Source: Bacillus subtilis subsp. subtilis str. 168 (lineage in GTDB: Bacteria > Bacillota > Bacilli > Bacillales > Bacillaceae). From it: DNA of 64,000 bases. The DNA lies in assembly GCF_000009045.1 (NCBI RefSeq), contig NC_000964.3, forward strand, positions 248,001 through 312,000. Reading direction: 5' to 3'. The number at the start of each line of letters is the position of its first letter. Position 1 is the first letter of the stretch. Under the pieces are notes generated by a model that saw only the letters and a program-made list of their open reading frames with translations, was not told the DNA's origin and ran no database searches. Shown one piece after another: positions 1-64,000 of the stretch. A program made the translations under genes and the position numbers.

Positions 1-1
1 C

Positions 2-277
2 CTGCCATTTATCGGGATCTTATGCGCATTGACGTACAGCATTTGCGGAATGCTTCGCCTCTCTAAATTTAACATTGAACAAAGCAAGCTCCCGACGTTT
101 ATCGGTATGCCGATTCCGTTTGCGGGCATGTGTCTCGTTATTCTAAGCTTCACCTATAACCCGATCCTTCTGGCAATCGGCACTTGCGGACTCTCATATT
201 TGATGGTGAGTAAAATAAAATTCCCTCATTTTAAAAAACATGCGGCAGAAAACCTGGAGTCTGGGAGATGGAATTAG
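2..277 (+). CDS. pssA: CDP-diacylglycerol--serine O-phosphatidyltransferase, 3' part (5'-truncated by window edge)
   Basis: Open frame from position 2; C-terminal half of PssA (CGMLRLSKFN...FIGMPIPFAG...LMVSKIKFP); lies directly upstream of dedA and psd. Confidence 0.9.
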   Translation: MPFIGILCALTYSICGMLRLSKFNIEQSKLPTFIGMPIPFAGMCLVILSFTYNPILLAIGTCGLSYLMVSKIKFPHFKKHAAENLESGRWN

Positions 278-756
278 TTCAGCAGCTCATAGCGGATTAC
301 GGTTATCTCGCTATTTTTTTGATGCTGGTATTAGGAATTGTAGGATTGCCGATTCCAGATGAAGTGATGATGACCGTTGTTGGCTATTTCACGCATACCG
401 ATGTATTGAATTATGAGCTTTCGATATTGATTAGTTTTGTCGGGGCTTTGTTAGGTATGCTGATCAGCTACATGATTGGCAGAAAAGCCGGACGCCCGTT
501 TATCGACAAGTACGGCAAGTGGGTCGGCTTAAAAGAAAAAAGAATGATGAAAGTGGAAAAATGGATGAAGAAATACGGTCCATATTCTCTTATTTTAGGT
601 TATTTTATTCCCGGCGTCAGACATGTGACGTGCTACTTTTCGGGGATCGGCAAAATGGATCTGAAAACGTATGTTGCGTTTGCTGCAATCGGCGCCTTTT
701 TATGGTGCTTTGTTTTTATTACAATCGGAAGGGTTATAGGGATTATTCATGTTTAA
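268..756 (+). CDS. petA: DedA-family membrane protein (phosphatidylethanolamine transporter PetA/YbfM)
   Basis: DedA motifs GLPIPDE and YFIPGVRH; overlaps both pssA and psd. Confidence 0.9.
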   Translation: MELVQQLIADYGYLAIFLMLVLGIVGLPIPDEVMMTVVGYFTHTDVLNYELSILISFVGALLGMLISYMIGRKAGRPFIDKYGKWVGLKEKRMMKVEKWMKKYGPYSLILGYFIPGVRHVTCYFSGIGKMDLKTYVAFAAIGAFLWCFVFITIGRVIGIIHV

Positions 757-1540
757 TACGGCTGTAAAGATTCTGTATCGATCATTGATAGAGCTGACGA
801 ATCATCGTCTGTCATCCTATCTGATTAAAGGATTTTGCGAGTCGAAAATCAGCAAACCGGTCATTCCGCTTTTCTCAAAACATTTTCGGCTGAATTGGGA
901 TGATGTGGACGGTACGGCTGCTGATTACGGATCGCTGTCCGAATTGTTCATTCGACAAATAAATCTGGAGCGGCGCCCTGTGTCAAAAGAGGCGCATGCG
1001 GTGGTCAGCCCTGTTGACGGTGTGGTTCAGACGGTAGGAATCATCAACCCGAATCAAACCTTTACGGTGAAGGGAAAAGATTACTCATTCGCTGAGCTGA
1101 CCGGCTGTAAAAGCGCAGACCATCAATACAACGGCGGATATTTCGTCGTGCTGTATTTAAGCCCGAGGCATTATCACCGTTTCCATTCTCCGATCAGCTG
1201 CAGGTATCAAAAGCTGGCCGAGCTCGGAAATCGCTCATACCCGGTAAATCAACTAGGCTTAAAATACGGGAAAGATGTGCTGTCGAAAAATTATCGGTTT
1301 GTGTACGAGCTGAATAGCGGCAGCCGAAATGTCCTGATGATTCCTGTCGGCGCGATGAATATTAATTCTATCGTGCAGACGAATACCCGTACTGAATTGG
1401 AGATCGGCGAGGAGCTGGGATACTTTTCATTTGGCTCAACCGTCATTTTGGTTTTTGAAAAAGACGCGTTCCAGCCGTCCGCCCATTTAGCAGAAGGCCA
1501 AGAAGTCCAAGTCGGAGAACTGATAGGTTACGAAGAATAA
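749..1540 (+). CDS. psd: Phosphatidylserine decarboxylase proenzyme
   Basis: VSPVDG, YLSPRHYHRFHSP and FGST autocleavage motif. Confidence 0.95.
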   Translation: MFNTAVKILYRSLIELTNHRLSSYLIKGFCESKISKPVIPLFSKHFRLNWDDVDGTAADYGSLSELFIRQINLERRPVSKEAHAVVSPVDGVVQTVGIINPNQTFTVKGKDYSFAELTGCKSADHQYNGGYFVVLYLSPRHYHRFHSPISCRYQKLAELGNRSYPVNQLGLKYGKDVLSKNYRFVYELNSGSRNVLMIPVGAMNINSIVQTNTRTELEIGEELGYFSFGSTVILVFEKDAFQPSAHLAEGQEVQVGELIGYEE

Positions 1541-1577
1541 AAAGAGGAGCTTGCATAAACGCAGCGCCTCTTTTTTT
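1540..1577 (+). terminator. Intrinsic terminator after psd
   Basis: AAAAGAGG...CCTCTTTT stem followed by T7. Confidence 0.7.
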
Positions 1578-1594
1578 GAAGAAAGGTGAGATTC

Positions 1595-1873
1595 ATGGAG
1601 AAACAAATCATCAGCTGGATTACAGATTATCAGAACACCGGAGATGAAGCCGTCCTGCGGCAAGTGCGAGAAGTGTGCTGGCCGATCGTTGAAGCGGTTT
1701 TGCAAGAGAAAGTAATGGATGATGAACAAGCGAACAATTTGCGCGAAAAAGGAATCGAGCGGTTTCCATTCATCATCAGCAAATACCAAGCGGATGTGCA
1801 GCTTCCGGTTGAGACATTTTTACAAAATACGTATCGGTTTTACTTTCATCAGGTGATGAGAGAATCCAGCTAA
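1595..1873 (+). CDS. ybfN: Small protein YbfN (92 aa), sigma-70 region-2-like pattern
   Basis: SD AAAGGTGA before ATG 1595; see findings. Confidence 0.8.
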
Positions 1874-1902
1874 AGCTTCTTTCAACAGAGAAGCTTTTTT
1901 TT
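1872..1902 (+). terminator. Intrinsic terminator after ybfN
   Basis: AAAGCTTCT/AGAAGCTTT stem plus T-tract. Confidence 0.75.
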
Positions 1903-1915
1903 GTTGGCAGGAAAA

Positions 1916-1942
1916 GGAAACTTTTTCTATATCTATCTCGTA
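1916..1942 (+). promoter_or_regulatory. ECF (SigW-type) promoter of ybfO
   Basis: GGAAAC-N17-CGTA resembles the SigW consensus TGAAAC-N16/17-CGTA. Confidence 0.65.
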
Positions 1943-1978
1943 ATGACTAGAGAACCTAGCAGAAAAGGAGAGATAGAA

Positions 1979-3319
1979 TTGAAACGAATGATAGTGAGAA
2001 TGACCCTGCCGCTGCTGATCGTTTGTCTGGCGTTTTCTTCTTTTTCAGCCTCAGCCCGTGCTGCTTCTGAAGAAAAATATTGGGATCACTGGATTGAACG
2101 ACATGCACAGCCTCTGGATGCTTCCAATGCTTCAAACAAAGACCTTCGATTTCTAAAAAAGGTGCTGAAGGGAAAACGAATCGTTCAGTTAGGAGAAACC
2201 ACACACGGTGCTGGCGAAATCAATGCCACAAAGGTCAGAATGATCAAATACCTCCACGAAGAGCTGGGATACGATGTATTGGCCTTTGAATCCGGCTTTC
2301 CTGATACAAATGCATCCTACCTTAATATGGACCAATTAACCCCTAAAAGCACGATGAAAAACTCCATTTACGCTGTATGGCACACAGAAGATGTCGTCGA
2401 ATTGTTTGATTACATGAAAGAGCAAAAAGAGAAAGGCGATCCGCTGATCCTTACCGGTTTTGATATTCAAAGCATGAAGAATTCATTCAATGTAGCTGCG
2501 ACTCAATGGGTAAAAGCGGTGGACCCTGAGAAAGCAGAGTTGCTCTCCCAATCAGAAAATGATTTTTCAACATTAGTGACAGACAGCAATACGTTTGATG
2601 AATTTTCGCAAAAGAAGGAAAAGCTTGTGAAAAACTATCAGAAGCTGATCAAGTTCACTAAAACACATGCTTCAGAGCTAAAAGAAAACCTTCCAAAAGA
2701 GCCGAAAGCTTATGAGATGTTTATGCATTCTCTTCAGCTGAGAATTGACGTAATGGAAACATATATGCTGGAAGAAATGAAAGAAAAACTAGAGGAGTAT
2801 CCGGAGAATATTGAGGATTTTTCATTCTTTATGAGAGACCGCATGATGGCTGAACAATTTCAGTGGGTAGCCGACACCCTTTATCCGAAAAAGAAAATCA
2901 TTGTCTGGGGCCACAATTACCATCTACGCAAACAGAATACGAAGATGATAAAGGACTGGGTACAGCTAAACGGCCCTAACATGGGTGATTATTTGCCGGA
3001 GCGGCTGAAAAAACAAACATATACGATTGGCATTTATGCTTACTCAGGTGCGAGTCTTGATAGCTCCGATAATAAGACTGTTAAGCCGGTTACAAGCCCG
3101 CCGCCGTCTGGGAGCCTTGAAGCTTTGCTGAAAGCGGCGGACCGACCGGCTGTTTTTGTTGATTTTCTCCATACAAAAAACAAGAAAGGCACTTCGTGGA
3201 TGTATACCCCGCGGACTGCGCTCTATTGGGGGTACATGGAAGAGCAGATGATCCTGAAGGAACAATATGACGGTGTCATTTGGCTGGAGCATATCACGCC
3301 CTCTGTCATTATCAAGTGA
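1979..3319 (+). CDS. ybfO: Exported erythromycin-esterase-family hydrolase
   Basis: TTG start after GGAG; Sec signal peptide ending ASARA; motifs LGETTHG, LAFESG, RDRMMAE, WGHNYH. Confidence 0.88.
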   Translation: MKRMIVRMTLPLLIVCLAFSSFSASARAASEEKYWDHWIERHAQPLDASNASNKDLRFLKKVLKGKRIVQLGETTHGAGEINATKVRMIKYLHEELGYDVLAFESGFPDTNASYLNMDQLTPKSTMKNSIYAVWHTEDVVELFDYMKEQKEKGDPLILTGFDIQSMKNSFNVAATQWVKAVDPEKAELLSQSENDFSTLVTDSNTFDEFSQKKEKLVKNYQKLIKFTKTHASELKENLPKEPKAYEMFMHSLQLRIDVMETYMLEEMKEKLEEYPENIEDFSFFMRDRMMAEQFQWVADTLYPKKKIIVWGHNYHLRKQNTKMIKDWVQLNGPNMGDYLPERLKKQTYTIGIYAYSGASLDSSDNKTVKPVTSPPPSGSLEALLKAADRPAVFVDFLHTKNKKGTSWMYTPRTALYWGYMEEQMILKEQYDGVIWLEHITPSVIIK

Positions 3320-3325
3320 GCGGTG

Positions 3326-3351
3326 TCCCCTGTGGTAAACAGGGGATTTTT
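3326..3351 (+). terminator. Intrinsic terminator after ybfO
   Basis: TCCCCTGT/ACAGGGGA stem plus T5. Confidence 0.75.
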
Positions 3352-3426
3352 ACATATCGCAAAAATAATCAAAACATATAATCCGTGATCCATTATTCTA
3401 AAACAGAAAGGAGATTGGAGCGTGCA

Positions 3427-4314
3427 ATGTATTATGAAAAAGCTGTCCAGAAAACAATCAATTGGATTGAATCACATTTACATGAGCAAATATCAAACGA
3501 GGATATTGTTAACGTTTCAAGCTTTTCAAAATTCCATTTTCATCGGATTTTTCAAAAAGAAGTCGGCATGTCGGTTGCTTCTTATATTCGGTTAAGACGT
3601 CTTGCGAATGCGGCGGCAGCTTTGCTTTATACAGATCATCGTATTATCGATATTGCTTTGTATTATCAGTTTGAATCTCAAGAAGCATTTACGAGGACGT
3701 TCAAAAAGATGTATCACATGCCGCCAGGAGCATACCGAACATTTATGAAACGCTTTACTTCAAAAAAGGAGGAATCTTACATGGAGAAAAAAATGAAAGG
3801 CTGGGTATTGAGCGGGAGCCATCCGTTCCAATTCGAAATGGGGATTGACCGGGAAAATGTACATCAGGGAAAAGCTTCAGGGTATTTAAAGTCAACGATG
3901 GTTCAGGATATCGGTGAATTTGCGACGATGATGCAGCAATTCAAAGCAGATCGCTATCTAGGAAAAAGGCTTCGTCTATCAAGTTTTATCAAAACAAAGG
4001 GGGTGCAGCATTTTGCCTCACTTTGGATGCGGGTTGACAGTGCTGCTGATGATGTTCTCCAATTTGATAATATGAGCAACAGACCTATTACCGGAACAAC
4101 CAATTGGAATCATTATGCTATCGTTTTAGATGTCCCAGAAAATAGCGCTGTGATATCTTTTGGCGTTCAATTATCTGGGCCGGGTCAGGTGTGGATGGAT
4201 CATGTTGTTTTTGAAGAGGTAGATGAGAGCGTTCCTTCAACAAACCTTGAAATGCCGGGAGAACTTTTAGATGAACCGGTAAATTTATCTTTTGAAGAGG
4301 AACTACAAAAATAG
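3427..4314 (+). CDS. ybfP: AraC-family regulator (N-terminal double HTH) fused to a C-terminal beta-sandwich-like domain
   Basis: FSKFHFHRIF...IALYYQFESQEAFTRTFKK...PPGAYR AraC signature; SD GGAG before ATG 3427. Confidence 0.9.
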   Translation: MYYEKAVQKTINWIESHLHEQISNEDIVNVSSFSKFHFHRIFQKEVGMSVASYIRLRRLANAAAALLYTDHRIIDIALYYQFESQEAFTRTFKKMYHMPPGAYRTFMKRFTSKKEESYMEKKMKGWVLSGSHPFQFEMGIDRENVHQGKASGYLKSTMVQDIGEFATMMQQFKADRYLGKRLRLSSFIKTKGVQHFASLWMRVDSAADDVLQFDNMSNRPITGTTNWNHYAIVLDVPENSAVISFGVQLSGPGQVWMDHVVFEEVDESVPSTNLEMPGELLDEPVNLSFEEELQK

Positions 4315-4510
4315 TTTTCAGACAACTACTTTTATTAGTGAGTTAATGGAAAATACTATTTGTTATTAATAAACCCTTGTGCTGCTTAGGTTTGTAAGAG
4401 CTTGGATATTTTTATCAGTCTGGGCGGATCTGTTCATCTTTGCGGCATTTTCCTGTATGATATAGTAAGAGTGTGCATAGCAACTAACTATAATTGAACA
4501 GGGTGTTTAA

Positions 4511-5480
<970 letters not shown>

Positions 5481-5482
<2 letters not shown>

Positions 5483-5517
5483 AAAAAGAACACCTCGTAT
5501 TGAGGTGTTCTTTTTTT
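5481..5517. terminator. Bidirectional terminator between ybfQ and gltP
   Basis: Perfect 16-bp stem AAAAAAAGAACACCTC/GAGGTGTTCTTTTTTT. Confidence 0.9.
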
Positions 5518-6762
5518 CTATATGCTTTCAGTTTGGCTGTTTGCGGAAACCCATTCTTTTTGGCGGAAGGCCTTTTCCCATTTTGATACCACGATACAGG
5601 CGATCGCATGTCCCGGTACGTTCACGCCTGTTCTCGCCATGTCCATGACGCGGTCAACACCCGCGATAATGGCAACGCCTTCAGCCGGCAGTCCTACAGC
5701 ATTGGCAGTCGCCAGAAGAACTACAAGCGATCCTGAGGGTACAGCTGCAATGCCTTTACTGGTCATCACAAGCACAAGCATCATGAGCAGCTGCTGGGAC
5801 AATGTCATGTCTACTTGAAAGGCCTGTGCGAGAAAGATACAAGAAACCGATAAATATAAGCTGGAGCCGTCACAGTTCAATGACAAGCCGGAGGGAACGA
5901 CAAATGATACCACTCGTTTGGGACAGCCGTATTTCTCCATTCTATCCATCAGCTGAGGGAGAATGGTTTCAGTGCTTGTGGTGGAAAATGCAATTAAAAA
6001 CAGATCCCATATCATTTTCAATACTTCGAAATACTTAATCTGAAAGATGAGACCGACAAGCGGAAAGAGGACAAAGAGGATCAGGAACAGGCCAAGGAAT
6101 ACGGTGCCAACCAGCTTAAACATAGGGAGGAGGAGTTCAATGCCATATTGGCCTACAGAAGCAGCCATCAGGGCTAACACGCCGATAGGAGCAGTGACCA
6201 TGACGATTTGCGTGAGCTTGAACATAATCTGAGCTGTAGATTCAAAAAACTTCATTACTGGTTCAGAAGCTTTGCCGATACCAGCTGCGGCGACACCAAA
6301 TAAAATGGCGAAGAAAATAACGGCAAGCAAATCATTTCTGGCCATGACATCAATAATGTTTGTAGGGATAATATCCAGGATCATTTGCTTGAAATCAACA
6401 ACTTTGTCTGTGTAGCCGGAAAGTTCATGAATATCTTTTTTTGCCAAATGGGAGAGGTCAAGCCCGACACCTGGTTTTAAGACATTCGCTAATAAAAGTC
6501 CAAGCCCTAATACCAACGTTGTAATCACTTCGAACCAAATGATCGTCTTGATGCCGAGACTGCCCATTTTTTTCATGCTTCCGCTTCCTGCGGCTCCAAT
6601 GACAATGGTAGAAAATACAATCGGCACAACAATCATTTTAATCAGGCGGATAAATCCATCTCCGACAGGCCTCAGTGCCATCCCGAAATCAGGAAAAAAG
6701 TGGCCGATCACCGCGCCGACAGCCAAAGCGATTAAAATTTGAAACGCGATTAATTTTTTCAA
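5518..6762 (-). CDS. gltP: Proton/glutamate-aspartate symporter (DAACS family)
   Basis: FIRLIKMIVVP, AFSTTSTE, GLSLNCDG, RVMDMARTGVNV; TTG start. Confidence 0.92.
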   Translation of the reverse strand: MKKLIAFQILIALAVGAVIGHFFPDFGMALRPVGDGFIRLIKMIVVPIVFSTIVIGAAGSGSMKKMGSLGIKTIIWFEVITTLVLGLGLLLANVLKPGVGLDLSHLAKKDIHELSGYTDKVVDFKQMILDIIPTNIIDVMARNDLLAVIFFAILFGVAAAGIGKASEPVMKFFESTAQIMFKLTQIVMVTAPIGVLALMAASVGQYGIELLLPMFKLVGTVFLGLFLILFVLFPLVGLIFQIKYFEVLKMIWDLFLIAFSTTSTETILPQLMDRMEKYGCPKRVVSFVVPSGLSLNCDGSSLYLSVSCIFLAQAFQVDMTLSQQLLMMLVLVMTSKGIAAVPSGSLVVLLATANAVGLPAEGVAIIAGVDRVMDMARTGVNVPGHAIACIVVSKWEKAFRQKEWVSANSQTESI

Positions 6763-6851
6763 ATGAATCCCCCTTTAGAACGATAGAATGTAGGCATATT
6801 CATATCATTCGTGATTCAAATGCAAACACCTTTTTTCAAGTTATTTTATTT

Positions 6852-6865
6852 TGACAGCGCTTTCA
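6852..6865 (-). promoter_or_regulatory. Catabolite responsive element (cre) upstream of gltP
   Basis: TGAAAGCGCTGTCA on the minus strand fits TGWNANCGNTNWCA. Confidence 0.6.
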
Positions 6866-6876
6866 TTATGTTGGCG

Positions 6877-6906
6877 AAAAAGTCCCCCGCAGCAGGGGGG
6901 ACTTTT
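6877..6906 (-). terminator. Terminator after gamP
   Basis: AAAAAGTCCCCC...GGGGGACTTTTT stem. Confidence 0.8.
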
Positions 6907-8802
6907 TTACTTCATTTGAATGTGCTTTAGATCTTCTTCAGAGGTATTTGTGAAAATAACCGGTGTTATGGCTGAAGCGGCATGCTGCTTGATGTAATTG
7001 AGATCAAAGGTGAGAAGCAGTTCGCCTTGTTTGACGGCTTGTCCGCTTGTGACATGTGCTTCAAAGCCTTCCCCATTCAGTTTGACGGTATCGATGCCGA
7101 CATGAATCAGGATTTCAGTGCCGCCGGCGCTCATAAAGCCGATGGCGTGTTTTGTCGGAAAAATCGAGACGATCTCGCCGTCCGCAGGTGCAACGACTTT
7201 TCCTTCTGATGGTATAATCGCAAATCCCTCGCCCATCATTTTTTCTGAAAAGACCTGATCAGGCACATCCCCTAAAGAGACTGTTTCTCCTTTAATCGGA
7301 TAAATAAAGGTCTCATCGGAATCGGGCTTCAGCGGTTTGTCAGTTACCGTGTCCAGCGCGGCGGCGGTGGCAGGGACGCCTCCGGCCATGATTGTTTTGA
7401 TGTCGTCTTTTAAGGCATCGGACTTGGTTCCGAATATTGCCTGGAAGTTGTTGTTGACCTCCAGCACACCTACTGCACCAAGCCGTTTTAATTCATCCTT
7501 GCAGACTTGGCTTGGCTGATGAACGGTCACACGAAGCCTTGTGATACATGCATCCAGGTTAGCGATATTTTGCTGTCCGCCCAAGGCCTGCAGCACGTGA
7601 AAGGCAAGCTGGTCTTTTGCAACTGGAGCTTTCTCCTCATTCTGACCGTCTTCATCTGTCTCACGGCCGGGCGTTTTCAAATTCCATTTCAGAATCGCAA
7701 ATCGGAACAAATAATAATAAATGAAAGCAAACACGATCCCGACAGGAATGACAACCCAGCCGTTTGTAGACAGTCCGTAGTTCAAGACGTAGTCAATTCC
7801 TCCGCCTGAGAACGTATAGCCGTGGCGGACATGGAATAAATCACAAACGACAAAGATGACGCCGGCAAGAATAGAGTTAATCAAATAGAGCACGGGCGCA
7901 ACGAACAAGAAAGAAAACTCAACCGGTTCTGTAATTCCGGTCAGCATAGATGTGAGCGCCGCAGAAATCATCACGCCGGAGATCATTTTTTTCTTTTCCG
8001 GACGCGCGGTATGGATAATGGCAAGAGCAACGGCCGGCAGACAGAAAATCATGTAAGGGAAATCCCCCATCATAAAGCGCCCGGCTGTCGGGTCTCCCGC
8101 GAAAAACCTTGTCAGGTCGCCGGTTACGGTGTTGCCTGTTGATGGGTCTGTGTATTCTCCCATCATAAAATAGAAAGGCGTATAAAAAATATGATGCAGG
8201 CCAAAAGGAATCAGCAAACGATAGATCGTTGCATAAAAGAACAGGCCGACTGTTGAATCGGCAATTAAACTGCTGGCTGCGTTAATTCCGTTTTGGATCA
8301 GCGGCCAAACGAATGAGAAAATGACGCCGATCACCAATGAACTGACGGAAGTAATGATCGGGACAAAGCGTTTTCCAGAGAAAAATCCAAGGACCGGATG
8401 CAGCTCGATTGATGAAAATCGCTTATATAAATAGGCGGCGAGAAGCCCGATAATGATTCCTCCGAAAACCCCCATATCAATCAGGTGCTCGGCTCCTTCA
8501 TACGGAGGCTGAAGGCCGAGTAATTTTCCCATATTGTCGAGGGTGACGGTTAAAATTAAGTATCCGATGACAGCGGCAAGTCCGGCTACACCTTCTCCGC
8601 CGGCTAATCCGATCGCGACCCCCACGGCGAAAATCAGCGGAAGGTTATCGAATACAACGCCGCCCGCATCCTTTATAATAGGGATGTTCAGTAAATCCTT
8701 GTCTCCGAAACGGAGCAAAAGACCTGCTGCCGGCAGGACGGCAACCGGAGTCATCAACGCGCGGCCAAGCTGCTGCAGAATTTGAAATGCCTTTTTAAAC
8801 AT
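6907..8802 (-). CDS. gamP: PTS glucosamine-specific EIICBA
   Basis: EIIC (GITEPVEFSF), EIIB (LDACITRLRV) and EIIA (ILIHVGIDTV) domains in order. Confidence 0.95.
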   Translation of the reverse strand: MFKKAFQILQQLGRALMTPVAVLPAAGLLLRFGDKDLLNIPIIKDAGGVVFDNLPLIFAVGVAIGLAGGEGVAGLAAVIGYLILTVTLDNMGKLLGLQPPYEGAEHLIDMGVFGGIIIGLLAAYLYKRFSSIELHPVLGFFSGKRFVPIITSVSSLVIGVIFSFVWPLIQNGINAASSLIADSTVGLFFYATIYRLLIPFGLHHIFYTPFYFMMGEYTDPSTGNTVTGDLTRFFAGDPTAGRFMMGDFPYMIFCLPAVALAIIHTARPEKKKMISGVMISAALTSMLTGITEPVEFSFLFVAPVLYLINSILAGVIFVVCDLFHVRHGYTFSGGGIDYVLNYGLSTNGWVVIPVGIVFAFIYYYLFRFAILKWNLKTPGRETDEDGQNEEKAPVAKDQLAFHVLQALGGQQNIANLDACITRLRVTVHQPSQVCKDELKRLGAVGVLEVNNNFQAIFGTKSDALKDDIKTIMAGGVPATAAALDTVTDKPLKPDSDETFIYPIKGETVSLGDVPDQVFSEKMMGEGFAIIPSEGKVVAPADGEIVSIFPTKHAIGFMSAGGTEILIHVGIDTVKLNGEGFEAHVTSGQAVKQGELLLTFDLNYIKQHAASAITPVIFTNTSEEDLKHIQMK

Positions 8803-8822
8803 GACAGTCTCCTTTTATTGTG

Positions 8823-9572
8823 TTATGAGAATGATGCACTCTTTAATTTTTGAGCTGCTTTATAATCGGCGATAACGGTTACATGATTGTGTTTTTGAAG
8901 AATGGAGGCTGGTACATCTGTCGTGACAGGACCTTCAGCCATCTTTTGAATGGCGTCTGCTTTTTCCTCGCCGCTTGCTAAAAGCACAATATGTTTGCTG
9001 AATTCCATGATGGTTTTAATGCCCATTGAAATCGCGAGTCTCGGAACCAGCACCGGATCGCCGCCGAAGAATCTGGCATTTGCCTGTATCGTGCTTTCCG
9101 AGAGCTTCACAACACGTGTCCGGTCTTCAAAATCAGATCCCGGTTCATTAAAACCGATATGGCCATTGGCGCCGATGCCGAGAATTTGGACATCAATGCC
9201 TCCCGCCTGGCGGATGAGATCCTCGTATACTTTGCATGCCGCCTCAAGCTGCGGATTGTCTCCTTGCGGGATATGAATATGATCAGGCTGCATATTGATA
9301 TGCTGAAAAAGATGCTCATGCATAAAATGGTTATAACTTTGCGGATGAGATGGAGAGAGACCAGCATATTCATCCAAATTAAATGTAGTAACCTTTGAAA
9401 AATCAATTTCGCCTGCCTGATAGTCTGAAATCAACTGCTTATACAAGCCGACCGGTGTGCTTCCTGTTGCCAGGCCGAGAACGGCATCTTTCTTAGCTTG
9501 TATTTGTTCTTTAATAATGGCAGCGCTTAACTTACAGAGTTCTTCGTAGTGCTCGGCGATCAGAATCTTCAT
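8823..9572 (-). CDS. gamA: Glucosamine-6-phosphate deaminase
   Basis: GLATGSTP, FNLDEY, GIGANGHIGFNEPG; SD GAGGGGG before ATG 9572. Confidence 0.95.
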   Translation of the reverse strand: MKILIAEHYEELCKLSAAIIKEQIQAKKDAVLGLATGSTPVGLYKQLISDYQAGEIDFSKVTTFNLDEYAGLSPSHPQSYNHFMHEHLFQHINMQPDHIHIPQGDNPQLEAACKVYEDLIRQAGGIDVQILGIGANGHIGFNEPGSDFEDRTRVVKLSESTIQANARFFGGDPVLVPRLAISMGIKTIMEFSKHIVLLASGEEKADAIQKMAEGPVTTDVPASILQKHNHVTVIADYKAAQKLKSASFS

Positions 9573-9606
9573 GTGACACCCCCTCAAAGAGATAGACAAG
9601 CACCAT

Positions 9607-9645
9607 ATTTGTTATGACCAATTTATGATACTTGTCATTACGAAT
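9607..9645 (-). promoter_or_regulatory. Two tandem dre-like (NagR/GamR-type) operator sites
   Basis: ATTGGTCATAACAAAT (9607-9622) and ATTCGTAATGACAAGT (9630-9645) on the minus strand, in the gamA-gamR divergent region. Confidence 0.55.
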
Positions 9646-9790
9646 TTAGCACCGCCCTTATCAAACTGTCAATATTAATTTCTGAAAATTTGTTATAAAA
9701 GAAGGATACAAATCTTTCATATTGGGAGGGCAAATGGTATTATGGTCTCAATGAAAAAGAACGGATTGCATACAGAATGGGGAGAATGAA

Positions 9791-10498
9791 ATGACAGCTT
9801 TATATTCTGTTATCAAGTTTAAAATCATTGAGTTAATTAAATCGGGCAAATATCAGGCGAATGATCAGCTGCCGACGGAGAGTGAGTTTTGCGAACAATA
9901 TGATGTCAGCAGAACAACTGTGAGACTGGCTCTGCAGCAGCTAGAGCTTGAGGGATATATTAAAAGAATTCAAGGAAAAGGGACATTTGTATCGGCGGCC
10001 AAAATACAAACGCCGATTCCGCATAAGATTACGAGCTTTGCAGAACAAATGAGAGGACTTCGTTCTGAATCAAAAGTGCTTGAGCTTGTGGTGATTCCTG
10101 CCGATCATTCCATCGCCGAGCTTTTGAAAATGAAAGAGAATGAACCTGTCAACAAGCTTGTCAGAGTCAGATACGCCGAGGGGGAACCTTTGCAGTATCA
10201 TACCTCATATATTCCCTGGAAGGCGGCACCGGGGCTGGCGCAGGAGGAATGCACCGGCTCGCTGTTTGAATTGTTAAGGACAAAATACAATATTGAAATC
10301 AGCAGGGGCACGGAATCGATCGAACCGATTTTAACGGATGAAACGATCAGCGGACACTTATTAACCAATGTCGGAGCGCCTGCGTTTTTATCAGAATCCC
10401 TTACCTATGATAAAAATGAAGAAGTGGTGGAATATGCGCAAATTATTACACGGGGAGACCGAACGAAATTCACCGTAGAACAGTCATATCATTCATAA
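9791..10498 (+). CDS. gamR: GntR/HutC-family repressor of the gam operon (YbgA)
   Basis: [22 protein letters not shown] wHTH plus UTRA domain; divergent from gamA. Confidence 0.92.
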
Positions 10499-10531
10499 AG
10501 CAATGTGTTTTAAGAAGGGAATGGTGGTTCT

Positions 10532-10807
10532 ATGTTTTTATTTACGAATGGAAAAGTGCTGTGGGGAGCAGTGATTGCTGCATTCATCCTTTCAATTGTA
10601 TTTTACCCTTTTCTGCCGACGCAGATGCCGATTCATTATGATGTTGCGAACAGTCCGGATCTGACGGTTAACAAGCTGGCGGGGACTGTGATGCTGCCTG
10701 TTTTGATGGTGGTGTTTGCATGGGCGCGGAAGATCAATTGGCAATTTGTATTCGCAGTGTATATTTTGCTGATTTGCCACATTGTCGTCCTTTGTTTAGC
10801 GCTCTAA
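10532..10807 (+). CDS. ybgB: Small membrane protein with DUF1648-like motif
   Basis: Three hydrophobic segments; YPFLPTQMPIHY motif. Confidence 0.75.
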   Translation: MFLFTNGKVLWGAVIAAFILSIVFYPFLPTQMPIHYDVANSPDLTVNKLAGTVMLPVLMVVFAWARKINWQFVFAVYILLICHIVVLCLAL

Positions 10808-10810
10808 ATC

Positions 10811-10842
10811 AAACAGCCAGAATAAAACTGGCTGTTTTCTTT
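10811..10842 (+). terminator. Terminator after ybgB
   Basis: AAACAGCCAG/CTGGCTGTTT stem plus T-rich tail. Confidence 0.75.
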
Positions 10843-10897
10843 AATTTCAGCTTCATCTGACAATGAATGTGGTGTATAATAGCTGATGATCCTAAAG

Positions 10898-10912
10898 AAT
10901 ATTCTGAAATTT
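10898..10912 (+). promoter_or_regulatory. CodY-type site upstream of ybgE
   Basis: AATATTCTGAAATTT, 2 mismatches to AATTTTCWGAAAATT, upstream of a BCAA transaminase. Confidence 0.6.
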
Positions 10913-11015
10913 ATAGGTGTGAAGCGGCGTATTATTAAAGGAAAGGCTGTATACTTTTTGCAGCTTTAAAAAGACTGAATATTTAAACAATTATGTGAAA
11001 GGTGTGCTGATTAGA

Positions 11016-12086
11016 TTGAATAAGCTTATTGAACGAGAAAAAACTGTATATTATAAGGAAAAGCCCGACCCGTCTTCCTTGGGGTTTGGACAATATTTTA
11101 CAGATTATATGTTTGTGATGGACTACGAAGAGGGGATTGGATGGCATCATCCGAGAATTGCGCCGTACGCACCGCTTACGCTTGATCCGTCTTCATCTGT
11201 TTTTCATTACGGCCAGGCTGTTTTTGAAGGATTAAAAGCATACAGAACAGACGACGGCAGGGTGCTGCTGTTCCGTCCGGATCAAAATATCAAACGGCTG
11301 AACAGATCGTGTGAGCGCATGAGCATGCCCCCTTTAGACGAAGAGCTGGTGCTTGAGGCATTGACGCAATTAGTTGAGCTGGAGAAAGATTGGGTTCCAA
11401 AGGAAAAAGGAACGTCACTGTATATTCGTCCTTTTGTCATTGCCACAGAACCGAGTCTCGGTGTGAAGGCATCCAGGAGCTATACATTTATGATCGTGCT
11501 TTCGCCTGTCGGCTCCTATTATGGCGACGATCAGCTGAAGCCGGTTAGAATCTATGTCGAAGATGAGTATGTGAGGGCGGTCAACGGAGGAGTCGGGTTT
11601 GCAAAAACGGCTGGAAACTATGCCGCCAGTCTTCAGGCACAGCGGAAAGCGAATGAACTGGGCTATGACCAGGTACTGTGGCTGGACGCCATCGAAAAGA
11701 AATATGTGGAAGAAGTAGGGAGCATGAACATCTTTTTCGTCATAAACGGGGAAGCTGTCACACCTGCTTTAAGCGGAAGCATTTTAAGCGGGGTTACACG
11801 TGCGTCTGCGATTGAATTGATTCGAAGCTGGGGCATTCCGGTTCGTGAAGAGAGAATATCGATTGATGAGGTGTATGCGGCCTCTGCACGCGGAGAATTG
11901 ACAGAGGTCTTTGGCACAGGCACGGCAGCAGTCGTTACGCCTGTCGGTGAACTCAACATCCATGGAAAAACGGTGATTGTAGGCGACGGGCAAATCGGGG
12001 ACCTCTCGAAAAAGCTGTATGAAACGATAACAGATATTCAGCTTGGCAAGGTAAAAGGCCCGTTTAACTGGACAGTGGAAGTGTGA
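11016..12086 (+). CDS. ilvE: Branched-chain amino acid aminotransferase (YbgE)
   Basis: HYGQAVFEGLKAY, AKTAGNYA, EEVGSMNIF, ILSGVTR; TTG start 11016. Confidence 0.95.
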   Translation: MNKLIEREKTVYYKEKPDPSSLGFGQYFTDYMFVMDYEEGIGWHHPRIAPYAPLTLDPSSSVFHYGQAVFEGLKAYRTDDGRVLLFRPDQNIKRLNRSCERMSMPPLDEELVLEALTQLVELEKDWVPKEKGTSLYIRPFVIATEPSLGVKASRSYTFMIVLSPVGSYYGDDQLKPVRIYVEDEYVRAVNGGVGFAKTAGNYAASLQAQRKANELGYDQVLWLDAIEKKYVEEVGSMNIFFVINGEAVTPALSGSILSGVTRASAIELIRSWGIPVREERISIDEVYAASARGELTEVFGTGTAAVVTPVGELNIHGKTVIVGDGQIGDLSKKLYETITDIQLGKVKGPFNWTVEV

Positions 12087-12092
12087 AAATCG

Positions 12093-12124
12093 AAAAAGAA
12101 CCTGCCCGGAGGCAGGTTCTTTTT
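12093..12124. terminator. Bidirectional terminator ybgE/ybgF
   Basis: AAAAAGAACCTGCC/GGCAGGTTCTTTTT perfect stem. Confidence 0.9.
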
Positions 12125-13535
12125 ATTTTGAATGAGTCATATCAGCAGCCGGCTGGCTTTTGCGGTTTTTTACATAATATATTGCATAGCAAATGGCCAT
12201 AAATGGAACGCCGCAATAGAGTGCGATTCTTTGATTCGGATCAAAGGCAATGCCAACGACGGAAGCCAGGCATAACAGGAACGCAGCAATCGGCACGAAC
12301 GGATACAAAGGGGTTCTGTATTTCAAATCAGTAACCTTGTTTCCCGCTTCGATATAACGTTTTCTGAACATGAATTGAGAAGCAGCGATTCCCATCCACA
12401 CGACAACGACGGCAAAACCGGAAATCGACACGAGCACAACGTATACAGTGTCTGGCGCAAATACGCTGGACAGCAACGACAGAATGCCGCCGATCATGCT
12501 GAACACCAGCGCGTTAAAAGGGGTTCCTTTTGACGTCAGCTTTGCAAATGTCGGATGAAGCGTTTTTTCTTTTGATAAAGACCACAGCATCCGGGAAGAA
12601 GCGTAGAGTCCGGAATTAGCCGCTGACAGGATCGCTGTCAGGATAACAAAGTTCATGATATCGGCTGCGTATGGTACACCGACTCTGTCAAAGACAGCGA
12701 CAAACGGGCTTTTGATGACACCTGCATCTTGAATCGGAATCAGCCCTGACAGCACAAAAATTGTTCCGACAAAGAAGAGCGAGAGACGCCAGACCGTTGT
12801 TTTTATCGCTTTTGGTATCGTCTTGTCAGGATCAACGCTTTCACCGGCTGCGATTCCGATTAGTTCCGTTCCCGAAAAGGCAAAATTGACGGACAGCATC
12901 GTCATCAAAATCGGGACAAATCCATTGGGAAAAAGCCCGCCTTCCGCCGTGAAGTTGGACAGCATCGGAGCGGCTTCTCCGCCTTTGATCGGGATGATGC
13001 CGAACATGGCAGAGCCGCCTAAAAGAATAAATAATACAATGGCTAATACTTTGATGCTGGAAAACCAAAATTCTGATTCAGCGAAAAACTTGACCGAAAA
13101 TGCGTTAAGCAAGAAGATGAACAGCGCAAAGACGGCACTCCACATCCAAACCGATGTATGGGGGAACCAGCGCTGCATTAACAGGCCGGCTGCTGTGAAT
13201 TCTGATCCCAATGCCACGGTCCATGTCAGCCAATACAGCCAAGCGACCGTAAATCCGGTGCCCGGCCCTATGTATTTGGCTGCATAGGTGTGAAAGGCGC
13301 CGGTCACAGGCATGGCGACTGACAGCTCACCGAGGCATAGCATGACCAGATAGACGATGCCGGCCCCGACTAAGTAGGCGAGTATCGTTCCGGCCGGGCC
13401 TGCTTGCTGAATGGTATAACCTGAGCTTAAAAACAGCCCGGTTCCGATGACACCTCCCAAGGAAAGCATAAAGAGGTGCCGGCTTTTCATACTTCTCTGA
13501 AAGGTTGTCTCATTCTTGTTGTGGGCAGAGTTCAT
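12123..13535 (-). CDS. ybgF: APC-family amino acid permease, MmuP-like (S-methylmethionine)
   Basis: [44 protein letters not shown]; adjacent to homocysteine methyltransferase. Confidence 0.9.
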
Positions 13536-13573
13536 CTTTTTCCAACTTTCTATCAGCGATTTATTTCCTTCCT

Positions 13574-13609
13574 AATAAAAAATCTCATGTCAGAAAGTGA
13601 CACGAGACT
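13574..13609 (-). terminator. Terminator-like hairpin between ybgG and ybgF
   Basis: 12-bp stem AGTCTCGTGTCA/TGACATGAGATT (2 GU pairs) followed by TTTTATT on the minus strand. Confidence 0.65.
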
Positions 13610-13655
13610 CCGGCGAACCGGCTTTAAGTTAGAATATACAAACTATTCCGATAAG

Positions 13656-14603
13656 TCAAGTTGTTTTTAAAGAGCGGGCCCAAGCCGCAATTTCTTGAAT
13701 ATTTTCGGGTTTTGTCCGGCAGCAGCCGCCAATCAGCCTCGCTCCTTTTTCATGCCAGGTGCGGGCGCTCGCCCCGTAAGATTCTGCGCATGCTGCGCCG
13801 TTCCACGTTTTTGTTTCCGGATCATATTGCTCACCTGAATTCGGGTAGACAATGATCGGTTTTGACGTGTTCTTTTTTAACTCCTCTATCAAGGAAGGGA
13901 TATGCTGAAGCGGCGTGCAGTTGATGCCGAGTGCTGCAATTTGGCGGTGTTCATCAAGCCACGATGCGCAGTCAGCTGCAGGTGTTCCGTCACTGATATG
14001 CAAGCCGTCTTTAGCACTGAAGCTGATCCATGCATACGTTTCAGGAAATTCCTTCAACAGCCGAACAATCGCTTTGGCTTCAGTCAGACACGGAATCGTT
14101 TCGCATGCCAATACATCAGCTCCGGCTTCAATCAGCGCCTTCATCCGGGGGCGATGAAATTCAATCAGTTCATCTTCTGATATTGCGTAGTTGCCGCGAT
14201 ACTCAGACCCGTCTGCAAGATAAGCGCCATAAGGGCCTATAGAAGCCGCAATGATCGGTTTTGGCCGATTCAAACGGTTCTCTTCAAGCGACCAAAATTC
14301 ATCACGTGCTTCAGCTGCGATGCTGACGGACAACTCGATGAGCCGGCGTGCTTCCGCTTCGCTCAGCCCGCGTGCGGCAAAGCCTTCAAATGTAGACTGA
14401 TAGCTGGCGGTGATTGCACAATCGGCGCCTGCCGCAAAATAATCAGTATGAACTTGTTTAATCAGCTCCGGCTCTTCCATCAGGATTTTTGCCGACCACA
14501 GACTGTCATTCAAATTACAGCCCTTGCGTTCAAGCTCGGTCGCCATGGCGCCGTCTAGCACAATAAGCGGGTATGTATCTAATATGTGTTGGATAGGATT
14601 CAT
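13656..14603 (-). CDS. ybgG: Homocysteine S-methyltransferase (MmuM-like)
   Basis: VLDGAMATELE, SIGPYGAYLADGSEY, GINC, YPNSGE, IGGCCRT zinc ligands. Confidence 0.95.
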   Translation of the reverse strand: MNPIQHILDTYPLIVLDGAMATELERKGCNLNDSLWSAKILMEEPELIKQVHTDYFAAGADCAITASYQSTFEGFAARGLSEAEARRLIELSVSIAAEARDEFWSLEENRLNRPKPIIAASIGPYGAYLADGSEYRGNYAISEDELIEFHRPRMKALIEAGADVLACETIPCLTEAKAIVRLLKEFPETYAWISFSAKDGLHISDGTPAADCASWLDEHRQIAALGINCTPLQHIPSLIEELKKNTSKPIIVYPNSGEQYDPETKTWNGAACAESYGASARTWHEKGARLIGGCCRTKPENIQEIAAWARSLKTT

Positions 14604-14651
14604 AGAATGTACCGATGCCTTCTTTCAGATTTTTTTGAAAAAGATATGAAA

Positions 14652-14680
14652 ATCGTAATGGAGGCTTACGTGTTTGTCAA
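14652..14680 (-). promoter_or_regulatory. SigA promoter of ybgG
   Basis: TTGACA-N17-TACGAT on the minus strand. Confidence 0.7.
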
Positions 14681-14687
14681 TAAACGC

Positions 14688-14731
14688 AAAAAGAGAAAGG
14701 TGTTCAGCCCATATGTCTGAACACCCTTTTC
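14688..14731 (-). terminator. Terminator after glnT
   Basis: GGTGTTCAG/CTGAACACC stem with T-rich tail on the minus strand. Confidence 0.75.
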
Positions 14732-16168
14732 TTATGATATTTGTTTGTTGTGCGTGTCAGTCTTTGTGTCTGAAACCGGCCAGCACTCAATGCCATTATG
14801 GTTTTTGAGCACATCTTTATAAAAGACCGGATCCTTGCCTGCTTTTTTCTGGCGTGTATAGTCTTTCAGCGCCGTAAAAACGACCTTTGATAGTAAGAAA
14901 ATCGCGATTAAATTCACGATGACCATCAAACCCATGAACAAATCAGCAAGATCCCAGACGAGCTGGACTTTGGCAACACAGCCAAACACGATCATTGCCA
15001 GCACGCCGATACGGTAGACAAAAATCAGTTTTTTGCTTTTGTTCAAAAAGCCGATATTGGTTTCGCCATAATAATAGTTTCCAATTAGAGCACAGAATCC
15101 GAATAACAAAATCAGAATCGCGAGAAAGCCTGATGCCCATGATCCGACATGGGAGCTGAGGGAGGCTTGTGTCAAGGCGATTCCGCTCAGACCCGGAGTA
15201 TGATAGGCATCCGAAAACAGAATGATAAAAGCGGTGCTTGTACAAATGACCAGTGTATCTGTCAGTACACCAAAAGCTTGGATCAGCCCCTGTTTGACGG
15301 GATGGCTTGTTGTGGCGGTGGCAGCGGCATTTGGTGCGCTTCCCATTCCCGCTTCGTTTGAAAAGATTCCCCGTCTGACGCCTTGCATGAGTGCCGCGCC
15401 CAAAGCCCCGCCGGCGGCCTGGTCAAAACCAAACGCATTTTTCACGATTAGCGCAAGCACACCTGGCAGCTGCGTAATGTTGGAGAAAATGACGAAAAAC
15501 GCAACTCCGATATACAGGACAGCCAATACGACGACAATGGATTCAGCCAGCTTTGCAATGCGCTTGACTCCGCCAAAAATAATCGTGCCGAATACAGCAA
15601 TTAAAATGAGTCCCAATGTCAGGCGGTTTGTGCCAAACGCGTTTTCAAAGGCAAGGCTGACTGTATTGGATTGAACCGAGTTGAAGACGATACCGAACGA
15701 TAAGGTGATTAACACAGCGAACAGCGCGCCCATCCACCTTTTGTTCAGCCCTTTTTCCATGTAATACGCCGGCCCGCCGCGGAAGCCGTTTACATCTTTT
15801 ACTTTATAAATCTGAGCCAGTGTGCTTTCCACAAAGCTGGATGCTGATCCGATAATGGCGATAATCCACATCCAGAAGATTGCACCGGGCCCGCCGAGTG
15901 CAATGGCGATAGCAATGCCCGTAATATTTCCCGTTCCGACACGGGCCGCCATGCTGATGCAAAAGGCTTGAAACGGAGAAATGCTGTTTTTTGACCGGGA
16001 AGCAGCACCTTCTCTTAATACCCTGACCATTTCTTTCAGCATGCGAACCTGTAAAAACTTAAGCCTGAACGTAAAATAGATTCCAAAAGAAAGGAGCAAA
16101 ACAATTAATAGCTTTGACCACAAAAGATCATTTGCAATACCGACGATATGTTCTAGGATTTGCTGCAT
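14732..16168 (-). CDS. glnT: Sodium:glutamine symporter (AGCS family)
   Basis: ARVGTGNITG, GGPGAIFWMW, GGPAYY, FSNEAGMGSAP. Confidence 0.93.
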   Translation of the reverse strand: MQQILEHIVGIANDLLWSKLLIVLLLSFGIYFTFRLKFLQVRMLKEMVRVLREGAASRSKNSISPFQAFCISMAARVGTGNITGIAIAIALGGPGAIFWMWIIAIIGSASSFVESTLAQIYKVKDVNGFRGGPAYYMEKGLNKRWMGALFAVLITLSFGIVFNSVQSNTVSLAFENAFGTNRLTLGLILIAVFGTIIFGGVKRIAKLAESIVVVLAVLYIGVAFFVIFSNITQLPGVLALIVKNAFGFDQAAGGALGAALMQGVRRGIFSNEAGMGSAPNAAATATTSHPVKQGLIQAFGVLTDTLVICTSTAFIILFSDAYHTPGLSGIALTQASLSSHVGSWASGFLAILILLFGFCALIGNYYYGETNIGFLNKSKKLIFVYRIGVLAMIVFGCVAKVQLVWDLADLFMGLMVIVNLIAIFLLSKVVFTALKDYTRQKKAGKDPVFYKDVLKNHNGIECWPVSDTKTDTHNKQIS

Positions 16169-16190
16169 AGAATCACCTCTTTTTTCATGT

Positions 16191-17174
16191 TTAAAAAATG
16201 CTGAGCTCCCATTCCTGCGCCATATGCTTCAGCAGCATACCGCCAGTGAGGCTGTTGCCGTATTCATCAATGGCAGGCCCGTAAATGCCGATGCCGCATC
16301 CGGATTGAAAAGGCTGTTCTCTTCTGGCGCTTGGAGGCACCAGCGCCATGATGCCGCCGGAGACGCCGCTTTTGGCCGGCACGCCGACAAACGCCGCATA
16401 TTTGCCTGAAGCGTTGTACATGCCGCACGTCAGCATTAATGCCTTGGCCAATTTTGCCACATCTTTTGGAATCACCTGCTCGTGTCGAATCGGATGATAC
16501 CCGTCATGAGCAAGGATCAGGCCGATCAACGCAATATCTTCTGTAGTGCTCTCCATAGCGCATTGCTTCAAGTACACCTCAAGTGTTTCTTCTACTTCAG
16601 CTTCTAAAAAGTTTGTTTCTTTTAAATAGTAGGCCAGCGCTCTGTTGCGGTGGGCGGTTTCCCATTCAGAACGGAATACTTCTTCATGAATTCTTGGCCG
16701 TTTTCCTATCAAAGTTTCCATCACCGAGTAAAGAAACTCGAGCTTTTCGTATGCAGATTCTCCGGGAAGGATCGAAGCGATGGTGAGGGCACCCGCGTTG
16801 ATCATGGGATTGAAGGGCTTTCCCGGCTTGTTGATTTCGAGCCGAATGATTGAATTAAAGGCGTCACCTGTCGGCTCGACATCTACGCGGTCAAGCACAT
16901 AGGGAATGCCGCGGCTCATGCAGGCGGCAATAAAGCTAATCACTTTTGAAATGCTTTGCATGGTAAAAGAGACGTTCCAGTCGCCGGCGTGTATCATCGT
17001 TCCATCAGGCTCCAATACACAGATGCCGAGCTGTGAATCATTGACTTTTCCTAAAGCGGGGATATAGTTTGCGCTTTGTCCATTGGCGGCAAAAGGGCGA
17101 TAGTATTCAACCCAATCATGAAGCTGTAACGCCGGGTTTATGTCTTTCTGGTGCTCTTTTATCAATTCTTTCAT
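16191..17174 (-). CDS. glsA: Glutaminase
   Basis: FTMQSISK catalytic SxxK, NPMINAG, GMYNASG, PAKSGVSG; SD GAGGAGG before ATG 17174. Confidence 0.95.
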   Translation of the reverse strand: MKELIKEHQKDINPALQLHDWVEYYRPFAANGQSANYIPALGKVNDSQLGICVLEPDGTMIHAGDWNVSFTMQSISKVISFIAACMSRGIPYVLDRVDVEPTGDAFNSIIRLEINKPGKPFNPMINAGALTIASILPGESAYEKLEFLYSVMETLIGKRPRIHEEVFRSEWETAHRNRALAYYLKETNFLEAEVEETLEVYLKQCAMESTTEDIALIGLILAHDGYHPIRHEQVIPKDVAKLAKALMLTCGMYNASGKYAAFVGVPAKSGVSGGIMALVPPSARREQPFQSGCGIGIYGPAIDEYGNSLTGGMLLKHMAQEWELSIF

Positions 17175-17240
17175 CGAATTCCTCCTCACTGATTTTTTTC
17201 TTAAAGGACTGAGGTGTATCAAAACGAAGGCTAAGGGGGC

Positions 17241-17254
17241 GTTAAACGCTTTCA
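17241..17254 (-). promoter_or_regulatory. cre-like site at the glsA promoter
   Basis: TGAAAGCGTTTAAC on the minus strand, adjacent to TATTAT -10 (17254-17259). Confidence 0.5.
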
Positions 17255-17290
17255 TAATAGCGGAAGGTATAATTACTGTATAATGGAGAC

Positions 17291-17317
17291 TACAGAATCA
17301 TACAAAATACGACAAAA
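17291..17317. promoter_or_regulatory. Three 10-bp-phased direct repeats, candidate GlnL binding site
   Basis: TACAGAA / TACAAAA / GACAAAA at 17291, 17301, 17311, upstream of the glsA -35. Confidence 0.45.
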
Positions 17318-17475
17318 ACATTTTGAAAATAAGCAGTAAGATTTATAAAAACCTCATGTTCTGGGTCAAAAGCAATTTGCAGGTTTTCTCCCGATTCCCC
17401 AAAATAAAAAGCGAGGATGTGATCAACATAAAACTGGAACGGTTTATTGAAAAAGACGGATATATACTGGCCCTC

Positions 17476-18708
17476 ATGCTGATTACGGTGCCGCTGGCCG
17501 GTGAACTGAAATTTTATCCCCTCAATGAAGAATTCCGGGTCAGCTTTGGGGCACCGGTTTTTTTCTTCTTTTTATCATTGTTGCGGCATGTGCCCGCTGT
17601 GCTGCCGGGTTTTCTGACTGGAGCGGCTGTTTTCATCTTTCGCGTCTTTCTGGAATTATGGGGCGGAGGACACAATGGGCTGACTCCGATTCTGTATGAT
17701 CAAGCGTCTGGCTTTTTCTTTTATATGACTTACGCCTGTCTGTTTTCCATATTAAAGGCCAATCGTTTCCGTGAACGGCCGATTATGCTCGGTTTCATTG
17801 GGTTTATGATTGAAGTTGTGTCAGATTGTGTCGAGCTAACTGTGCAATTTCTCATTTTTCATACGGTTGTCACGCCTGAGAAAATCACTGACATTGCGGT
17901 GATTGCGATTTCTCACACATTTATTGTGATGAGCTTTTATAGTGTGCTGAAGCTGTATGAAACACAATCGAGAGAAAAACAGACAAGGCAGCAGCACGAG
18001 CACATGCTGATGATCGTTTCCAATTTATATGAAGAAACGGTGCACCTAAAAAAGACATTGAAAACGACAGAGAAAGTGACAAACGATTCGTATCAGCTCT
18101 ATCGGGAAATGAAGGGCAAGGATGTTCAGCTGAGCGGCAGAATCCTGAGACTGGCCGGAGAGATTCATGAAGTGAAAAAGGACAACCAGCGGATATTCGC
18201 AGGGCTTTCAAAACTGATTTCGAATGAGAGTTTGAGAGATTATATGAGGGCTTCTGATTTGCTGCAGCTCGTGATTCGAATGAATGAAAAGTACGCTGAA
18301 GCACTAGGGAAGCAGATTGATTTTTACTGCTCGATCGAGGGAGAGCATGACGAATATCACGTATTTATCGTGCTTTCGATCATTAATAATCTAACAGCAA
18401 ATGCGGTAGAGGCTATGGATGAAGAGGGAATGGTCAGCCTGAGGCTCCGTAAGCCAAATGAGAGTATGGTAGAATTCCAGGTGGAAGACAATGGCCCCGG
18501 GATTTCCGAGAAAATCGGAGACATTGTGTTTGACCCGGGCTTTACTTCAAAATATGACGAATTTGGCACGCCTTCTACGGGTATCGGACTTTCCTACGTA
18601 AAGGAAATCGTGACAGAGCTAGAAGGGGATATCACGTTTGATAATCAGCAGCGGGGAGTGGTGTTTGCCATCAGGCTGCCTGTCCGGCATTTGATTCAGA
18701 AAGGGTGA
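17476..18708 (+). CDS. glnK: Glutamine-sensing histidine kinase (true start probably upstream, see findings)
   Basis: N-terminal TM segments; NNLTANA, DNGPG, FDPGFTSK, GTGIGL ATP-binding boxes. Confidence 0.9.
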   Translation: MLITVPLAGELKFYPLNEEFRVSFGAPVFFFFLSLLRHVPAVLPGFLTGAAVFIFRVFLELWGGGHNGLTPILYDQASGFFFYMTYACLFSILKANRFRERPIMLGFIGFMIEVVSDCVELTVQFLIFHTVVTPEKITDIAVIAISHTFIVMSFYSVLKLYETQSREKQTRQQHEHMLMIVSNLYEETVHLKKTLKTTEKVTNDSYQLYREMKGKDVQLSGRILRLAGEIHEVKKDNQRIFAGLSKLISNESLRDYMRASDLLQLVIRMNEKYAEALGKQIDFYCSIEGEHDEYHVFIVLSIINNLTANAVEAMDEEGMVSLRLRKPNESMVEFQVEDNGPGISEKIGDIVFDPGFTSKYDEFGTPSTGIGLSYVKEIVTELEGDITFDNQQRGVVFAIRLPVRHLIQKG

Positions 18709-18718
18709 ACCAAAAGCT

Positions 18719-19663
18719 ATGCGTTTTTTTATTGCAGATGATGACCGTGCGGTGCGGTCAATTTTAAGGCAGATCATTGAGGACGAAGATCTCGGGGAAG
18801 CTGCTGGTGAAGCAGACGACGGAAGCCAAGTGGAAGGGCATATGCTGCAATTTAAGCAGATTGATATTTTATTAATCGATCTGTTAATGCCCGGAAGAGA
18901 CGGCATTGAGACGATTCGTCAGATCCAGAATACGTACTCCGGCAAAATCGTAATGATCTCTCAAGTGGAGGCGAAGGAAATGGTCGGGGAAGCGTACTCG
19001 CTCGGCATCGAATATTTTATCCATAAGCCGATTAACCGCATTGAAATTGTCACGGTTCTCCAAAAGGTGAAGGAGCGGATCGAGCTTGAACACTCGATTG
19101 GAGCCATTCAGCATTCTCTAAGCCGGCTTGTCAATCGGACTGAACGGAAAGCGCGTCCCCAGCAGAAGAGTGACAGCGGTTTAAAAGAGGCAGGAACATT
19201 CCTGTTGTCCGAGCTGGGCATGATGGGAGAAGGCGGCGCACATGATCTCATGGCGGTCCTGCAGTATTTAGCAGAACACGAGCAATCCGAGCCGCACGAA
19301 AAACAAAGCCCTTCGCTAAAACAAATATTCACCCAAGTAGCGGTACGGAAGCTGGGGACAGGAGCCTCACAGACGGAAGTCAATCGCGAAATGAAAGCCT
19401 CGGAGCAGCGTATCCGCAGAGCGATTATTCATTCGCTGCACCATTTTGCTTCACTGGGCACAACTGATTTTTCGAATCCAAAATTTGAAACCTATGCATC
19501 GAAATTCTTTGATTTTCCGGTTGTCAGCCAGAAAATGAAAGAACTCCAATCCAAGGATGCAAAACCCCTTGCACCTGCTAGAATAAATATGAAAAAATTC
19601 ATCCACGTGTTTTTTTTGGAAGCAAAGCTTTTGCATGAGACGATGAAACAAAGAAGGATATAA
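18719..19663 (+). CDS. glnL: Response regulator with YcbB-type output domain
   Basis: IADDD...LIDLLMP...HKP receiver domain; adjacent to glnK. Confidence 0.92.
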   Translation: MRFFIADDDRAVRSILRQIIEDEDLGEAAGEADDGSQVEGHMLQFKQIDILLIDLLMPGRDGIETIRQIQNTYSGKIVMISQVEAKEMVGEAYSLGIEYFIHKPINRIEIVTVLQKVKERIELEHSIGAIQHSLSRLVNRTERKARPQQKSDSGLKEAGTFLLSELGMMGEGGAHDLMAVLQYLAEHEQSEPHEKQSPSLKQIFTQVAVRKLGTGASQTEVNREMKASEQRIRRAIIHSLHHFASLGTTDFSNPKFETYASKFFDFPVVSQKMKELQSKDAKPLAPARINMKKFIHVFFLEAKLLHETMKQRRI

Positions 19664-19666
19664 ACC

Positions 19667-19695
19667 AAACAGCCGGCTGACCAGGCTGTTTTTTT
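19667..19695 (+). terminator. Terminator after glnL
   Basis: AAACAGCC/GGCTGTTT stem plus T-tract. Confidence 0.75.
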
Positions 19696-19761
19696 GCTGC
19701 GCAGAATCCCGGCCGGACAGTGATTTACCGCTTTTTTATAAAATATCAGAAAATAAAGATA

Positions 19762-19790
19762 TTGACTTATTGTTTATTTGTCTTACAATT
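19762..19790 (+). promoter_or_regulatory. SigA promoter of the ycbC operon with overlapping FadR-type operator
   Basis: TTGACT-N16-TACAAT; TTTGTCTTACAATT at 19777-19790 recurs exactly at 25199-25212. Confidence 0.65.
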
Positions 19791-19820
19791 AAACAAAAGG
19801 ATATATGGGAAGGAGCGGAT

Positions 19821-19874
19821 GTGAAAGAAAAATTAATAAAAGCGCTTACAGATAGAGGCCGTATACACAAATAA
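19821..19874 (+). CDS. Putative 17-aa upstream ORF MKEKLIKALTDRGRIHK
   Basis: SD GGAAGGAG 5 nt before GTG; the stop codon abuts the ycbC SD; a cre-like TAAAAGCGCTTACA (19837-19850) lies inside. Confidence 0.35.
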   Translation: MKEKLIKALTDRGRIHK

Positions 19875-19889
19875 CAGGAGGTTATGTTG

Positions 19890-20816
19890 ATGAGCCGTAT
19901 CAGAAAAGCACCCGCTGGAATTTTAGGTTTTCCGGTTGCTCCTTTTAACACACAAGGAAAACTGGAGGAAGAAGCTCTTTTTCAAAACATTGAGTTTTTG
20001 CTGAATGAGGGCTTGGAAGCGATATTTATCGCTTGCGGGTCTGGTGAATTCCAATCTCTCAGCCAGAAGGAATATGAGCAAATGGTGGAAGTCGCAGTCT
20101 CGGCAGCCGGAGGAAAGGTGCCGGTCTACACGGGGGTGGGCGGCAACCTCAGCACAGCGCTTGATTGGGCGCAGCTGTCGGAGAAAAAAGGCGCCGACGG
20201 CTACTTGATTCTGCCTCCGTATTTGGTGCATGGCGAACAGGAGGGGCTGTACCAGTATGCGAAAACGATTATTGAAAGCACTGACTTGAACGCGATTCTT
20301 TATCAGCGCGATAACGCAGTTCTCTCTGTTGAACAGATCAAACGTCTGACCGAATGTGAACAGCTTGTCGGTGTCAAAGACGGGGTAGGAAATATGGATT
20401 TGAATATCAATCTCGTCTATACGATCGGCGACCGCTTGGGATGGCTCAACGGAATGCCGATGGCTGAAGTGACGATGCCGGCTTATCTGCCGATCGGGTT
20501 CCACTCTTACTCTTCAGCGATTTCAAATTATATCCCGCATATTTCGCGAATGTTCTATGATGCATTGAAAAACGGAAATGACGAGCTTGTGAAGGAACTC
20601 TATCGGCATGTGATTCTGCCGATCAACGACATTCGCAAACAACGAAAAGGCTACGCCGTATCCTTGATTAAAGCCGGTATGGAAATCATGGGTTTGAATG
20701 TAAGGAATACAGCCAGACCGCCTGTCGGCCCGGTTGAAAAAGATCATTATCAGCAATTGGAAGCAATTTTGAAGCAGGCGGCTGACCGTTTTCCGAAAAA
20801 AGCCGCGACGGTTTGA
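19890..20816 (+). CDS. ycbC: 5-dehydro-4-deoxyglucarate dehydratase (DapA family)
   Basis: [21 protein letters not shown] Schiff-base Lys; SD AGGAGG 8 nt before ATG 19890. Confidence 0.93.
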
Positions 20817-20845
20817 CCAGAAAAAACACGAAAGGGGCAATGGGC

Positions 20846-22312
20846 ATGTCTGTGATCACGGAACAAAACACGTACCTCAACTTTATTAACGGAGAGTGGG
20901 TTAAGTCTCAATCAGGCGATATGGTCAAAGTCGAAAACCCTGCCGATGTGAATGATATTGTCGGATATGTACAGAATTCAACGGCTGAAGATGTGGAACG
21001 TGCCGTCACCGCCGCCAATGAAGCCAAAACGGCTTGGAGAAAGCTGACGGGTGCCGAGCGCGGCCAATACTTATACAAAACAGCGGATATCATGGAGCAG
21101 CGCTTGGAGGAAATCGCCGCCTGTGCAACGCGTGAAATGGGTAAAACATTGCCGGAAGCGAAGGGAGAAACAGCCCGGGGGATTGCCATTCTGCGCTATT
21201 ACGCCGGAGAGGGCATGCGAAAAACGGGTGACGTCATTCCGTCTACTGACAAAGACGCGCTCATGTTTACCACCCGTGTTCCGCTCGGTGTGGTCGGTGT
21301 GATTTCTCCGTGGAACTTCCCAGTGGCGATTCCGATTTGGAAAATGGCGCCGGCATTGGTATACGGCAATACCGTTGTCATCAAACCGGCGACAGAAACA
21401 GCTGTGACATGCGCGAAGATCATTGCCTGCTTTGAGGAAGCGGGGCTCCCGGCAGGGGTCATCAATTTGGTGACAGGCCCGGGTTCTGTTGTCGGGCAGG
21501 GGCTTGCTGAGCATGACGGTGTAAACGCCGTTACGTTTACCGGTTCAAATCAAGTCGGAAAAATCATCGGGCAAGCCGCTTTAGCGAGGGGAGCCAAATA
21601 TCAGCTTGAGATGGGCGGCAAAAACCCTGTCATCGTAGCTGATGACGCTGACCTTGAAGCTGCGGCAGAAGCTGTCATAACGGGGGCCTTCCGTTCAACC
21701 GGCCAGAAATGCACCGCGACAAGCCGTGTCATCGTACAAAGCGGAATTTACGAGCGCTTTAAAGAAAAACTGCTCCAGCGCACAAAAGATATTACAATCG
21801 GAGACAGCTTAAAAGAGGATGTCTGGATGGGACCGATAGCCAGCAAGAATCAGCTTGATAACTGCCTGTCATACATTGAGAAAGGCAAACAGGAGGGCGC
21901 TTCCCTTTTAATAGGAGGAGAAAAGCTGGAGAACGGAAAGTATCAAAACGGCTATTATGTTCAGCCTGCCATCTTTGACAATGTGACATCTGAGATGACA
22001 ATTGCCCAGGAGGAAATTTTCGGTCCGGTGATCGCCTTGATCAAGGTGGACTCGATAGAGGAGGCGCTGAACATCGCCAATGATGTGAAGTTCGGTTTAA
22101 GTGCATCCATCTTCACGGAAAACATCGGCCGAATGCTTTCTTTCATTGATGAAATCGATGCCGGGCTGGTTCGGATCAATGCAGAAAGCGCAGGTGTTGA
22201 GCTGCAGGCGCCTTTTGGCGGCATGAAGCAGTCGAGCTCCCACTCCCGAGAACAGGGTGAGGCAGCGAAGGACTTTTTCACAGCGATCAAAACTGTTTTT
22301 GTGAAGCCGTAA
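20846..22312 (+). CDS. gucD: Alpha-ketoglutaric semialdehyde dehydrogenase (YcbD)
   Basis: ISPWNFP, FTGS, LEMGGKN, GQKCTA, EEIFGPV; located in the glucarate operon. Confidence 0.92.
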
Positions 22313-22395
22313 TGGTGCTGGAAAGAGGCGTGCGTCTCTTTCCCGGTTTATCACAACCAGCATATGATTCTCTACTTTGAAAAGGAGAAGATACT

Positions 22396-23763
22396 ATGAA
22401 AAAAGACTTTGCGAGTGTTACTCCGGCGGGCAAAAAAACGTCCGTGCGCTGGTTCATCGTGTTTATGCTGTTTCTTGTGACCTCTATTAACTACGCGGAT
22501 CGAGCGACGCTTTCCATCACCGGAGATTCCGTCCAGCACGATTTGGGATTGGACTCGGTCGCCATGGGATATGTCTTTTCTGCCTTTGGCTGGGCCTATG
22601 TCATCGGACAGCTTCCGGGCGGCTGGCTGCTGGACCGTTTTGGTTCAAAGACTATCATTGCGTTAAGCATCTTTTTCTGGTCGTTTTTTACGTTGCTGCA
22701 AGGGGCGATTGGCTTTTTCTCCGCCGGCACAGCGATTATCCTGCTGTTTGCACTGCGTTTTCTGGTTGGTTTATCAGAAGCGCCTTCATTTCCCGGAAAC
22801 GGCAGAGTTGTTGCCTCATGGTTTCCAAGCTCCGAGCGCGGGACAGCTTCAGCCTTTTTTAATTCAGCACAATACTTCGCAATCGTCATTTTTTCTCCTT
22901 TAATGGGCTGGCTTACCCACTCTTTCGGCTGGCATTCCGTTTTCGTTGTCATGGGTATTGCAGGCATTCTTCTGGCTGTCATCTGGCTAAAAACGGTGTA
23001 TGAACCGAAAAAACATCCGAAGGTTAATGAAGCTGAGCTTGCGTACATCGAACAGGGCGGCGGGCTGATTTCCATGGATGACAGTAAAAGCAAACAAGAA
23101 ACAGAATCGAAATGGCCGTATATCAAACAGCTGTTAACGAACCGCATGCTGATTGGCGTGTACATCGCGCAATACTGTATTACGACTCTCACCTATTTCT
23201 TTCTCACATGGTTTCCGGTATATTTGGTTCAGGCCCGCGGCATGTCTATTCTTGAAGCTGGGTTTGTCGCTTCCCTGCCGGCGCTGTGCGGATTTGCCGG
23301 CGGCGTGCTTGGGGGCATTGTGTCAGACATCTTACTCAAAAAAGGCCGTTCACTGACCTTTGCAAGAAAAGTGCCAATCATTGCCGGCATGCTGCTGTCT
23401 TGCAGTATGATTGTCTGTAACTACACAGATTCAGCATGGCTCGTCGTTGTCATTATGTCGCTCGCGTTTTTCGGAAAAGGCTTCGGCGCATTGGGTTGGG
23501 CTGTCGTGTCGGACACGTCTCCGAAAGAATGTGCAGGATTAAGCGGCGGTTTGTTCAACACTTTCGGGAATATTGCCTCAATTACAACACCGATTATTAT
23601 CGGATACATTGTCAATGCCACTGGATCTTTCAATGGCGCGCTTGTGTTTGTCGGCGCTAACGCGATTGCGGCGATCCTCAGCTATTTGCTGCTGGTCGGG
23701 CCGATCAAACGGGTCGTGTTAAAGAAACAAGAACAAGACCCCGATCAATCGTTGCCTGTCTAA
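22396..23763 (+). CDS. gudP: Glucarate transporter (MFS, ACS family)
   Basis: INYADRATLS, GGWLLDRFG, EAPSFP. Confidence 0.93.
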   Translation: MKKDFASVTPAGKKTSVRWFIVFMLFLVTSINYADRATLSITGDSVQHDLGLDSVAMGYVFSAFGWAYVIGQLPGGWLLDRFGSKTIIALSIFFWSFFTLLQGAIGFFSAGTAIILLFALRFLVGLSEAPSFPGNGRVVASWFPSSERGTASAFFNSAQYFAIVIFSPLMGWLTHSFGWHSVFVVMGIAGILLAVIWLKTVYEPKKHPKVNEAELAYIEQGGGLISMDDSKSKQETESKWPYIKQLLTNRMLIGVYIAQYCITTLTYFFLTWFPVYLVQARGMSILEAGFVASLPALCGFAGGVLGGIVSDILLKKGRSLTFARKVPIIAGMLLSCSMIVCNYTDSAWLVVVIMSLAFFGKGFGALGWAVVSDTSPKECAGLSGGLFNTFGNIASITTPIIIGYIVNATGSFNGALVFVGANAIAAILSYLLLVGPIKRVVLKKQEQDPDQSLPV

Positions 23764-23799
23764 TATTTATGAAAGCGCTTTATAAAGGGAGGAAAATGC

Positions 23800-25167
23800 A
23801 TGAGTTCACCGATACAAGAGCAGGTTCAAAAAGAAAAAAGATCGAATATTCCCTCAATTTCTGAAATGAAGGTGATTCCTGTTGCGGGACATGACAGCAT
23901 GCTGCTGAATCTAAGCGGAGCACACAGCCCGTTTTTTACCCGGAATATCGTAATCTTAACAGACAGCAGCGGAAATCAGGGAGTCGGCGAGGTGCCTGGC
24001 GGAGAGCATATTCGCCGCACACTGGAGCTGTCAGAGCCGCTTGTTGTCGGAAAATCTATCGGTGCGTACCAGGCGATATTGCAAACGGTCAGAAAGCAGT
24101 TTGGCGATCAGGACAGGGGAGGGCGAGGAAACCAGACGTTTGATTTGCGCACCACTGTGCACGCCGTCACCGCACTGGAAGCGGCTTTGTTGGATTTGCT
24201 TGGAAAGTTTCTTCAGGAACCGGTCGCGGCTTTGCTGGGCGAAGGGAAGCAGCGTGATGAAGTAAAAATGCTCGGTTACCTCTTTTACATCGGCGACCGA
24301 AATCGGACGACCTTGCCGTATCAAAGCGATGAGCAGTCAGATTGTGCGTGGTTCCGTCTGCGCCATGAGGAAGCGCTGACGCCGGAGGCCATTGTGCGTC
24401 TTGCCGAATCCGCACAGGAGCGCTATGGCTTTCAGGATTTCAAATTGAAAGGCGGGGTGCTGCGGGGAGAAGAGGAAATCGAAGCTGTTACCGCATTATC
24501 GAAACGTTTTCCAGAGGCAAGGATCACTCTTGATCCGAACGGGGCATGGTCATTAGAGGAAGCTATTGCATTATGCAAAGGAAAGCAAGATGTGCTCGCG
24601 TATGCGGAAGATCCATGCGGGGATGAGAATGGCTACTCCGCTCGTGAAGTAATGGCTGAATTCCGCCGCGCGACAGGGCTTCCGACTGCGACAAATATGA
24701 TTGCGACTGACTGGCGGGAAATGGGTCACGCGATTCAGCTCCACGCGGTCGATATACCGCTGGCTGATCCGCATTTTTGGACGATGCAAGGGTCGGTGCG
24801 GGTTGCGCAAATGTGCCATGATTGGGGTTTGACATGGGGCTCGCACTCCAACAACCACTTTGATATTTCCCTTGCGATGTTTACCCATGTGGCAGCAGCG
24901 GCTCCGGGGCGGATCACGGCGATTGATACCCATTGGATCTGGCAGGACGGGCAGCGATTAACGAAACAGCCTTTTGAGATTTCTTCTGGCTGTGTCAAGG
25001 TGCCGGATAAGCCTGGACTAGGCGTCGATATTGATATGGAACAAGTGGAAAAAGCGCATGAGATCTATCGGAAAATGAATTTAGGCGCACGGAATGATGC
25101 GATCCCAATGCAGTTCCTGATCAGCAACTGGGAATTTGACCGGAAGCGCCCGTGTCTTGTGCGATAA
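23800..25167 (+). CDS. gudD: Glucarate dehydratase (enolase superfamily)
   Basis: [49 protein letters not shown]. Confidence 0.95.
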
Positions 25168-25182
25168 GTTTGATTGTAAATA

Positions 25183-25212
25183 TTGTCATATCCGCTATTT
25201 TGTCTTACAATT
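25183..25212 (+). promoter_or_regulatory. SigA promoter of ycbG with second copy of the operator
   Basis: TTGTCA-N17-TACAAT; TTTGTCTTACAATT at 25199-25212. Confidence 0.65.
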
Positions 25213-25236
25213 GAACAACTGAAGGGAGAGTTGTTC

Positions 25237-25938
25237 GTGTACGAAGGTTTAGAGGATTTGAAAGTCGATACAGTCAATCGGAAAACATTAGCCAAGCAGG
25301 TCATCGAACGGATTGTCCATTTATTATCGAGCGGACAGTTGAGGGCCGGAGACAAATTGCCGACAGAAATGGAACTGATGGACATTTTGCATGTCAGCAG
25401 GCCGGTGCTACGGGAAGCACTCAGTTCACTTGAAACGCTGGGCGTCATTACGAGAAAAACACGAGGGGGCACATATTTCAACGATAAAATCGGCATGCAG
25501 CCATTTTCCGTCATGCTTGCTTTGGCCACTGATAATCTTCCGGCTATCATTGAAGCGCGGATGGCGCTAGAACTCGGGCTCGTGACAATTGCCGCGGAAA
25601 AAATCAATGAGGAAGAGCTTCAGCGTTTGCAGAAGACGATCGACGATATTGCCAACAGCACTGACAATCATTATGGTGAAGCGGATAAAGAGTTCCATCG
25701 AATTATTGCGTTAAGCGCCAATAACCCCGTCGTTGAAGGGATGATTCAGTCCCTGCTGATCACCCATGCGAAAATTGACAGCCAAATTCCGTACAGGGAG
25801 AGAGATGTAACGGTCGAATATCACAAAAAAATCTACGACGCCCTTGCCAAAAGAGATCCGTACAAAGCACATTACCACATGTATGAGCATCTGAAATTTG
25901 TCCGTGACAAAATTCTAAAAGGAATGGATGAAAAATAA
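25237..25938 (+). CDS. ycbG: GntR/FadR-family regulator of glucarate/galactarate genes
   Basis: LPTEMEL...VSRPVLREAL wHTH plus FCD domain; GTG start after GGGAG. Confidence 0.9.
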   Translation: MYEGLEDLKVDTVNRKTLAKQVIERIVHLLSSGQLRAGDKLPTEMELMDILHVSRPVLREALSSLETLGVITRKTRGGTYFNDKIGMQPFSVMLALATDNLPAIIEARMALELGLVTIAAEKINEEELQRLQKTIDDIANSTDNHYGEADKEFHRIIALSANNPVVEGMIQSLLITHAKIDSQIPYRERDVTVEYHKKIYDALAKRDPYKAHYHMYEHLKFVRDKILKGMDEK

Positions 25939-25946
25939 TGGTGAGC

Positions 25947-25981
25947 AACCGCAGTTGAAACGTAAGAGCTGCGGTTTTTTT
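25947..25981 (+). terminator. Terminator-like hairpin between ycbG and garD
   Basis: AACCGCAGT/GCTGCGGTT stem plus T-tract. Confidence 0.65.
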
Positions 25982-26028
25982 AAACCAATTTAGAAAACGC
26001 TTACTAAAATATGAGGAGTGATTTTCAT

Positions 26029-27561
26029 ATGGCGATGAACCTCAGGAAGAACCAAGCCCCCCTTTACATCAAAGTGCATGAAATAGATAACACCGCGATT
26101 ATTGTAAATGATGGAGGGCTGCCAAAGGGCACTGTTTTCTCATGCGGGCTCGTACTTGAAGAGGATGTTCCTCAAGGCCATAAGGTGGCCCTCACCGATC
26201 TCAATCAAGGGGACGAGATCGTGCGTTACGGAGAGGTGATCGGATTTGCTGATGAGACGATCAAACGCGGGAGCTGGATACGGGAAGCCCTCGTGAGAAT
26301 GCCCGCTCCTCCGGCGTTAGACGATCTTCCTCTCGCAAACAGGGTGCCGCAGCCGCGGCCCCCACTTGAAGGATATACATTTGAAGGATACCGAAATGCG
26401 GATGGCAGTGCGGGGACAAAAAATATCCTCGGCATCACGACAAGTGTTCAATGTGTTGTTGGCGTTTTGGATTATGCAGTCAAACGAATAAAAGAAGAGC
26501 TGCTGCCGAAATACCCAAATGTCGATGACGTTGTGCCGCTGCATCATCAATACGGATGCGGCGTGGCGATCAATGCGCCCGACGCTGTCATTCCGATCCG
26601 CACGATTCAAAATCTTGCGAAGCATCCGAACTTCGGCGGTGAAGTAATGGTAATCGGATTGGGATGTGAAAAGCTCCTCCCGGAAAGAATTGCCTCCGAA
26701 AATGATGATGACATTCTATCGCTCCAGGATCACCGAGGTTTTGCGGCGATGATCCAATCCATTTTGGAAATGGCGGAGGAACGGTTAATCAGGCTGAACA
26801 GCAGAACCCGGGTGTCATGCCCTGTTTCGGATCTGGTTATCGGCCTGCAATGCGGCGGCAGTGATGCGTTTTCCGGCGTGACGGCGAACCCTGCCGTGGG
26901 GTATGCGGCTGATTTATTGGTTCGCGCAGGTGCAACGGTTTTGTTTTCTGAAGTGACAGAGGTGCGGGATGCCATTCATTTATTAACGCCGCGGGCTGTC
27001 AGTGAAGAGGTCGGACAATCGCTGATCAAAGAGATGAAGTGGTATGACAGCTATCTTCGGCGGGGAGACGCAGACCGTAGCGCAAACCCGTCACCAGGCA
27101 ATAAAAAAGGCGGATTATCCAATGTGGTGGAAAAAGCGTTAGGTTCGGTAGCGAAATCAGGCACAAGCCCCATCTCCGGCGTGCTCGGCCCTGGTGAAAG
27201 AGCAAAGCAAAAAGGCCTGCTGTTCGCGGCGACACCGGCAAGCGATTTTGTGTGCGGCACCCTGCAGCTGGCTGCGGGCATGAATTTGCAGGTGTTTACG
27301 ACAGGGAGAGGAACACCATATGGCCTGGCTGCTGCGCCGGTTCTGAAAGTATCGACGCGGCATTCCTTATCAGAGCATTGGGCTGATTTAATCGATATCA
27401 ATGCCGGCCGAATCGCGACAGGAGAGGCCAGTATCGAAGACGTAGGCTGGGAAATCTTCAGGACGATTTTGGATGTGGCAAGCGGCCGCAAACAAACGTG
27501 GGCAGACCGTTGGGGTCTTCATAATGATTTGTGCTTGTTTAATCCTGCTCCAGTGACTTGA
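26029..27561 (+). CDS. garD: Galactarate dehydratase (UxaA family)
   Basis: SAF domain [30 protein letters not shown]. Confidence 0.95.
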
Positions 27562-27637
27562 TTCATGTTTTTATAGCGGAAAGATGGAATATGCTGTAAA
27601 ATGAAAATCAGCGTATAGGAAACGGAGGGGTTACAGC

Positions 27638-27676
27638 ATGGCATTCATTAGATTCCGAGTGACACGAATTCAATAG
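27638..27676 (+). CDS. Putative macrolide-sensing leader peptide MAFIRFRVTRIQ
   Basis: SD GGAGGGG 7 nt before ATG; R-F-R motif; lies upstream of a macrolide kinase. Confidence 0.7.
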   Translation: MAFIRFRVTRIQ

Positions 27677-27754
27677 TGAACAACTCTCGCCTGAATGCGA
27701 GAGAATCGGGATGAATCCGCCTATGTATGAGCCCTTATATGGTTATCAAAAAAG

Positions 27755-27778
27755 AGGGTGGCGTGCCTGCCCTTTTTT
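27755..27778 (+). terminator. Attenuator terminator in the mphK leader
   Basis: AGGGTGG/CTGCCCT stem (extendable by A6/T6 pairing) followed by T6, about 60 nt before the start codon. Confidence 0.6.
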
Positions 27779-27837
27779 GTGCCTTCAAGCATCCCTTCTC
27801 TCTACTGCAGGCCGGAGCATGAGAAAGGGGAAATGGG

Positions 27838-28758
27838 ATGACAAACCTTAACGAAAAACAGCTTATCACTGAGATTGTCGGGCTTGCACGCAGCCAAGGT
27901 TTGACGGTTCATTCTGAGAACGCGCAATTGAATGAAACCGGAATGGACTTTCAAGTTGTATTTGCCAAGGACGACACAGGTATGCCATGGGTGCTGCGAA
28001 AACCGCGGCGAAGTGATGTTGTGGAAAGAGCATCTGCAGAAGGCATAACGCTTGCCTTTCTCCGCGCGAATCTGACTGCTGATGTGCCGGATTGGAGAAT
28101 TCATACACCGGAATTGATCGCTTACCCCATGTTAAAAGGAACGCCGGCTGCTGGAATTGACTTGGAACAAAAGCAATATGTATGGAATATGGATCATCAG
28201 CCGCCGTCAGACGACTTTGTCCGCACACTTGCCGACATACTGGCTGAATTACATGGCACGGATCAAATATCTGCTGGGCAATCCGGAATAGAAGTGATAA
28301 GGCCAGAAGATTTCAGGCAAATGACAGCAGACTCTATGGTTGATGTGAAGAATAAGCTTGGCGTATCTACGACGCTTTGGGAAAGATGGCAAAAGTGGGT
28401 AGATGATGATGCATACTGGCCGGGTTTCTCTTCTTTGATACACGGCGATCTCCACCCGCCGCATATCCTTATCGATCAAAATGGACGTGTCACAGGACTT
28501 CTGGATTGGACAGAAGCGAAGGTTGCTGACCCAGCCAAGGATTTTGTTCTTTATCAAACCATTTTCGGAGAAAAAGAAACTGCCCGTTTGCTTGAATACT
28601 ATGATCAAGCAGGCGGCCGAATATGGGCAAAAATGCAGGAACACATCTCAGAGATGCAGGCGGCGTATCCGGTGGAAATCGCCAAGCTAGCTCTGCAAAC
28701 ACAGCAGGAGGAACACATCAATATGGCGCTGGAAGCACTTGGTGTAACATCGGATTAA
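27838..28758 (+). CDS. mphK: Macrolide 2'-phosphotransferase (APH/Mph family, YcbJ)
   Basis: NETGMDFQV, WVLRKPRR, HGDLHPPH, GLLDWTEA motifs typical of Mph kinases. Confidence 0.9.
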   Translation: MTNLNEKQLITEIVGLARSQGLTVHSENAQLNETGMDFQVVFAKDDTGMPWVLRKPRRSDVVERASAEGITLAFLRANLTADVPDWRIHTPELIAYPMLKGTPAAGIDLEQKQYVWNMDHQPPSDDFVRTLADILAELHGTDQISAGQSGIEVIRPEDFRQMTADSMVDVKNKLGVSTTLWERWQKWVDDDAYWPGFSSLIHGDLHPPHILIDQNGRVTGLLDWTEAKVADPAKDFVLYQTIFGEKETARLLEYYDQAGGRIWAKMQEHISEMQAAYPVEIAKLALQTQQEEHINMALEALGVTSD

Positions 28759-28761
28759 GAA

Positions 28762-28790
28762 TTGACTTCGTTTCATGAACCGAGTATTAT
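28762..28790 (+). promoter_or_regulatory. SigA promoter of rtpA-ycbK
   Basis: TTGACT-N17-TATTAT. Confidence 0.8.
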
Positions 28791-28796
28791 AAACTC

Positions 28797-29080
28797 TACA
28801 AATAATAGAACGGATTAACAATCGTGAGGAAGAGCAAGTACGCATCAGAATGGAGGTTCAGAGAGTCGGTGGCAGGTGTGAACCGATCCTCCCCTGATGC
28901 CGAATGGGCTTCTGAATTGCTTTGCTGAACGGATAGTAGGCGATGCCGGGTTTCTCTCCCCGTTACCAAGAGAGGAGTATCGAAACATAGGTTTTCTGTA
29001 CTTAGAGTGAACGGCTGTATAGCTGTTAATAAAGGTGGTACCGCGAGACCCTCGTCCTTTGCATAGGACGGGGGTTTTTT
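28797..29080 (+). ncRNA. tRNA-Trp T-box riboswitch leader
   Basis: T-box AAAGGTGGTACCGCG at 29031-29045; terminator ACCCTCGTCCT/AGGACGGGGGT-T5 at 29048-29080; specifier UGG at 28905-28907. Confidence 0.92.
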
Positions 29081-29106
29081 GTGTTTCTTAAAGGAGGTGA
29101 CGGCCA

Positions 29107-29139
29107 ATGTACGATGGCTGGTGGTGGCATAGCAGATGA
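29107..29139 (+). CDS. rtpLP: Trp-rich leader peptide MYDGWWWHSR
   Basis: SD AAAGGAGGTGA; three tandem TGG codons. Confidence 0.92.
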   Translation: MYDGWWWHSR

Positions 29140-29159
29140 GTTAGAAAGGAGGATATCAA

Positions 29160-29321
29160 ATGGTCATTGCAACTGATGATCTTGAGGTCGCATGTCCTAA
29201 ATGTGAAAGAGCGGGAGAAATCGAAGGAACACCTTGCCCGGCCTGCAGCGGAAAAGGTGTTATTCTGACTGCTCAAGGATATACGCTTCTCGATTTTATC
29301 CAAAAGCATTTGAATAAGTAA
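29160..29321 (+). CDS. rtpA: Anti-TRAP protein (53 aa)
   Basis: MVIATDDLEVACPKCERAGEIEGTPCPACSGKG with two CxxCxGxG-type zinc motifs; SD AAAGGAGG. Confidence 0.95.
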   Translation: MVIATDDLEVACPKCERAGEIEGTPCPACSGKGVILTAQGYTLLDFIQKHLNK

Positions 29322-29323
29322 AG

Positions 29324-29365
29324 GAGAAAAGCTGAGCTGAGATGAGAGCAGAAGAGCAGAGTAAG
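29324..29365 (+). promoter_or_regulatory. TRAP binding site overlapping the ycbK SD and start
   Basis: NAG triplets in 5-nt phase at 29324, 29329, 29334, 29339, 29344, 29349, 29354, 29359, plus AAG at 29363. Confidence 0.85.
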
Positions 29366-30280
29366 ATTCGTGAGGCCGCAGCAGGTACGATTTTTTTGCT
29401 GATCGGAACAGTTTGTTTTGCGTCTAAATCGATTTGGATAAAATGGGCATACCAAATGGGTGCTGAGCCAGATGCCGTGCTGCTATACAGGCAGCTGCTG
29501 GCTGTTCCGCTGTTTTGGCTGATTTTTTTAATATACCGTCCTCCAATGCCAGACGGTAAGAAAAAAGGAGACCTATGGAAGGCTTGTGGCGCGGGAGTGT
29601 TTTGTTTTTTTCTGTCTCCCTTGCTTGATTTTATCGGGCTGAACCATGTATCCGCAATGGTTGAACGTATATTGCTGATGAGCTATCCGTTGTTTGTGTT
29701 TGGATTCACCGCGTGTCGTGACCGGAAAATGTCCTCAATTCAGGACCTTTTCGCAGTTCTGGCGGTCATGTTTGGGCTTTTCTTGGCGCTGGGCGGCTGG
29801 AATGCTGAGCTTTTCCAGGCGAATATGATTGGAGCTGTATTCATTTTGTTATCTTCGGCCGTCTATGCTGGTTATCTTGTCCTTTCCGGGCATCTCGTCC
29901 ATCAAATCGGAGGGATCCGTCTCAATGCATACGGGATGACAGCTGCTGGAGCTGCCATGATGCTTTACACAGGGATAAAATCGGCGGCTGGCATGAATAC
30001 GCCAATGGCAGCATATCCGCTTTCTATGTATGGTTTGTTCGCAGTAATTGCAGTCGTTACCACAGTGATTCCATTTGTGCTAATGCTTGAGGGCATAAAA
30101 CGAATCGGGGCACAGCGAGCCGCCGCCATTTCAATGGCAGGGCCTATCCTGACGATTTTCTATGGAGCTTTATTTCTCGGTGAACGGCTCGGGCTCATTC
30201 AAGTCATTGGATGCGGTGGCGTATTTTTTGTCATTACGGGCATGGAATACAGGAAGCTGAAAACAGGAAAAAAAGAATAA
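29342..30280 (+). CDS. ycbK: EamA/DMT-family transporter (putative Trp efflux)
   Basis: Ten hydrophobic segments in two EamA repeats, GPILTIFYGALFLGERL. Confidence 0.88.
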   Translation: MRAEEQSKIREAAAGTIFLLIGTVCFASKSIWIKWAYQMGAEPDAVLLYRQLLAVPLFWLIFLIYRPPMPDGKKKGDLWKACGAGVFCFFLSPLLDFIGLNHVSAMVERILLMSYPLFVFGFTACRDRKMSSIQDLFAVLAVMFGLFLALGGWNAELFQANMIGAVFILLSSAVYAGYLVLSGHLVHQIGGIRLNAYGMTAAGAAMMLYTGIKSAAGMNTPMAAYPLSMYGLFAVIAVVTTVIPFVLMLEGIKRIGAQRAAAISMAGPILTIFYGALFLGERLGLIQVIGCGGVFFVITGMEYRKLKTGKKE

Positions 30281-30287
30281 TTTTTAT

Positions 30288-30338
30288 AAAACACACACGT
30301 TTTTCAATTACAATAAGTGTAATTACGTGTGTGTTTTT
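30288..30338 (+). terminator. Long hairpin terminator after ycbK
   Basis: 13-bp stem AAAACACACACGT/ACGTGTGTGTTTT plus inner 7-bp stem AATTACA/TGTAATT. Confidence 0.7.
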
Positions 30339-30364
30339 TGATTTTGTAAAGGTTAGGTGAGGAG

Positions 30365-31057
30365 ATGCAGCGCATATTGCTTGTAGAAGACGACCACTCA
30401 ATCAGTGAAATGGTGGATCATTATTTAACAAAAGAAGGCTTTGGAATTGTGCATGCTTTCGACGGAGAAGAGGGCATCCGGCTGTTTCAGCAGGGTTCAT
30501 ACGATTTGGTCCTCCTTGATATCATGCTCCCGAAGCTGAACGGCATGGATTTTCTGAAAATCATCCGGGAAAAAAGCAATATACCGGTCTTAATGATTTC
30601 GGCAAAAGATGGAGATGTGGACAAGGCATTGGGACTGGGCTTTGGGGCGGATGATTATATCGCCAAACCGTTTTCGATGATTGAGCTGACAGCCCGAGTA
30701 AAAGCCGCGATACGGCGGGCGACGCAATATTCGGCAGAGGAGCCGGCTGTGAATAAGGTGATCCGGATTCACCAGCTTGCGATAGATATAGACAATGTTT
30801 CCGTTTTGAAAAACGGAGAGCCGCTCCAGCTGACGTCAACAGAATGGCAGCTGCTGTGCTTATTTGCATCAAATCCTAAAAAAGTGTTTACGAAAGAACA
30901 AATCTACCGTTCCGTTTGGAATGAAGAGTACTTTGATGATCAGAACATCATTAACGTACATATGCGGCGGCTCAGAGAAAAGATTGAGGATGACCCCTCC
31001 TCCCCTCAATATATTAAAACGTTATGGGGCATCGGTTATAAATTAGGAGAGTTTTAG
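30365..31057 (+). CDS. ycbL: OmpR-family response regulator
   Basis: VEDD, LLDIMLP, GADDYIAKPF, VHMRRLREKIE, TLWGIGYK. Confidence 0.93.
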   Translation: MQRILLVEDDHSISEMVDHYLTKEGFGIVHAFDGEEGIRLFQQGSYDLVLLDIMLPKLNGMDFLKIIREKSNIPVLMISAKDGDVDKALGLGFGADDYIAKPFSMIELTARVKAAIRRATQYSAEEPAVNKVIRIHQLAIDIDNVSVLKNGEPLQLTSTEWQLLCLFASNPKKVFTKEQIYRSVWNEEYFDDQNIINVHMRRLREKIEDDPSSPQYIKTLWGIGYKLGEF

Positions 31058-31058
31058 A

Positions 31059-31994
31059 ATGACAGTGCTATGGGTGGCCGCTGTCATCGCTCTGGCGTGT
31101 CTGAATGTGATTCAATTCATAATGAAAAAGAAGCGGGACGGGAATCTGGCTTACACGGCTGACCAGCTTAGCTACATGCTCAGCCGGGATTCGGCAGGAC
31201 AAATTTTGCTTCCTACAGACGATCATGCGCTCAAAGACTTGCTTGTTAACATCAATCTTATCGTTGAGAATCGTCAGCAGATCAGCGCCCAATTTGCCAA
31301 AACAGAGCAATCCATGAAGCGGATGCTGACCAATATGTCGCACGACCTGAAAACGCCGTTAACGGTCATTCTCGGTTATATTGAAGCCATTCAAAGTGAC
31401 CCGAACATGCCGGACGAAGAGCGGGAAAGATTGCTGGGGAAGCTCCGCCAGAAAACAAATGAACTTATTCAGATGATCAATTCCTTTTTTGATTTAGCGA
31501 AATTAGAATCTGAAGATAAAGAGATCCCGATCACCAAAGTACATATGAACGACATATGCAAACGAAATATCCTGCACTATTATGACGCTGTTCAGTCAAA
31601 AGGCTTTCAAGCAGCCATCGATATCCCCGATACGCCGGTGTATGCGCAGGCGAATGAAGAGGCTCTGGACAGAATCCTGCAAAACCTATTGTCCAATGCG
31701 ATTCAATATGGCGCGGCCGGCAAGTTAATCGGGCTGACGCTGTCTTATGATGAGAGGAACATCGCCATCACCGTATGGGATCGCGGAAAAGGGATTAGTG
31801 AAACCGATCAGCAGCGGGTGTTTGAGAGGCTGTACACACTGGAAGAATCCAGAAATAAAGCATTTCAAGGAAGCGGCTTGGGTTTAACCATCACAAAACG
31901 GCTTACAGAAAAAATGGGAGGCATCATATCCGTCCAAAGCAAGCCGTACGAACGGACTGCATTTACGATCACATTGAAACGCATGACATATTAA
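31059..31994 (+). CDS. ycbM: Histidine kinase with a single short N-terminal TM
   Basis: SHDLKTPL H-box, NLLSNA, DRGKG, GSGLGL. Confidence 0.92.
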   Translation: MTVLWVAAVIALACLNVIQFIMKKKRDGNLAYTADQLSYMLSRDSAGQILLPTDDHALKDLLVNINLIVENRQQISAQFAKTEQSMKRMLTNMSHDLKTPLTVILGYIEAIQSDPNMPDEERERLLGKLRQKTNELIQMINSFFDLAKLESEDKEIPITKVHMNDICKRNILHYYDAVQSKGFQAAIDIPDTPVYAQANEEALDRILQNLLSNAIQYGAAGKLIGLTLSYDERNIAITVWDRGKGISETDQQRVFERLYTLEESRNKAFQGSGLGLTITKRLTEKMGGIISVQSKPYERTAFTITLKRMTY

Positions 31995-31997
31995 TCG

Positions 31998-32012
31998 TAA
32001 GAATTTCTTAAG
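31998..32012 (+). promoter_or_regulatory. Candidate YcbL binding direct repeat
   Basis: TAAG repeated at 11-bp spacing (cgTAAGaatttctTAAGgt) upstream of TACAAT -10 (32045-32050) that has no good -35. Confidence 0.4.
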
Positions 32013-32085
32013 GTTTGAGAAATAAAAATGACAGGGCTCGCCGCTACAATAGAAAACAGGAAAAGAGAGGGAAGGAGAAACAAAG

Positions 32086-33009
32086 TTGACTTATATCGTA
32101 CAAACAAACGGGCTGACCAAAACATATCAGGGCAAAGAGGTCGTATCCAATGTCAGCATGCATATTAAAAAAGGTGAAATCTATGGCTTTCTCGGCCCGA
32201 ACGGCGCGGGGAAAACAACCATTATGAAAATGCTGACGAGCCTTGTCAAACCGACAAGCGGTGAAATCATCATCCTTGGGAACAAGTTCACCCACACGTC
32301 ATATGAGGTGCTGGGGAACATCGGCAGCATGATTGAATATCCGATTTTTTATGAAAACCTGACAGCTGAAGAAAATTTAGATCTGCATTGTGAATATATG
32401 GGATACCACAATAAAAAAGCCATACAAGAAGTGCTGGATATGGTGAATTTAAAACAAATCGACAAAAAACCCGTCAAAACCTTTTCCCTCGGGATGAAGC
32501 AGCGCCTTGGAATTGCGCGTGCCATCCTCACGAAGCCGGACCTGCTTATTCTGGATGAGCCGGTGAATGGTCTTGACCCTCTCGGCATTAAAAAGATCAG
32601 GCAATTGTTTCAAGTGCTGAGCAAAGAGTACGGGATGACGCTGCTGATCTCAAGCCACCTGCTGGGTGAAATCGAACAAATCGCGGACACAATCGGCGTC
32701 ATTCGGGACGGCAGGCTGCTTGAAGAGGTATCAATGGAGGATGTCAGGGGCCAGAACACTGAATACATCGAGCTTGTCACGCCGAATCAGACAAGGGCCT
32801 GCTTTGTGCTGGAGAAAGAGCTGCAATTAACCAACTTTAAAATATTAAATGAGAAAACGATTCGAATTTACGAGGCTGAAGCCTCTCAGGCTGCCATATC
32901 CAAAGCATTGATTTTAAATGATGTAGACATTGAATCAATGAACAAAAAGTATACGTCGCTGGAGGATTATTTTATCAAATTGATCAACGGCAATAGCATC
33001 AGTGCGTAA
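32086..33009 (+). CDS. ycbN: ABC transporter ATP-binding protein (BcrA-like)
   Basis: GPNGAGKTT, FSLGMKQRL, LDEPVNGLDP, SSH; TTG start. Confidence 0.93.
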   Translation: MTYIVQTNGLTKTYQGKEVVSNVSMHIKKGEIYGFLGPNGAGKTTIMKMLTSLVKPTSGEIIILGNKFTHTSYEVLGNIGSMIEYPIFYENLTAEENLDLHCEYMGYHNKKAIQEVLDMVNLKQIDKKPVKTFSLGMKQRLGIARAILTKPDLLILDEPVNGLDPLGIKKIRQLFQVLSKEYGMTLLISSHLLGEIEQIADTIGVIRDGRLLEEVSMEDVRGQNTEYIELVTPNQTRACFVLEKELQLTNFKILNEKTIRIYEAEASQAAISKALILNDVDIESMNKKYTSLEDYFIKLINGNSISA

Positions 33010-33024
33010 AGGAGGAGAGACACG

Positions 33025-33714
33025 TTGATGAATTTGATCAGAATCGAATTAAGAAAAATGAAAATGGGCTGGTATATCAGAGGTGCCCTCATTGCCAACG
33101 TGATCATTATGGGTTTTATGTGGCTGATCAGTTATTCCGAAAAAGCCGATGGCGGGGTTTCGTTCCAAAGTACGGATGAAGCATTCCTCATCATCGGCAC
33201 CTTCGTCAGAGCGGTATTTATCGTATTTGGCGCTGTGCTGATCGTAAAATTGGTGATTTCGGAATATAAAAACAAAACCATTCTTGTGATGTTCACGTAC
33301 CCGATCAGCCGTAAAAAGCTGCTCACCGCTAAGCTCATGATCGCGGGCGGACTGACGTTTATCACGATTTTACTTTCAAATATACTCATAGCCGCCGGTT
33401 TCTTTTGGCTGAACTCGATCTGCCATTTCATACCGGGAGAGCTTACTTCCGAGATCATTTCTCAACAGGCGGTCAAAATGGCGGTTTTCGCTTTTGGCGC
33501 CGCTGGAACCAGTTTAGTTCCCATCTTTTTTGGGATGCGTAGACACTCGGTTCCGGCGACCATCATTTCATCTGTAGTAATTGTGATGCTCATCAGCTCA
33601 ACAAGTCCGGGCTTCTCGATTTCATCTGTTGTGTATATCCCGTTATCGTTAGCGGCATTCGGTTTGTTCTTTTCCTACATGGCGATCAGGAATGCGGACA
33701 AGCAGGATGCGTAA
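33025..33714 (+). CDS. ycbO: ABC-2 type permease (BcrB-like)
   Basis: Six TM segments; EYKNKTILVMFTYPISRKKLLTAK motif. Confidence 0.88.
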   Translation: MMNLIRIELRKMKMGWYIRGALIANVIIMGFMWLISYSEKADGGVSFQSTDEAFLIIGTFVRAVFIVFGAVLIVKLVISEYKNKTILVMFTYPISRKKLLTAKLMIAGGLTFITILLSNILIAAGFFWLNSICHFIPGELTSEIISQQAVKMAVFAFGAAGTSLVPIFFGMRRHSVPATIISSVVIVMLISSTSPGFSISSVVYIPLSLAAFGLFFSYMAIRNADKQDA

Positions 33715-33736
33715 ACAAAGGCGCCCAATATGTATA

Positions 33737-33765
33737 AAAGGCCGATGCTGTCAGCACCGGCCTTT
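33737..33765. terminator. Terminator between ycbO and ycbP
   Basis: AAAGGCCG...CGGCCTTT stem. Confidence 0.7.
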
Positions 33766-33768
33766 CCA

Positions 33769-34155
33769 TTATGAGTCTGTTCTTGTTTCAAGATAATGCT
33801 TCTTGCCAATCTCTTTGCTCATCATATAGAAATGGAAGCAATATTCACCGATTGCCATGACGATCGCGCCGAATAAAGCCGCCAATGCAACTTCACCGCC
33901 AGTCATCCCCATAGAAAGCGGCATGCCCATCAGCCAGATCACGAGAAAGGCCAAACCAAAATCAGCCAAAGTTGCAATCATATTATTCCATTTCGGCAAT
34001 ACATAAAGATCGCCCAGCAAATAAGAAATAACCCCTAACACAATCGTCATTAGCAGCGTATCACCAAACGTGAAACCAAAGCCCAGACCAAGCACCAGAT
34101 ACAACACAATAATCGTCATAATACCTTTAATAGCGAGCGCTTTCACATGTGTCAT
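33769..34155 (-). CDS. ycbP: YndM/DUF2512-like membrane protein
   Basis: [26 protein letters not shown]; SD AAGGAGG. Confidence 0.85.
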
Positions 34156-34193
34156 TACAATTCCTCCTTTTGTCATTTGATTTGTTATGTATA

Positions 34194-34217
34194 ATTCCTC
34201 AAATGTAAAAAGTTAAA
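34194..34217 (-). promoter_or_regulatory. SigB-type promoter of ycbP
   Basis: GTTTAA-N12-AGGAAT on the minus strand. Confidence 0.55.
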
Positions 34218-34412
34218 CCTTATTTCTTTTCGGAGGCGGGTGCAAATCTGCTGGGGAGAGGTCAATGATGTGAATCCAGGAATTGAGGCTGCGGCGCTTC
34301 GACAGCGGAAACGTGAAGCTTGTACTGCACCGGACGCTGCTTTGATGCCCAACAGCCCATTATGTTTGCTGTTTTTAGATGAATAAATTTAAAAACTTCT
34401 CCTGTCCCTCCG

Positions 34413-34441
34413 TCATCACTTCTGAAGTAATGAAATATGAT
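34413..34441 (+). promoter_or_regulatory. Mother-cell (SigE-type) promoter of cwlJ
   Basis: TCATCAC...AATATGAT resembles the SigE -35/-10; context of a spore cortex gene. Confidence 0.4.
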
Positions 34442-34468
34442 GAAAAGAGATCAAGGGGAGGTGACGTG

Positions 34469-34897
34469 ATGGCGGTCGTGAGAGCAACGAGTGCGGATGT
34501 CGATTTGATGGCAAGGCTGCTCAGAGCGGAAGCGGAAGGCGAAGGCAAGCAGGGGATGCTGCTTGTCGGCAACGTTGGAATTAATCGGCTGCGGGCGAAT
34601 TGCTCAGATTTTAAAGGCCTCCGCACCATCAGGCAGATGATTTATCAGCCACACGCGTTTGAGGCTGTGACTCATGGATATTTTTATCAAAGGGCGCGAG
34701 ATAGCGAGCGTGCCCTTGCACGCCGGTCGATTAATGGTGAAAGGCGCTGGCCTGCAAAATTTAGTTTATGGTACTTCAGGCCGCAGGGGGACTGTCCAGC
34801 CCAGTGGTATAACCAGCCGTTTGTGGCCAGATTTAAGTCACACTGCTTTTATCAGCCGACGGCGGAGACGTGTGAAAATGTATATAACACATTTTAG
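34469..34897 (+). CDS. cwlJ: Spore cortex-lytic enzyme
   Basis: MARLLRAEAEGE Hydrolase_2 catalytic Glu, VGNVGINR; SD GGGGAGGTGA. Confidence 0.95.
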   Translation: MAVVRATSADVDLMARLLRAEAEGEGKQGMLLVGNVGINRLRANCSDFKGLRTIRQMIYQPHAFEAVTHGYFYQRARDSERALARRSINGERRWPAKFSLWYFRPQGDCPAQWYNQPFVARFKSHCFYQPTAETCENVYNTF

Positions 34898-34903
34898 AGA
34901 CAG

Positions 34904-34931
34904 GACACCGTTCAAATTGAACGGTGTTTTT
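34904..34931 (+). terminator. Terminator after cwlJ
   Basis: GACACCGTTCA/TGAACGGTGTT stem plus Ts. Confidence 0.8.
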
Positions 34932-35002
34932 CTTTGAAAAGATGCAATGCAAAATATTCCTGTGAGATAATCAAAGAAAAAAGAGCTGACGGAGATGACA
35001 GA

Positions 35003-35734
35003 ATGGCAACAATTGACCTGCAAAAGAAAAGTGTAAAGATCGTACTGGAGAAAAAGCAGTTAACGAAGGTGACGGCTCGTGTTGGACTGGTTCTTGATAT
35101 TACGGGATCGATGAGACCGCTCTACAAAAACGGGACGGTTCAAAATGTGGTGGAGCGGATTTTGGCAGTGGCTGATCAGTTTGATGATAACGGTTTGCTG
35201 GATGTATGGGTGTATGATAATGAATTTTCCCGATTAAAGCCAGTTTCAGAAAAGGATTTTTCGGGCTATGTCGATCGTGAAATTTTAAATAATGACCGCT
35301 TGCATAAATTCGGCAGAAATGATGAGCCGCCAGTCATGAAGGACGTGCTGCGCAAATATGTTACGGAGGAACCGAGCTCGTATCCTGCTTTCATTGTTTT
35401 TATCAATGACGGGGGCTGTAAAAAGTCAATCAAACCGATAATTGAAGCTTCTTCTGATAAACCGGTGTTCTGGCAGTTTGTCGGCATCGGAAACGGAAAC
35501 TTTGATTTTCTCAATAAACTGGATACGTTAGAAGGGCGTGTCATTGATAACACGAACTTCCTGCATATCGAAGAGATTGACCGCATTTCTGATGATGAGC
35601 TTTATGATGCTCTGCTTGCTGAATTTCCATTTTGGCTGAAAGAAGCGAAGGAAAAAGGGATTGTAAGAGAACAAGAGCCTCCTGCTGAAAAGCCGAAAAA
35701 GAAGGGCTTTTTCAGCAGATTGTTTTCGAAATAA
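35003..35734 (+). CDS. ycbR: vWA-domain protein (TerF/Ter-associated type)
   Basis: MIDAS motif LVLDITGSM, FINDGG, FWQFVGIG, FLNKLD. Confidence 0.85.
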   Translation: MATIDLQKKSVKIVLEKKQLTKVTARVGLVLDITGSMRPLYKNGTVQNVVERILAVADQFDDNGLLDVWVYDNEFSRLKPVSEKDFSGYVDREILNNDRLHKFGRNDEPPVMKDVLRKYVTEEPSSYPAFIVFINDGGCKKSIKPIIEASSDKPVFWQFVGIGNGNFDFLNKLDTLEGRVIDNTNFLHIEEIDRISDDELYDALLAEFPFWLKEAKEKGIVREQEPPAEKPKKKGFFSRLFSK

Positions 35735-35744
35735 CTGATAAAGA

Positions 35745-35788
35745 GCACTGAGTCATTCTGCGAAATGGCTCGGTGTTTTTGTTTTTTT
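35745..35788 (+). terminator. Terminator after ycbR
   Basis: 13-bp stem GCACTGAGTCATT/AATGGCTCGGTGT with GU pairs, then T-tracts. Confidence 0.7.
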
Positions 35789-35924
35789 AAGATCATGTGA
35801 AGAAAAATAGGCCGAATGGGCGGCTTGCAAACGACAGGATATGCAGAAAACGCGTCATTCAGCCAGCTTTCGGCATGTTTCAGCAGCAGGCTTGTGAGGG
35901 AAGACCTGTTTTTAATGTTCAGCG

Positions 35925-35977
35925 CTTACAATCAGTTCACACTTCTTCACAGTCGTTTAACAATGATTTCCTATAAT
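35925..35977 (+). promoter_or_regulatory. PhoP boxes and -10 of the phoD promoter
   Basis: Four TT(A/C)ACA-like repeats at 35925, 35936, 35946, 35957; TATAAT at 35972. Confidence 0.85.
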
Positions 35978-36010
35978 GGAGACGATCAATGAGGAGAGAG
36001 GGGATCTTGA

Positions 36011-37762
36011 ATGGCATACGACAGTCGTTTTGATGAATGGGTACAGAAACTGAAAGAGGAAAGCTTTCAAAACAATACGTTTGACCGCCGCAAATTTATT
36101 CAAGGAGCGGGGAAGATTGCAGGACTTTCTCTTGGATTAACGATTGCCCAGTCGGTTGGGGCCTTTGAAGTAAATGCTGCGCCTAACTTCTCAAGCTATC
36201 CGTTTACATTAGGGGTAGCGTCAGGTGATCCGCTTTCTGACAGTGTCGTGCTTTGGACACGTCTGGCACCAGATCCGCTGAATGGCGGGGGAATGCCGAA
36301 GCAAGCAGTGCCTGTCAAATGGGAGGTCGCAAAGGATGAGCATTTCCGCAAAATCGTAAGAAAAGGCACTGAAATGGCTAAACCAAGTCTTGCCCATTCC
36401 GTTCATGTGGAAGCGGACGGGCTTGAGCCAAACAAAGTGTACTATTACCGTTTCAAAACCGGCCATGAACTAAGCCCTGTCGGAAAAACAAAAACACTGC
36501 CTGCCCCTGGCGCCAATGTGCCGCAAATGACCTTTGCATTTGCTTCCTGCCAGCAATATGAGCACGGATATTATACGGCCTACAAGCATATGGCAAAGGA
36601 AAAGCTTGATCTTGTCTTCCATCTCGGTGATTACATATATGAATACGGCCCAAATGAATATGTATCAAAAACAGGCAATGTCCGCACGCACAACAGCGCG
36701 GAAATCATTACGCTGCAAGACTATCGGAACCGTCACGCTCAATACCGTTCTGACGCCAATCTTAAAGCTGCACATGCGGCATTCCCTTGGGTTGTAACTT
36801 GGGATGACCATGAAGTTGAAAACAACTATGCCAATAAAATACCTGAAAAAGGACAGTCGGTTGAAGCATTCGTGCTCCGCCGCGCGGCAGCATACCAGGC
36901 ATACTATGAACATATGCCGCTCCGCATTTCCTCTTTGCCGAATGGCCCAGATATGCAGCTGTACCGGCACTTTACGTACGGAAACCTGGCGTCCTTCAAT
37001 GTGCTTGATACCCGCCAGTACAGGGACGACCAAGCCAATAACGACGGCAATAAGCCGCCTTCTGATGAATCGCGCAATCCGAATCGGACTCTGCTTGGAA
37101 AAGAACAGGAGCAGTGGCTCTTCAACAATTTGGGCAGCTCGACAGCCCACTGGAATGTGCTGGCGCAGCAGATTTTCTTTGCCAAGTGGAATTTCGGGAC
37201 AAGCGCAAGCCCGATCTACAGCATGGATTCGTGGGACGGCTACCCGGCTCAGCGCGAACGGGTTATCAATTTCATTAAAAGCAAAAATCTGAATAATGTT
37301 GTCGTACTGACAGGTGATGTACACGCAAGCTGGGCATCGAATTTGCATGTCGATTTCGAGAAGACAAGTTCAAAAATATTCGGAGCCGAATTTGTTGGAA
37401 CCTCGATCACTTCCGGAGGGAACGGAGCGGATAAGCGAGCGGATACGGACCAAATTTTAAAAGAAAATCCGCACATCCAGTTCTTTAACGACTATCGCGG
37501 ATATGTCCGCTGTACAGTGACGCCTCACCAGTGGAAAGCCGATTATCGGGTGATGCCATTTGTGACCGAGCCGGGCGCAGCCATTTCCACGCGGGCTTCA
37601 TTCGTTTACCAGAAAGACCAAACCGGGTTGAGAAAGGTATCATCCACAACAATCCAAGGCGGGGTGAAGCAATCCGATGAGGTCGAAGAGGATCGTTTCT
37701 TTTCGCACAACAAAGCCCACGAAAAACAAATGATTAAGAAGCGTGCAAAAATCACGAATTAA
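36011..37762 (+). CDS. phoD: Tat-exported phosphodiesterase/alkaline phosphatase D
   Basis: DRRKFI twin-arginine signal; FTLGVASGDP, HLGDYIYE, WDDHEVENN, LDTRQYR, LTGDVH. Confidence 0.97.
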   Translation: MAYDSRFDEWVQKLKEESFQNNTFDRRKFIQGAGKIAGLSLGLTIAQSVGAFEVNAAPNFSSYPFTLGVASGDPLSDSVVLWTRLAPDPLNGGGMPKQAVPVKWEVAKDEHFRKIVRKGTEMAKPSLAHSVHVEADGLEPNKVYYYRFKTGHELSPVGKTKTLPAPGANVPQMTFAFASCQQYEHGYYTAYKHMAKEKLDLVFHLGDYIYEYGPNEYVSKTGNVRTHNSAEIITLQDYRNRHAQYRSDANLKAAHAAFPWVVTWDDHEVENNYANKIPEKGQSVEAFVLRRAAAYQAYYEHMPLRISSLPNGPDMQLYRHFTYGNLASFNVLDTRQYRDDQANNDGNKPPSDESRNPNRTLLGKEQEQWLFNNLGSSTAHWNVLAQQIFFAKWNFGTSASPIYSMDSWDGYPAQRERVINFIKSKNLNNVVVLTGDVHASWASNLHVDFEKTSSKIFGAEFVGTSITSGGNGADKRADTDQILKENPHIQFFNDYRGYVRCTVTPHQWKADYRVMPFVTEPGAAISTRASFVYQKDQTGLRKVSSTTIQGGVKQSDEVEEDRFFSHNKAHEKQMIKKRAKITN

Positions 37763-37774
37763 GGAGTGGAAATT

Positions 37775-37987
37775 ATGTTTTCAAACATTGGAATACCGGG
37801 CTTGATTCTCATCTTCGTCATCGCCCTCATTATTTTTGGCCCTTCCAAGCTGCCGGAAATCGGGCGTGCCGCCGGACGGACACTGCTGGAATTTAAAAGC
37901 GCCACAAAATCACTTGTGTCTGGTGATGAAAAAGAAGAGAAATCAGCTGAGCTGACAGCGGTAAAGCAGGACAAAAACGCGGGCTGA
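37775..37987 (+). CDS. tatAD: Twin-arginine translocase subunit A
   Basis: IGIPGLILI...[21 protein letters not shown]. Confidence 0.95.
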
Positions 37988-37995
37988 ATGCTGAT

Positions 37996-38025
37996 GAGGC
38001 AGACACCGGGTCTGCCTCTTTTTTT
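37996..38025 (+). terminator. Internal terminator between tatAD and tatCD
   Basis: GAGGCAGAC/GTCTGCCTC stem plus T7. Confidence 0.75.
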
Positions 38026-38047
38026 ATGAAAGGGAGGGCTTTTTTGA

Positions 38048-38776
38048 ATGGATAAAAAAGAAACCCATCTGATCGGGCATTTAGAAGAGCTTCGCCGCCG
38101 GATTATCGTCACCCTTGCGGCATTTTTTCTATTTCTCATCACGGCTTTTTTGTTCGTACAGGACATTTATGACTGGCTGATCAGGGATTTGGATGGAAAG
38201 CTGGCTGTGCTAGGACCGAGTGAAATCCTCTGGGTGTATATGATGCTTTCCGGCATTTGTGCCATTGCGGCTTCTATCCCTGTTGCCGCGTACCAGCTGT
38301 GGCGTTTCGTTGCACCGGCGCTGACTAAAACGGAGCGCAAGGTGACGCTCATGTACATACCAGGTTTATTTGCGTTGTTTTTGGCGGGCATCTCCTTCGG
38401 ATACTTTGTCTTGTTTCCGATCGTGCTCAGCTTTTTGACTCATTTATCCTCCGGCCACTTTGAAACGATGTTTACGGCTGACCGCTACTTTAGGTTTATG
38501 GTGAATTTGAGCCTGCCGTTCGGCTTCTTGTTTGAGATGCCCTTGGTGGTGATGTTTTTAACAAGGCTGGGCATCTTAAATCCTTACAGACTGGCCAAAG
38601 CGAGAAAGCTTTCCTATTTTCTGCTGATTGTCGTGTCCATATTGATTACACCGCCTGATTTTATTTCTGATTTTCTCGTGATGATCCCGCTTCTTGTCCT
38701 GTTTGAAGTGAGTGTCACCCTATCGGCGTTTGTCTACAAAAAGAGGATGAGGGAAGAAACAGCGGCGGCCGCTTAG
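38048..38776 (+). CDS. tatCD: Twin-arginine translocase subunit C
   Basis: HLEELRRR, YQLWRFVAPAL, FGFLFEMP, ITPPD. Confidence 0.95.
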   Translation: MDKKETHLIGHLEELRRRIIVTLAAFFLFLITAFLFVQDIYDWLIRDLDGKLAVLGPSEILWVYMMLSGICAIAASIPVAAYQLWRFVAPALTKTERKVTLMYIPGLFALFLAGISFGYFVLFPIVLSFLTHLSSGHFETMFTADRYFRFMVNLSLPFGFLFEMPLVVMFLTRLGILNPYRLAKARKLSYFLLIVVSILITPPDFISDFLVMIPLLVLFEVSVTLSAFVYKKRMREETAAAA

Positions 38777-39420
38777 TGCAGCGTACCACCCGGTGACTTC
38801 ACATCCTCATCATATTGTGCGGCCGTAACAGCGGCGATTCTCAATGCCCGGACAATCGTGTCCAGGCTGAGGCTCGGCGCTGTTTTGTCGATTGTTTGCT
38901 GCGGAATGTAAGGAATATGAATAAAACCGCCGCGAATGTGTGGGGATGTCCGGCTAATGTGATCCATTAACCCGTAGAACAAATAGTTGCATACAAAGGT
39001 CCCCGCTGTGTAGGAAACCGCAGCTGGAATGCCGTGTTCCTTCATCTTAGCAGTCATTCGTTTCACGGGAAGCCTTGTCCAGTAAGCGGCGGGCCCATCT
39101 GGAGAAATCTCTTCATCAATCGGCTGATGTCCTTCGTTATCGGGGATTCGCGCATCTGCAAGGTTGATTGCCACTCGTTCCGGTGTAATCTGCATCCGTC
39201 CTCCTGCTTGGCCGACACAAATTACGATATCTGGCTGATGTTTTTGAATGGCTTGGCGCAGAGTGTCCAGAGCGGATCTAAAGACGGTTGGAATTTGTTC
39301 CGCTGTAATAATGGCTTCTTCTGTCTCGAAGCCATTAAGCCGTTTCGCCGCTTCCCATGATGGATTGACGGTTTCTTTGTCAAAAGGGTCAAAGCCTGTG
39401 ATCAGCACTTTTTTTCTCAT
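38773..39420 (-). CDS. pcp: Pyrrolidone-carboxylate peptidase
   Basis: LITGFDPF, NPSWE, GQAGGR, ERVAIN, AGTFVCN, GFIHIP. Confidence 0.97.
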   Translation of the reverse strand: MRKKVLITGFDPFDKETVNPSWEAAKRLNGFETEEAIITAEQIPTVFRSALDTLRQAIQKHQPDIVICVGQAGGRMQITPERVAINLADARIPDNEGHQPIDEEISPDGPAAYWTRLPVKRMTAKMKEHGIPAAVSYTAGTFVCNYLFYGLMDHISRTSPHIRGGFIHIPYIPQQTIDKTAPSLSLDTIVRALRIAAVTAAQYDEDVKSPGGTLH

Positions 39421-39498
39421 TCTCCCATCTCCTTTTTCTTTTATTCTATTGTTTATTTATGGGTTTTTCATCAAAATAATGTAAAGGAGTGAATCATA

Positions 39499-40611
39499 AT
39501 GGAGCATTTGCCGGAGCAGTATCGCCAGTTATTCCCAACCTTGCAGACGCATACGATGCTTGCCAGCTGTTCTCAGAGCGCATTGGCAGAGCCTGTATCA
39601 AGGGCGATCCAGGATTATTATGATAGCCTGCTGTATAAAGGGACGAACTGGAAAGAAGCGATTGAAAAAACAGAGTTTGCGAGAAACGAGTTTGCAAAGC
39701 TGATCGGGGCTGAACCGGATGAAGTGGCGATTGTGCCGTCAGTTTCTGATGCACTGGTTTCTGTAGCATCGTCCTTAACTGCATTTGGAAAGAAGCACGT
39801 TGTATATACAGATATGGATTTTCCGGCGGTGCCTCATGTTTGGCAGGCACACTCCGATTATACCGTATCCGTCATTCCATCAATAGACGGCGTGCTGCCG
39901 CTTGAACAATATGAAACGCATATTTCGGATGAAACAGTACTGACGTGTGTTCCTCACGTTCATTATCGTGACGGCTATGTTCAGGATATAAAAGCGATTG
40001 CCGAGATTTCTCAGAGAAAGGGCTCTTTATTGTTTGTAGATGCTTATCAATCAGCCGGGCATATTCCCATTGATGTGAAGGAATGGGGCGTAGATATGCT
40101 GGCAGCAGGCACCCGGAAGTATTTGCTCGGCATACCGGGTGTGGCGTTTCTTTATGTGAGAAAGGAGCTGGCTGACGCACTGAAGCCGAAAGCATCAGCT
40201 TGGTTCGGAAGAGAGAGCGGATTTGATGGGGCTTATGCAAAAGTCGCGCGCCGTTTTCAAACGGGCACCCCAGCTTTTATCAGCGTATACGCAGCTGCAG
40301 CGGCTTTATCGCTGCTGAATCATATTGGGGTTTCTCATATCAGGGATCATGTGAAAACGATCTGTGCCGATGCAGTTCAATATGCCGCTGAAAAAGGCCT
40401 GCAGCTGGCGGCGGCACAAGGTGGGATTCAGCCGGGCATGGTTGCGATCCGGGATGAGCGGGCATCGGAAACGGCGGGGTTGCTGAAGAAGAAAAAAGTG
40501 ATTTGCGCGCCGCGGGAAAATGTTATCCGTCTCGCTCCCCATTTTTATAATACGAAGGAGGAAATGCGGCACGCGATTGATGAAATCGCGGCGAAAACGA
40601 TCCACAAGTAA
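39499..40611 (+). CDS. ycbU: PLP-dependent class-V aminotransferase-fold enzyme
   Basis: DFPAV, VDAYQSAG, AGTRKYLLG PLP-lysine motif, IRLAPHFYN. Confidence 0.85.
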   Translation: MEHLPEQYRQLFPTLQTHTMLASCSQSALAEPVSRAIQDYYDSLLYKGTNWKEAIEKTEFARNEFAKLIGAEPDEVAIVPSVSDALVSVASSLTAFGKKHVVYTDMDFPAVPHVWQAHSDYTVSVIPSIDGVLPLEQYETHISDETVLTCVPHVHYRDGYVQDIKAIAEISQRKGSLLFVDAYQSAGHIPIDVKEWGVDMLAAGTRKYLLGIPGVAFLYVRKELADALKPKASAWFGRESGFDGAYAKVARRFQTGTPAFISVYAAAAALSLLNHIGVSHIRDHVKTICADAVQYAAEKGLQLAAAQGGIQPGMVAIRDERASETAGLLKKKKVICAPRENVIRLAPHFYNTKEEMRHAIDEIAAKTIHK

Positions 40612-40613
40612 AC

Positions 40614-40651
40614 ATGAAAAAGCCCCTGAACACTAGTCAGGGGCTTTTCAT
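40614..40651. terminator. Bidirectional terminator ycbU/lmrB
   Basis: AAAAGCCCCTGA/TCAGGGGCTTTT stem. Confidence 0.85.
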
Positions 40652-40652
40652 A

Positions 40653-42092
40653 TTAATGATCTACTTTAACGCGTTTCATAAAGAAAGCGCCAATTAAACC
40701 GATAATGGCAACAATCATTGCAAACACAAATGCGTGCTGTACGCCTGCTGTCAAAGCTTGCGGGATGACTGCCGGATCGGCAGGGTTTTTAACTGTACTC
40801 ATATAATCATGCTGGCCTGCAGCCATAATGCTGACCGCAACCGCTGTTCCGATAGCGCCGGCCATTTGCTGCAGCGTGTTCATAATGGCGGTGCCGTCTG
40901 GATAAAATTCACGCGGCAGTTGGTTTAAACCGTTTGTCTGTGCAGGCATCATGATCATAGAAATCCCGATCATCAAGCAGGTGTGCAGGATGATAATCAG
41001 CACAGCTGTTGAAGTGGTCGTGACATTTGAGAAGAACCATAGTACAACGGTGACAATCACAAATCCCGGAATGACAAGCCATTTCGGCCCGTATTTATCG
41101 AACAAGCGGCCTGTAACAGGGGACATAAATCCATTTAAAATACCGCCCGGCAAGAGAACAAGACCAGATGCAAATGCAGTGAGGACTAAGCCGCCTTGCA
41201 GATACATCGGCAGAAGCAGCATAGATGACAGAATGACCATCATACAAATGAACACCATGATCACACCCAAAATAAACATCGGGTATTTGAACGCACGGAG
41301 GTTCATCATAGGCTGCTTCATTGTCAGCTGGCGGATTGAAAATAAGATAAGGCCGACAACGCCGACAATCAGCGACACGATAACAGTCGGGCTGGACCAT
41401 CCCCCGGAGCCTTCACCCGCGTTGCTGAATCCGAATACAATGCCGCCGAAGCCAATCGTCGACAGGATGATAGACAATACATCGATTTTCGGCTTTGTCG
41501 TTTCAGATACATTTTGCATATATGCGATACCGAAAACAAGCGCCAGCACAAGGAATGGAAGAGAGATCCAGAAAATCCAGTGCCAGTTGAGATGCTCCAG
41601 AACCAATCCTGAGAAAGTTGGGCCGATGGCGGGCGCGAACATAATGACAAGCCCGATCGTTCCCATTGCGGCACCCCGTTTATGAGGCGGGAAAATCACC
41701 AAGATTGTGTTAAACATCAGCGGCAGTAAAAGACCGGTTCCAAGTGCCTGAACGATCCTTGCCGCTAATAAAAACGAGAAGCTCGGCGCAAGCGCCGCAA
41801 TGAATGTACCTAAAATTGAAAAGATAAGTGACACGGTAAAAAGCTGTCTTGTTGTGAACCACTGCAACAGCAGTCCTGAAACAGGAACAAGGATACCGAG
41901 TACAAGCAGGTAGCCCGTCGTTAACCATTGGACGGTTGCCGCTGTAATGTTCAATTCCTTCATAAGGTCGGTTAACGCAATATTCAGCGCTGTTTCACTG
42001 AACATGCCGATAAAACCGGCCAACAGCAAGGAAATCATAATCGGCATCACTTTGTATTGCTGAGATGCTTTAGCTGTTGTTTCCAAAATCAT
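40653..42092 (-). CDS. lmrB: DHA2-family MFS efflux pump (lincomycin resistance)
   Basis: 14-TM pattern; SETALNIAL, WLTTGYLL, APAIGPTFSG. Confidence 0.95.
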   Translation of the reverse strand: MILETTAKASQQYKVMPIMISLLLAGFIGMFSETALNIALTDLMKELNITAATVQWLTTGYLLVLGILVPVSGLLLQWFTTRQLFTVSLIFSILGTFIAALAPSFSFLLAARIVQALGTGLLLPLMFNTILVIFPPHKRGAAMGTIGLVIMFAPAIGPTFSGLVLEHLNWHWIFWISLPFLVLALVFGIAYMQNVSETTKPKIDVLSIILSTIGFGGIVFGFSNAGEGSGGWSSPTVIVSLIVGVVGLILFSIRQLTMKQPMMNLRAFKYPMFILGVIMVFICMMVILSSMLLLPMYLQGGLVLTAFASGLVLLPGGILNGFMSPVTGRLFDKYGPKWLVIPGFVIVTVVLWFFSNVTTTSTAVLIIILHTCLMIGISMIMMPAQTNGLNQLPREFYPDGTAIMNTLQQMAGAIGTAVAVSIMAAGQHDYMSTVKNPADPAVIPQALTAGVQHAFVFAMIVAIIGLIGAFFMKRVKVDH

Positions 42093-42131
42093 TTCCCCTC
42101 TCTATCAACTGCATGTAGTATGTCGTTTTTT

Positions 42132-42698
42132 TTATCTCTTCAGCAGGTCAGGAATGCAGCTGGAGATATGAAGGAGCGGCGTACTGTTTTTTGCCGTCAA
42201 AGATAAAAGGATGCCGCCTTCAATCATCGCGTTAACCACAGTGCTGGCTTCTTTTGCACGGCTCTCGCTGCAGCCAGTCTGCCGCAGTTTTTCCTCATAC
42301 ACAGAGGCCCATTCTTTGTAGGCTTCATGACAGGCTTCGCGCAACGGTTCGCTTTTCAATGACGTCTCAGCCGCTAGCAAGCCCACAGGCAAGCCTTCAA
42401 TGTCTTCCGTACATGAAAACTGGCAGGAGAGCTCCTTCAAAAAGGCTTGAATGCCTTCCGCTGGATCGGTGCAGGCTTCCATGCAGTCCGCGATTTTCTG
42501 ACGGATATACTCCTTCATCTCATTCACGGCTTCGATCGCAAGCTGTTCTTTACCCCCGGGAAAGTGGTAGTAAAGAGAGCCTTTAGGCGCGCCGCTTTCC
42601 TTTATAATCTGGTTCAGCCCCGTGCCGTAATACCCTTGCAGCTGAAAAAGCCGGGTAGCTGCCGAAAGGATTTTCTCACGGGAATCTCCATAACTCAT
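42132..42698 (-). CDS. lmrA: TetR-family repressor
   Basis: GYYGTGLNQII...GSLYYHFPGGKE. Confidence 0.95.
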   Translation of the reverse strand: MSYGDSREKILSAATRLFQLQGYYGTGLNQIIKESGAPKGSLYYHFPGGKEQLAIEAVNEMKEYIRQKIADCMEACTDPAEGIQAFLKELSCQFSCTEDIEGLPVGLLAAETSLKSEPLREACHEAYKEWASVYEEKLRQTGCSESRAKEASTVVNAMIEGGILLSLTAKNSTPLLHISSCIPDLLKR

Positions 42699-42728
42699 AA
42701 CATTCCCACCTTACTGAATTGCAATCAA

Positions 42729-42748
42729 AAATATAGTGACTGGTCTAT
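42729..42748 (-). promoter_or_regulatory. LmrA operator
   Basis: ATATAGTGACTGGTCTAT imperfect palindrome about 30 bp upstream of lmrA. Confidence 0.7.
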
Positions 42749-42914
42749 TATCTTGATTCAATCATCAATTGTCAAGAAAAATTCATTGTATGAAAAGACA
42801 AAAAAAGAAGGATATGACAACAAAAAATACTGAGAGAAAAGCTGACTGATCTTTTGACTGAATAGATAAAATGTACAATGATTAATCATCATATGGATGT
42901 AAGGAGAGAAATAG

Positions 42915-44042
42915 ATGAAAAAACAACGAATGCTCGTACTTTTTACCGCACTATTGTTTGTTTTTACCGGATGTTCACATTCTCCTGAAACAAAAGAATC
43001 CCCGAAAGAAAAAGCTCAGACACAAAAAGTCTCTTCGGCTTCTGCCTCTGAAAAAAAGGATCTGCCAAACATTAGAATTTTAGCGACAGGAGGCACGATA
43101 GCTGGTGCCGATCAATCGAAAACCTCAACAACTGAATATAAAGCAGGTGTTGTCGGCGTTGAATCACTGATCGAGGCAGTTCCAGAAATGAAGGACATTG
43201 CAAACGTCAGCGGCGAGCAGATTGTTAACGTCGGCAGCACAAATATTGATAATAAAATATTGCTGAAGCTGGCGAAACGCATCAACCACTTGCTCGCTTC
43301 AGATGATGTAGACGGAATCGTCGTGACTCATGGAACAGATACATTGGAGGAAACCGCTTATTTTTTGAATCTTACCGTGAAAAGTGATAAACCGGTTGTT
43401 ATTGTCGGTTCGATGAGACCTTCCACAGCCATCAGCGCTGATGGGCCTTCTAACCTGTACAATGCAGTGAAAGTGGCAGGTGCCCCTGAGGCAAAAGGGA
43501 AAGGGACGCTTGTTGTTCTTAACGACCGGATTGCCTCAGCCCGATATGTCACCAAAACAAACACAACTACAACAGATACATTTAAATCAGAAGAAATGGG
43601 CTTCGTCGGAACAATTGCAGATGATATCTATTTTAATAATGAGATTACCCGTAAGCATACGAAGGACACGGATTTCTCGGTTTCTAATCTTGATGAGCTG
43701 CCGCAGGTTGACATTATCTATGGATACCAAAATGACGGAAGCTACCTGTTTGACGCTGCTGTAAAAGCCGGAGCAAAGGGGATTGTATTTGCCGGTTCTG
43801 GGAACGGGTCTTTATCTGATGCAGCCGAAAAAGGGGCGGACAGCGCAGTCAAAAAAGGCGTTACAGTGGTGCGCTCTACCCGCACGGGAAATGGTGTCGT
43901 CACACCAAACCAAGACTATGCGGAAAAGGACTTGCTGGCATCGAACTCTTTAAACCCCCAAAAAGCACGGATGTTGCTGATGCTTGCGCTTACCAAAACA
44001 AATGATCCTCAAAAAATCCAAGCTTATTTCAATGAGTATTGA
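42915..44042 (+). CDS. ansZ: L-asparaginase II, lipoprotein
   Basis: Lipobox FTGC; ATGGTIAG, HGTDTLEET, GSMRP, LNPQKAR. Confidence 0.95.
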   Translation: MKKQRMLVLFTALLFVFTGCSHSPETKESPKEKAQTQKVSSASASEKKDLPNIRILATGGTIAGADQSKTSTTEYKAGVVGVESLIEAVPEMKDIANVSGEQIVNVGSTNIDNKILLKLAKRINHLLASDDVDGIVVTHGTDTLEETAYFLNLTVKSDKPVVIVGSMRPSTAISADGPSNLYNAVKVAGAPEAKGKGTLVVLNDRIASARYVTKTNTTTTDTFKSEEMGFVGTIADDIYFNNEITRKHTKDTDFSVSNLDELPQVDIIYGYQNDGSYLFDAAVKAGAKGIVFAGSGNGSLSDAAEKGADSAVKKGVTVVRSTRTGNGVVTPNQDYAEKDLLASNSLNPQKARMLLMLALTKTNDPQKIQAYFNEY

Positions 44043-44044
44043 AG

Positions 44045-44074
44045 AAAAGAAGGCGAATAAGCCTTCTTTTTTTT
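44045..44074 (+). terminator. Terminator after ansZ
   Basis: AAAAGAAGGC/GCCTTCTTTT stem plus Ts. Confidence 0.85.
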
Positions 44075-44171
44075 GGCTTTTTAGGACCAATAATGACCTC
44101 TGAATCTTAAAATTTCTTTAAAAATAAGCCAAAATTACCCTTTACTTAATTAATTTGGTAACGTAATATAA

Positions 44172-44843
<672 letters not shown>

Positions 44844-44853
44844 TGAAAAACAA

Positions 44854-44882
44854 AACCTTGAAGAATGCTATTCTTCAAGGTT
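44854..44882. terminator. Bidirectional terminator estA/yczC
   Basis: 13-bp perfect stem AACCTTGAAGAAT/ATTCTTCAAGGTT. Confidence 0.85.
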
Positions 44883-45264
44883 ATTCTGCTTTCAGCACAA
44901 TGGTTTTCGCAGCCATATCATGAACGGTTTGTTTTTTCTTCGTAAATGCGGCAGTCAAATAGATCAGGCGGGAGAACACATGCACCCACGCTATCAGGTA
45001 ACGGACAATGGCTTGCGGGAAGGATATTTTTTTATATGTTTCGTCCCTCACGATTTGCAGCCCGATGATTTTTTTGCCCAGTGTGCCCTTCCAATTTGTC
45101 AGCGGCATCAGCAAAGGGTACACAATCAGCATCAATATGGCGACAATAATGACACCGGCGGACCCATCGCCAAACGTAAATCCGGCTGCCAAAATCACTG
45201 CTGCGGCAATGATTACATCAAGTAAAAGAGCGCAGGCGCGCAGCATGAAACCAGCTAGTTCCAA
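44881..45264 (-). CDS. yczC: RDD-family membrane protein
   Basis: [30 protein letters not shown]; TTG start after AAGGAG. Confidence 0.85.
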
Positions 45265-45498
45265 TAGAAACACTCCTTAAAATGTTAAATAAACACCTAA
45301 TGATTGTAAAAAAGAAGGGCCTAAAGTGGGAATAGGTGATAAGCCTTAAATCACAAAAGTTGGTGAAAATGTCATAGGTAAATTGGCATAATCAGCCAGC
45401 TTATCACATTACCAAATTCTTTTTTAGCCCGAAACCAAGCCCTCAGAAGTTATTTTTGTTAAAATAGAAAAGTTACAACAGAATTCGGAGGGTTTATT

Positions 45499-46575
45499 GT
45501 GGGAAAAGTGAAACGAAATGCCCCTTGCCCATGCGGCAGCGGCAAGAAATATAAAAAATGCTGCGGAAGTAAAGTTGTCGACTTCCCGGCGGAACTAGCG
45601 GCAAAAGAAGCGAAACAAATTCAGGAAGACTTAGTGGAGTATGCCTTCACAGTACATAGAGAAAGCATTTCAGGCTTTATCAACCAGCATGATTTTCTTT
45701 CTGCTATGGACAGACAGACGAAAGACATCAGCGTATTTAACTTAGGAATCTGGGGAATCTTCTTCCACCCGCTTGCTGGTGAGAAGACAATCTTCGAAGA
45801 GTACCTTCAGAAAAAAGGCGATTCGATCACTCGTCCGAAAACGCGTGAGATCGTAGAATCATGGCAGAGCATGACGCCTGCTTTATTGCTGCTGAAGGAC
45901 CTGAAGGAAGGCATCATTCACTTTGAAGATGTCATTACGGCAAAACAATTCGAAGTGGAAATGGACGCCAGCAATCAAGACCTTCCTCCAGTGGGAAGCC
46001 TGATTCTTGGATACCCAATCCACGAAGCGGAAAAAGCAGAATTCTTCATGCAGTTCACGATCTTCCCGGTGAAGAGAACAGAAGCGCTGATCAGCAAGGT
46101 GAAGAAATATGCGGATGCCGCTGTGAAGGACGGCAAAACGCCGGAGGACTTCATGAAGCAGGAATTCAACAACGTTCTGTTCGCGTTGTTAGCTGAGAAA
46201 GATGAAGAGCCACAAGCAGAGAAAGCGGAAGTAAGCACTGTTGAGTGGGCAAACGACTTGGAGAAAGAAACCGCTGCGGCTATTGAAGAAGGCATGAGCG
46301 GGGAAGAGTATCCGACTGAATTGATCCCAGCTGTTATTGACATCTGGAAAACATTCTGCGAGAAAAAATCACCTGTCATCAGAAAGCCGGAAGCTTTTGC
46401 GGCGGCAGTTGAATATTATGTAAACGCAATTTCTCTTAACGGCGCGTCCGTTTCCCAGGCTAAACTGGCGAAAAAATACGGCGTTAGCGCATCAACGATT
46501 TCCAGCCGTTACAAAGAAATTGAAAGCACGCTGCAAGATGAAGCAGATCGTTTTGCACAAGCGTTATCCTCATAA
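45499..46575 (+). CDS. yccF: SEC-C motif protein with C-terminal HTH/cyclin-like domain
   Basis: RNAPCPCGSGKKYKKCC at the N-terminus; SVSQAKLAKKYGVSASTISSRYKEI at the C-terminus. Confidence 0.88.
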   Translation: MGKVKRNAPCPCGSGKKYKKCCGSKVVDFPAELAAKEAKQIQEDLVEYAFTVHRESISGFINQHDFLSAMDRQTKDISVFNLGIWGIFFHPLAGEKTIFEEYLQKKGDSITRPKTREIVESWQSMTPALLLLKDLKEGIIHFEDVITAKQFEVEMDASNQDLPPVGSLILGYPIHEAEKAEFFMQFTIFPVKRTEALISKVKKYADAAVKDGKTPEDFMKQEFNNVLFALLAEKDEEPQAEKAEVSTVEWANDLEKETAAAIEEGMSGEEYPTELIPAVIDIWKTFCEKKSPVIRKPEAFAAAVEYYVNAISLNGASVSQAKLAKKYGVSASTISSRYKEIESTLQDEADRFAQALSS

Positions 46576-46578
46576 TGG

Positions 46579-46617
46579 AAAAAACCTTGAAAAGCCAGGC
46601 TTTTCAAGGTTTTTTTA
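46579..46617. terminator. Bidirectional terminator yccF/natK
   Basis: 17-bp perfect stem AAAAAACCTTGAAAAGC/GCTTTTCAAGGTTTTTT. Confidence 0.9.
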
Positions 46618-47571
46618 TTTCTGAAACGGAATTTTGATTTCTAACCGGAAGATGGGGTGGCGGTAGGTAAAATCCAGCCTGCCAAAAGCGCCCTTCACCA
46701 GTTTTTGAATGATATATGTGCCCATGCCTTCATGAGCGCCGTTTTTCGTTGAGCGGCCAAACGATTGATAAATTGTATCGAGCACTTTTGGGTCCATCCC
46801 GGGAGTGCTGTTTTCACAAGTCAGTACATAAAGCCCGCTGCGCAGTGAAGTCTCCAGTTTAATCTCTGCTTTTTCTCGGGCCTCCGCCGCGCTGTCGAGC
46901 GCATTTTCTAATATGTTGCCGACCAAGCTGACCTGATCAGCAGGCGAAAACGGAAGGGAAGAAAGCGGTGTATGCATATGCAGCGAAACACTCACATTCG
47001 AGGCGCGGGCTTTTTCTAAAAAATCATAAAGCACCCCTGCAACGTACGCGTTCTCTCCTTTCAAAAAACGGTCATATTGGCTGTATTGATCCGCCCAGTT
47101 TTGAATATATGCTTGTGTATCTGCCTTGGGCTGAGCTGATTTGATTGCAGTGATATGTTTCATTGTGTCATGATTCCGGCTTCTGACATCAATCAGCATT
47201 TGATTGGCGTGCTGTTCAGCTTGAGTCAGCTTATCAATTTGATCAGAAAGCCTTGCCTGCAAAGCAGACTGTCCGATACGGAGCCCTTCACACCCTGCAA
47301 ATATCGCGATTACACATAATACCGGCATGATGTCTGTGCCAATCAACACCACTCCCACCGACATCACTTGAATCACCGCAATCCACGCACAAAGCCCTGA
47401 GGAACAGTGTTTCCACACCCGCTTCGTATTCCAAATGTACAATCCTGCAGCAGCTGCGCCTAAAGCAGCGGCGAGCCAAGAGGCGGCTGTGCTGTGTGAA
47501 AAAGCAGCAGCTCCCTGATAACATATGAAACTAAATAAAATCAGATAAAGACATTGAAAAAGGGTAATCAC
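46615..47571 (-). CDS. natK: Sensor histidine kinase (partner of a LytTR regulator)
   Basis: RSRNHD H-box, GNILENALD, HEGMGT. Confidence 0.9.
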   Translation of the reverse strand: MITLFQCLYLILFSFICYQGAAAFSHSTAASWLAAALGAAAAGLYIWNTKRVWKHCSSGLCAWIAVIQVMSVGVVLIGTDIMPVLCVIAIFAGCEGLRIGQSALQARLSDQIDKLTQAEQHANQMLIDVRSRNHDTMKHITAIKSAQPKADTQAYIQNWADQYSQYDRFLKGENAYVAGVLYDFLEKARASNVSVSLHMHTPLSSLPFSPADQVSLVGNILENALDSAAEAREKAEIKLETSLRSGLYVLTCENSTPGMDPKVLDTIYQSFGRSTKNGAHEGMGTYIIQKLVKGAFGRLDFTYRHPIFRLEIKIPFQK

Positions 47572-47583
47572 GTACTAAACTCC

Positions 47584-48285
47584 TCAAAAATAGTAGTTTT
47601 GAAAATAATCAAGCTGCTGCTTAGTGATCATCGCTTTTTTAGACGTTCCCTCAAAGGAAACTGTGAATGAATGCTTGGTATAAGCGGAAAAATGCTTTAT
47701 GTAATGAATGTTGATAATAAAGGAACGATGCGAACGAAGAAAATCTTTTTCGGGCAGGTCGCCTTTAATATCATTTAATGTTTGATACGTTTGCACCTCT
47801 TCGGCGGTTGTCACAATCGTCGTCGAACGTCCCGTCCGTTCTGCGAAAATAATATCCTTCTTTTGCAGGACGTGCATTTCAGACTTTTGCTTTATCAATA
47901 TACGCCCATTCAAACTCGTTTCCGTTTTCTTTTTCAAGTACCGGTCGAAGGAAGCGGCCAGACGGTCGGCATAGTACGGCTTCATAATATAATCATGGAC
48001 GTTCAGGTCAAAGGCGTGAACCGCATAACCGCCGTGGCCGGTAACAAAAATCACATCCACATCAAGTGAATGGGATTTGATCAAATCAGCAAGCTCGTAG
48101 CCAGACATATGGGGCATCTCGATATCGGCAAGCAGCAGATCAATGTCTCCGTTCTTTACCCGCCTGTAGGCTTCCTTCGCTGAATCGGTGGAAAAGACAA
48201 TTTCGACGTCCTGCATTCTGGACACGATCGCTTCTAACTTCTCTAAATCTACTCGATAATCATCTACAAGTCCGACTTTTACCAT
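47584..48285 (-). CDS. natR: LytTR-family response regulator
   Basis: LADIEMP receiver plus FLRSHRSFIIN LytTR motif. Confidence 0.93.
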   Translation of the reverse strand: MVKVGLVDDYRVDLEKLEAIVSRMQDVEIVFSTDSAKEAYRRVKNGDIDLLLADIEMPHMSGYELADLIKSHSLDVDVIFVTGHGGYAVHAFDLNVHDYIMKPYYADRLAASFDRYLKKKTETSLNGRILIKQKSEMHVLQKKDIIFAERTGRSTTIVTTAEEVQTYQTLNDIKGDLPEKDFLRSHRSFIINIHYIKHFSAYTKHSFTVSFEGTSKKAMITKQQLDYFQNYYF

Positions 48286-48329
48286 TATCATTCCCCTAGT
48301 TACATAGAATCATCTTTATTCTATCCCAT

Positions 48330-48359
48330 TTCACGACATAAAAAGAACTCTTCGCGACA
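48330..48359 (+). promoter_or_regulatory. NatR binding direct repeat
   Basis: TTCACGACA-N12-TTCGCGACA upstream of natA. Confidence 0.8.
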
Positions 48360-48428
48360 ACTTTATCCAACTAATCCAGCTTTTCGTATATAGTCATTAC
48401 TAGAAATAAAGATAAGGGAGATTGTGAC

Positions 48429-49169
48429 ATGATTACACTGACCGATTGCAGCCGCAGGTTTCAGGATAAGAAAAAAGTAGTCAAAGCGGTGCGAGATGTA
48501 AGCTTAACAATTGAAAAAGGAGAAGTCGTCGGCATTCTCGGAGAAAACGGTGCCGGCAAAACGACGATGCTGAGAATGATTGCTTCCTTGCTTGAACCAT
48601 CACAGGGTGTAATCACAGTAGACGGCTTTGACACGGTCAAGCAGCCGGCTGAGGTCAAACAAAGAATCGGTGTCTTATTCGGAGGAGAAACCGGGCTTTA
48701 CGACAGGATGACCGCTAAAGAAAATCTCCAATACTTCGGCAGGCTGTATGGGCTGAACCGCCACGAGATCAAAGCAAGAATAGAAGATTTATCGAAACGG
48801 TTCGGCATGCGCGATTATATGAACCGGAGAGTGGGCGGGTTTTCGAAAGGCATGAGGCAGAAAGTCGCCATTGCCAGAGCGCTGATTCACGATCCGGACA
48901 TCATTTTATTTGATGAGCCGACAACTGGGCTTGATATTACGTCAAGCAACATCTTCCGCGAATTTATACAGCAGCTGAAAAGAGAACAAAAAACGATTCT
49001 TTTCTCCAGCCACATTATGGAGGAAGTGCAGGCGCTCTGTGACAGTGTCATCATGATTCACAGCGGAGAGGTGATTTACCGAGGGGCGCTTGAATCACTA
49101 TACGAGAGCGAGCGCAGTGAGGATTTGAATTACATCTTTATGTCTAAGCTTGTCAGGGGGATTTCTTAA
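48429..49169 (+). CDS. natA: Na+ extrusion ABC ATPase
   Basis: GENGAGKTT, FSKGMRQK, FDEPTTGLD. Confidence 0.93.
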   Translation: MITLTDCSRRFQDKKKVVKAVRDVSLTIEKGEVVGILGENGAGKTTMLRMIASLLEPSQGVITVDGFDTVKQPAEVKQRIGVLFGGETGLYDRMTAKENLQYFGRLYGLNRHEIKARIEDLSKRFGMRDYMNRRVGGFSKGMRQKVAIARALIHDPDIILFDEPTTGLDITSSNIFREFIQQLKREQKTILFSSHIMEEVQALCDSVIMIHSGEVIYRGALESLYESERSEDLNYIFMSKLVRGIS

Positions 49170-50330
49170 ATGCTGAGCCATATTTATAAAAAAGAAATGA
49201 TCGACGCTTTACGCGACAGAAAAACGATATTACTCACAATCTTAGTGCCGATGATTATGATGCTTGGACTTGTCTTTTTTTATGAAAGCATGCTGTCCGA
49301 CAAAGGGGAGCAGTACACGCTGGCTGTCGGCCATTCGCTTCCGCCCGCACTGGAAAGCAAGCTTAATGAGATTGACGAAATCAGCGTAAAAACATTTGCA
49401 AAGCCTGAAGAGGCAGTTGATGAAGGAAAAGCAGATGCCTATCTGAACGTCCCGAAAGAGTTCGACTCATATGTCAACAGCATGACACCTTTTAAGGTTG
49501 ATGTTTACGGCAATTCAATCGATCAAGGGTCGTCAAATGCCATGCAGCTTGTGCAGTCTGCCTTAGATCAGTACAAAAATGAAATTGTGCAGCAACGTTT
49601 AACAAATAAGCATATTGATCAATCGGTGATCCAGCCGTTTACAATTCAGCAAAAGGAAGCGGATGAGGAGAAAGGGACTTCCGCTATTATGCTTTCCGCC
49701 ATTCTGCCCATGCTGATTCTGACTTCCATTGTTTCCGGCGCAATGCCGATCGCTCTTGATATCATGGCCGGTGAAAAGGACCGAAAGTCAATCGAGGCGC
49801 TGCTATTAACGCCAGTCAGCAGAAACAAAGTGCTGGTCGGCAAGTGGCTTGCGGTTTCCACTTTTGGCGTGGCTTCAGGTGTATTTGCTTTGGTGTTTTT
49901 GATTTTGTCCACCGTGTTATTTACCGAAAATTTAAAAACGGCCTTCCAGCTGGGAGATCATATGTGGAGTGTAATCGGCGCTTCAGCCTTAATCATTGTG
50001 CTCTCTGCATTGCTGATATCTGCGATGGAGCTTTTCATCAGCATCATGTCCAGCTCGGTAAAAGAAGCGCAAAGTTATATGTCTCTCGTCGTCTTTCTGC
50101 CTGTGTTCCCGATGTTTTTCATCTTCAGCAAGGCACCGAACCAATTTGACTTATCATACTTTCTCATCCCGTTTCTGAACCTGCATGCGTTATTTAAACA
50201 GCTTTTATTCGGGATGGTTGACCCGGCTACCATTTTGTCTACGTCAGGAACCATCGCCGTGCTCATCGCCATCTTCTTTTTACTAGCCAGAGCCTGCTTC
50301 CTGAAAGACAAATGGGTTCTTCCAAAATAA
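49170..50330 (+). CDS. natB: Na+ extrusion ABC permease
   Basis: KKEMIDALRDRKT, AGEKDRKSIEALLLTP. Confidence 0.93.
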   Translation: MLSHIYKKEMIDALRDRKTILLTILVPMIMMLGLVFFYESMLSDKGEQYTLAVGHSLPPALESKLNEIDEISVKTFAKPEEAVDEGKADAYLNVPKEFDSYVNSMTPFKVDVYGNSIDQGSSNAMQLVQSALDQYKNEIVQQRLTNKHIDQSVIQPFTIQQKEADEEKGTSAIMLSAILPMLILTSIVSGAMPIALDIMAGEKDRKSIEALLLTPVSRNKVLVGKWLAVSTFGVASGVFALVFLILSTVLFTENLKTAFQLGDHMWSVIGASALIIVLSALLISAMELFISIMSSSVKEAQSYMSLVVFLPVFPMFFIFSKAPNQFDLSYFLIPFLNLHALFKQLLFGMVDPATILSTSGTIAVLIAIFFLLARACFLKDKWVLPK

Positions 50331-50337
50331 ACTTGCG

Positions 50338-50364
50338 AAAGGAGAAATACACTTTCTCCTTTTT
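50338..50364 (+). terminator. Terminator after natB
   Basis: AAAGGAGAAA/TTTCTCCTTT stem plus Ts. Confidence 0.75.
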
Positions 50365-50465
50365 GTATATCCTGAAAAAAGAAGGAAAATAGAAAAAGGA
50401 TATCTAATACAAAAAGTGACCCTGCACTATTTTTCATCAAAATTGGTTTCAAAGGAGAAGGAACA

Positions 50466-51398
50466 ATGGATCAAACACGTACACTCGGCAAAACGAAGCT
50501 GAAGGTGAAGCGGATCGGATTCGGCGCGAATGCGGTCGGCGGGCATAATCTATTTCCAAATCTAAATGATGAAACAGGGAAGGATTTAGTGCGCACGGCA
50601 TTGGATGGCGGCGTCAATTTTATCGATACCGCCTTTATATATGGATTGGGGCGATCTGAAGAATTAATCGGCGAAGTCGTACAGGAACGCGGCGTGCGGA
50701 ATGAGCTCATCATCGCCACCAAAGGAGCTCATAAAGAAGTGGACGGCAGCATTGAATTAGACAATAGCCGGGAGTTTCTTCGCAGCGAGGTGGAGAAGAG
50801 CCTGAAGCGGCTGAAAACAGATTACATTGATTTGTATTATGTTCACTTTCCGGATGGAAAAACACCTCTCGCTGAAGTGGCGGGCACTTTGAAAGAGCTG
50901 AAGGATGAGGGGAAAATCAAAGCGATCGGCGCTTCGAACCTCGATTATCAGCAATTGCAGGATTTTAATGCTGACGGCTATTTGGAGGTCTTCCAGGCCG
51001 AATATTCTCTCATACAGCGTGATGCCGAGAAAGAGCTTCTTCCATACTGTGAAAAACAAGGCATCTCCTTTATTCCTTACTTTCCGCTTGCGTCCGGACT
51101 GCTGACAGGAAAATTCACGCAAGACACAGTCTTTGATGATTTCAGAAAGGATAAACCTCAATTTCAGGGTGAAACGTTTATCCACAATCTCAAAAAAGTA
51201 GATAAGCTGAAAGCAGTAGCGGAGGAAAAACAAGCGGATACGGCACATGTCGCCTTGGCGTGGCTGTTAACGAGACCGGCGATTGATGCCATTATTCCAG
51301 GAGCTAAACGACCGGAGCAATTACAGGATAACCTGAAAACCTTGAACATTGAACTGACCGAAGATGAAGTGAATTTCATCAGCGACATTTTCAAATAA
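50466..51398 (+). CDS. yccK: Aldo-keto reductase (IolS-like)
   Basis: [42 protein letters not shown]. Confidence 0.92.
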
Positions 51399-51431
51399 AA
51401 AAGGAAATAGCCGTCATGGCTATTTCCTTTT
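51399..51431. terminator. Bidirectional terminator yccK/ycdA
   Basis: AAAAGGAAATAGCC/GGCTATTTCCTTTT stem. Confidence 0.88.
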
Positions 51432-51437
51432 GGTGTT

Positions 51438-52502
51438 TTATTCTTTGATGAATGCTTCGACTAATTCTGCTGCTCTGTAATCATCCATATCAAGCTGCCA
51501 TTGGTCGATGTCATTTTTCTTCATTTTCACTTCAACTGTTTTTTCAGATGAAGCAGGTCCAAGCTTTTTGAATTCCTCAGGATAGACTTGAAGCGCGTAT
51601 TTCACTGCCTCTTCATAGCTGGCACTAGAGTTTTTACTGTAGTAGTCTTTCACTTTGTCTTCGATGCGGTCTGAAAGAGAAGATGCATCTACAGGTTTAA
51701 CTGTGGCTTCAACAATTGCTTCGTCTTTAGAGATTGAAGTCGTTTTTGCTTGAATGGAAGAGTTTTTGCTTAATCCCTCTTTAATGCCGTTCACGATATT
51801 ATCAAGCGCTTTGCTGTCCGCATATGTGCTGGAAAGGCCGGAAGCTGAGAGATAACCGTCTTTGGCTGATTCATTAAAATCATTTACAATTTCATTTTTG
51901 TTAGCGCCGGTGATTTTTTCGAAATCGGCGTTATCTTTGCCGAAAAGAAGGACATCAACATAAGCTGATAACGCTTTTGCAGAATCTTGGAGCTTATCTG
52001 CCGTCGCCAGGATTTTTTTGTCTTTTCCGTCAATTTTAAAAGTAACTGATTTTGGCTTTTTATCACCGTAAGATTCCGGCGTATAGTTAAGCTCGTATTG
52101 CTTGCCTTTATCTACAACGAAGAAAAGATTTCCTTCAACGGATTTGTCAGCGTTAATCGTGCTGCCCTGAAGCTTTTCGCTATAGTCTTCAGGGTCTGTG
52201 TCAGACATTTTGGTATCACCTTGATACAATGTGAAATCCATACTGTCTACATTCAGCGGGTCTTTTCCTGTGTTTTTCACCGCGACATTGACTTTTAACA
52301 CAAGCTGGTCATCTGAAGTGGACTTATCATATTTAGACGGAAGTGTGTAAGAGACATCCTTGATTTTGACTTGAGCTATATCTGAGCTTTTTTCTGTTTC
52401 TGATTCTTTCTTCTCCGCGCTTGTTTTGCTGCCGGAACAAGCAGCTGTAAACATCATCAGCAGAAGAATTAGGAAAACAGCGTACGTTTTTTTCTGAAAC
52501 AT
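51438..52502 (-). CDS. ycdA: Lipoprotein (DUF4352-like plus DUF5105-like)
   Basis: Lipobox FTAAC; VNVAVKNTGKDP...F.L motif. Confidence 0.88.
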   Translation of the reverse strand: MFQKKTYAVFLILLLMMFTAACSGSKTSAEKKESETEKSSDIAQVKIKDVSYTLPSKYDKSTSDDQLVLKVNVAVKNTGKDPLNVDSMDFTLYQGDTKMSDTDPEDYSEKLQGSTINADKSVEGNLFFVVDKGKQYELNYTPESYGDKKPKSVTFKIDGKDKKILATADKLQDSAKALSAYVDVLLFGKDNADFEKITGANKNEIVNDFNESAKDGYLSASGLSSTYADSKALDNIVNGIKEGLSKNSSIQAKTTSISKDEAIVEATVKPVDASSLSDRIEDKVKDYYSKNSSASYEEAVKYALQVYPEEFKKLGPASSEKTVEVKMKKNDIDQWQLDMDDYRAAELVEAFIKE

Positions 52503-52829
52503 TCATTTTTCCTCCTCAAATGGTTTAGGAAAGGGGAGTCTTTTGTCTTTGAGAAATGGATCTTTTTGAATGGATTAGCATCATATAACCAAAAAAATCA
52601 GTTCTTTTCTCACGGTTTTCACCGGATTTTCTGGAAACTCCGCCCTCCTTTGTCATGAATGGACCTATAAAAAGTTACAACGGAATTAATTTTAAGATTA
52701 TTAGCTTTTATATTGAATAGGTTCATCATCCTATTTTTGGTGAAAAATGTTCTGGTAAAACTGGTAAACTCAGAAAACTGTGTATTTTAGACTATTACTT
52801 TTTGATTAGTTGGAGGGAACTTAAGAAGG

Positions 52830-54248
52830 ATGAAAGGGGCCGCCTTTGTGAAGAAAGAGGGACTGAAACAAAAAGCACTGGAAATCGGCCGGGTGCCGAC
52901 ACACTTAAAACTGGAAATTGAAGATTATGGCGGTGATGATAAAAGAGCTCATTTTTGTTGGGCAGATCCTCAGGATGAGAATACCGGCATTATCGTGGAG
53001 CTTGGACCGGACGGAGAGCTGGAATCCCTTTCCCGTGATATTGAGCCTGAAAGCGGAGAAAGGCTGTCTGAGGAGAAACTAGAGGATATCATGCGCCAAT
53101 TTGTCGAGACTCATCATCCGGGGGCACTCTCTGCCTTTGTTCGTGAAGAAAATGACCGTGCATACGGCGATAAAGTGAGATTTTCATATGTTCAAATGGA
53201 GGCTGGGCTTCCTCTCCCCATGAGCGGATTTATGGCTGATGTTTCCTTATCAGGTGAGATTGTTTACTTCCGTTATTACGGCGAAGCGGGCAGCATCATC
53301 AAGCCAAAGCGGGTCGCGGATGTTGAAGAGGCACTTGCCTTTATCAAGAAGGACGTGGAGTTCGACCTTTTGTTTGAGGTTCTCCATCGTTCTGTTTACA
53401 AAAACGGAGATGATCAGCCGCATTTGGTGTACGAGCCTGAAGGTAGGGCGATTACCGTACCTGCGGATTTGGTTCAAGAAGAACAAGCAGTTGATGATGA
53501 CGATGATTACAGGGAGCCGGAGAGCTTTCCTCTCCCTTTATTCGAGGGCATCCGCGAAAAGGCCGATCCTGACAGCATGATTGGTATTGAAAATGGGTTT
53601 GTCAAAGAGCGGGAAGCGGATTTGGGAGATGGGAGAATTGGAATCGTTTGGCGGAATCCGGATGACCCTGTGTATCAGCCGGCGGATAAAAGCATGGACA
53701 GCTGGTTTAAGGGACGGACTCATCAAGTGCTGAAAACCATCTATAACAAAGAAACCGGAAAACTCGAAGGCGTCATGTCATTTATGGAGAAAAAAGGGCC
53801 GCTGACAGTAACCTTGGCAGAGTGTGAAAAAATCGCGCTTCGCTTTCTATTTGCTTTATTTCCGAATGCCGATCAATATTTTAGGATCAGATACGACGAA
53901 AAAGATGAAGAAGAAAACGCAGTCGCTGGTTTTACGTTTGAAGCGCATTGTCACGGAGTTCCGCTCCGATTTGGGCAGATCAGAATTTGTGTCAGCCGCC
54001 AGACAGGGTATATCACCGTTTATATGGGACCGGATATTGACCCAAATAAGCTGGCAACCATTGATCCTGTGCCGGCTATTTCAGTTGAACAAGCCAAGTC
54101 TATCTTTTGGCAGCATTTTAAAGTTGAGCTTGGCTGGGAAAGAGAGTACGGGGATGATGAAGAACACAGCTACCGGCTCGTCTATAAGCCGGTGTATCCG
54201 CATTTTATCGATGCACATACAGGGGAGCCTGTCTTCAGCATATGGTGA
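52830..54248 (+). CDS. ycdB: YcdB/YcdC repeat-domain protein (alternative start GTG 52848)
   Basis: Long ORF, paralog of the next gene, internal duplication. Confidence 0.85.
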   Translation: MKGAAFVKKEGLKQKALEIGRVPTHLKLEIEDYGGDDKRAHFCWADPQDENTGIIVELGPDGELESLSRDIEPESGERLSEEKLEDIMRQFVETHHPGALSAFVREENDRAYGDKVRFSYVQMEAGLPLPMSGFMADVSLSGEIVYFRYYGEAGSIIKPKRVADVEEALAFIKKDVEFDLLFEVLHRSVYKNGDDQPHLVYEPEGRAITVPADLVQEEQAVDDDDDYREPESFPLPLFEGIREKADPDSMIGIENGFVKEREADLGDGRIGIVWRNPDDPVYQPADKSMDSWFKGRTHQVLKTIYNKETGKLEGVMSFMEKKGPLTVTLAECEKIALRFLFALFPNADQYFRIRYDEKDEEENAVAGFTFEAHCHGVPLRFGQIRICVSRQTGYITVYMGPDIDPNKLATIDPVPAISVEQAKSIFWQHFKVELGWEREYGDDEEHSYRLVYKPVYPHFIDAHTGEPVFSIW

Positions 54249-54340
54249 AACAGCCAAAAGTCACGCAATTGCCTCAGATATAGAAGAGAGTATGTGATGA
54301 AAGTAACAGAAAGAATCTCAAAAAACAATGACAATAATAG

Positions 54341-54381
54341 AAAAGGACCTTTCTTCACTTTAAATGAAGAAAGGTCTTTTT
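54341..54381 (+). terminator. Hairpin/terminator between ycdB and ycdC
   Basis: AAAAGGACCTTTCTTCA/TGAAGAAAGGTCTTTTT stem. Confidence 0.7.
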
Positions 54382-54434
54382 ATATAATAAACAGGATTCT
54401 CTTTGTCGTAGACTCTTTGAAAGGGATGACTTCA

Positions 54435-55796
54435 TTGGTTAATAAACAGCTGAAAAAGAAGGCGCAGGAGATCGGAAATGTACCGACGCATTATGAGCTT
54501 GAGATAGAAGATTACGACCAAAAGCAAAAGAAGTACGGGCAGGCATATTTTATCTGGAAGGACCCTAAAGATCCGGAAAAGCACATTACAGTTGAACTTA
54601 GAAATGACGGCGCCTTGCTCACCTTTTCAACAACTGTCCACTCCGAGACAGACAAAAAACTTCCAGATGCCGAGCTGAAGCTGACGGCTCTTCAGTTTGC
54701 CGCTGCCAATCATCCCGGCACATTTATGAATTTTCATTTTCAAGGCAAGGAAGAAAGGGGGCAGCACATCCGGTTTGTCTATACCAAAATGGAGCTGGGG
54801 CTTCCGATTCCCAATTCAGGCTTTTTAATTGATATGACACGAAGCGGTCAGATTGTCCACTTTCTATATTACGGGGAAGGGCATAAAGCCGAAGTTCCGA
54901 CGGAATTTGTAGCAAAAGAGAAGGTTGTATCCCATTACTTAAACACAATGTCTTTTGAGCTGATGTACGATGTCATTGATGGCGAACAGGAACCAAGGCT
55001 TGTATATGAACCGATTCTACCGGGATACAGCTATCCCGCAGATGTAGACGAAATTGTGCCCGACCAGCATATCGCAGATGAAAGAATAGAAAACACGGCG
55101 CCACTGCCGCCGCTTCAGAACAAGGAAGAAGTTGATATATTTGCCTTGCTGGGTTTTACCTCTGATATGCAGAAAGTCAGTGAAAGAGACTTTGGAGAAC
55201 AAATTGGAAGCACGTGGCGCAGGGGCGCTGCGCCGGAGCGTAAGGATTTAAGCATAGGAAGCTATTTTGAAACGAGAAATAAAAATACAATCAAAATGAA
55301 GACGGATAAAAGAACCGGAAAATTAAAAGCAGCGCTTTCTTTTATGGACTGGCGGAACAACCTCCAATGCTCCACGGAAGAATGCCAAGAGATAGCGCTT
55401 CAATTTTTGTATGCCCTCTATCCGAGAGCGGCTGAGTTTTTCAGGGTGAATCCCGTCCGAATTGATGAAAGAGGGAGAGTCCGCAACCATTTTTCTGTCT
55501 GGTATAAAGGAGTGCCGCTGCGGTTCGGCGCTGCCCGCATCATTGTCAATCCGGAAACTGGGTTGATTGACGCTTTTATGGCGCCTGATATTGAACCTGA
55601 ACAATTGGAAGCGATAAATCACAGGCCGGATGTTTCCGCTGAAGAAGCGAAAGAAGCATTTTTAGCCGCTTTTGATGTGAAACTGGAATGGCAGCCTGAT
55701 TTTACAGCAGGCAGTGACCAGCACTGCAAACTTGTCTATAAGCCGGTTTACCCTTCCTATATTGATGCGCACATAAGGAAAAAGAAAAGGCTGTGA
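54435..55796 (+). CDS. ycdC: YcdB/YcdC repeat-domain protein
   Basis: TTG start after AAAGGGA; LKKKAQEIGNVPTHYELEIEDY matches the YcdB N-terminus. Confidence 0.85.
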   Translation: MVNKQLKKKAQEIGNVPTHYELEIEDYDQKQKKYGQAYFIWKDPKDPEKHITVELRNDGALLTFSTTVHSETDKKLPDAELKLTALQFAAANHPGTFMNFHFQGKEERGQHIRFVYTKMELGLPIPNSGFLIDMTRSGQIVHFLYYGEGHKAEVPTEFVAKEKVVSHYLNTMSFELMYDVIDGEQEPRLVYEPILPGYSYPADVDEIVPDQHIADERIENTAPLPPLQNKEEVDIFALLGFTSDMQKVSERDFGEQIGSTWRRGAAPERKDLSIGSYFETRNKNTIKMKTDKRTGKLKAALSFMDWRNNLQCSTEECQEIALQFLYALYPRAAEFFRVNPVRIDERGRVRNHFSVWYKGVPLRFGAARIIVNPETGLIDAFMAPDIEPEQLEAINHRPDVSAEEAKEAFLAAFDVKLEWQPDFTAGSDQHCKLVYKPVYPSYIDAHIRKKKRL

Positions 55797-55803
55797 GGGG
55801 TGT

Positions 55804-56307
55804 CTAGTTAGGAATCATCTCCAAGTGGGGGTAGTCCTTGAATCGTTTCCAATCCCCGCCCCATTCGAAACCGAGTGTCTTAGCGATCTCGACAACCTCC
55901 AGCCAATCTGATTTTCCGTTTTGATTGCCGTCATATTCCATATCCCATATGATGCTGCCATCCTTTTTTTGAAGGGCGAAATCAATCGCTAAACCATAGT
56001 TATGATACGATTCCCCTCCTCTTGCATAGGTGACAATATTCCCTTTTTTTGTACGTCCCTGTTTATATAATTCATCTTGTTCCTTAAAGGACCTGAATCC
56101 TTCAGTAATGACGACGTCAATGCCTTTATTCGCTGCAGCGGCTTTGAGTGCATCGGCATTCTGCTTCACAATCGGATGAAGATCCGAGGGGACAGGCATG
56201 TCCTGCAAGGCGTTTTGAGAATGCCATTCATGCCGAATATAACTAAAACAAAGATCTAGAAGAAATAGAATACATAAGATAACAAATGTTTTTGCGGGTA
56301 AGTTCAT
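55804..56307 (-). CDS. cwlK: Peptidoglycan L-Ala-D-Glu endopeptidase (M15)
   Basis: EGFRSFKEQ, SYHNYGLAID, WGGDW, DYPHLE. Confidence 0.93.
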   Translation of the reverse strand: MNLPAKTFVILCILFLLDLCFSYIRHEWHSQNALQDMPVPSDLHPIVKQNADALKAAAANKGIDVVITEGFRSFKEQDELYKQGRTKKGNIVTYARGGESYHNYGLAIDFALQKKDGSIIWDMEYDGNQNGKSDWLEVVEIAKTLGFEWGGDWKRFKDYPHLEMIPN

Positions 56308-56429
56308 ATCGGTCTCACTTTCTCAAGATGTGCTGAATGTTAACGCTTTTAAGTGATTGACTCTCTCTAAAAGCGAACAGCTATGATAAAATATAACATA
56401 AATAGTAGCAGGAGGAAGGAGGCAGACCG

Positions 56430-57551
56430 ATGAGAGCAAAGATTCCATCAGAAGAAGTAGCAGTAAAGCTGAATGAATGGTACAAGCTCATTCGCGCATT
56501 TGAAGCAGATCAAGCAGAAGCGTTAAAGCAGGAGATTGAATATGATTTAGAAGATATGGAAGAGAATCAGGACTTGCTTTTATATTTTTCTTTGATGGAA
56601 TTCCGGCATCGAATCATGCTTGATAAGCTGATGCCGGTGAAAGACAGCGATACCAAGCCTCCGTTCTCTGATATGCTGAACGAAATTGAAAGCAATCAGC
56701 AAAAACTCACGGGCTTACTGGAATACTACTTTTATTATTTCAGAGGAATGTACGAATTCAAGCAGAAAAATTTCATATTAGCGATTGACCATTATAAACA
56801 TGCCGAGGAAAAGCTCGAGTATGTCGAGGATGAGATCGAAAAAGCTGAGTTTCTTTTTAAAGTCGCAGAAGTGTATTATCACATCAAACAAACGTATTTT
56901 TCCATGAATTATGCGAGCCAGGCGCTTGATATCTATACGAAATATGAACTGTACGGTCGCCGCCGGGTTCAGTGTGAATTTATCATCGCCGGAAATTTGA
57001 CCGATGTGTATCATCATGAAAAAGCACTGACCCACTTGTGCAGCGCTTTAGAACATGCCAGGCAGCTTGAAGAAGCGTACATGATCGCTGCTGCCTATTA
57101 TAATGTCGGACACTGTAAGTACAGTCTGGGTGATTACAAAGAAGCGGAGGGCTATTTCAAAACAGCCGCCGCCATTTTTGAGGAGCACAACTTTCAGCAA
57201 GCTGTTCAAGCTGTATTTTCACTGACCCATATCTACTGTAAAGAGGGAAAATACGACAAGGCAGTAGAGGCTTATGACCGCGGGATAAAGAGCGCGGCTG
57301 AATGGGAGGATGACATGTACTTGACGAAATTCCGCCTCATTCATGAGCTGTATCTTGGAAGCGGCGACCTGAACGTGCTTACAGAATGCTTTGACCTGCT
57401 GGAATCCAGGCAGCTTCTTGCTGACGCCGAAGATCTGCTGCATGATACAGCGGAACGTTTCAATCAGTTGGAACATTACGAGTCCGCCGCTTTCTTTTAC
57501 CGCAGGCTGATGAATATTAAAAAGAAGCTTGCCGAGCAGCGTTTTCAATAG
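56430..57551 (+). CDS. rapJ: Rap-family aspartate phosphatase (TPR)
   Basis: IPSEEVAVKLNEWY, MEENQDLLLYFSLMEFRH, YFYYFRGMYEF. Confidence 0.93.
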   Translation: MRAKIPSEEVAVKLNEWYKLIRAFEADQAEALKQEIEYDLEDMEENQDLLLYFSLMEFRHRIMLDKLMPVKDSDTKPPFSDMLNEIESNQQKLTGLLEYYFYYFRGMYEFKQKNFILAIDHYKHAEEKLEYVEDEIEKAEFLFKVAEVYYHIKQTYFSMNYASQALDIYTKYELYGRRRVQCEFIIAGNLTDVYHHEKALTHLCSALEHARQLEEAYMIAAAYYNVGHCKYSLGDYKEAEGYFKTAAAIFEEHNFQQAVQAVFSLTHIYCKEGKYDKAVEAYDRGIKSAAEWEDDMYLTKFRLIHELYLGSGDLNVLTECFDLLESRQLLADAEDLLHDTAERFNQLEHYESAAFFYRRLMNIKKKLAEQRFQ

Positions 57552-57557
57552 GAAATG

Positions 57558-57587
57558 GCAGAGAACTACAGGTTCTCTGCTTTTTTT
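57558..57587 (+). terminator. Terminator after rapJ
   Basis: GCAGAGAAC/GTTCTCTGC stem plus T7. Confidence 0.85.
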
Positions 57588-57592
57588 GTGCT

Positions 57593-57618
57593 GTTTTCAA
57601 CTCGGAAAAACAGGGTAT
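57593..57618 (+). promoter_or_regulatory. SigB promoter of ycdF-ycdG
   Basis: GTTTTC-N14-GGGTAT. Confidence 0.75.
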
Positions 57619-57657
57619 TTTCCACTGCATAGTGAGAAACAGAGGAGGATATCAAGT

Positions 57658-58434
57658 ATGTACAAAGATTTAACCGGAAAAACAGCGATTGTGACAGGGT
57701 CTTCAAAAGGAATCGGGAAAGCCATTGCGGAACGGTTCGGAAAGGAGAAAATGAATGTTGTTGTAAATTACCACAGCGACCCGTCTGGAGCAGATGAAAC
57801 TCTGGAAATCATTAAGCAGAACGGAGGGAAAGCCGTCTCAGTTGAGGCGGACGTGTCAAAAGAAGAGGGGATTCAGGCGCTCTTGGACACAGCTTTAGAG
57901 CATTTCGGCACGCTCGATGTGATGGTAAACAACTCCGGTTTTAACGGCGTTGAGGCGATGCCGCATGAGATGAGTCTTGAAGATTGGCAGAGAGTGATTG
58001 ATGTCAATGTTACCGGAACCTTTCTGGGAGCGAAAGCAGCACTTAACCACATGATGAAAAACAATATCAAGGGCAATGTGCTGAATATCTCAAGTGTTCA
58101 TCAGCAGATTCCGCGCCCTGTAAACGTTCAGTATTCCACATCCAAAGGCGGCATCAAGATGATGACGGAAACGCTGGCGCTCAATTATGCGGATAAGGGA
58201 ATCCGCGTCAATGCGATAGCGCCCGGCACCATTGCCACAGAATCAAATGTTGATACGAAAAAGGAAGAGAGCAGGCAAAAACAATTGAAAAAAATCCCGA
58301 TGAAAGCCTTCGGAAAGCCTGAAGAAGTGGCGGCAGCAGCAGCTTGGCTCGTATCTGAGGAAGCAAGCTATGTGACCGGCGCAACACTTTTCGTCGACGG
58401 CGGAATGACACTTTATCCATCTCAGCTTGAATAG
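57658..58434 (+). CDS. ycdF: Glucose 1-dehydrogenase-like SDR
   Basis: TGSSKGIG, NNSG, SSVH, YSTSKGG, NAIAPG. Confidence 0.92.
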   Translation: MYKDLTGKTAIVTGSSKGIGKAIAERFGKEKMNVVVNYHSDPSGADETLEIIKQNGGKAVSVEADVSKEEGIQALLDTALEHFGTLDVMVNNSGFNGVEAMPHEMSLEDWQRVIDVNVTGTFLGAKAALNHMMKNNIKGNVLNISSVHQQIPRPVNVQYSTSKGGIKMMTETLALNYADKGIRVNAIAPGTIATESNVDTKKEESRQKQLKKIPMKAFGKPEEVAAAAAWLVSEEASYVTGATLFVDGGMTLYPSQLE

Positions 58435-58458
58435 AAGACAAAACAGGGGGATTGCGGG

Positions 58459-60144
58459 ATGAAAACAGACTGGTGGAAGGATGCAGTGGTGTACCAAATT
58501 TACCCGAGAAGCTTTCAGGACAGCAATGGAGACGGAATTGGGGACTTGCGGGGGATTATTTCCCGTCTTGACTACATAAAGGAGCTCGGGGCAGATGTGA
58601 TTTGGATTTGCCCGATCTATCCTTCTCCGAATGTTGATTACGGCTATGATGTGACAAACCATAAGGCGATTATGGATTCTTACGGAACAATGGACGATTT
58701 TCACGAGCTGCTGGACCAGGTGCATCAGCGGGGATTAAAGCTGGTGATGGACTTTGTGTTAAATCACACCTCGGTCGAGCATCCGTGGTTTAAAGAAGCG
58801 GAGCTGGACAAAAACAGCAAATACCGTAGCTATTATTATTGGCGTCCCGGCACAAAGAACGGCCCGCCGACGGACTGGCTCTCAAACTATGGATGCCCGG
58901 TCTGGCAATACGAAGAGCACACCGGAGAATACTATCTCCATATGAATGCCGTCAAACAAGCTGATTTAAACTGGGAAAATCCCGAAGTTCGCCAGGCGGT
59001 GTATGACATGATGAAATTTTGGCTCGATAAAGGGGTCGACGGTTTGCGAATTGATCAGCTCCATCTCATTTCTAAGAAAGAATATCTTCCTTCGTATGAG
59101 GACTATATCAATCAGCAGGCAGAGCCGAAGCCCTTTCAGCCAAATGGCGAACGAATCCATGACTATTTAAAAGAAATCACAGATGAAGTGTTTTCTCATT
59201 ATGATGTCATGTCTGTCGGAGAGGTCGGCAGTGTCACACCGGAAGAAGGCCTGAAATATACGGGAACAGATAAGCATGAGCTGAATATGATTTTTCACTT
59301 TCAGCATATGGAGCTTGATCAGCAGCCCGGAAAAGAACATTGGGATTTGAAGCCCCTTGAGCTTTCTGATTTAAAATCGGTTTTGACAAAATGGCAAAAG
59401 AAGCTTGAACATCAAGGCTGGAATACATTGTTTTGGTGCAACCACGACCAGCCCCGGATTGTGTCCAGATTCGGAGACGATGGGGAATACCGCAAAGCAT
59501 CAGCGAAAATGCTGGCAGCCGTAATTTATTTTATGAAGGGCACGCCGTATATTTATCAGGGAGAAGAAATCGGGATGACAAACGCGCCGTTCACCCGGAT
59601 TGAAGACTACAAAGATATCCAAACGATCAATATGTATCATAAACGGGTGTTTGAAAAAGGCTATGATCCAAATGATGTGATGAGATCGATCTTAGCCAAA
59701 AGCCGGGATCACGCCCGGACCCCGATGCAGTGGAACAGCGGCAAAAATGCCGGATTTACTGACGGCACGCCTTGGCTGAAGGTCAATCCGAACTTCACCG
59801 CAATCAATGTGGAGGAAGCGCAGGGAGATCCTGATTCTGTCTTAAACTATTACAAAAAGCTGATCAGCCTGAGAAAGCAGTACGCTGACCTCATGAAAGG
59901 GAGCTTTGATCTTTTGCTTCCGGACGATCCGCAGTTGTTTGTATACATGAGAGAAAACAGTAAACAACAGCTTTTGTCGGTCAATAATTTTTCAAAAGAG
60001 CAGGCTGTTTTTCAGTGGCCTAAGAACTGCGGCAAAGCTCAGGCCTCACTGCTTCTCAGCAATTATAACAACGATGATCTTGATGACGAAATGGTGTTCC
60101 GGCCTTATGAGAGCAGGGTCTATCTTCTGGACAAAACAAACTAA
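58459..60144 (+). CDS. ycdG: GH13 alpha-glucosidase/oligo-1,6-glucosidase-like enzyme
   Basis: YQIYPRSF, DLRG, NHTS, RID (Asp199), VGE, NHD, YQGEEIGM. Confidence 0.92.
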   Translation: MKTDWWKDAVVYQIYPRSFQDSNGDGIGDLRGIISRLDYIKELGADVIWICPIYPSPNVDYGYDVTNHKAIMDSYGTMDDFHELLDQVHQRGLKLVMDFVLNHTSVEHPWFKEAELDKNSKYRSYYYWRPGTKNGPPTDWLSNYGCPVWQYEEHTGEYYLHMNAVKQADLNWENPEVRQAVYDMMKFWLDKGVDGLRIDQLHLISKKEYLPSYEDYINQQAEPKPFQPNGERIHDYLKEITDEVFSHYDVMSVGEVGSVTPEEGLKYTGTDKHELNMIFHFQHMELDQQPGKEHWDLKPLELSDLKSVLTKWQKKLEHQGWNTLFWCNHDQPRIVSRFGDDGEYRKASAKMLAAVIYFMKGTPYIYQGEEIGMTNAPFTRIEDYKDIQTINMYHKRVFEKGYDPNDVMRSILAKSRDHARTPMQWNSGKNAGFTDGTPWLKVNPNFTAINVEEAQGDPDSVLNYYKKLISLRKQYADLMKGSFDLLLPDDPQLFVYMRENSKQQLLSVNNFSKEQAVFQWPKNCGKAQASLLLSNYNNDDLDDEMVFRPYESRVYLLDKTN

Positions 60145-60154
60145 TGATTGAAGT

Positions 60155-60182
60155 AGCCCGGCATTTTTAGCCGGGTTTTTTT
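60155..60182 (+). terminator. Terminator after ycdG
   Basis: AGCCCGGC/GCCGGGTT stem plus Ts. Confidence 0.8.
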
Positions 60183-60280
60183 AGTACATATATTCGCTCT
60201 GCAGGCGGGAAGAATAAATGAAAATGAAATTTATTCTTGCAAAACGTAATGACTTCGGTTTATTATGATATAGGATTACA

Positions 60281-60301
60281 AAATCGTTATCATTTTGATT
60301 T
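60281..60301 (+). promoter_or_regulatory. Zur box upstream of znuA
   Basis: AAATCGTTATCATTTTGATTT vs consensus AAATCGTAATNATTACGATTT (3 mismatches). Confidence 0.75.
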
Positions 60302-60331
60302 AAAGTTACTGAAAAAGAGGGGATATACGAT

Positions 60332-61291
60332 ATGTTTAAAAAATGGAGCGGTTTGTTTGTGATTGCAGCGTGCTTTTTATTAGTTGCAGCATGCGGCAAC
60401 TCATCAACAAAAGGGTCGGCGGATTCAAAGGGTGATAAACTGCACGTTGTCACAACGTTCTACCCGATGTATGAATTCACAAAACAAATTGTAAAAGACA
60501 AAGGCGATGTGGATCTGTTAATCCCATCTTCCGTTGAACCGCATGATTGGGAACCGACGCCGAAAGACATTGCCAACATTCAGGATGCTGATTTGTTCGT
60601 TTATAATAGTGAATACATGGAGACATGGGTTCCGTCAGCTGAAAAAAGCATGGGCCAAGGCCATGCCGTTTTCGTTAATGCAAGCAAAGGCATTGATTTA
60701 ATGGAAGGCTCTGAAGAAGAACACGAAGAGCATGATCATGGGGAGCATGAGCACAGTCATGCAATGGACCCTCACGTATGGCTTAGCCCTGTTCTGGCAC
60801 AGAAGGAAGTTAAAAATATTACGGCTCAAATCGTGAAGCAGGACCCGGATAACAAAGAATACTATGAGAAAAATAGTAAAGAATATATTGCAAAACTGCA
60901 GGATCTTGATAAACTATATCGTACAACCGCAAAAAAAGCGGAGAAAAAAGAATTTATCACGCAGCATACAGCTTTTGGCTATCTGGCAAAAGAATACGGC
61001 TTGAAGCAGGTTCCGATTGCAGGGCTTTCACCTGACCAAGAACCGAGCGCAGCCAGCTTGGCAAAGCTGAAAACATATGCCAAAGAACATAATGTAAAAG
61101 TTATTTACTTTGAAGAAATTGCATCCTCAAAGGTCGCAGATACGCTCGCCAGTGAAATCGGCGCGAAGACAGAAGTGCTGAATACACTGGAAGGCTTGAG
61201 CAAAGAAGAACAGGATAAAGGTTTAGGGTATATCGACATTATGAAACAAAACCTCGATGCCCTGAAAGATTCACTATTGGTTAAATCATAA
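60332..61291 (+). CDS. znuA: Zinc ABC transporter binding lipoprotein (AdcA/ZnuA)
   Basis: Lipobox LVAAC; EPHDWEP; His/Glu-rich loop; DPHVWLSP. Confidence 0.95.
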   Translation: MFKKWSGLFVIAACFLLVAACGNSSTKGSADSKGDKLHVVTTFYPMYEFTKQIVKDKGDVDLLIPSSVEPHDWEPTPKDIANIQDADLFVYNSEYMETWVPSAEKSMGQGHAVFVNASKGIDLMEGSEEEHEEHDHGEHEHSHAMDPHVWLSPVLAQKEVKNITAQIVKQDPDNKEYYEKNSKEYIAKLQDLDKLYRTTAKKAEKKEFITQHTAFGYLAKEYGLKQVPIAGLSPDQEPSAASLAKLKTYAKEHNVKVIYFEEIASSKVADTLASEIGAKTEVLNTLEGLSKEEQDKGLGYIDIMKQNLDALKDSLLVKS

Positions 61292-61292
61292 G

Positions 61293-61327
61293 ATAGTGTG
61301 CGCCGGAGGGGTGCACACTATTTCTTT
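61293..61327 (+). terminator. Intercistronic hairpin after znuA
   Basis: ATAGTGTGC/GCACACTAT stem followed by TTTCTTT. Confidence 0.55.
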
Positions 61328-61346
61328 GTGAGAAAGGAAGATTAAC

Positions 61347-62842
<1,496 letters not shown>

Positions 62843-62846
62843 CATG

Positions 62847-62880
62847 AAAAGCAGTTTTCCCTAGGGAAAACTGCTTTTTT
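62847..62880. terminator. Bidirectional terminator znuB/yceB
   Basis: 32-bp perfect palindrome AAAAGCAGTTTTCCCT|AGGGAAAACTGCTTTT. Confidence 0.9.
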
Positions 62881-63875
62881 TATAGAAACAATTCGGCAAG
62901 GCGCTCATAAGATTCTTTTTTCGCCTCAAAATCAAACACATTGCACAGAACCATGATTTCATTTGTTTCGTAGCAGCCTGTGAGGTCTAACAGCTGTTGT
63001 TTGACAGTGGTGGGAGAACCGATCACCATCCGCTTTCTGTTTTCTTCTATGAGTTTTTTATCGGACGCTGTATAGGGATGAGCTTTCGCTTCCTCGATGC
63101 TTGGCACGCGGCTGTCCAAGCCTTTTCCGACGCGAAGAAGCCACAGATCCTGGCTTAATGCGAGTTCTTCTGCCTCTTCATCTGTTTTTGCGCAAATGAC
63201 AAAAATCGTAAACAGTGCGGATGGATTCGAAAAATGGGCTGAGGGCCGAAAGCTTTCCCGGTAGATGCGGAATGCATTTTCTCCTCGCTCGGGATTAATG
63301 AAATGCCCAAATACATATCCAATCCCCTGGTGCGCCGCGCGTCTTGCGCTGTTTTCACCAAGACCGAGCACCCATAGCTCGGGTGCCGTACCAATAAGGG
63401 GCGCCGCTTTGATTCCGGCATACGGATGGTCGGGAGGAAGGGAATCTGTTAGAAAATAAGAGACATCCTGCAGCTGTCTGTTAAATTCGGTTAAGCTTTT
63501 TTTCACCCCGTCCGTTAATGCAAGTCTGGTTTTTGTCGTGCCGCCGGGGGAGCGACCGACGCCGAGGTCAATCCGGTTTGGATACAGGGCCTCAAGCTGG
63601 CGAAAGGTTTCAGCCACTTTAAATGGGCTGTATTGGGGCAGAAGCACGCCGCCTGATCCGACACGAATGGTGTTTGTCTGTGCTGCGATGCGGGCGATCA
63701 TGATTTCAGGCGCTGTGCTTGCCAGTCCTTTCGTGCTGTGATGCTCGGCAAACCAATAACGCTTATAGCCCCACTGTTCGCTTAATTGGGCAAGCTCAAC
63801 CGAATGCTGGAGAGTTGTCACAGGGCTTTCTCCTTTAGAAACAGGTGCCTGATCAAGTATGCTTAAATGAATCAA
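62880..63875 (-). CDS. yceB: Luciferase-like (LLM) flavin-dependent monooxygenase
   Basis: LSILDQAP, YWFAEHH, IRVGSGGVLLP, RIDLGVGRSPG; TTG start after AGAAAGGA. Confidence 0.92.
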   Translation of the reverse strand: MIHLSILDQAPVSKGESPVTTLQHSVELAQLSEQWGYKRYWFAEHHSTKGLASTAPEIMIARIAAQTNTIRVGSGGVLLPQYSPFKVAETFRQLEALYPNRIDLGVGRSPGGTTKTRLALTDGVKKSLTEFNRQLQDVSYFLTDSLPPDHPYAGIKAAPLIGTAPELWVLGLGENSARRAAHQGIGYVFGHFINPERGENAFRIYRESFRPSAHFSNPSALFTIFVICAKTDEEAEELALSQDLWLLRVGKGLDSRVPSIEEAKAHPYTASDKKLIEENRKRMVIGSPTTVKQQLLDLTGCYETNEIMVLCNVFDFEAKKESYERLAELFL

Positions 63876-64000
63876 AAGGCCGCTTCCTTTCTGTCTGTTT
63901 TTAGATGGTGACACCAGAATAGGCAAAATGACTTGCCCGCGTCAAATGGTTTGTTTAAGAAGCGCACTTTATAGCATTTGCAAATCATATATCAAATATG

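Follow-up and report, generated by a model that had tools for sequence, protein, structure and literature searches.

We analysed a window of 64,000 nucleotides from the chromosome of Bacillus subtilis subsp. subtilis str. 168 (NC_000964.3, positions 248,001 to 312,000), in which garD ends at 27561 and is followed on the forward strand by a short intergenic leader and the macrolide phosphotransferase gene mphK. The garD operon is the glucarate/galactarate operon. To our knowledge, resistome screens of B. subtilis probiotics invariably list MphK among the intrinsic resistance determinants, and we know of nothing published on the control of its expression. The features of the region, in window coordinates, are:

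27597..27602, forward strand: TAAAAT, putative -10 hexamer of a promoter belonging to the leader, conserved in orthologues
27624..27630, forward strand: Shine-Dalgarno (SD) sequence of the uORF, GGAGGGG, within the block AACGGAGGG, invariant in alignments A1 and A2
27625..27660, forward strand: 5' strand of helix P1, comprising the SD, the AUG and uORF codons 1-8 (converging folds, covariation)
27638..27679, forward strand: leader uORF MAFIRFRVTRIQ, closed by TAG and TGA in tandem; kept in 24 mph loci
27650..27658, forward strand: predicted arrest site AGA TTC CGA, Arg5-Phe6-Arg7 (+x+), from conservation, with the geometry by analogy
27659..27681, forward strand: P1b hairpin (helix 3), uORF end and stop codons, 84% of cells paired
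27684..27703, forward strand: P2 hairpin CUCUCGC-cugaau-GCGAGAG, -11.3 kcal/mol (folding, covariation)
27704..27736, forward strand: 3' strand of P1, comprising AAUCGGGAU, CCGCCU and the anti-SD1 segment GAGCCCUU (folding, covariation)
27750..27778, forward strand: T1, terminator-like hairpin and U-tract, AAAAGAGGGUGG cgugc CUGCCCUUUUUU, -13.2 kcal/mol, U6
27789..27818, forward strand: segment B, GCAUCCCUUCUCUCUACUGCAGGCCGGAGC, holding anti-SD2 (27790-27803) and the partner of the P2 5' arm
27821..27830, forward strand: mphK SD, GAGAAAGGGG, paired with 27792-27802 in a local hairpin of -15.5 kcal/mol
27838..28758, forward strand: mphK (ycbJ), macrolide 2'-phosphotransferase, 306 aa, 98% identical to a cluster named MphK

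The uORF, read directly from the sequence, runs on the forward strand from an ATG at 27638 to a TAG at 27676, its 12 codons (ATG GCA TTC ATT AGA TTC CGA GTG ACA CGA ATT CAA TAG, 27638-27676) encode MAFIRFRVTRIQ, and a second in-frame stop, TGA, follows directly at 27677-27679. The spacer TTACAGC (7 nt, 27631-27637) separates the SD from the ATG, and 161 nt lie between the uORF stop and the mphK ATG. The initial annotation had picked out the GGAGGGG sequence, the 7-nt spacer and the 12-codon uORF, and each element was exact on re-reading. The Phe6 codon (27653-27655) is the centre of an Arg-Phe-Arg motif, the R-x-R type being expected by chance in ~2.3% of cases (0.023 per uORF, from random 11-codon stretches of the same base composition). 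A 46-aa ORF at 27711-27851 and minus-strand ORFs at 27608-27673 and 27519-27644 were rejected, as each changed length or was lost in sister species.

The putative -10 hexamer lies 25-30 nt upstream of the SD and is kept in orthologues, in B. swezeyi as TTGTGA-17-TAAAAT with a TG ahead of the -10. A consensus promoter scan found no promoter at the leader in strain 168, in which the -35 is poor. A short sense RNA from the garD-mphK intergenic region has been reported as the sRNA candidate ncr214 (168 coordinates 275609-275716; PMC2965217) and as segment S95, "5' of ycbJ" (PMC3498285). With a window offset of 248,000, the 5' end of ncr214 falls at 27609, 7 nt after the -10 hexamer, and leader transcription probably starts at about this position (~27609).

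Conservation of the uORF upstream of Bacillus mph genes, put forward in the initial annotation as a check, was borne out well beyond that genus, with SD and uORF present in 24 of 27 mph loci examined, in Bacillus, Paenibacillus, Brevibacillus, Neobacillus and Alkalihalobacillus; the leader was absent at the mph homologues of B. cereus, Cohnella and Brevibacterium. Its recurrence in varied genomic contexts across five genera ties the leader to mph, not to garD. Of the 24 genome leaders, 21 retain R-x-R (RFR, RLR, RMR, RIR), as do all seven mph-type leaders from metagenomes, six of which have mph visible downstream. The motif occurs in three registers relative to a conserved YCCG RNA pairing element, its codons shifted by two either way, and it is encoded by at least eight codon combinations (Arg codons AGA, CGA, CGC and CGT). 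This freedom of register relative to the RNA element implies that the uORF peptide is itself under selection. The start codon varies between ATG, GTG and TTG but is never absent, at a spacing of 6-10 nt from a strong, invariant SD, and the uORF always ends, in whichever frame, inside the P1b stop block; the equivalent block in other genera, CUAAUNRAAUAG, holds stops in all three frames, with different species using different ones. The B. amyloliquefaciens clade has kept the leader and lost R-x-R, its uORF reading MA(S/D/N)Q(N/I)PVFAL(I/M)K. Among the eight subtilis-group species with T1, the SD, uORF codons 1-7, P1, P2 and anti-SD2 blocks are near invariant, unlike the flanking intergenic sequence, which diverges, and B. 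tequilensis, in which T1 is deleted, retains both segment B and the SD-uORF-RIR arrangement.

The leader RNA folds into a three-way junction of P1, P1b and P2, with 81% of cells paired against 35-49% in slid controls, double changes in sixteen pairs, and an observed double-change cell count reached by none of 500 shuffles. Single-sequence folds of 21 leaders agree on P1, whose inner helix shows a compensatory A-U to G-C change in RNAalifold, whilst double changes between species affect five of the six pairs of P2 (helix 4); in the leader alignments the blocks AAUCGGGAU and CUGCCU hardly vary. P1 is the closing helix and buries the uORF SD, AUG and RFR codons, the last of these lying on its 5' strand, and so within the helix that would hold the leader in its OFF fold. 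An SD1:anti-SD2 pairing returned by RNAalifold on the full alignment was not adopted, since the MAFFT alignment is poor there and single-sequence folds favour SD1:anti-SD1. A search of the leader against Rfam 15 gave PrrB_RsmZ as best match (18 bits against a gathering score of 44, E 0.27), which we dismissed as chance, and the same search with an hflX-linked relative of the leader gave no match.

Segment B is predicted to pair with either of two partners, the mphK SD in the OFF fold or segment A (27683-27714) in the ON fold. The mphK SD region has a mean unpaired probability of 0.31. The A:B duplex, between segment B and the P1 3' strand plus P2, comprises 22 bp at -33.6 kcal/mol, a value equalled by none of 200 shuffles, compared with -26.8 kcal/mol for P2 (-11.3) and the SD2 hairpin (-15.5) together. 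Its two-helix topology recurs in all 24 leaders, where it targets either anti-SD2 or an element X together with the 5' arm of T2, a second terminator; X covaries with the bases that follow GGGAU (AAG:CUU, GGG:CCC, AGG:CCU, UGG:CCA). When the stall footprint is masked, B. halotolerans and B. mojavensis (two of eight subtilis-group species) have the ON fold as their MFE, and in B. inaquosorum, B. atrophaeus, B. swezeyi and Neobacillus it comes within 0-2 kcal/mol of the MFE. For strain 168, modelled at full length, forcing the ON fold costs 6 kcal/mol over the masked MFE, and SD2 accessibility in the masked ensemble is unchanged (0.31 vs 0.32); an extra C is present in the CAGGC(C)GGAG partner of 168 and B. 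stercoris. As the masked full-length folds are mixed, the case rests on complementarity and covariation and not on MFE.

T1 was found in 18 of the 24 leaders. It is weak in strain 168, where the pattern scan of the window did not flag it, and stronger in orthologues (-14 to -23 kcal/mol), that of B. halotolerans being flagged by the scan. An antiterminator for T1 was sought in three ways, in stalled-state RNA without the T1 3' arm, by RNAduplex, and in masked MFE folds: T1 formed with or without the uORF masked in the MFE folds, and RNAduplex of the T1 5' arm against all upstream sequence gave nothing that beat shuffles, the only candidate in the subtilis group, a 6-bp GCCCUU:GAGGGU helix, being no better than these. 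In the other genera T2 stands just before mph and its 5' arm is predicted to be captured by the equivalent of A:B, through an antiterminator of two helices (9-16 bp) conserved with covariation, whilst in the subtilis group the T2 3' arm and U-tract are missing. Since the A:B equivalent would sequester the T2 5' arm elsewhere, the subtilis lineage seems to have turned what was a transcriptional switch into translational control.

The uORF is probably the translated sensor of a ribosome-dependent attenuator belonging to mphK. Without drug (OFF), the ribosome would pass the 12 codons and exit at the tandem stops, the leader would fold into the P1, P1b and P2 junction with the uORF SD, AUG and RFR codons buried, T1 would stop most transcripts, and those reading through would keep the mphK SD paired with the pyrimidine tract 27790-27803. 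A macrolide or ketolide in the exit tunnel (ON) would arrest the ribosome at Arg5-Phe6-Arg7, with Phe6 in the P site and Arg7 in the A site, a geometry predicted by analogy and matching ErmDL (PMC8298421) and tlrB (PMC6851288). The footprint of the stalled ribosome (~27641-27670) would then cover the P1 5' strand and free the 3' strand AAUCGGGAU, which together with the P2 sequence would form the long-range 22-bp duplex with 27789-27818, stripping the anti-SD off the mphK SD, and MphK would be translated. Because a leader strand is complementary to the anti-SD that masks the mphK ribosome-binding site, an RFR-stalled ribosome should unmask mphK. The proposal of the initial annotation that RFR makes mphK macrolide-inducible is thus favoured by every test at sequence level; taken together, the uORF with its RFR and the conserved folded leader most likely reflect a gene that would be switched on by a macrolide- or ketolide-stalled ribosome.

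The drugs concerned may be narrowed by the enzyme itself. MphK enzymology has been described (PMC5760710), and the good substrates of MphK and MphI are confined to macrolides that have no cladinose at C3 (tylosin, spiramycin and telithromycin; PMC5760710, PMC5155152). Stalling by telithromycin hinges on the +x+ motif (PMC8298421), and in the tlrB leader tylosin halts the ribosome at such a motif, RYR (PMC6851288). The inducers of mphK would most likely be tylosin, spiramycin and ketolide-type drugs, i.e. good MphK substrates. In the literature searched we found no data on mphK expression under macrolides; a drug-sensing leader would explain the phenotypic silence of mphK until induction.

Relatives of the leader also precede other genes. 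A covariance model built from mph leaders only matched an hflX-linked metagenomic leader, L053 (114.1 bits, E 4e-27), retrieved with a family-derived two-block pattern that by itself guarantees 20 of its ~154 positions, and the gene downstream encodes the GTPase HflX (450 bits against a cut-off of 217). The same model found a leader upstream of an SDR gene, and one hflX-linked relative carries KLR. The pattern gave 29 metagenome matches, 13 of them confirmed by the covariance model; the other 16, unconfirmed, were set aside as chance. A published candidate, uORFC-6-1, is described from Bacillales as an RLR uORF with a covarying structure downstream of the start codon, primarily upstream of hflX (PMC8632094), and from L053 and this verbal description we infer that the mph leader is of the uORFC-6-1 type. 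We found no mention of mph in that publication (PMC8632094), no paper on a leader for mphK or mphI, although supplementary lists might contain one, and no system in which R-F-R itself was tested. The initial annotation had regarded such a switch as undescribed for mphK, and in so far as no paper was found this holds, but the leader type is not wholly new, given uORFC-6-1 (PMC8632094); we are apparently dealing with a known kind of switch, unreported for mphK.

Tentatively, a single modular macrolide/ketolide-sensing cassette may stand before three or more unrelated classes of gene in Bacillales, those for Mph kinases, HflX(r) GTPases and an SDR-family oxidoreductase, with its output rewired from T2 to an SD hairpin in the B. 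subtilis lineage and with inducers of the Mph version that match its descladinose substrates, although we would not yet give this broader reading the better chance of being right. The parts of the cassette are the SD, the R-x-R uORF, the three-way junction and the long-range duplex capturing a terminator arm. If the reading is true, the SDR would be a candidate unrecognised antibiotic-responsive, possibly antibiotic-modifying, enzyme. Standing before mph, hflX and an SDR gene alike, the leader can help to locate further genes that respond to macrolides. Its naturally occurring R-x-R contexts (IRFR, YRLR, SRLR, IRMR, MRIR, FRSR, IKLR) offer a panel for the context dependence of macrolide and ketolide arrest.

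The leader might instead be a general sensor of slowed translation, like those of bmrB-bmrCD and rli80-hflXr, with lincosamides, phenicols and macrolides as inducers and R-x-R as one among several ways to slow a ribosome on the P1 5' strand. The B. amyloliquefaciens clade, which without R-x-R still has the SD, uORF, fold and terminators, would fit such a sensor, as would the SDR-linked relatives, whose 6-codon uORF, MID(S/C)SR, has no R-x-R; rli80, with its RLR, responds also to lincomycin (PMC6310831), and tlrB has been reported as chloramphenicol-induced in strain 3610 (PMC13689557). We nevertheless consider it unlikely: the survival of R-x-R in mph-linked leaders despite three or more changes of register and eight codon combinations implies selection for that motif, and mphK does not appear on the list of loci reported as chloramphenicol-induced (PMC13689557), which argues against a general stress response and is silent on macrolides. 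Improbable in our judgement is decay, in which the element of strain 168 would be a remnant that has lost T2, with T1 just ending the garD operon and mphK essentially cryptic. The subtilis group does lack the T2 3' arm and U-tract, and in 168 the ON fold is energetically unfavourable, the promoter matches the consensus poorly, T1 forms whether the uORF is occupied or not, and the CAGGC(C)GGAG partner has the extra C shared with B. stercoris. A remnant, however, is hard to square with leader blocks that are near invariant between diverged flanks in eight T1-bearing species, with a duplex that still spans 22 bp and outperforms all 200 shuffles, or with B. tequilensis, where the SD-uORF-RIR and segment B have outlived T1.

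The strength of the RNA signal, with AAUCGGGAU and CUGCCU very strongly conserved and the junction backed by covariation, could also point to a riboswitch or protein-binding RNA in which the small ORF is incidental. This is very improbable, since a strong SD is invariably placed 6-10 nt from a start codon that changes identity and is never missing, every uORF terminates within the stop block, the position of R-x-R shifts against the RNA element, the conserved blocks are fully accounted for by P1 and A:B as alternative pairings, and no Rfam family matches. A chance ORF in the garD-mphK spacer would seem natural for 12 codons, any spacer holding many short ORFs, but the comparative data effectively refute it at the level of sequence, through conservation in 24 loci from five genera with differing neighbourhoods and a covariance-model match of 114.5 bits (the sequence having belonged to the training set).

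As a drug-sensing attenuator, the mphK leader would be the fifth uORF attenuator in B. subtilis, after those of bmrCD, vmlR, tlrB and ytbDE, and it can be compared with several known systems. It resembles ErmDL in its short leader peptide, in Arg-x-Arg near codons 5-8 and in the Bacillus resistance gene downstream, and some mph leaders read ...YRLRF..., like the RLR of ErmDL. In ErmDL (ermD/ermK, Bacillus licheniformis) the motif is Arg6-Leu7-Arg8 and the ribosome stalls when x occupies the P site and the second Arg the A site (PMC8298421). The two differ in that mphK encodes a drug-inactivating kinase and the gene behind ErmDL an rRNA methylase, and in that the mphK leader RNA is a three-way junction with a long-range duplex, without sequence homology, and has Phe as the middle residue. 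The ermK gene is controlled by transcription attenuation with two tandem terminators, and most mph leaders likewise have two, T1 and T2. With tlrB the mphK leader shares the organism, the +x+ motif (RYR in tlrB), a terminator combined with an SD-sequestering hairpin, and tandem stop codons. Tylosin induces the leader of tlrB (yxjB) and erythromycin does not (PMC6851288); tylosin is also among the good substrates of MphK (PMC5760710). At tlrB the terminator and the SD hairpin are blocked by the stalled ribosome itself, and NusG-dependent pausing is essential, whereas the predicted mphK stall site precedes T1 by ~100 nt and the anti-SD by ~140 nt, so that an RNA relay (A:B) would be needed. The Listeria rli80-hflXr system, in which a 14-aa RLR uORF governs attenuation of a macrolide/lincosamide resistance factor (PMC6310831), has in common an R-x-R uORF ahead of a resistance gene.

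The sequestration of the mphK SD in the default fold (-15.5 kcal/mol) recalls translational attenuation of the ermC type. Macrolide-inducible phosphotransferases are otherwise known from mph(A), controlled by the TetR-family repressor MphR(A), which binds erythromycin, and from the msr(A)-mph(C) operon, where mph(C) rides behind the msr(A) leader; neither has a dedicated +x+ uORF directly upstream of the kinase. We know of no other macrolide kinase under direct control of a +x+ arrest peptide, and mphK would be the first. Its leader fits the +x+ class on three counts: a short uORF, equipped with an SD, directly precedes a macrolide-resistance gene in the same orientation; R/K-x-R/K occurs within the first ~10 codons (RFR, codons 5-7) and is conserved as a feature of the peptide; and the predicted stall would overlap the P1 5' strand and free a strand complementary to anti-SD2 or to the T2 5' arm.

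A Shine-Dalgarno (SD) sequence GGAGGGG, a 7-nt spacer and a short ATG to TAG upstream open-reading frame (uORF) had been described ahead of the macrolide kinase gene mphK by the initial annotation, and re-checking the sequence gave an exact match. The uORF encodes MAFIRFRVTRIQ on the same strand as mphK, whose product shares 98% identity with the cluster named MphK. A search with R1, a covariance model trained on mph leaders only, detected a single leader copy in the window at 27618-27759; a faint match at 47759-47843 on the minus strand (12.6 bits, E 0.73) most likely arose by chance.

Features of the mphK leader and its surroundings
27561: end of garD (ORF listing of the window)
27624-27630, plus: uORF SD, followed by the spacer and ATG
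27638-27676, plus: uORF, ATG at 27638 with eleven further sense codons, TAG at 27674-27676
27677-27679, plus: second in-frame stop, TGA
27625-27660, plus: helix P1, 5' strand (fold of the window leader, as for the next three)
27659-27681, plus: helix P1b
27684-27703, plus: helix P2
27704-27736, plus: helix P1, 3' strand
27750-27778, plus: T1, terminator-like hairpin with U6, -13.2 kcal/mol
27793-27802 with 27821-27830, plus: SD2 hairpin, CCCUUCUCUC masking the mphK SD GAGAAAGGGG, -15.5 kcal/mol
27838-28758, plus: mphK (ycbJ)
28815-29062: T-box leader, RF00230 (Rfam match, 126 bits), downstream of mphK
29160-29321: rtpA, anti-TRAP, 53 aa, full-length match to PDB 2bx9
29342-30280: ycbK, EamA-type transporter

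The T-box and rtpA-ycbK directly downstream of mphK are the known tRNA-Trp-sensing operon.

Conservation upstream of Bacillus mph genes had been proposed as a check on the uORF, and the leader is kept in 24 of 27 loci encoding MphK homologues (40-92% identity). These 24 leaders carry the invariant block AACGGAGGG, followed after 6-10 nt by ATG, GTG or TTG and an ORF of 7-15 codons. No leader was found at the mph homologues of Brevibacterium, B. cereus and Cohnella, where R1 also had no match. As the gene upstream varies by lineage (garD, DUF4885, TENA, GFO_IDH and others), the leader goes with mph and not with garD. Metagenomes contributed seven more mph-type leaders, six with mph visible downstream, including the new peptides MAFFRSRFHTVSR, MAFFRFRFHTLSR and MLDHFSRLRTLRH. 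Judged from these sequence comparisons, the uORF is real.

uORF peptides by lineage
Subtilis group: MAFIRFR(V/L)TRIQ, MAFIRFRLIRIQ, MAFMRFRLKRIQ
B. tequilensis: MTSMRIR
B. atrophaeus: MAFIRFRFTLWHTN
Licheniformis group: MAYIRFRLNFV(L/T)AN
B. gaemokensis: MAFLRFRFCTLSR
Alkalihalobacillus and a relative: MAFYRLRFQG, MAFCRLRFQGMNH
Paenibacillus: MANYFRLRTLR, MLDYSRLRSFRG, MLIAYIRLRNARC
Brevibacillus: MANQYIRMRILYTTI
Neobacillus: MLITYLRLRNVQN
B. amyloliquefaciens clade: MA(S/D/N)Q(N/I)PVFAL(I/M)K

The RFR codons coincide with a conserved RNA pairing element (AUUCCGA:UCGGGAU), so nucleotide conservation by itself is no proof of selection on the peptide. The R-x-R motif is, however, found in three registers relative to this element: in Bacillus (AGA-UUC-CGA) the CGA within the element is the second Arg, in Paenibacillus, Brevibacillus and Neobacillus ((Y)YC-CGN-UUR/AUG-AGA) the same CGN is the first Arg, and in Alkalihalobacillus (AGA-CUA-AGA-UUC) both Arg codons lie upstream of it. 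Retention of R-x-R through these shifts, despite its expected occurrence in only 2.3% of random 11-codon stretches at this composition, means that the peptide motif itself is under selection. Hydrophobic or aromatic residues (I, M, L, Y, F) usually precede the first Arg, C and S being seen as well, and position x holds F, L, I, M or S. In their C-terminal halves the peptides are unrelated to each other. In most genera the uORF ends within a conserved block, CUAAUNRAAUAG, which offers stops in all three frames, the one used varying by species; thus the translation end point is constrained and the tail sequence is not. In Alkalihalobacillus and B. tequilensis the uORF ends before this block.

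R-x-R is missing only in the B. amyloliquefaciens clade. In B. velezensis, B. siamensis and B. nakamurai (loci L010, L011 and L013) the leader lies ~215 nt upstream of mph and keeps the SD, fold, stop block and T1, with the uORF read in another register; either R-x-R has been lost there or another arrest signal is in use. In B. tequilensis (L004:2785-3010), where the upstream neighbourhood differs, the uORF is shortened so that the stop follows the motif directly, an arrangement shared with the tlrB leader, and T1 is deleted, but the SD2 hairpin and segment B (described below) are still present.

Separate folds of 21 leaders gave one common architecture. In P1, the long closing helix, the SD, AUG and codons 1-8, and with them the RFR codons, pair with a 3' strand comprising AAUCGGGAU, CUGCCU and (A)ACCC(UU); P1 encloses a three-way junction whose other helices are P1b (stop block) and P2 (CUCUGCC-loop-GCAGAG). 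On the leader alignment A2, 81% of cells were paired, compared with 35-49% when partners were slid by 1-3 columns; both sides changed in 16 of 38 pairs, the number of double-change cells was matched by 0/500 shuffles, and the covariation score was 0.208 (0.07-0.12 in slid controls). Clear cases of compensation are GGGUUACGUA:UACGUAACCC (P. lautus), GGUUUCUUGU:ACAGGAAAC (Alkalihalobacillus) and, in the amyloliquefaciens clade, an inner-helix pair changed from A-U to G-C.

Between the uORF and mph, the output elements differ by lineage. Most other genera carry a terminator, T2 (CACAGGCAG-loop-CCUGUGU7), directly before the mph SD (L012:2942-2964, with equivalents in L015, L016, L018, L020, L021, L023, L025 and L026), of which the subtilis group has lost the 3' arm and retains only the 5' half (CAGGCGGAG). 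Sister species have a stronger T1 (-14 to -23 kcal/mol), which the terminator scan picked up in B. halotolerans. T1 forms in our models whether or not the uORF is occupied, and folding and duplex prediction in the leaders gave no convincing T1 antiterminator; T1 may be a leaky gate also serving garD read-through, or may be kinetically controlled.

Complementarity between segment A (27683-27714; P2 and the inner part of the P1 3' strand) and segment B (27789-27818, GCAUCCCUUCUCUCUACUGCAGGCCGGAGC) comprises CUCU:GGAG, GCCUG:CAGGC, GAGAGAA:UUCUCUC and GGGAUG:CAUCCC, giving a 22 bp duplex of -33.6 kcal/mol equalled by 0/200 shuffles. For 24/24 leaders, the best duplex of A with the whole region downstream takes one common two- or three-helix topology and sits at the equivalent site. 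In T2 species this site is element X, (U)UCCG(A/U)UUAC, plus the T2 5' arm (z -0.5 to -5.9), and the bases after GGGAU (AAG, GGG, AGG, UGG) covary with X (CUU, CCC, CCU, CCA); the P. lautus helix has 16 bp. Since A can pair with X and the T2 arm elsewhere but with segment B in B. subtilis, the duplex is predicted to be a T2 antiterminator in most genera and an anti-anti-SD in B. subtilis.

In 168 with P1 intact, the OFF fold (P1 formed, mphK SD masked) wins easily (core -36.7 plus SD2 hairpin -15.5); if the P1 5' strand cannot pair, P2 and the SD2 hairpin together reach -26.8, in competition with the duplex at -33.6 before loop penalty. Full-length constrained folding compared the ON fold (A:B duplex) with the minimum for each species when the stalled-ribosome footprint is masked.

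ON fold relative to the masked minimum (kcal/mol)
B. halotolerans, B. mojavensis: equal
B. inaquosorum, B. atrophaeus, B. swezeyi, Neobacillus: +0.1 to +2
B. gaemokensis: +3.8
B. spizizenii: +5
B. subtilis 168: +6
Three distant species: about +10

We propose that a tunnel-bound macrolide would arrest the ribosome when Phe6 occupies the P site and Arg7 the A site, a geometry modelled on ErmDL (Leu7 and Arg8; PMC8298421) and the tlrB leader (Tyr and Arg; PMC6851288). The footprint, ~27641-27670, would block P1 formation and release AAUCGGGAU, which would nucleate on CAUCCC and then invade P2, pulling the anti-SD off the mphK SD. The inducers are likely tylosin, spiramycin and ketolides, on three grounds: MphK and MphI act efficiently only on macrolides without C3 cladinose (PMC5760710, PMC5155152), the +x+ motif is the critical arrest determinant for telithromycin but is not needed for erythromycin stalling on ErmDL (PMC8298421), and tylosin, but not erythromycin, elicits a response from the tlrB RYR leader (PMC6851288).

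A short sense RNA has twice been detected in the garD-mphK spacer: as the sRNA candidate ncr214, of 108 nt (PMC2965217), and as tiling-array segment S95, which lies 5' of ycbJ by description (PMC3498285). At an offset of 248,000, ncr214 (275609-275716 in 168) would occupy 27609-27716, beginning 7 nt past a TAAAAT -10 hexamer and spanning the uORF and P2; its length may reflect sequencing read length and not a true 3' end.

According to the initial annotation such a switch is not known for mphK, and we found no description of the element in the literature on mphK, ycbJ, mphI or macrolide phosphotransferase leaders, attenuation and induction, of which our coverage was incomplete; the latest list of B. 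subtilis uORF attenuators holds only bmrCD, vmlR, tlrB and ytbDE (PMC13689557). R1 also matched outside mph loci. Four diverged leaders (L032, L034, L035, L052; ~50 bits) precede an SDR oxidoreductase gene of the PRK08263 subfamily, with a GTG-started 6-codon uORF, MID(S/C)SR-stop, and element X and T2 present (in L052, leader 3633-3787 and gene 2596-3495, both minus strand); this gene is possibly an unrecognised antibiotic-responsive one. On metagenomic contig L053, a 114-bit match (6305-6462) with a TTG-started uORF, MKFIKLRLEALSTLIE, containing K-L-R, and both T1 and T2, lies upstream of an HflX GTPase gene (6581-7849; NCBIfam 450 bits).

The mechanism class is already well known; less ordinary are two features, namely that one sensor cassette recurs in front of three gene classes and that its output has shifted from a terminator to SD masking in a lineage-specific manner. 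The L053 leader links the mph leader, by description, to uORFC-6-1, a Breaker laboratory candidate with hflX association, occurrence in Bacillales, an RLR uORF and covarying structure, all four of which agree with our family on a comparison of verbal descriptions only (PMC8632094). The experimentally validated RLR attenuator of Listeria rli80-hflXr follows the same logic as the mph and hflX leaders (PMC6310831).

Follow-up and report, generated by a model that had tools for sequence, protein, structure and literature searches.

What controls expression of mphK (ycbJ) in Bacillus subtilis 168? The macrolide 2'-phosphotransferase function of mphK was demonstrated by Pawlowski 2018 (PMC5760710), and the gene is listed as a resistance gene in nearly all genome reports on probiotic or biocontrol B. 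subtilis. In the searchable literature, outside which the tables of Dar 2016 and Lin 2005 lie, we found no report of mphK induction or regulation. We analysed the DNA ahead of the gene within a stretch of 64,000 nucleotides of NC_000964.3 (the window; window coordinate = genome coordinate - 248,000). A sequence-only reading of this DNA had proposed a leader with two tiers of control, transcription termination and occlusion of the Shine-Dalgarno (SD) sequence and start codon, both relieved by a stalled ribosome. The mphK leader is an undescribed relative of a known antibiotic-sensing leader of Listeria, and the gene is most likely switched on by ribosome stalling on a tiny peptide encoded upstream. 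The features on which the argument draws are the following.

27597-27609, + strand: likely promoter, with -10 element TAAAAT (27597-27602) and transcription start at ~27609 (read from the sequence; 5' end of ncr214)
27624-27630, + strand: SD of the upstream open reading frame (uORF), GGAGGGG, which is the 5' strand of helix P0 and pairs with 27730-35 in the minimum free energy (MFE) fold
27638-27676, + strand: uORF MAFIRFRVTRIQ*, 12 codons, ATG at 27638 and TAG at 27676, with Arg-Phe-Arg (+X+) at codons 5-7 (27650-27658) (translation)
27652-27660, + strand: 5' strand of helix P1 over the arrest codons, partner 27704-27712 (family pairing counts)
27684-27703, + strand: P2 hairpin CTCTCGC/GCGAGAG (27684-90/27697-703) (MFE; family counts)
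27700-27716, + strand: S2, the 3' strand of P1 and also a mimic of the mphK ribosome-binding site (RBS), AGAGAAUCGGGAUG (duplex energies)
27717-27736, + strand: S2b (CCGCCU) and S2c (GCCCUU), whose partners are the uORF SD/AUG (P0) or the 5' arm of T1 (antiterminator AT1) (duplex tests; constrained folds)
27747-27780, + strand: intrinsic terminator T1, with A-tract, stem 27754-61/27767-74, U-tract 27773-78 and 3' end at 27780 (fold; Term-seq)
27790-27803, + strand: anti-SD/anti-start strand CAUCCCUUCUCUCU (local MFE; duplex energies)
27805-27816, + strand: CUGCAGGCCGGA, remnant 5' arm of a second terminator, T2, complementary to 27716-22 (intact T2 of relatives)
27821-27840, + strand: mphK SD (GAGAAAGGGG) and start codon (27838-40), occluded by 27790-27803 (folding)
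27838-28758, + strand: mphK (ycbJ), macrolide 2'-phosphotransferase (ORF; the exact protein is present in B. subtilis genomes)

Proteins named MphK in relatives are 98% identical to the product encoded in the window, and the NCBIfam matches of mphK-type products are Mph families. The short RNA ncr214 has a published 5' end at genome position 275609 (window 27609), and a separate 5' segment, S95, has been published over the mphK leader. The likely promoter at this end was absent from the output of a consensus promoter scan because its -35 element is poor. From the transcription start to the mphK start codon the leader spans 229 nt.

The uORF SD lies 7 nt upstream of its ATG, and AACGGAGGG, in the region of this SD, is invariant in 32/32 aligned leaders. 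An [RK]-x-[RK] motif occupies codons 5-7 in all leaders examined except those of three species of the B. velezensis clade, in which the RNA is kept and the +X+ motif has been lost by a frame change. The motif is preserved despite nucleotide change (CGA to CGU, for which the partner strand compensates), which points to selection on the uORF peptide. A 46-codon ORF running through T1 (27711-27851) was considered as a second uORF and rejected, its AUG being missing in B. atrophaeus and the velezensis clade.

For the features of this leader the best evidence against chance is comparative, not single-sequence. The 5' domain (27620-27745) folds with z = -2.55 relative to shuffles, and its unconstrained MFE structure joins 27643-49 to 27710-16 and 27655-58 to 27706-09 around the P2 hairpin. 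The pairing proposed earlier between the uORF segments ATTCAT (27643-48) and ATTCCGA (27652-58) and TCGGGATGAAT (27706-16) is therefore recovered by folding; the register of P1 that is conserved in the family is 27652-60 with 27704-12. From a 14-species alignment RNAalifold recovered P1 and T1 only in part, together with a long-range pairing of the uORF SD with the anti-SD, and from the 32-leader alignment it returned no structure; we therefore counted the named helices across the family and compared cognate with non-cognate duplexes. In P1, 91% of cells are paired across the 32 leaders (slid controls, <=51%), and the pair 27658:27706 occurs as AU in 16, UA in 11 and GC in 3 of them, which amounts to covariation. 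P2 is 85% paired across the family, with four pairs changed on both sides, and the CGGGA of S2 is nearly invariant in the 32-leader alignment. The earlier account of the helices was incomplete in that it missed P0, formed by 27624-42 with 27719-35, which sequesters the uORF's own SD and AUG. Cognate P0 duplexes reach -18.1 kcal/mol against -14.4 kcal/mol for non-cognate ones (permutation p < 1/5000), and thus the partners covary. P0 is the main anti-antiterminator.

T1 is present as had been read from the letters, with stem AGGGTGG/CTGCCCT and T6 at 27755-78, and it is lengthened by the upstream A-tract. Its folding energy is -13.3 kcal/mol (z = -2.41; 6 of 200 shuffles are as stable), and it is found in 12 of 13 Bacillus orthologues; a simple consensus terminator scan missed it, probably because A:U pairs draw the T-run into the stem. 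An RNA 3' end had been expected at about 27778, and published Term-seq data place one at genome position 275780 (window 27780) in both wild-type and NusA-depleted cells, under the label 'garD+219'. In untreated wild-type cells %T at this position is 0 with near-threshold coverage, and the study did not accept the site as a terminator. The proposed antiterminator pairing of GCCCTT (27731-36) with GAGGGT (27754-59) holds as one part of a bipartite AT1 (-13.7 kcal/mol) whose second part, 27718-21 with 27760-63, had been overlooked. AT1 shares sequence with P0 as well as with the 5' arm of T1, and the bipartite form recurs in nearly all T1-bearing leaders; its covariation is not significant (p = 0.13).

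At the translational tier, CATCCCTTCTC (27790-800) pairs, as had been suggested, with the SD region and with GGGATG (27835-40) in a local MFE structure of -17.2 kcal/mol (27790-27840). Its z of -1.18, with 18 of 200 shuffles as good, means that the SD hairpin alone is not above chance. In the computed ensemble the mphK SD is unpaired with a probability of ~0.25, i.e., about 75% paired. The anti-SD strand has an alternative upstream partner in S2, which resembles the mphK RBS: the computed duplex of 27700-13 with 27790-803 reaches -15.9 kcal/mol, the same as that of the anti-SD with the RBS. Between these strands and the gene lies what is left of T2. An intact T2 (CACAGG..CCUGUG followed by U6-8) is found in the licheniformis clade, ahead of Paenibacillus mphI and in most hflXr leaders, and the CAGGC of the remnant does not vary across the Bacillus alignment. 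Pairing of 27716-22 with 27809-16 is also conserved (C:G, U:G and U:A variants), and covariation of S2b with the T2 5' arm is not significant (p = 0.34). This pairing is perhaps best read as the remnant of an antiterminator for the lost T2.

We modelled the ribosome as a block constrained to be unpaired and compared free with blocked folds. In the RNA up to 27766, before the 3' arm of T1 exists, AT1 is the MFE structure only when the uORF region is blocked. With the ribosome on codons 2-6, AT1 is penalized relative to T1 by 1.5-4.5 instead of 7.4 kcal/mol, and opening the mphK RBS, which costs 12.9 kcal/mol in the free RNA, costs 8.7 kcal/mol in the stalled state and 5.4 kcal/mol when the TIR is occupied as well. 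The narrowest footprint (27641-69) had partial effects, 4.5 kcal/mol for the AT1 penalty and 8.7 kcal/mol for RBS opening. A sliding 28-nt block was effective only with its start at or before 27641, and a block at the uORF stop codon had no effect. The comparison of constrained with free folding thus bears out the proposed coupling in these two costs and not in the equilibrium structure: under every block the MFE retains T1 and the SD hairpin, and the probability that the mphK SD of 168 is unpaired does not change, the coupling being visible only as an opening cost. Consequently, the switch has to be kinetic, i.e., co-transcriptional. Taken as a model, constrained folding supports a kinetic two-tier switch.

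The leader is not peculiar to B. subtilis. Another 18 genomes, from Bacillus, Paenibacillus and Alkalihalobacillus, have it upstream of mphK/mphI-type kinases, and in metagenomes it stands before HflXr GTPase genes, the Listeria rli80/hflXr attenuator being one such case. The metagenome loci had been pre-selected with a 22-base DNA pattern taken from mph leaders. In ~35 of the 51 loci an HflX GTPase or Mph gene lies behind a uORF with [IY][RK]x R [FL]; the other ~15 were set aside as chance matches, with neither a uORF nor a covariance-model match (scores below threshold). Two of the loci (L053 and L070) encode MRYIRLRFPKNLCN, which is the Listeria hflXr leader peptide (Duval 2018 Table S3, PMC6310831); the ermD leader peptide MTHSMRLRFPTLNQ is listed in the same paper. 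A covariance model built from 17 mph-linked leaders only matches these two rli80 loci at 45.2 bits (E = 6e-8) and other hflXr-linked leaders at E = 1e-13 to 1e-22. No Rfam 15 family covers the mphK leader, where a PrrB_RsmZ match at E = 0.27 is at chance level, and no Rfam match was obtained in three related Listeria/hflXr-linked loci. PLSDB contains no plasmid copy of the leader, and the mph genes of the B. cereus group have no leader of the mphK type. Judged from these matches, the mphK leader is a homologue of the experimentally validated Listeria rli80/hflXr attenuator, in a leader family that is absent from Rfam.

The correspondence with rli80 of Listeria monocytogenes (hflXr = lmo0762) extends along the leader. 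Common to both are (i) AACGGAGGG, AAUAGUG and CGGGAUUGGUCU; (ii) a uORF of 12-14 codons with (F/Y)-I-R-(F/L)-R, the R/K-x-R/K motif of RLR type lying in a short frame behind a strong SD; (iii) an intrinsic terminator ahead of the gene; and (iv) mutually exclusive anti-antiterminator, antiterminator and terminator, AT1 being less stable than T1 at equilibrium in the mphK leader. The rli80 anti-antiterminator corresponds to the mphK uORF spacer plus S1 (the arrest codons), and its antiterminator to the equivalents of P2-S2-S2b-S2c. Induction of rli80/hflXr, by lincomycin and erythromycin, is abolished by changing the uORF ATG to ACG or by deleting the antiterminator, and deletion of the anti-antiterminator makes expression constitutive (Duval 2018, PMC6310831). 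The two leaders differ in the arrest motif (RLR in rli80, RFR here), in the strength of P1, which is weaker in Listeria, and in the target, a ribosome-splitting GTPase in one and a drug kinase in the other. Moreover, rli80 is described only as a transcription attenuator, whereas in the mphK leader the place that T2 takes in many relatives is filled by an RBS mimic and an SD/start hairpin.

The likeness to the vmlR and tlrB (yxjB) leaders of the same organism, which the sequence-only reading had invoked, is one of logic: a uORF, transcription attenuation and an SD-sequestering hairpin (Takada 2022 PMC9226507; Yakhnin 2019 PMC6851288). As in those leaders, T1 (27747-78) and an SD-sequestering hairpin (27790-27840) occur in one leader here. 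Stalling in vmlR and tlrB is antibiotic-dependent (at RYR in tlrB), and the uORF-bearing first stem-loop of vmlR is an anti-antiterminator (Takada 2022 PMC9226507; Yakhnin 2019 PMC6851288). The analogy fails in one respect, in that both rely on a NusG TTNTTT pause between uORF and gene (PMC9226507; PMC6851288) and the sole + strand TTNTTT in 27609-27840 is the T1 U-tract itself (27773-78), leaving no separate pause motif. In tlrB the stalled ribosome directly blocks the terminator, whereas the mphK uORF ends ~75 nt upstream of T1, and therefore the mphK leader needs an antiterminator.

In translational attenuation of the ermC type, the uORF contains segment 1, segments 1 and 3 are alternative partners of segment 2, and segments 3 and 4 together occlude the RBS. 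The same four-segment logic is seen in the mphK leader, with 27700-13 as segment 2 and the mphK RBS as segment 4, bound equally well by segment 3; by computation, the segment freed by the modelled stalled ribosome rivals the RBS for the anti-SD strand. Unlike ermC, the mphK leader has a terminator and an antiterminator between segments 2 and 3, and the start region of its uORF is itself sequestered (P0). Other mph genes are regulated differently: mph(A) by MphR(A), a repressor of the TetR family, and mph(C) from its position downstream of msr(A) with the msr(A) leader. As proposed for mphK, these kinases are macrolide-inducible, by way of a repressor or the msr(A) leader instead of a leader of the mphK type.

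We conclude that the mphK leader probably belongs to the Listeria rli80/hflXr type of attenuator, dependent on the ribosome and a leader peptide, in which a stalled ribosome switches the gene on. Beyond the elements themselves, their conservation and covariation, the rli80 homology and the published 3' end, we infer stalling at Arg-Phe-Arg, the identity of the inducer and a kinetic order of folding, as follows. With no drug present, the 12-codon uORF would be translated fast and the ribosome would depart, so that the uORF SD and AUG (27624-42) could pair with 27719-35 in P0 and the arrest codons (27652-60) with 27704-12 in P1. Together P0 and P1 would act as an anti-antiterminator domain, and therefore T1 (27747-78) would form; any read-through RNA would still have its mphK SD and start codon locked by 27790-803. 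With a macrolide-type drug, the ribosome would stall at Arg-Phe-Arg, its P site holding Phe6 and its A site Arg7; it would then cover ~27638-27669 and keep P0 and P1 open. The freed 27718-36 could then capture the emerging 5' arm of T1 as AT1, allowing RNA polymerase to read through, and the freed 27700-13, the RBS mimic, could take the anti-SD strand while the real RBS has yet to be transcribed, allowing mphK to be translated. With T1 and the SD hairpin in the MFE under any block, the model depends on co-transcriptional kinetics. Of the two-tier switch originally proposed, the leader-peptide attenuator with its terminator and SD/start tiers is upheld by the rli80 homology, P1 covariation, the 3' end at 27780 and block folding, and what tells against it includes the equilibrium persistence of both hairpins, the %T of 0, an SD hairpin no better than shuffles, the non-significant covariation of AT1 and of S2b with T2, the partial effects of the narrowest footprint and the loss of +X+ in the B. 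velezensis clade.

Regulation might instead act at T1 alone, as in rli80, with the SD/start hairpin serving as a constitutive damper of translation that stalling does not open. The hairpin is a local one that does not outperform shuffles, P(SD unpaired) in 168 is 0.25 with or without a ribosome block, the hflXr-linked relatives show no coupling of stalling to RBS opening cost, and rli80 itself is described as a transcription attenuator only. We nevertheless regard this reading as unlikely: S2 (27700-13) matches the RBS in pairing with the anti-SD (-15.9 kcal/mol each), the RBS opening cost drops by 4-7.5 kcal/mol only for a ribosome over codons 2-6, the same drop is found in most subtilis-clade relatives and B. 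atrophaeus, and T2, which occupies the place of the SD hairpin in relatives, has been lost from the subtilis-clade and B. atrophaeus leaders. It is also conceivable, if rather doubtful, that the leader senses general translation stress rather than macrolides specifically, in which case lincosamides, phenicols or slow translation would likewise keep ribosomes on the first codons and induce mphK. [quoted passage not shown]

That 168 has no working switch seems very improbable to us; in that case T1 would mainly end the upstream garD operon, ncr214/S95 would be either an independent small RNA or a by-product, and the uORF would be a relic. Neither sequence inspection nor the terminator scan found a terminator between the garD stop (27561) and T1, which agrees with the Term-seq label, and the %T of 0, the G27659 that disrupts one conserved P1 pair in 168 and B. 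stercoris, and the clearly decayed leader of B. tequilensis point in the same direction. Against this, the leader accompanies mph or hflXr genes in genomes that have another gene upstream (the velezensis and licheniformis clades, Paenibacillus, Listeria), all its elements including the uORF are intact in 168, the family model scores 113 bits in the window, and a separate 5' end is mapped at 27609. An attenuator switched on by a stalled ribosome remains our preferred reading of the mphK leader.

If the leader works as proposed, mphK would be silent unless a ribosome-stalling drug is present, which would change how its presence in genomes is read, and a model Gram-positive would have another drug-sensing uORF attenuator beside vmlR, tlrB, bmrCD and ytbDE. 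Its kinship with rli80 delineates a leader family with which genomes and metagenomes could be searched for inducible macrolide-response genes, and the family's one-terminator, two-terminator and terminator plus RBS-mimic members form a natural series for the evolution of attenuators. In our judgement the chances are about even that the mphK leader is one copy of a macrolide-sensing cassette, old and exchangeable, made up of a uORF with (F/Y)-I-R/K-x-R, P0, P1 and one or two terminators, that Bacillales have put it before two unrelated resistance functions, ribosome splitting by HflXr and drug phosphorylation by Mph, and that in the B. subtilis clade an RBS-mimic translational switch took the place of T2. 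Were this so, the mphK leader would be a natural case of an attenuator that changed its output tier while keeping its sensor.

Every motif named in the sequence-only reading, which had proposed a two-tier RNA switch (transcription termination plus occlusion of the Shine–Dalgarno (SD) sequence and start codon) in the mphK leader at 27643–27840, is present at its position. In the fold of the free RNA, codons of the upstream ORF (uORF) pair with 27706–16 around the hairpin at 27684–27703 (P2), an A-tract, stem and U-tract form an intrinsic terminator at 27747–78 (T1), and a hairpin joins 27790–27803 to the mphK SD and start, all as that reading expected. Single-sequence fold statistics are modest: the 5′ domain scores z = −2.55, the terminator z = −2.41 and the SD hairpin z = −1.18. 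The observation is thus confirmed. The interpretation was of the right kind, with details partly wrong or incomplete, and for mphK itself it is a prediction.

Features of the mphK region
27638 (ATG) to 27676 (TAG), + strand: uORF, translating as MAFIRFRVTRIQ
7 nt upstream of the uORF, + strand: uORF SD, GGAGGGG, from the sequence
Gene order: gudD, ycbG, garD (end 27561), leader, mphK/ycbJ, Trp T-box (28815–29062), rtpA, ycbK

B. subtilis chromosomes encode MphK (27838–28758) unchanged, with the start at 275,838 in the 4,215,606-bp record, which puts window positions 248,000 below genome positions. The enzyme is a macrolide 2′-phosphotransferase that acts poorly on macrolides with a C3 cladinose, and its description makes no statement on mphK regulation (Pawlowski 2018, PMC5760710). 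Directly downstream, a T-box leader (RF00230, 126 bits) begins at 28815; its terminator lies at 29045–29078, and published Term-seq places a 3′ end in this region at 29081–82 (%T 74 in wild type). The anti-TRAP gene rtpA (53 codons, 29160–29321) and ycbK follow.

The predicted pairing of the uORF arrest codons is borne out by comparison. Helix P1 (27652–60 with 27704–12) is 91% paired across 32 leaders, against at most 51% when the partner is slid by 1–3 columns, and its pair 27658:27706 is A:U in 16 leaders, U:A in 11 and G:C in 3. Where A:U has become U:A, the second Arg codon has gone synonymously from CGA to CGU and the partner strand has changed to match, so peptide and helix are both under constraint. 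What had gone unseen is a second helix, P0, formed by the uORF start region (SD, spacer and AUG) with the segment that follows S2 (27700–16, the 3′ strand of P1), at 27719–35 in strain 168. P0 spacers vary widely among lineages and their partner strands follow; cognate duplexes average −18.1 kcal/mol vs −14.4 for non-cognate ones, with none of 5000 permutations as good. The finished, folded leader would therefore hide its own uORF start, so that uORF translation must begin during transcription.

The same leader was found in all 13 Bacillus orthologues in the genome collection, and also with distant kinases of B. sonorensis, B. haynesii and strain NSP9.1 (59–61% identical), with Paenibacillus lautus MphI (55%) and with an Alkalihalobacillus kinase (51%); the uORFs of these distant leaders are MAYIRFRLNFV.., MAYIRFRFSLTK, MLDYSRLRSFRG and MAFYRLRFQG. 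No uORF leader of this family precedes the B. cereus-group mph gene (L021 250–712, 55% identical to MphK), where a short intergenic region holds only the upstream gene's terminator. In metagenome contigs, a DNA pattern of three invariant blocks (AACGGAGGG, AATAGYG and CGGGAT) matched 51 loci, about 35 of them with a uORF at the right distance (e.g., MILIRLRLNTLCQ, MLYIKFRFKTLRG, MNNIYAVRLRFNALCR and MRYIRLRFPKNLCN), and the next gene in every complete uORF locus encodes an HflX GTPase (TIGR03156, E = 1.5e-139) or an Mph. A covariance model trained on 17 mph-linked leaders alone matches hflXr-linked leaders (E = 1e-13 to 1e-22); within the window it has a single hit, 27619–27741. The roughly 15 uORF-less pattern loci gave no match to this model and are therefore taken as chance pattern matches. 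At L068 596–724 the model match is weaker (33.8 bits, E = 2.4e-5) and no uORF can be recognised; an ORF exceeding 200 codons begins about 100 nt downstream of the point where the pattern match starts (the AACGGAGGG SD motif). This locus may belong to the family in diverged or decayed form. Rfam 15 has no model matching the mphK leader or the relatives tested, and no copy of an mphK-type leader was found among PLSDB plasmids.

Two loci of rli80, the hflXr leader of Listeria monocytogenes, also match the mph-only model (45.2 bits, E = 6e-8), and the metagenome uORF MRYIRLRFPKNLCN is letter for letter the rli80 leader peptide (Duval 2018, PMC6310831, Table S3). Experiments have dissected rli80 as a ribosome-dependent transcription attenuator that lincomycin and erythromycin induce; induction is lost when the uORF ATG is mutated or the antiterminator deleted (+57..+103 and +116..+120 from the ATG), and expression is constitutive once the anti-antiterminator is removed (−7..−4 and +7..+29) (PMC6310831). 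Mapped on the fetched Listeria sequence, the anti-antiterminator is the SD–AUG spacer plus the arrest codons, and the antiterminator corresponds to window 27684–27736, comprising P2, S2 and the segments S2b (CCGCCU) and S2c (GCCCUU). By descent, rli80 is the mphK leader's closest relative.

The antiterminator pairing proposed earlier, GCCCUU 27731–36 with GAGGGU 27754–59, belongs to the best duplex of 27717–36 with the T1 5′ arm (AT1, −13.7 kcal/mol in total), but this duplex is bipartite and its second part, CGCC 27718–21 with GGCG 27760–63, had been missed. Nearly every T1-bearing leader shows this bipartite form, with elements too conserved for significant covariation (p = 0.13). We folded the nascent RNA at increasing lengths with and without a ribosome block. 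Without a ribosome, P0 holds 27717–36 and T1 forms; with 27641–69 blocked, AT1 is the minimum free energy structure up to 27766, before the T1 3′ arm exists. Once that arm is present T1 beats AT1 in every state, the AT1 penalty being 7.4 kcal/mol in the free leader and 4.5, 2.3 and 1.5 kcal/mol as the 5′ edge of the footprint lies at 27641, 27638 and 27632. This comparison of constrained and free folds, which the sequence-only reading had called for, points to a kinetic switch rather than one at equilibrium.

In the translational tier, the anti-SD (27790–27803) pairs equally well, at −15.9 kcal/mol, with the mphK ribosome-binding site (RBS) and with 27700–13 (AGAGAAUCGGGAUG), so the P1 3′ strand would mimic the RBS, like segment 2 of ermC. 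The ensemble cost of opening 27822–42 falls from 12.9 kcal/mol in the free leader to 8.7 with 27641–69 blocked and 5.4 with 27622–69 blocked. When a 28-nt block was moved along the leader, this cost and the AT1 penalty fell only if the block started no later than 27641, which places the P site no further than codon 6; for blocks starting at 27645 or beyond, a ribosome at the stop codon included, both values were back at the no-ribosome level. Arg-Phe-Arg (codons 5–7) would thus be the last stall position able to flip the leader. Against this tier, the probability that the SD is unpaired is about 0.25 in all states, blocked or not, and the SD hairpin alone is not above chance (z −1.18).

Twelve of the 13 Bacillus orthologues have T1, as do many hflXr leaders. 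In the licheniformis clade, Paenibacillus mphI and most hflXr leaders, the SD-sequestering helix carries at its tip a second terminator, T2 (CACAGG..CCUGUG, then U6–8). Of T2, the subtilis and velezensis clades retain only CAGGC at 27808–13, the 3′ arm and U-tract being lost. The fall in opening cost recurs in most subtilis-clade leaders and B. atrophaeus and is absent from the hflXr-linked leaders tested, which fits a model in which a translational lock replaced T2 in the subtilis clade. Both terminators occur in tandem within a single leader in many relatives, namely L015, L018–L020, L022, L025, L027, L028, L033, L035, L063, L067 and L072, with T2 at the apex of the helix sequestering the resistance-gene SD and a conserved CUGCCU past S2 complementary to the T2 5′ arm. 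Leaders of B. velezensis, B. siamensis and B. nakamurai (L013, L014 and L016, upstream of 1501) retain the RNA helices and show a compensatory G:C in P1. A 4-nt difference near the start moves their uORF to another frame (MASQNPVFALIK), which therefore lacks Arg-x-Arg; their T1, at −15 to −19 kcal/mol, is much stronger, and their RBS is less occluded. The B. tequilensis leader (L007 1287–1509) is decayed, with the uORF cut to MTSMRIR, about 25 nt including T1 deleted and a weak uORF-start helix (−7.6 kcal/mol vs about −18 elsewhere); mphK may be naturally derepressed there.

The vmlR and tlrB leaders each have a uORF, a terminator and a hairpin that sequesters the SD, and both depend on a NusG pause at TTNTTT (PMC9226507; PMC6851288). 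The likeness drawn to them holds for the first three elements but not for a separate pause motif, the T1 U-tract being the only TTNTTT in the mphK leader. The ribosome on tlrB masks the terminator itself, but the mphK uORF stop lies about 75 nt upstream of T1.

Published transcript ends bear on the predicted 3′ end at about 27778. Term-seq places one at 275780(+), window 27780, two bases beyond the U-tract, with coverage variation of 16.25 in wild type and 14.88 in NusA-depleted cells (Mandell et al. 2021). The termination efficiency computed there is 0, so the site is left out of that study's terminator list (threshold %T ≥ 5); an end thus exists where expected, and efficient termination is not evident at it. 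The study names this end garD+219: garD has no terminator of its own ahead of the leader, T1 being the first terminator-like structure downstream (27561–27780), so that transcripts reading through from the garD operon would run into the leader ahead of the uORF. The short RNA ncr214 (275609–275716, window 27609–27716; Irnov et al. 2010) starts 7 nt past TAAAAT at 27597–27602. It ends at the exact 3′ edge of the P1 domain rather than at the terminator, perhaps because reads in the 2010 data were limited in length, or because the folded 5′ domain survives decay as a stable product. Segment S95 is labeled "5′ of ycbJ" (Nicolas et al.).

No description of the mphK leader or of its kinship with rli80 was found in the searchable literature, two key papers aside. 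The leader lies in the model organism, ahead of a resistance gene that is widely reported, and its family has so far not been catalogued.
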